Assembly: GCF_009914755.1 (NCBI RefSeq)
Contig: NC_060926.1
Source of the DNA: the human T2T-CHM13v2.0 reference genome, Homo sapiens
Length of the DNA: 64,000 nucleotides
Reading direction: 5' to 3' (one strand)
Shown: piece after piece, positions 1-64,000 of the stretch
Layout of the letters: the number at the start of each line of letters is the position of its first letter
Position numbering within the stretch: the stretch's first letter is position 1
The notes under the pieces: generated by a model
The model's database searches: none
Told to the model about the DNA's origin: nothing
What the model saw: only the letters and a program-made list of their open reading frames with translations
Position numbers and translations under genes: made by a program

Positions 1-1107
1 AGTTCTTGGAGCACAACAGGGTCACAGTGTGAGTCTCCACATGGTGTTTTGTCCATCCATGTGGGAGCTACACATTAGCACTGCCTCCTATCTGCCATCT
101 TCCCCTGATCTCAACAATTACCTTTTATAACTGTTTATTGCGTGGATTACCAGAAAACTCTCTGGTGCTCTTGAGAAAGGACAAATATTCTAGGTCTATC
201 CTAAGTGGTGACTTAAGGAATGATTGTTTTATGGCAAGATCTTTTAAAATGGCTTTATTTTTTAAAAAAGATAAATATGTTCATTGTAAAGAGTTGAAAC
301 TACTAATCAAAGTTAATCACTTGCACACACTTAAACACACTTGTATGCAGCTCTGTGGAGATGGGATTACATCCTACACCACAGACACTGCTGACCTCTG
401 ACCTACTATCCACACGCTTCCCACCCAAGATCCCAGACTTGGGTCAGGCATTCATCTCATCTCTCTCTTTAGAGGAGGATCCTGCTTAGTCCAGGCCAAT
501 CCACACAGGGCATTTTCCTGGCAACAGTTACCTATCTAAGGGAAGTACATGACTTTAGTTGGCTCAGCCTGACTAAAAAGAGCCATGAGCTTAGGGGGAG
601 AGGTTTTCTTCTTCTCTTCCCTCCCCTTTTCCTATGAATGTAATTTTTAAAAAACCACATATTCCTAACAGCTTCTCCAGCCACCTTGGGTGAAGATGAC
701 ACTGTGGATGGCAGAGGAGGAAGATACAAACAGCCAGGTCTCTGATGGCCTCTTCAAGAGACTACTTTTTGGTACCTGCATTCTTGGAACCATTTGGACC
801 AACCTTCAGACTTAGAATTATGTGAGCTATATTGTATGACCCAGGAGACAGAATGAGGTGATCTGTACAGCCAATAGGAAAAGATCTACAAAATATCAAA
901 TGAGGATGGGAAGATAGTACCCTGCAGAGTTTGATTTATGCAGAATTTTAAAGGATGCATATACTTACATTTTCTGATAAATGCATAAAATATTTTCCTG
1001 GAAAGATCCATAAGTAAACTGTAATCAGTGCTTACCTTTGAGAATACAGCAGGAAGTAGAGGCATGAAGGGAAAGGGACTTTTTCTTCTCATTTTGTACT
1101 TGTCTAT

Positions 1108-1268
<161 letters not shown>

Positions 1269-1564
1269 TAAGGTTTCATTTTTAACTGTATGCCTACATT
1301 ACTTGTATGTGTTTGCAGAAAGTAAAATCAACAGAGATGTGGTGATAGAATCTAATAGCAATTTTGTCATTTTCATGAACAAATATTTTATGCAATGGAA
1401 AATATTAAAACTCTGGGAATAAAGCGTGTTAATGCCTGTTCCTGGTTGCATATCTGCCAGTGGGGAGAATGCATCCTTGCAGGGTGAGGAGTCAGCCTTA
1501 GAAAGCAAGGCCTTTAGGAACCAGTTACCACTAAGCATACCCTATAACAACTCTTTGAGGTGCT

Positions 1565-1935
1565 GGTTTAGTCTGCTCAGGCTGCCATAACCAAGTACTC
1601 CCAGCCAAGTGGCTTAAACAGTAGAAATGTGTTTCCTTACAGTTCTGGAAGCCAAAATTCTGAGATCAGGATGCGGCAGGGTTGGTTTACAGTAAGGGCT
1701 CTCTGCTTGGCTGGTAGCTGGCCATCTCCTCTCTGTGTCTTCACACGGTGCTCCCTCTGTGTGTATCTGTGTCCAAGTTTCCTCTTCTAATAAGGACAGT
1801 CCTATTGGATCAGGGCCTGCTCTAAGGACCTCATTTTACTTGGATTACCTCTTTAAAGACCCTACCATATTCTGTGATACTGGGGGTTAGGACTTCAACA
1901 CATGAATTTTGAGGAGATACAATTCAGCCCATAAG
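1565..1935 (-). mobile_element. MaLR LTR (MLT1-type)
   Basis: ttagtctgctcaggctgccataac ... ggttaggacttcaacacatgaattt ... aattcagcccataa, typical of MLT1. Confidence 0.75.
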
Positions 1936-3860
1936 AAGTACTGATTACAACATCCACATTAGAGCTTAGGAAATGCAGGTTCAGAGAGGAGCATCAGACT
2001 GCCTCAGGTCACACAGCTTGAAAATGGCAGCACTGGGATTGCAAACCCAGACCTACTAGCACAGAGGCATCTCTACTCTACTCTGCAGCTACTAGGTAGT
2101 TTCAGCTGGGAAAATGAACAAAGTCCATATTCAGCCTGAGAATTCCACCCAATTCTATTTGCCAGTTATCCCCTAGATTCCACAGGATTTTGTGGAATTC
2201 TTTTTAAAACACTGCAATGTGACAATCAAGAGGTAGGGGCAAAGTCAACAGTGGTGGTTGAAAATAGAGGCCAAACCTTCTCCAATGCCTTCACAAGGCA
2301 GGGCACGCAGGAGCCCTGCTGTCTTTGGCTCCATCTCCTTCCCCTTCCCCTCACTCACTCCACTCCACTCCAGCCTCAATGGCTTCCTTTATGCTCCTCA
2401 AACATTCCCCAGGGCCTTTGCTCTAGCTATTCCCTTAGCCTGGATGATGCATTCCCCAGACACCCAAGTGTTTGCTCAGATCGTACCTTCTTAGGGAGGC
2501 AGACCCTGATCCCCACCCTACTGAACTCTTCAGCCCACCGCTGCCCTCCTGCTCCCCTCCCCCTTGATCTTTTACTTCCTTGCATTGCCCTTATCACCTT
2601 CTGCCACACGATATGATTCTTTATATCTTCCATTTATTCTTAACTATCTGTGTACTCCTGATAGAACACAATCTCCACAAGGGTGGAGATCTTTAATTTG
2701 TGCACAGGTATTTCCCAAGCACCTAAAATAGTGTCCAGAAAACAGAAGGTTTTCAAAAACTGTTTGTTGAATGAGACTTTCTGTAAGTGGTGTGGAATGG
2801 TTTCCATTAAGAGGGGACTGGTGGGAAAAAGTGGAACCTTCACATAATGGAGTACTGTTCAGCCATAAAAAGAAATGGAGTCTGTCTCTGGATACTATGA
2901 AGTGATGGCCAGGATATATTCAGTGAAAAAGCAAGGTAGAGATAAATGTGTATAGCATATTGCTATTCATCTAAGATAGAATATGAATATATAAACATAT
3001 TTGCTTATATTAAAATACCAAAGGCAGGACATACTAAAAACTTCTTTCAAAGTTATCTTTGGAAGAATGAGGAAAAGGACTCACCCTTAATGCTCAGATT
3101 GTAGTCCTTAAATAGCCTATTTTACAAGAAGAAGCAGAGATCCTTGGAGAAATGGATGATTCCAGGTCTGGAGAAGGAAATACACAAATAAACCTAAAAC
3201 ATCTTGTCATACCAGGAACCAAGGAGGCTGTCTGAGATGGCTAGCAGCATGTCCGAAGGGCTCAGGGACAAAATTAAAGAGCTTCTGCTAGCCAGAATAA
3301 GGCCATTTCTCCACCAATAAGGATAATAATGGCAAAACATTGAAACATATTAAGTATGCTAAAAGTCTGTGCATTTCTAATGATACAGATATATAACTAG
3401 AGAATGCTTAGAAAATCACTTCATTATTTAGAAAACTGGTAAGCAGAGGGGAAGATTCAAGCATCTTGAAAGGTGGGATACTGCTTTTCTGAGTCAAACT
3501 ATATTCAGAGTAACCAAACTGTAGATAATGGAAAGCTTCTCTTTATTGAAGTATTCCAGCTGAGAAATGAAAAAGAAATGTACAATTAAAATATAACCAC
3601 AAGCAATCCCTGATGAGTTAGTGGATATGGGCAATGACCATCAGTGACTACTAACATCACACAAAAAAGAAAAATGTCTTTTTCTCCCAATGCGAGAACA
3701 CACTAACACCTAAGACACACTTTTGCCAAAAATTAGAACTTGAATCTGTCCAGGTCTCCAGTTCTAATGCTGAGTTTTGAGGAATACAGGCAACCAAGGA
3801 ATGTGCTAAATGACACCAGAGGGATGTAATTAATAAAATCCAGATTGCAGAAAACTCTAG

Positions 3861-4230
<370 letters not shown>

Positions 4231-6219
4231 CAAAAGAGACTTAAAAGACATATTGGCCAATTGGCCAATTTCAATTTGGATCCTAGTTTGAACAAAAAAA
4301 TTGTTAAAAAAATTATGTGACAGAGAAAATTGAACTAACTGGATATTTGATAATTTTAAAGGATTATTACATTTTTAGATGTGATAATGATGTTGTTATT
4401 ACATTTTATAAAGAAGTCTTACTTTTTAGAGATGATCATATCTTTTTAGAGATGTTTATGCATAAAATGATGAGGAGTGAGGGGGCATACAAATGGAACA
4501 TGGTTGACTATGAGTTAATCAGTGTGAAGCTGTATGACAGTGGCATGAGAGTTTATTATATTTTTCTTTCTACTTTTGTATATATTTTAAATTATCCATA
4601 ATATATTTTTAAAATGTACAACTCTTTCCAATTTGACTCCTTAAATTTAGCAGCATTAATATTGAGAGTTACTTTAAGATATCCCCTAAAATTCCTGGGA
4701 TTTTCATGGTCACACATCAGGTACCCAATAGCTACATGTTCCTGTCTCTAAAATATGGTGAAAAACATCTGACCTGTTTGGAGGCATCACCCAGTTGTTT
4801 GGAGGCAAACTTGTGCACAGTAGTGATCTCCTCGGTTCACTCTGAGTCATCAATTCTGGAGCTCTCAGTTTGTGGAGAAATTTTCTAGAAACTGGAGAGA
4901 GAGGGGTAAAATAATAGGAGACATACAATAAAGCCAATGACACCATAATGGGGCTGTCAGGAGGCAGAAAAGGAGACGAGCAAAAAGAAACAAACAACAT
5001 AAACATATGGATACATAATAAGTAAGAGTTACATCAGCGTTTCCCAAACCTGGCTGCCAGGTAGAATCATTTGCAGCACTTGTTTAAAATTTAGATGCCC
5101 AAATCCTGTCTCTGAAAATGCTGACTTAGGTCTGGTGTTGGGTCCCCTGCACTGTATTTTGAAACAAGTCCACAGGTGGTTTCCATTCCTGGTAGAGTAG
5201 GGGAGCCACTGATCTGCACTGCTAATTACAAACAATTCACCAGGGTTTTTGGGGGGCTTACAGTGGCTGTAGTCTTCAAACCTGGTATTTTCAAAATCCA
5301 TTACCTCAGCATGGGAAAAAAGACTAGAAAAATAAAGCCCTGGTGAGCAGGGAATTAGATTTTTAGAAGTGTACTGAAACTCAAAAGTTGAAGTACATTT
5401 GATTCTCATTATTCTGGTTATAAAGTGACCACAAACAGTGAATTAGCAAATACTGAACCATTGCTCCTAGAGGACATACAGGTTTGGGTTCCTGCAAGTC
5501 TCTGGTCACAGTATTTTCATCAATCAGTCAATATACAACGTTGTTTTATGTGCCAAATTAACCGACGCAGAGCTCTAAATTATGCAGCTCAACTTCATAT
5601 GAAATACAGGACAACAATCAGGTCTTTGGGGGTGGAGGTGGGAGGATGTATTGCTCTGCATTCAAGCAGTAAAAACATGTGACACTCAAATTAGGAGGAT
5701 ATGAGGAGAGTTTAATCAAAGGACTACTTACAAAGGTGGGGGTGGGGGGTGAAATGTAGCAGGTCCAGAACAATCTCTAGGGCTGGGGAGGCAGAGCTAG
5801 CACCACCCTCTCAGCCCTGTCCTCAGGCCCAAGGGAGAAGGGGGAGGAGCAACTCCTGCCTGGAGGAGAAGGGAGTATGGAGAGACACTGCCCTCAGAGG
5901 GGCAAGTGCAAAGTGAAAATGTGAGCCCTTCTGTCCAAAAAGCAGGCAAAACGTGACATTAAAGCATAAATTATTTTGTTGTTCCTCAGGTAAGTCTCCC
6001 CACTTCTCCTCTCTCCTTTTTCTCTTTTATCCTTTTCTCTTCCTCTCTCCTTGTCACATTGCTATTTATTTGCTATTTAATGTTACAGTCCCTCTTCCCT
6101 CTGGCATGGGGATAGTGCATATCTTAGGGGACAGTGCAGACCCTCAAAGATGTCTATGGGCCCCACCCTGCATCTCAATCCATACTGCTTAGCCTTATTC
6201 TTTCCCAACCATTCATTTT

Positions 6220-6700
<481 letters not shown>

Positions 6701-6804
6701 AATTAAACGAGCCATTAAGATATAAATGATATATGCATGCTGTGATTTAGTCTATGGATTTATTCTAAAATTGCTAAAATGTCACCATGTAGTGACCATG
6801 AAAA

Positions 6805-7740
6805 TCCCTTCAAAAAATCAATGAATCCAGGAGCTGTTTTTTTGAAAAAATTAACAAAATAGATAGTCTGCTAGCTAGACAAATAAGGAAGAAAAGACAG
6901 AATAACCAAATTGACACAATAAAAAATGATGAAGGAAATATCACCATTGATCCCACAGAAATACAAACTACTCTCAGAAAGTACTGTAAACACCTCTACG
7001 CAAATAAACTAGAAAATCTAGAAGAAATGAATAAATTCCTGGAAACAAACACCCTCCCAAGACTAAATCAGGAAGAAATCGAATCCCTGAATACACTAAT
7101 AACAAGTTCTGAAATTAAGGCAGTAATTAATAGCCTACCAATCAAAAAAAGCCTAGGACCAGACGGATTCACAGCCAAATTCTACCAGAGGTACAAAGAG
7201 GAGCTGGTACCATTTATCCTGTAACTATTCCAAACAATTGAAAAGGAGGGACTCCTCCCTAACTCATCTTGTGAGGCCAGCATCATCCTGATACCCAAAC
7301 CTGGCAGAGACACAACAAAAAAAGAAAACTTCAAGCCAATATCCCTGATGAACATTGATGTGAAAATCCTCAATAAAATACTGGCAAACTGAATCCAGTA
7401 GCACATTAAAAAGTTTATTCACTATGATCAAGTTGGCTTCATCCCTTGGATGCAAGGTTGGTTCAACATATGTAAATCAATAAATGTAATCCATCACATA
7501 AACAGAATCAATGACAAAAACCACATGATTATCTCAATAGATGTAGAAAAAGCCTTTGATAAAATTGAACATCACTTCATGTTAAAAACTCTCAATAAAC
7601 TAGGTATTGATGGAACATAAAATAATAAGAGCTATTTATGACAAACCCATAGCCAAGATTATACTAAATGGGCAAAAGCTGGAAGCATTCCCTTTACAAA
7701 CCACCACAAGGCAAGAATGCCCTCTCTTACCACTCCCTTG
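6805..7740 (+). mobile_element. LINE-1 (L1PA-type) internal ORF2 fragment, degenerate
   Basis: ORF 7027..7224 [22 protein letters not shown]...[19 protein letters not shown] matches L1 ORF2; stops and frameshifts present. Confidence 0.92.
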
Positions 7741-7909
7741 AATACAGGGAATTTGACAAAAAGATGCCACAGATCTAAAACTGTGCCAACCCCAAGGCTG
7801 GAGGAACCAAGGTAAGAGTTTGGGGTTCTCAGAACCTTAATGATTGAAGAAATAGAAAGTGGGGCTGAAATTCTGAGAAGGAACCACCACCTGGCTGAGG
7901 GAGGGGTGT

Positions 7910-8147
7910 CTCAGAGGTGGGACGACCACCTGACTGTGCTGGTGTCTCTGGAGTGGAGGGTTTCTCAGAGGTGCAATGACCACCTGGCTGTGCTGGTGTT
8001 TCTGGAGTGGTGGAGGATCTCTCAGAGGTGGGACGACCACCTGACTGTGCTGGTGTCTCTGGAGTGGAGGAGGGTTTCTCAGAGGTGCAATGACCACCTG
8101 GCTGTGCTGGTGTTTCTGGAGTGGTGGAGGGATCTCTCAGAGGTGGA
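7910..8147. repeat. Minisatellite, 54-58 bp monomers alternating A/B, about 4.2 copies
   Basis: tcagaggtg recurs at 7911, 7965, 8022, 8079, 8137. Confidence 0.92.
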
Positions 8148-8869
8148 ATGAGAGTCAGGCAATAATCCCAAACAAAAACATGAAATTTGTGTGGTTTTCA
8201 TTTTGGTTTTGCTTTGTATTTTAGTAGAGACAGGTTTCCACCATGTTGGCCAGGCTGGTCTTGAACTCCTGACCTCGTGATCTGCCCACCTCAGCCTCCC
8301 AAAGTGCTGGGAATATAGGCGTAAGCCACTGCGCCCACCCTATCTTTTGGTTATTAATCCCTTATCAGATAGATAGTTTGCAGCTAATTTCTCCCCTTCT
8401 GTGGGTTTTCCCTTCACTTTTTTCCCTTATTGTTCAAAGCCAAGCTCAAGTCCTACCCCTTTGTGAAAACTTCCTTGACCACTCTACTACAGTGTTCGCT
8501 TTTTCTATCCTTTGAGTTCCTATCACATTACTATCCCATTCCTCTGGCATCAGTCATCTATTATGGCCTATCTTTTCTTGTACTATTCCCTTTTTTGTGG
8601 TTGCAATAGTATGGTGAGATAAAGGGCTCTTGCCTGGAGAGGCTTGGCAGGACTGTGTATGGTAGAATGGCTTTGATGAAACCCCCACCATCCAGGATCT
8701 GATTCTTAGCTGACAAGACACTGTGTTGTCAGTATCCCAAAAGCCAACCAATGTCTGACAATTAATCAGCAGATATTTATTGACTGCCTCTGCCACGTCA
8801 GGTGCTGTGCTAGGCATAGGTCCACGTTAGCTACCCGTGTCCAACTTCCTATCTCTCACCAGAGCTTAA

Positions 8870-9830
<961 letters not shown>

Positions 9831-9854
9831 TGATGCACTTCTTTTTTTTGTGGT

Positions 9855-10352
9855 CCTCAACCTTTTTTGTGGTCCTTGACCTTTTTGGCACCATGGACCA
9901 GTTTCATGGAAAGCAATTTTTCCACAGACGGTGGTGGTGGAGATGGTTTCAGGATGATTCAAGCATATTACATTTATTGTGTACTTTGGAGATGGTTTCA
10001 GGATGATTCAAGCATATTACATTTATTGTGTACTTTACTTCTATTACTACATTGTAATATATAATGAGATAATTACACAACTCACTATAAGGTAGAATCT
10101 GTGGGGGTCCTGAGCTTGTTTTCCCGCAACTAGATGGTCTCATCTGAGGGTGATGGGAGACAGTGACAGATCATCAGGCATCAGATTCTCATAAGGAGCA
10201 CCCAACCTAGATCCCTCACATGCACAGTTCACAATAGGGTTTGTGCCCCTATAAGAATCTGATGTGACCGATGATCTGACAGGAGGCAGATGGTGATGCA
10301 AGTGATAAGGAGAGGATGTAAATACAGAGGAAGCTTCACTTAGGGACCACTG
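9855..10352. mobile_element. MER1-type hAT-Charlie DNA transposon with an internal 49-bp tandem duplication (9939-10036)
   Basis: ctttttggcaccatggaccagtttcatggaaagcaatttttccacagac ... gggaccactg, MER1-like termini. Confidence 0.75.
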
Positions 10353-10361
10353 CTCTAGTTG

Positions 10362-12188
<1,827 letters not shown>

Positions 12189-12255
12189 TAGAGGGAAGAC
12201 TACACCATTGTTCTAGATGGTTCAAAATTTGGCTTATCTATAGTAACCAGGTCAT

Positions 12256-12381
12256 TTTATTCATTTACTTGTTTCTATTATATATTCATGAATACTTCAA
12301 TTTTCATACGTATTTCATATATATACCATTCAAATTAAACAATATACAACAGGTTATTGTTAACAATTATAAACATTTATT
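12256..12381 (-). terminator. Candidate polyadenylation signals AATAAA (12376-12381, 12256-12261) for the long isoform
   Basis: TTTATT on the plus strand about 0.8-0.95 kb past the stop at 13210, in AT-rich sequence. Confidence 0.35.
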
Positions 12382-12809
12382 AAGCACCAAGAATATACTG
12401 TGGTGGTTGCTATATGAAAACATAATTACCAATATAGTATCCCTACCATTGAGCTTACAATCTAAAACGAAATACAAGGCTATGAGCCTATCTAAAAACT
12501 TCCTTAACTTAGAAATGGCTACTTTGGCAAATGAGTGAGGCAAAATGACCTATTATTCAGATGCAGTGCTAATAAGGCTCTGAATATCATCCAAAGAATG
12601 TTTTACTCGTACCCATTGTTCCTGATTATGTTACACTTGCTAAGAAAAACAGTACTTAGAATTTTGGCATGAACAATGAATTATTTCAAATTGTCTTGTA
12701 GGACTTTAAACAAAGAGATGCTTACTGGCCTAAGTTTTCCAGCAGCCAGGGAAAGCCCTATTAAAAATATTATGAACTAGACCAAGTTTCTCTTTTAATC
12801 CACTTACAC

Positions 12810-13068
12810 TTTTTTTTTTTTTTTTTTGAGACAGAGTCTTGCTCTGTCACCCAGGCTGGAGTGCAGCGGCGCGGTCTCGGCTCACTGCAAGCTCCGCCTC
12901 CTGGGTTCAAGCCATTCTCCTGCCTCAGCCTCCTGAGGAGCTGGGACTACAGGCGACCGCCACCACGCCTGGCTAATGTTTTTTTTGTATTTTTAGTAGA
13001 GATGGGGTTTCACCGTGTTAGCCAGGATAGTCTCGATCTCCTGACCTCGTGATCCGCTCCCCTTGGCC
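12810..13068 (-). mobile_element. 5'-truncated AluY-like element in the 3' UTR of the long isoform (sense to the gene)
   Basis: T-run 12810-12827; Y-type diagnostics gcaagctccgcc and ccattctcc. Confidence 0.88.
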
Positions 13069-13209
13069 CAAATTTCTGATGACTACAAATACACGCCCAA
13101 AAGTTGCAGGGGGGGAAGAAAGCAAAAGACAGAAACAGAACAAAAACATATTCCAAAGGACTAACCAAAGGAGAAAGTAGTGAAAATGATGACACAGGGA
13201 TAGAAAAGT

Positions 13210-39247
<26,038 letters not shown>

Positions 39248-39371
39248 CGTGGGTGCTTGAGAGCTCTGAGCACAGGGATGAGAATGGCAGGACACAGAGC
39301 CAGGAGAAACAATATCCAGGCCTCCCTGCTTCCCAGCCAGGGTCACTCCCACTGTTCCCACGCACGTCAGC
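39248..39371 (-). CDS. Putative in-frame 5' extension of LIMS3/4 exon 1 (LTCVGTVGVTLAGKQGG...QAPT), otherwise 5' UTR
   Basis: AG at 39373-39372 (ggcgggccag|G, weak pyrimidine tract); 124 nt, stop-free and in frame with ATG 39247. Confidence 0.45.
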
Positions 39372-39568
39372 CTGGCCCGCCAGGGTCACTGCTGCTGCTT
39401 CATGTTAAGAGCTCAGCAGCACAGTACACAGTTACATGGCAGTCAGGATTTACTGAGGCATTCTGGAAGTTCTAAAATAACATTCCACAAAGTAGTGACA
39501 CAGTCTTTGTCAGAGCGGCAGTCCCAGTGGACTATGCTATAAACACTGCACCAGGAGACCGGGGCTAC

Positions 39569-39654
39569 CTTGTAAGCCTCCAAGAGAAAGAAATATCCAC
39601 ACGTGCCTTGCATATTTGCCACAAGACTTCATCAACAATGCCGTGCTTTTCACT
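39569..39654 (-). CDS. Putative exon C (SEKHGIVDEVLWQICKARVDISFSWRLT)
   Basis: Acceptor cttatgccctccag|, donor ACAAG|gtagcc, 86 nt; phase 0 in, phase 2 out; open frame. Confidence 0.5.
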
Positions 39655-40114
39655 CTGGAGGGCATAAGAGGCTTTTGGAGACCTTGTAAAACATCCCCCT
39701 GACAAGCTCTCCCTGAGGCTGAGGCTGCTGGCACACTCTGAGGAGCATTTGAACCCTGCCTGGACCTGGGCTTCCACAACCCTGGCCATGACTGCCAGCT
39801 ATGCCTGATGGGTCCCTTCCCCAGGAGGCCATGAGCCCCTAAAACTAAGAGCTACGTTTGACTTCTATCACCTTTGCTACTGGTACATAGTCACAAATGT
39901 ACTCAGTCCAATCTCAGCTTCAATGAATGGGCACAAGTGGAAACAGACAAGGGCCAGTGTTTAGTTATAACTCTTCTACTGGACTCCAGCTAACCTCAAA
40001 GCTTAGGTGAGCCGATGTTTCTCAGTCTCTATCATGACTAAGGAAACTGTTACATACTTTGGCATTCTTGCTATATTCAGTCCACACTCCTGTCTCCTGT
40101 GATTGAGTTAGCAA

Positions 40115-40700
40115 TGCGAAAGGAAACTAAATCACTAAGCCAAGGAAAAAGTCAAGCTGGAAACTACGTCAGGCAAACTTGCCTCCTGTTTTATTGCTAA
40201 ATAAGATAGCTACAAAGATAACAACCTACATCCCTCCCTCACCATTTGCCCGCAAGAAAACTCCTTACGGAAAAAGGACAGACACAACTCAAAGTCATCC
40301 CTTTGAGGCTCACCTGAGACAAATGCATAACTGATTGCTTCCTCTGCCCTATTGTTCACGTAAAAATGTAGGTTCACTGAGCCAGACACAATTGTGTATT
40401 CATCGGAAGGCTGATCAAGGACTCAAAAGAATGCAACTTTTTGTCTCTTATCTACTTCTGGCCTGGAAACCCCCTACTTCGAATTGTTCCACCTTACTGG
40501 ACTGAACCAATGTACATCTTACATATATTGATTGATGTCTCATGTCTCCCTGAAATGTATAAAAGCAAGCTGTACCCCGACCACCCCGGGGCGCATGTTG
40601 TCAGGACCTCCTGAGGCTGTGTCATGGGTGCGTCATTAACTTTGGCAAAATACATGTTCTAAATTGAGTAAGACTTGTCTCATATACTTTTTGGTTTACA
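40115..40700 (+). mobile_element. MER4A-type ERV1 solo LTR
   Basis: tgcgaaaggaaa...cactaagccaaggaaaaagtcaagctgg start, ...ttggtttaca end; 4-bp TSD gcaa at 40111-40114 and 40701-40704. Confidence 0.82.
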
Positions 40701-42169
40701 GCAATGATGACAATCATGATGTAGCACTAGAGACAACTAAAGGGCTCAGAATCTTTCTCACGTCCCCGTCCTCTCAGGGCAGTGTGCCACCCACCAAAAC
40801 CAAGAGACTGTGAAATAAAATCTACAGAACAGGCGCAAGGCACACTGATGGACAGTCACGGAACCAGCAGCGACAAACAAAATGCAGCCAGAGACACCAA
40901 GTAACAACCATAAATAATGATATCCAAGAGTCAGTGAGTGCTTCCTATCACATCCCTTAATCCTTCCCACGGCTTCTGAGATAGGTGTTAGTTACAAATG
41001 AAGAAACTGAGGCACAAAGAGACTGAATAACTACTAAGGAGGTGGTGGAGTCAAGATTTAAACCTAGGCACTCTGAGTCCAGAGCCTATGTTGTTAATCC
41101 CTATGTGAGAAAATGTTAAACATAATTACTGGGAAGCACAATGGTTAGCCAGAAAAGATGAGGGAGTGGGTACCAGATAGGACTGGAAGCAGGGGACCAA
41201 GTCTTTCTACTTTGAATCCTAAAAATCTCAGAGGATAGGTCAAGAATTCAAAGGCTGTGGGCTACAGATCCTGCCCAGGCCCAAAGCCTATGGCTGATGA
41301 AACAAGGGAACCACCATATTTAAATAAGAAAGGAACAACCTCATGGTTTAAAATTTTTCCTTTCAATTTATCTACATTTCCTAATTTTTTAGGTTTCTTT
41401 TTTACAATGACCATGTGAAACAGTGAGGAGGCAGGGAGGGAGGGAAAGAAAGAGACAGACAGACAGATGGATGAGGACAGAGGCAGGCTGACTCAGACCA
41501 GAAATTTAATGCATCCGGTGGGGGTGGCATGGTAGGAGGCAGGAAGCCACGTGAGCCTTCTGCTCAGAATTCTCCCTCACAGTCTCCCCAGTGCTCACAT
41601 CTTACGTGACTACAGTACAGGAGCAAAACCAGGAATCTGACATTGCAGCAATGCATGTGTGCGGGTCTCTGTCATTTCATCACATGGGCAGCTTCCTGTA
41701 ACAACAGCCTCTATCAAGTTACAGGACTATTCCATCACCACAGACTTCTCTTTCATGTTATCTCTGACCATCACATACCTCTGCACACTCCAACACTCCT
41801 AACCTCTGGCAACCACTCATGTGTTTTTCATTTATATGATTCTGTTATTTAAAGAATGTTACCAAATGGAATCGTTCATGTGACATCTTCATTCAGCACA
41901 ATGCCCTGAGACCAATCCAAGTTGCTCCACATGTCCACAGTTTGCTCTTGTTTACTGCCACGTAGTATTCCATGACATGGATGCATAGTTTGTTTCACTG
42001 TTCACCCGCTGAAGAGCATTTAAGTACTTTCCTTCCAATTTGTGGCACTGTGAATGAAACTATAGAAATTTCTGTATTGAATATATTTTTATTTCTCTGG
42101 GATAAATGCCCAACAGTAAAATTGCTGAGTTGTATGGTAAGTGAATGCTTAGGTTTTAAAGAAACTGCC

Positions 42170-42570
42170 TGTCATATTGTGACTTTTAATAATAAATCTA
42201 TTCTTGGTCTCCGCCCCCATTTCCTGGCACAGGACTCCTAAAACTCTTGGACTCTCTGAAGTGGTAAGTGTCTTTTGTAGGCTAATGTGACAGGTGTGGG
42301 GGTGGCTGCTGGAGAATCAACCATGCAATAAGAAGGCTGCAACTTTCAGCTCCAGCCCCAACCCCTTGGAAGGGAGAGGAGTTGTGGTCAATGATCAAAT
42401 CAATCATGCCTATGAAAAGAAGCCTCCATAAAAACTCAATAGGACAGTTTAGGGGAACTTCTGGGTTGCTGAACATATGGAGGTGCTGGGAGGGTGGCGC
42501 TCCCAGAGGAGAGAAGCTCTGCTCTGTTTCCCCACACCTTGCCCCATTATCTCTTCCATCTGGCTGTTCT
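42170..42570 (+). mobile_element. MER21-family LTR fragment
   Basis: Similar to the element at 27037 (ttcctggcacaggactcctaaaactcttgg). Confidence 0.6.
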
Positions 42571-43428
42571 TAACTCAAGTTATGCTATGTAAGGATTACT
42601 ACGGGGAAGCAGATAGAGATCTTTCCTTTTATCTGGTTTCCTCTACTTACATCTGTGACTATTTTAATGAGGGTGGTTGGCACACAGTAACCCTAAATAG
42701 AACTCTTCAATAGAGGTCACCTTAACATGACCTGGTTTTATGATCAAAGGTACCATATACTATGAAGATATTTTTAAACTGTTTAATCAATCAATGTAAC
42801 ATTTTATATGAATGTAAAACAGGTTTCTGGCTCTGTTCCTTTGTTTACAATTTTGCTAGATCTCATTCTCTCCTCTTGGCCTTTCTTTCAATCAGGAATA
42901 TCCTGCTGGGAGTTGGGAGGGAAAAGAGAAGCTGATGTTCTGAACGAAGAAAAGATGCAGCAAGAAAGCTAGATTGTCTTCTATCACACTCTATAGATCA
43001 CCTTCCCATTAGCCTCTCCCTAGGAACTGATGACCCAACCAGTTGATTCTCATAATAATACAAGGCAAAGAAATTCTCTGCACATTACCCAAGCTACTTA
43101 CACTGAAACAACAAAGGAACTAATGTGGGGGTTAAAGCCAAGCAGGAAGCTCAGACATGTCCTCCACTGCAATGGTGGGAGTAAACAGGCCCCGGGGTTT
43201 CAGGAGCTGGTGACAGCACTGATGGGCTGCCCTTCCTTTAGCAGCCCATTTTGGCATTCTGGTAAAGTCTACTTCTTCTAGAAAAATAGTTGCTCGCATT
43301 ATTCCATTGTTGGCTTTACATCATTCCTGGACATATGGAACTTTTACTATGAGCCCATGATGCAATAGGCCCAATGTGGTGCCTAAGAAGTATCCAGCCC
43401 ACCATCAGTAGAAGATACTACAATCTGC

Positions 43429-43456
43429 TGAATGAATGAATGAATGAATGAATGAA
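43429..43456. repeat. (TGAA)n STR
   Basis: About 7 perfect units. Confidence 0.9.
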
Positions 43457-43740
43457 TAAAAGTCATAGCCTCTGCTTCTATGACTATACAGTACATAGTT
43501 TGGTGCCCAGTGCTGAGTGAAGAAGGTTGTTTGTATGTCGTGAATAAGGATCTGTAACAGTGTGGCCATGGAAAGTTTAGGTGGTGGTCAGGTGCAGTGG
43601 CTCACGCCTGTAATCCCTGCACTTTGGGAGGCCGAGGCGGGTGGATCACCTGAGGTCAGGAGTTTGAGATTTGGCCAGGAGCCTGGCCAACATGATGAAA
43701 CCCTGTCTCTACTAAAAACACAAAACATTAGCCGGGCGTG

Positions 43741-44316
43741 TGTGTGGAGGAAAAGTTAAATATTAAATTTGAACTCAATTGAACATGGACACAAACAATG
43801 GTCACCAAGTCCTGAAACAGGTTGAGTGAGCCCCTTGAGGCATTCATCCAGCGCTGTTTCAGAGAAATCTCTATTTCAATCTATTCTTACATGTCAGTTA
43901 TTGAAAAACAATAGACAATCGCAAAAACAAGTTGTGACCTTTTTGTGTTCCTTAAGCCCAGTCACGAAGGCACTTGTGACTGGGTCTCATGCCAAACAAC
44001 TTGTTACAAAAACAGCTAGAGTCCCAGACTGCACCGAAACTTCATGAGACCTTCCCTCGCTGTGCATGGACCAGTGGCTGACTCTGGAGCACAGGCTGTT
44101 GCTTCCCGGTCTGGTGATGAATCCTCCATAGTTTGGTGAGTGTAAAAAAAAATATATATATATCTTTTCCCTTCTCCCCTTTTCATTGCAATTTGTTTAT
44201 TGTATCATTTGTTTATTATATCTGCATTGCCTTTTACGTGGGATAAAGCTTGTTTACCCTTAAAGGTATTGTGTGTGTGTTTTTCTTCCCCCCTTAGGCA
44301 TCTCCCGCACAGAACA
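43741..44316 (+). mobile_element. LTR10-family (HERV-I/HERVIP10) solo LTR inserted into an Alu (Alu halves about 43588-43740 and 44317-44490)
   Basis: tg...aaaagttaaatattaaatttgaactcaattgaac start, ...cagaaca end; 5-bp TSD gcgtg/gcatg. Confidence 0.8.
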
Positions 44317-44484
44317 GCATGGTGGCGGGTGCCTGTAATCCCAGCTATTCAGGAGGCTTGAGGCAGGAGAATCGCTTGAACCTGGGAGGCAGAGGTTGCA
44401 GTGAGCAGAGACTGCATCAGAGCAGCCTGGGTGACAGAGTAAGATTCTGTGAAAGAAAAGTGAAGAAAAAAGAGAAGAGAAGAG

Positions 44485-46410
<1,926 letters not shown>

Positions 46411-46605
46411 AAACAGAAACAGGAGGTAGATTTGGCCCACAGACTGAAGTTTAGAGACTCCTCCTTAATAGGAAGAACTAAATACCATATTGGACAAACT
46501 TAAACAAAATATCATTACTATAGAGCCTTGAGAAAACAGATTTTTCTTTATAAGATGCTAACTCCTTAAATGAAATAGTGGCCACCACAATTACTGAAGG
46601 AATAC

Positions 46606-46696
46606 CTTAAAGACCCACACAACCACAGCTTTTTGAAAGACCAGGGCTGCATTTACAATGACAGGAGAAACAGACACAGCTTCCGTGTTGCCTGAA
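46606..46696 (-). CDS. Putative exon B of an N-terminally extended LIMS3/4 transcript (SSGNTEAVSVSPVIVNAALVFQKAVVVWVFK)
   Basis: Acceptor ttcttctgttgtttatgccag|, donor AAG|gtattc, 91 nt; open in the frame set by the phase-2 end of exon A. Confidence 0.55.
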
Positions 46697-47390
46697 CTGG
46701 CATAAACAACAGAAGAAATGAACAGTGTCAGATTGGCACACATCTGCCTGGCCAGGGCCTCATTCCCACACTCCGTCCGTTCTCCCAAAAGGATTCCCCA
46801 CCCACCACCCCCCAGATGGCTAGTATCCAACCATCAGGGCTCAATCCTAAGCAAAATATTGAACTAGCTGTTTTCTTCTCACTGGCCTGGTATCTGCAAA
46901 GCTAACCATCCGGCTGCCCTACCTTCAACTTTCCTTCCAAACATAGTACTCCTCAGTCTCTCCTTCCTCCTAGCCTATACAAAGTCAAAGTTTATGTTAA
47001 TTTTATTAAAGCTATGCCAACAACAACAAAAAGTCTCAAATCATATCTAAGACATACCAGGTGACAAAAATTCATTTATAAACAAAAAAGTTTGGATAAA
47101 GTAGACATTTTTTTAGTTTACTATGAACTGATGATATACTGGCAAACTTACTAGATGGAGGGCTTTGAGCCAGCTACTTACACATCATGTCCTAATCTAT
47201 GAAATAGCCCACGCTGCAGTTGTAGGGATGAGGGGTAAAGTTCATAAGCCACCCAGTGCACAGCCAACCACAGTGGGTGCTCATAATTGGTAGCTATTCC
47301 TAGGATGATGAGAAACAAGGATATATTAGAAAACATTCAGAATTCATCTGTAGAACAGGTGGGAGAAGGCTTTAAAAAAATAGCATTTCT

Positions 47391-48901
<1,511 letters not shown>

Positions 48902-49534
48902 AACATGCCCTTTCTTTACATACATCCCTAATGGGGAAAGTAAAATCTGAGACCTAACTGAATTCCATTGATCTGTTCTGTAAATCATTTTACATTTATG
49001 TTAATCTTCCAAAAAGTGTGCTCCCATTTTCCTCACCTCTTATTTTTAAAATGTTGTCATCATATATAACACCAGACTCCTGAGCCACCCTCTGGCTTTT
49101 CTGCTCCTTCCACAGCTACAGCTCATCTTCCATGGACCCTTTCATTTCCTCCTTTGGAAATTAAAGACAGCACATGCTCATTTATCTCACACTCTTTTGT
49201 AAGAATTACAAATTAACTCGTATTAATACTAAGAGTATTAATTATCGCTAATTAGAAATAAGCTGAGAAAGATAAAGTACTATACAAATGTTGGCCGCTG
49301 AATGCCTACAGGGACACAGGAAGTCAAAACAGTATCAGGTCTTTCTATGTCTGCGGCAGAATGCCAAAGCCCTGACACACATCCTTTTAGCAGCTTTAAG
49401 TCACTTCTGCAAGTGAGTACAAGGGGATCATCCCTTACTCCTGATCTTTGCTCTCAGGGGACCACTTCAGCATAAGCCTTCCACCCTCCACAGATAACCT
49501 CAGGTTCTCCTGAAGCCTCTAGATCTTATTTGAC

Positions 49535-50702
49535 ATTTTATTATAGGTGCAACTTCTTGTGGCCTGTTCTTCCATCTTCAAAGCACATTACTCTGACCTC
49601 TGTTTCCATCCTCACATTCCTTTCTCCTCTTTCTGATCCTCCTGCATCCCTCTTATAAGGACGACTGTGACTCCCTCGGGCCCCCAGATCATCCAGGATC
49701 ATCTCCCATCTAAAGGTTCTTAACCATATTTGCAAAGTCCCTTTGCCATGTAAGTAACATATTCACAGGTTTTGGGGAGTAGGATCTGGACATATTTGGG
49801 GGCCATTATTCAGCCCACCACATGTCCTTCTTACACGCCTCCATCCTTTCTTTTCCTTCTGGTGCTACAAGATGTTCCAGCCTTATTTTGTGTATTCCTG
49901 GCTCCAGACCTAGAATTTCTCAGGCGTTTCTCCAGAAATACTGGGGTGTCACTGCTTCTAGGGCTTCTCAGAAGACAGAGTGAAAAAATATAGCTAAACA
50001 GATTAGTGTATTATACATGTGTATACATAGACACGCACACATTCATACTGATACCTCCCACTCTACTCCACAAGGCTCATTCTAACTTCCCCCCTTGCTT
50101 ATTTGTAACTTTTTTCTCTGAGAGTGAGACCCCAACTTTCATTATCTACAACATATCTATCTATTTATTATACTTGTAGTTTCAAAATTACTGAGAAACA
50201 AATTTACTACCTAGAATACTGTGTTAATATACAATTTTCTTTAGTTTTACAGTATCCAGTCAAAAGGCTGTCTTCCAAAATTGCTTAGGTCAGCTACTTC
50301 TCCATGCAACTCTTTCAGTGAGGCTGTATCATGCGTTTGTAATATTGTTAGATTCATTTGTTATAGCCTGCTTTCTCCACAGGACTTCCTAACAGCCTAT
50401 TTCTTTTTTTTTTTTTTTTTTGAGATGGAGTCTTGCTCTGTCACCAGGCTGGAGTGCAATGGCACTATCTTGGCTCACTTGCAACCTCCACCTCCTGGGT
50501 TCAAGTGATTCTCCTGCCTCAGCCTCCAGAGTAGCTGGGACTACAGGCGCCCGCCACCACGCCCAGCTAATTTTTGTATTTTTAGTAGAGATGGGGTTTC
50601 ACCATGCTGGCCAGGCTGGTCTTGAACTCCCGACCTCAGGCGATCCACCTGCCTCCGCCTCCCAAAATGCTGAGTTTACAGGCATGAGCCACCCGCCCGG
50701 CC
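49535..50702 (-). mobile_element. MLT1-type LTR fragment (about 49535-49820), old L1-like sequence and AluS (about 50400-50702)
   Basis: ctcttataaggacgactgtgact...ggggccattattcagccc; Alu consensus. Confidence 0.7.
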
Positions 50703-51614
50703 AGCCTGGTTCATTTTTCAAATTTGCGTGCACTAAAGTCCACTCTTTGTGGTGTACAGATCCATGTGTAGTTGTGTGTTTCTGGGCTTTTTATTCTGTT
50801 CCAGTGGTCAATCTGTCTCTTCATATGACAGTATCATACACTTTCCTAAAAGAGGATCTAGAAGTGTTTTTAATACCTGACAAGCTATTCTCTCTCCACA
50901 GCTTTTTATTCCAGGGTTCTTCTAGTTGTTCTTATGTTTAATTTTTTTCATATGGACTTTGGTATCAACTTTTCAAGCTCCATTTAAAAAAGAAAGCTTG
51001 TGGAATTTTTATAGGATTGCACTAAATTGATGGTGTTGCTAAGATTCAAACATAGGCAGTTTGCTCCAACACCTACATGAAGTTTGGGGCAAAAAAGAAA
51101 AAAGTAACATTTTTGTAGTGGTATTCAGTTTTTATTAATAGAGTTCGGTTTTGTTGTTATAACTAGGCTACTTTGTATTAACCCTGGAATTGAAACTTAT
51201 TATGAAAATAATTTGCATGTAGGTTTACTAATAAAGAATCAGGCTCAAATGCACTAAAAGACAGACATGAAAATTGTGTTTCGACTACTCTGAAAATTCT
51301 TATCCCTATAATAGAAAATAATTCATCTGTGAAATGAAATAATAATCTAGAAACCCTCTGATGGCATGTAGAACTTGTTCTCAGTGGAAAACTCAGTCAA
51401 CTAATTCTCAAATGTTTGCATACTTAAATTATACCCCAAGTCATAAATAACAACCTATTAAATAAATTTGCTTTGTGTCTTTGTGCTTTATTAATTTTTT
51501 TCTCATCTGACTTCTTTCCAAAAGCACTTAAAAAGATTTAAGTCTCTAGTTACACTTTCCTTCTTCTGCAAATTTGTCAGAGTGAAAATTTATTGTGTTC
51601 TTTGAAAGAATTAC

Positions 51615-51820
51615 CTTTTGACAACTTGCACGAAGTCTTCACAAGCTTTCGCCAATTCCTCAGCCATCTTCTCCAACGAGGCAAATACTTCATTCTCCAC
51701 TTCTTTCCTCTCCATTGAGATGAGCAGATGGCAAAGCTGAACGATCATTGGTGAGATGATTCTCTCAATGCCTTTGTTCTGTATCACAGAGCTGATGTCA
51801 TCCAAGAGGAAAGACTCCAT
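51615..51820 (-). CDS. Putative upstream coding exon A (exon 51615-51830), vinculin/alpha-catenin-family N-terminal helices: MESFLLDDISSVIQNKGIERIISP...FVQVVK
   Basis: Acceptor ttctgttcacag| at 51831; ATG in GAGATGG Kozak context; donor AAAAG|gtaatt at 51614; non-repeat sequence; gapless similarity to the recalled vinculin N-terminus. Confidence 0.72.
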
Positions 51821-52129
51821 CTCTCTTAGTCTGTGAACAGAAGTTACAACATAGTTTAACTCACACTGACTGACATGTAAACCTACTTCTCTTTGACTTG
51901 ATGTTCATCTAATTTTACTTCTATGATGAGAAAGAAATCTGCAAAATATCAAAGGGATAAGTTGGGAGAGATATTTTTAGGACCTCACAAGTATGGGATA
52001 GGTTGTGGCTTAGCAGAAACATTAAAAAATGGGACAAAGGCACAATGAGATAGATTCAGAGGTGCAAACAATGGCGAATGGACTCACAAACTATATGAAA
52101 TAGAGGCAGTTTAAGAAATGGTTAATTGA

Positions 52130-56530
<4,401 letters not shown>

Positions 56531-57721
56531 AGCAGATGTCATGAACATACTTCAACAAGTAATTGAACACACTTAAATTTTAAAAATTACAATTCAAGAA
56601 AAAAAAGACATAGAAGGAAAAAATTTGAAATTTTAGAACTGAAAATATAATTAAAATAAATTCATTGAATGGGCTCAATAGCAGAATGGAGATGACAGAG
56701 GAAAGTCAATTAATTTGAACATAGATTATTACAAGTTTCTCAAACTGAACGACAAAAAGAAAATAGCTGAAAAAGAAATGAACAGAGATCCAGGAACTTG
56801 TGGGACAATAAGAAAATAGCTAACATTTTCAAGGGCTAAAATAAAAGAACTGTTCATCCTAATTCTATACCCAGTGAACTATACTTCAGGAATGAAGGGG
56901 AAATAAAAACATTTCTTGTCAAAATATAAACAAAAGTTACCCAGAAGAAACACAAAGCCTGAATGAATTATTAGCTATAGAGAGACTGAAATAATAAAGG
57001 CCTATATTTTAAAAGGTCATAGATCCAGAAGATTTTAATCCCTGAATTCTTTCTGGCCTTTAAAGAAGGAACAATTCTTACAATGCCTAAACAATTTCAG
57101 TACTTGGAAAAAGTGCAAAGCTTCATTGTTTATCTTATAAGGCTAACATTGCTTTAATTTTTAAAACTAGTAAGAAATATCAAAAAATTAGAGTATATAC
57201 CATTTTTATAAAGGGATACAGACACAAAAATTATAATCAAATTATTAGAATATGAAATCCAATGATACGGAAAAAGAATAGTACTCCTTAACTAATCAGG
57301 GTTTGAGGAATGAGAGGGTGCTTCAACATTACAAACTCAACTGACCAGGATTCCTTGGACAAATGGCTGATTCAAGGACTGTAGCAGGAATAGAGAAGGT
57401 AAGCACAGAATCTCTTGAAATGACAGGAAATAAAGAAGTGCTCCCAAACAAAACCAAACCCACTTTGAGGGAGGTTTGTCAAAGGCACACAGGAGCAAGT
57501 GAAAGAACTTCCAGTGGCCAAAGGAGGCATGATTGGAGCAACACCATAAAGTAACACTGGATTCTAATCCAAAGTATGAAATAAGTATCTATGAACAATG
57601 ATTGAGAAAATAAATAAATAGGGGAGACAAACCTCTCATGCAGAAGAATTCTAAATGATTGATGTCGATATTTCACCCTCAAACAGTGGAGAGCATAACT
57701 CTCCAATCCTTAAGTGTGGGC

Positions 57722-58343
57722 TGGAAAGGGATCGGGATCCCGATCCACACCCTAAGAGAGGATTCTTGAATCTTGCACAAGAAAGAATTCAGGATGAATC
57801 TGCAGTGCAAAGCAAAAGCAAGTTTATTAAAGAAAGTAAAGTAGTGAAAGCACAGCTACTCCATAGACAGAGCAGGGCGTTCCTGAAAGCAAAAGGAGGA
57901 ACGCTTCCACCGTAGATACAATGTTGGTATACACACACACACACACACGATAAATACATACATATGTGTATATATGAGATAAATACATACATATGTGTAT
58001 ATATATACACACACATATGTATATATATGATAAAAAAATCTTGGGGAGATGTGCTCTGCTACAGGGGTTTGTGATAAAGCATTAATTTTCCTAATTACTG
58101 TATTTTGCAAGAATCGATATGTTTAAAGCAAAATTAGGAATGCCCTTATTCTCCAGATATCGGGATATCTGGACACTCCCGAGTCTGCATCTGTTTAGTA
58201 AACATTATTAATCTGTTCCCTTAACCATAAACATCTAGGGGCTAGGAATTCCTCACTTTCTGGGAATGCAGCCCAGGAAGCCTCAGACACATTTTCCTAG
58301 CCCTCACTCAAAATGGAGTCACTCCAGTTCAAACACCTCTGAC
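57722..58343 (-). mobile_element. MER41-family ERV1 solo LTR with an internal TA/CA low-complexity tract (about 57930-58030), inserted in old L1 sequence
   Basis: Minus strand starts tgtcagaggtgtttgaactggagtgactccattttg and ends ...gatcgggatcccgatccctttcca, MER41-like termini. Confidence 0.75.
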
Positions 58344-59072
58344 ATAAGGACTTCCTTCCAAAGAGTACAGTAAGGAAAGGGAAAGAAAGAGGGACTTTTC
58401 TGTGGAGAAACGTAATGGACACCGTCTCAGCCAGGTGATCAAGGTCAGCATCAACAGGAATAAATCTCACCAGTATCCCCAAAACTGTCAAGGTCATCAG
58501 AAACAAGAAAAGTCTTAGAAACTGTCACAGCCAAGCGGAGCGTAAGGACAGATGACAACTAAATGTAATGTGATGTCCTGGATGACATCCTCGAACAGAA
58601 AATAATATTAGGCAAAAACTAAGGAGATCTGGATAAAATATTCACACTAGCTAATAATAACAAATCAATATTAGTTGAGTAATTGTTGCAAATACACCAT
58701 ACTCGTGTAAGATGTTGGTTATAGGAGACAATTGAGTACAGGGCATATAGGTGCTCTTTGTACGAATTTCTTAATTTTTCTGTAAGTACAAAACTGTCCA
58801 AAAAGTTAAGACTATTTTTTTAAAAAATTCAACTATCACAATATATTAAATCAACAATTTAAACTAGGATAATACGATTAAATCAATAAATACTAAAAAG
58901 CTTGTTTCTGATCTTTTTTCAAAGTTTCCAAGTAAAATGATTAAATATGATTCGTCATCAAGAGAAAGCTTTATACTAAACAGTAAAACACAGAGCCAAT
59001 TTTATCCATCAGTTTCAAGCTGAAATATCAGCTGCCACCATTATTAAACATATTTTTTCAAAATTCTACTCA

Positions 59073-60948
<1,876 letters not shown>

Positions 60949-61741
60949 TCACTTCTTGTATTGCCTTGGGAGACATCTGGCCATTGGTACTCATTTCTGT
61001 TCTGGGTCGAAGGGACCTCACCTTCTTTTCCACCAGCCATGAGGCAGGAAGGCCTCAACTGGTATCCCTGAAAGGGGGAGAGTTGGACTCTTGCCACAAG
61101 TCAGGTATCTCACCTACTTCTCTCTCCCCTCTTGTGACCTTTTCTCAACTACTGCCCCCTAGTGTGGTTCCAATGGTAAATGACGGATTTGGAAGAGGAA
61201 ATAGACATCCCTTCTCCGGTGGGTTTGGGATTGGAGTCAGAATGGCCACTGTGAGGACACCTGGTGATCCCTGGACCCTCACCAAGACAAGACTCAGAGG
61301 GACACCAAGCAGCAGGGGGAAGTCAAGAGAGAATAAAATGCTAAAGACTTTTTGCTTTAGGAGTTGAAGAGATATATATTTGATATATATTTATTATGTT
61401 TGGAAACCATAAAATGAAATCAATAGGATGAATGAATGGCTTTTATTCTTGTTAAACAAGTATTTATTTGGTACCCACTACATGCTTTGTATAGTTGGCT
61501 CAACCTTCAAACTCTACCCATTATGAAGCCACTGTTTACCATGTCCACTGCCTATCTCTAATCTAGCCACCTTCACCTCTCACCTGGAGCGTGGGAACAC
61601 ACTACATCTATAACAGAAAATTATTGTTTAGAAACAACCCCATTGTTCCGCTATTACAGATAACAGTAGTAAATGTCTTTGCTGTAGATCACCCTTGTTT
61701 CTTTTTTAATTTTAATTTTTTATTTTATATATATATGTGTC

Positions 61742-62372
<631 letters not shown>

Positions 62373-62989
62373 TTGACTCTTGTTTCTTCTTAAAAATTTC
62401 ATTAGAGTAAGTTTGAAACATGAGATTACTTGGTCAAATGATATGAAGCCTTTATGGCTCTTGCTCTGTGTTATCCTCTTGCTTTTTCAAAGGGCCGTGA
62501 GCTAACAGGGAGCAGTTCATGACGAACTTCTACTAAAAGTATCACCATTTTTGTTTTCTTATTTTATAGGTATAAAACGATACATAAAATTCAAATTTAT
62601 TTTATAATTTTTGATACTGTTGTATCAAAAAATCTGAGTCTGATTCCTAAGGGAGATGAAACAGCATGAGTCATGTGTGTAGGGAAAGAGAAGAAGGGAG
62701 CTTTTCCAGGTTGATTTGCAGTTTCTTGTTCAAGAAGCTCACCAGATGGTCGAACAAGTGACAGGAAGAAGATAGTTGAAAAGGGCGTTAACGTTTGGGA
62801 AAGGTGGATCATTGAATTAATGAACTGAATTGAATTCATTTATAAAGAAAGCATGAGATCCAGGTAGAAATCAGCTATAAATCTAAAGCATAGATCAGAA
62901 GATTCTAGCAAACTGAAACCACAGCGAGCTGTCACTACACTTTTATTAAAATGGTTAAAATAAGAAGTGGTGACAACTCACTAAAGAGT

Positions 62990-64000
<1,011 letters not shown>

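What the first reader, a model, noticed from the sequence alone, without database searches (positions are those of the whole stretch)
51615..51830. Orphan exon encoding vinculin head helices 1-2 upstream of the PINCH paralog
Seen: a non-repeat exon with a good acceptor, a Kozak ATG and a gtaatt donor. Residues V12-K68 (VIQNKGIERIISPMIVQLCHLLISMERKEVENEVFASLEKMAEELAKACEDFVQVVK) align without gaps to the recalled human vinculin V3-K59 ([57 protein letters not shown]), with 17/57 identities by hand count and the hydrophobic pattern kept. Positions matching vinculin I12 and A50 are conserved. Established: these residues line the talin-VBS-binding groove of vinculin D1. Inference: this is the first coding exon of a divergent vinculin/alpha-catenin-family gene or its remnant. 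It is too divergent, and carries splice sites, so it is not a recent VCL retrocopy.
Basis: partly seen in the sequence, partly recalled or inferred. Interest (0 to 1): 0.88.

Follow-up and report, generated by a model that had tools for sequence, protein, structure and literature searches.

The report
Leftover first exon of VINAC1
This is the surviving first coding exon of VINAC1, a little-studied vinculin-family gene that is intact in gibbons, monkeys, rodents, birds and reptiles, while this human genome keeps only this exon, copied three times on chromosome 2.

Summary
On the minus strand, 51615-51830 carries an ATG (51820), 68 open codons plus two bases, and an AAG|gtaatt donor. Alone, the peptide matches Pfam Vinculin only weakly (E 0.0037, 16.1 bits, cut-off 38.1). 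A search of 1.84 billion proteins settles it. The peptide is the N-terminus of about 1,440-residue proteins (E down to 1.4e-30). These score 136-288 bits on Pfam Vinculin. Sources name them "Vinac1 / vinculin/alpha-catenin family member 1". The siamang protein is 99% identical over the exon. In the human T2T genome only this exon is found, in three copies 98-100% alike on chromosome 2. Three other parts of the protein find no orthologous exon. About 2 kb downstream of the exon, all three copies run into LIMS1-derived sequence. A human symbol VINAC1P already appears in gene lists. This is a correct call on a known kind of relic. Whether it is still spliced to anything is open.

The parts
51615..51830 (-). 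Exon as proposed: first coding exon of VINAC1 (10 nt of leader after a candidate acceptor, then the coding part)
   Evidence: Sequence. It matches residues 1-68/69 of six orthologues by tblastn, E 3.5e-34 to 2.8e-10.
51617..51820 (-). 68 complete codons (P0001); bases 51616-51615 (AG) are the first two bases of a split codon 69
   Evidence: Residue 69 is R in at least 90% of the 24 aligned orthologue rows, which fits AG plus a purine.
51613..51614 (-). GT of the splice donor (AAG|gtaatt)
   Evidence: All six orthologue alignments end at 51614. Three short gene models end at this point: P0003 and P0004 with ...VAKR, P0213 with ...VAER.
51831..51832 (-). AG of a candidate splice acceptor after a pyrimidine-rich stretch; use unverified
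   Evidence: Models from other species read through this stretch.
49562..51612 (-). About 2.05 kb that would be the start of VINAC1 intron 1; shared with the two other copies, absent from the LIMS1 locus
49145..49561 (.). 417 bp of LIMS1-locus-derived sequence present in all three copies. It marks the junction where the rest of VINAC1 is replaced.
   Evidence: homology to the LIMS1 locus (L053) runs to window 49561 at 96.7%. Homology to the third copy (L049) starts at 49145 at 97.3%.
49145..63050 (.). Stretch in which every piece tested has exactly three genomic copies (this one, C2:110.34-110.35 Mb, C2:112.86-112.92 Mb)
   Evidence: Only the stretches 49145-53753, 56200-59050 and 60950-63050 were tested.

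Best explanation
The segment is the first coding exon of VINAC1 (vinculin/alpha-catenin family member 1). Where the gene is intact, it encodes a protein of about 1,440 residues. That protein has a vinculin-like head, a family-specific middle part of about 600 residues, and a vinculin-like C-terminal tail. Exon 1 supplies residues 1-68, which align with residues 3-59 of vinculin, the first part of its N-terminal domain. That these residues form the first two helices of a four-helix bundle is recalled vinculin structure, not shown here. In this human genome the rest of the gene is gone. About 2 kb into what was intron 1, the sequence switches to a duplicated piece of the LIMS1 locus. This composite was then copied, giving three copies on chromosome 2. 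One copy lies upstream of LIMS4 (this window). One lies in the near-identical copy of this region at C2:110.35 Mb, which I take from memory to be LIMS3. One lies about 7 kb upstream of an RGPD-type gene at C2:112.87 Mb. Here the exon is therefore most likely a non-functional relic. Its intact ATG, frame and donor reflect its youth rather than selection. Shown: its identity as VINAC1 exon 1, the family membership of the orthologues, the three copies, the shared junction, and that no other VINAC1 exon was found. Inferred: that the rearrangement caused the loss, that the loss happened after the split from gibbons, and that the exon now makes no protein.
For: Orthologues:
- One search found 29 proteins at E<=1e-3 and 14 at E<=1e-10. 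The best is P0002 (1438 aa, 94% identity, residues 1-68 on 1-68, E 1.4e-30).
- Names from sources (86 hits, 99 hits): rat 'Vinac1' / 'Vinculin/alpha-catenin family member 1' (P0081), and proteins of Cercocebus, Papio, Chlorocebus, Macaca, Symphalangus, Callithrix, cetaceans, carnivores, pig, rabbit, rodents, wallaby, turtles, alligator, birds and squamates.
- all 33 longer proteins that hold the exon are of this family. The best is siamang, 99% identical.

Family membership of the orthologues:
-, Pfam Vinculin: P0014 E 2.8e-85, P0011 7.8e-80, P0029 4.9e-45, P0002 2.1e-39.
- a profile of 24 orthologues against the PDB gives metavinculin E 4.1e-70 (head 12-367 on 3-372, tail 1253-1397 on 963-1115) and alphaE-catenin E 2.3e-64.
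- the exon-1 block aligns without gaps. Of the 24 rows, 21 cover the whole block, one begins at residue 25, one has a 3-residue gap and one lacks the exon.

Loss of the rest in human:
- The whole mangabey and siamang proteins find only the three exon-1 copies in the T2T genome.
- Three separate parts find no orthologous exon: residues after exon 1 (178 aa), the conserved middle (146 aa) and the tail (189 aa). The tail query did pick up distant paralogues on chromosome 10 (E 0.48 and 2.7), at places the Pfam Vinculin scan also hit. The search can therefore see even weak relatives.
- tblastn of six orthologues on the window gives only exon 1; the next best hit has E 0.35.
- tblastn of eight orthologues on the 60 kb downstream of the third copy gives 0 hits at E<=0.1.

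Junction.

Hint of relaxed constraint: human V67 stands where 23 of 24 rows have A and none has V.

Naming: the human symbol VINAC1P (ENSG00000283698) occurs in two gene lists.
Against: - Alone, the exon is under the Pfam cut-off (16.1 against 38.1 bits).
- The ATG, frame and donor are all intact in all three copies. The exon differs from the siamang protein at only one of 68 residues. This could also mean continued constraint. My rough expectation of about 3 changes on a neutral human branch does not exclude either reading.
- VINAC1P is listed in an appendix gene table of a human expression study, so some copy may be transcribed.
- The donor phase equals that of LIMS4 exon 1, so an in-frame fusion is possible.
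- The two whole-protein genome searches ran with a 'stricter first look' that can miss matches under about 60 bits. About half of the protein (roughly residues 250-480 and 640-1250) was covered only by those.
- Only one human assembly was searched.
- No great-ape genome was examined. The absence of Homo, Pan, Gorilla and Pongo among the 86 and 33 listed proteins is indirect.
Confidence: 0.88

Rival explanations
1. The exon is alive as an alternative first exon. Transcripts start upstream of it and splice from its donor to LIMS4 exon 2 (and likewise in the near-identical copy at C2:110.35 Mb). The product would be a PINCH-type LIM protein with a 68-residue VINAC1 N-terminus, a fusion born by segmental duplication.
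For: The exon lies 12 kb upstream of LIMS4 exon 1, on the same strand. Its coding part (206 nt) and that of LIMS4 exon 1 (182 nt) both end in phase 2. Joining it to LIMS4 exons 2-10 therefore gives an open frame of 406 codons. The ATG context and the donor are intact. LIMS1-derived sequence begins only 2 kb downstream, in the same orientation.
Against: The RefSeq table supplied with the finding shows no LIMS4 transcript reaching beyond 39544. None of the 33 longer proteins holding the exon is a LIM fusion. A matching phase has a one-in-three chance. Two helices cut out of a four-helix bundle are unlikely to fold on their own; this rests on recalled vinculin structure. No transcript data could be consulted.
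Confidence: 0.05
2. The exon belongs to an intact or nearly intact human VINAC1 whose other exons my searches missed. They could be too diverged, withheld, or missing from this assembly but present in other people.
For: The whole-protein searches used a stricter first look. 2q13 is recalled as a region rich in copy-number variants. The exon itself is undamaged.
Against: The siamang protein is 96-97% identical to the human copies over residues 1-70. Other surviving exons should therefore score far above 60 bits. Three part-queries run with the normal first look found nothing orthologous. In all three copies the intron is cut by foreign sequence 2 kb downstream. At the third copy, a chr21-like piece and an RGPD-type gene follow. 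The name VINAC1P marks the locus as a pseudogene.
Confidence: 0.03
3. A chance open frame with a weak vinculin-like pattern, or a decayed retrocopy of VCL.
For: Pfam E 0.0037 is below the cut-off and PDB E is 0.15. Among some 1,900 peptides of this size in a 64-kb six-frame reading, several such Pfam scores are expected by chance. That figure is my estimate, not a call.
Against: Orthologues reach E 1.4e-30 and carry the peptide at their N-terminus. It shares only 15 of 54 residues with VCL exon 1. The similarity stops at a GT donor.
Confidence: 0.01

Closest known systems
VINAC1 / Vinac1 (vinculin/alpha-catenin family member 1) of other amniotes, e.g. rat P0081, siamang P0034, turtle P0014
   Same: The human peptide is residues 1-68 of these proteins. 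Identity is 99% to siamang, 94% to mangabey and 57-60% to wallaby and turtle. It has the same start, and the similarity ends at the same point, which here is a GT donor.
   Different: Those genes encode about 1,370-1,480 residues with head and tail. Human keeps exon 1 only. Human has V67 where 23 of 24 aligned rows have A.
VINAC1P, the human pseudogene symbol (ENSG00000283698)
   Same: By its name it is the human remnant of the same gene. It occurs in two human gene lists (I saw only the passages holding the term).
   Different: I could not learn which of the three copies carries the symbol, or what exons its model has. The RefSeq table supplied for this window lists no such gene.
Vinculin (VCL), N-terminal domain D1
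   Same: Residues 12-66 align without gaps to vinculin 3-57. The family profile aligns 12-367 to vinculin 3-372. The positions of vinculin I12 and A50 are identical. Their role in talin binding is recalled, not tested.
   Different: Only 15 of 54 residues are identical. VCL exon 1 ends in phase 0 after R56. This exon ends 11 nt later in the alignment, in phase 2, so the intron positions are near but not the same. VINAC1 proteins are about 370 residues longer than vinculin, with a middle part that matched no solved structure.
Alpha-catenins (CTNNA1-3) and alpha-catulin
   Same: Same Pfam family. AlphaE-catenin is the second-best solved relative of the VINAC1 profile (E 2.3e-64, positions 9-559 on 16-561).
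   Different: Vinculin scores better, and the tail match to vinculin is stronger. Some databases label VINAC1 proteins 'Catenin alpha-1/2' or 'CTNA1 protein, partial'. Given identities this low, I take these for automatic names.

Membership tests
Vinculin/alpha-catenin family (Pfam PF01044) | Score over the Pfam gathering cut-off (38.1 bits) | tested here: not met
   The human 68-aa peptide alone scores 16.1 bits, E 0.0037, residues 13-66 on profile 2-55 of 852. Its full-length orthologues score 136-288 bits. The gene belongs to the family, but the human fragment cannot show this by itself.
Vinculin/alpha-catenin family (Pfam PF01044) | Vinculin-like N-terminal head domain, collinear from the first residues | tested here: met
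   For the orthologues: profile 12-367 on vinculin 3-372, and P0034 12-192 on vinculin 3-183, E 1.1e-8. The human exon covers only the part aligned with vinculin 3-59.
Vinculin/alpha-catenin family (Pfam PF01044) | C-terminal vinculin-type tail. Actin binding by this tail is recalled. | tested here: not met
   Present in the orthologues (P0034 1260-1384 on vinculin 983-1116). Not found in the human genome with the siamang tail, which hit only chromosome-10 places at E 0.48 and 2.7 that the Pfam Vinculin scan also hit.
VINAC1 orthologous group | Closest relatives are VINAC1 N-termini, far closer than any paralogue | tested here: met
   E 1.4e-30 at 94% identity to P0002 and 99% to siamang, against E 0.15 to vinculin.
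VINAC1 orthologous group | Complete open reading frame of about 1,400 residues | tested here: not met
   Only exon 1 was found in the T2T genome, in the window and in the 60 kb beside the third copy.
VINAC1 orthologous group | Conserved chromosomal neighbourhood | tested here: inconclusive
   A paper's table places mouse Vinac1 at chr2:129,038,002-129,039,048. That this lies between Zc3h6 and Ttl, and that the human third copy lies in the matching interval, is recalled. This window's copy sits in a duplicated block beside LIMS4, so it is not at the original place.
Processed retrocopy of VCL | High identity to the VCL mRNA, continuing across exon borders, with no introns | tested here: not met
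   15 of 54 identities to VCL exon 1. The similarity to family members stops at a GT donor.

The most novel reading that the evidence does not exclude
The exon is not dead. Because the duplication placed VINAC1's start and first exon 2 kb upstream of LIMS1-derived sequence, in the same orientation and the same splice phase, the LIMS4 locus and its near-identical copy could make an ape-specific fusion protein. That protein would be a PINCH-type LIM adaptor carrying the first 68 residues of a vinculin-family head. The loss of an amniote-wide adhesion gene would then have seeded a new isoform of another adhesion gene.
Probability: 0.05. Interest if true: 0.55.

Novelty: already known. Interest (0 to 1): 0.3.

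Why it matters
For the scan, this is a reading from raw sequence that proved right: a 68-residue peptide with 28% identity to vinculin really is the start of a vinculin-family gene.

Biologically the exon is a relic. It does point to two things that seem barely described.

First, amniotes have a further vinculin/alpha-catenin family member, VINAC1, with a head, a tail and a long middle part of its own. My searches for 'Vinac1', 'VINAC1P' and the full name found only gene lists. [quoted passage not shown]

Second, this gene appears to be missing from the human genome, cut off inside intron 1 by the 2q13 segmental duplications. The siamang still has a full-length model. A lineage-specific loss of a cell-adhesion or cytoskeleton gene is worth a short note. 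It also matters when mouse Vinac1 results are carried over to human.

Tried and rejected
- I translated from the wrong first base and got stops. Corrected.
- the Pfam Vinculin scan of the whole genome listed 55 exon matches but not this exon. It is too weak for that scan, which ran with a stricter first look. I used the scan only to find VCL exon 1.
- I asked whether VCL and this exon share their intron position. They do not exactly: phase 0 after R56 against phase 2 eleven bases later. That gives no support either way.
Smaller fetches gave 60 kb plus 3 kb.
- the human genome cannot be searched with an alignment. I did not pursue that.
- a structure prediction of an orthologue's N-terminal 486 residues (alignment A1) had not finished after repeated polling. 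No model and no fold search were obtained, so 'helices 1-2' rests on sequence alignment to solved vinculin chains.
- 'Gm14025', a recalled possible old mouse name, gave only unrelated hits. I dropped it.
- a search for phylogenetic work on the family gave 2 unrelated papers.
- there is no G+C-rich stretch upstream of the exon (GC 0.32-0.46), so no promoter was identified.
- dN/dS could not be computed, because no nucleotide sequences of other primates were within reach.

Full report
**What is in the sequence**

The feature is on the minus strand. Read that way, a pyrimidine-rich stretch ends in cag at 51833-51831. Ten bases follow, then ATG at 51820-51818 with G at -3 and G at +4. After that come 68 open codons and two further bases (AG), and then gtaatt from 51614. 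The coding part is 206 nt, so the donor is in phase 2. The stop-to-stop frame is 97 aa. My first translation started one base off and is void.

**Is the vinculin resemblance real?**

On its own it is weak.
- Pfam gives one family at E<=10: Vinculin, E 0.0037, 16.1 bits against a cut-off of 38.1. Residues 13-66 lie on profile positions 2-55 of 852.
- Against solved structures, the 15 best rows are vinculin head chains at E 0.15-0.24. The alignment is ungapped, residues 12-66 on vinculin 3-57.
- Against VCL exon 1 taken from this genome, 15 of 54 residues are identical.

For a peptide picked from a 64-kb six-frame reading, such scores alone would not be convincing.

**What settles it**

A search of 1.84 billion representative proteins found 29 at E<=1e-3 and 14 at E<=1e-10.
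- The best, P0002, is 1438 aa and matches residues 1-68 with its own residues 1-68 at 94% identity (E 1.4e-30).
- Others of 1475, 1438 and 1366 aa match in the same way.
- These proteins are strong Pfam Vinculin members: P0014 at 287.8 bits, P0011 at 269.8, P0029 at 154.7 and P0002 at 136.
- The larger protein database gives names (86 hits, 99 hits). They are mostly 'uncharacterized protein LOC...'. In rat and some other rodents the name is 'Vinac1' or 'Vinculin/alpha-catenin family member 1'.
- The species span Old World monkeys, siamang, marmoset, squirrel monkey, cetaceans, carnivores, pig, horse, rabbit, many rodents, bats, elephant, a wallaby, turtles, alligator, many birds, lizards and snakes.
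- A lamprey protein is a distant hit at 27% identity.
- All 33 longer proteins that contain the exon belong to this family. The best is siamang, at 99% identity.

In an alignment of 24 orthologues the exon-1 block has no gaps. Of the 24 rows, 21 cover the whole block, one begins at residue 25, one has a 3-residue gap and one lacks the exon. Residue 69 (R), which would complete the split codon, is nearly invariant.

A profile of that alignment hits metavinculin at E 4.1e-70. Positions 12-367 lie on vinculin 3-372, and the tail positions 1253-1397 lie on 963-1115. AlphaE-catenin scores E 2.3e-64.

All six orthologue alignments to the window end at 51614, the donor. Three short gene models end at exactly this point: P0003 and P0004 with ...VAKR, and P0213 with ...VAER.

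**Where is the rest of the gene?**

I did not find it in this human genome.
- The exon occurs three times: C2:110347821-110348024 (+), the window's copy, and C2:112867005-112867208 (-). Protein identity is 100%, 100% and 99%.
- The 1.45 kb around it occurs in the same three places at 100, 99 and 98%.
- It is not in the LIMS1 locus.
- The whole mangabey protein and the whole siamang protein find only these three places. Both searches ran with a stricter first look that may miss matches under about 60 bits.
- Three parts searched with the normal first look found no orthologous exon: the conserved middle (146 aa, no candidates), the tail (189 aa) and the stretch right after exon 1 (178 aa).
- The tail query did reach places on chromosome 10 at E 0.48 and 2.7. 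The Pfam Vinculin scan also hit those places. The method therefore sees even remote paralogues.
- In the window, six orthologues match only exon 1; the next hit has E 0.35.
- In the 60 kb downstream of the third copy, eight orthologues give 0 hits at E<=0.1.

**Why it is cut off**

- Left of about 49561 the window matches the place C2:109.06 Mb at 96-96.7%. By position I take this for the LIMS1 locus; that is recalled and rests on the LIMS4 annotation. It also matches the second copy at C2:110.35 Mb at 99%.
- The third copy shares the window's sequence from 49145 rightwards.
- The 417 bp at 49145-49561 are therefore LIMS1-derived and yet present in all three copies.
- It follows that the junction between VINAC1 intron 1 and LIMS1-derived sequence arose once, before the three copies separated.
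- At the third copy, the sequence left of that stretch is a 4-kb piece whose only other copy is on chromosome 21 (97-99%).
- Next to it come the first exon of an RGPD-type gene, a 779-aa RANBP2-like frame and a GCC2-like frame, all on the same strand.
- Rightwards, the stretches I tested also have three copies (56200-59050; 60950-63050). At the third locus the two stretches lie 46 kb further apart than in the window.
- The divergences are about 3.3-4% to the LIMS1 locus, 2-2.7% to the third copy and 0-1% to the second copy. They suggest this order of events: the junction first, then the split from the third copy, then a recent duplication of the LIMS-bearing block. This dating is a rough inference, and gene conversion could distort it.

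**When was the gene lost?**

- The siamang has a 1446-aa model with head and tail.
- No Homo, Pan, Gorilla or Pongo protein is among the 86 or the 33 listed relatives.
- This fits a loss in the great-ape stem, but I could not look at great-ape DNA.
- A table in PMC8560743 (I saw only the passage) places mouse Vinac1 at chr2:129,038,002-129,039,048. From memory this lies between Zc3h6 and Ttl, and human RGPD8 lies in the matching interval. If so, the third copy would be the original site. This part is recalled, not tested.

**Is the exon still used?**

Nothing here shows use.
- Its intactness is not informative. The three copies differ at 2 and 3 of 381 bases around the exon, and so little change rarely breaks a 68-codon frame.
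- Human V67 stands where 23 of 24 rows have A and none has V. That is one hint of relaxed constraint.
- On the other side, the exon differs from the siamang protein at one residue only.
- Its donor phase equals that of LIMS4 exon 1, so a splice to LIMS4 exon 2 would be in frame, giving 406 codons with no stop.
- The symbol VINAC1P is listed in an appendix gene table of a human expression study (PMC12388004; passage only).
- The supplied RefSeq table shows no transcript through the exon, and no LIM fusion is among the proteins holding it.
- I put the fusion reading at about 5%.

**Literature**

- 'Vinac1' as a word start occurs in 5 papers.
- 'VINAC1P' occurs in 2 of them, and the full name in none.
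- In the five papers I read only the passages holding the term. Four are gene lists or tables. [quoted passage not shown]
- A search for phylogenetic work on the family found 2 unrelated papers.
- Supplements were not consulted. Subscription journals are outside the library.

**Verdict**

The object is the remnant first exon of VINAC1, a known but unstudied vinculin-family gene. Its human remnant already has a pseudogene symbol. This copy is one of three and is not listed in the RefSeq table for the window. It is ordinary as a kind of object, a gene fragment stranded by segmental duplication. It has modest side interest as a marker of a lineage-specific loss of a conserved adhesion-family gene.

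The structure prediction I started never finished. The assignment to 'helices 1-2' therefore rests on sequence alignment to solved vinculin heads.

Noticed in passing
window 49145-49561 (junction near 49561): This is a junction of two duplicated blocks. Sequence from the place I take for the LIMS1 locus (96.7% to C2:109.055-109.057 Mb) meets the block that carries the VINAC1 exon. The 417 bp next to the junction occur at four loci.
   Followed up: yes
L049 5500-9519 = C2:112860500-112864519: Beside the third copy of the exon lies a 4-kb piece whose only other copy is on chromosome 21 (C21:41812301-41816548, 97-99%). It sits wedged between the exon block and the first exon of an RGPD-type gene.
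   Followed up: partly
window 59050-60950 against C2:112874684-112922513: The stretches on either side are collinear with the third locus, but there they lie about 46 kb further apart. Either the window's copy has a deletion or the third locus has an insertion.
   Followed up: no
proteins P0002, P0032, P0034: VINAC1 changes fast in catarrhine primates. Siamang and mangabey are 90% identical outside exon 1. Two Old World monkey models are only 89% identical to each other. The mangabey model lacks part of the conserved tail stretch that siamang, marmoset and rat have. The cause could be decay, selection or faulty gene models.
   Followed up: no
window 39066-39247 and the other LIMS4 coding parts: The LIMS4 coding exons of the supplied table join into an open frame of 398 codons.
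   Followed up: partly
window 52125-52247: A dispersed repeat is found at many places in the genome, at 80-91% identity to query positions 1325-1447. It lies about 300 bases upstream of the exon.
   Followed up: no
G000:C5:115903221-115905633: A continuous, intron-less match to almost the whole Pfam Vinculin profile, with several stops inside. It looks like a processed pseudogene of a family member and is unrelated to this window.
   Followed up: no
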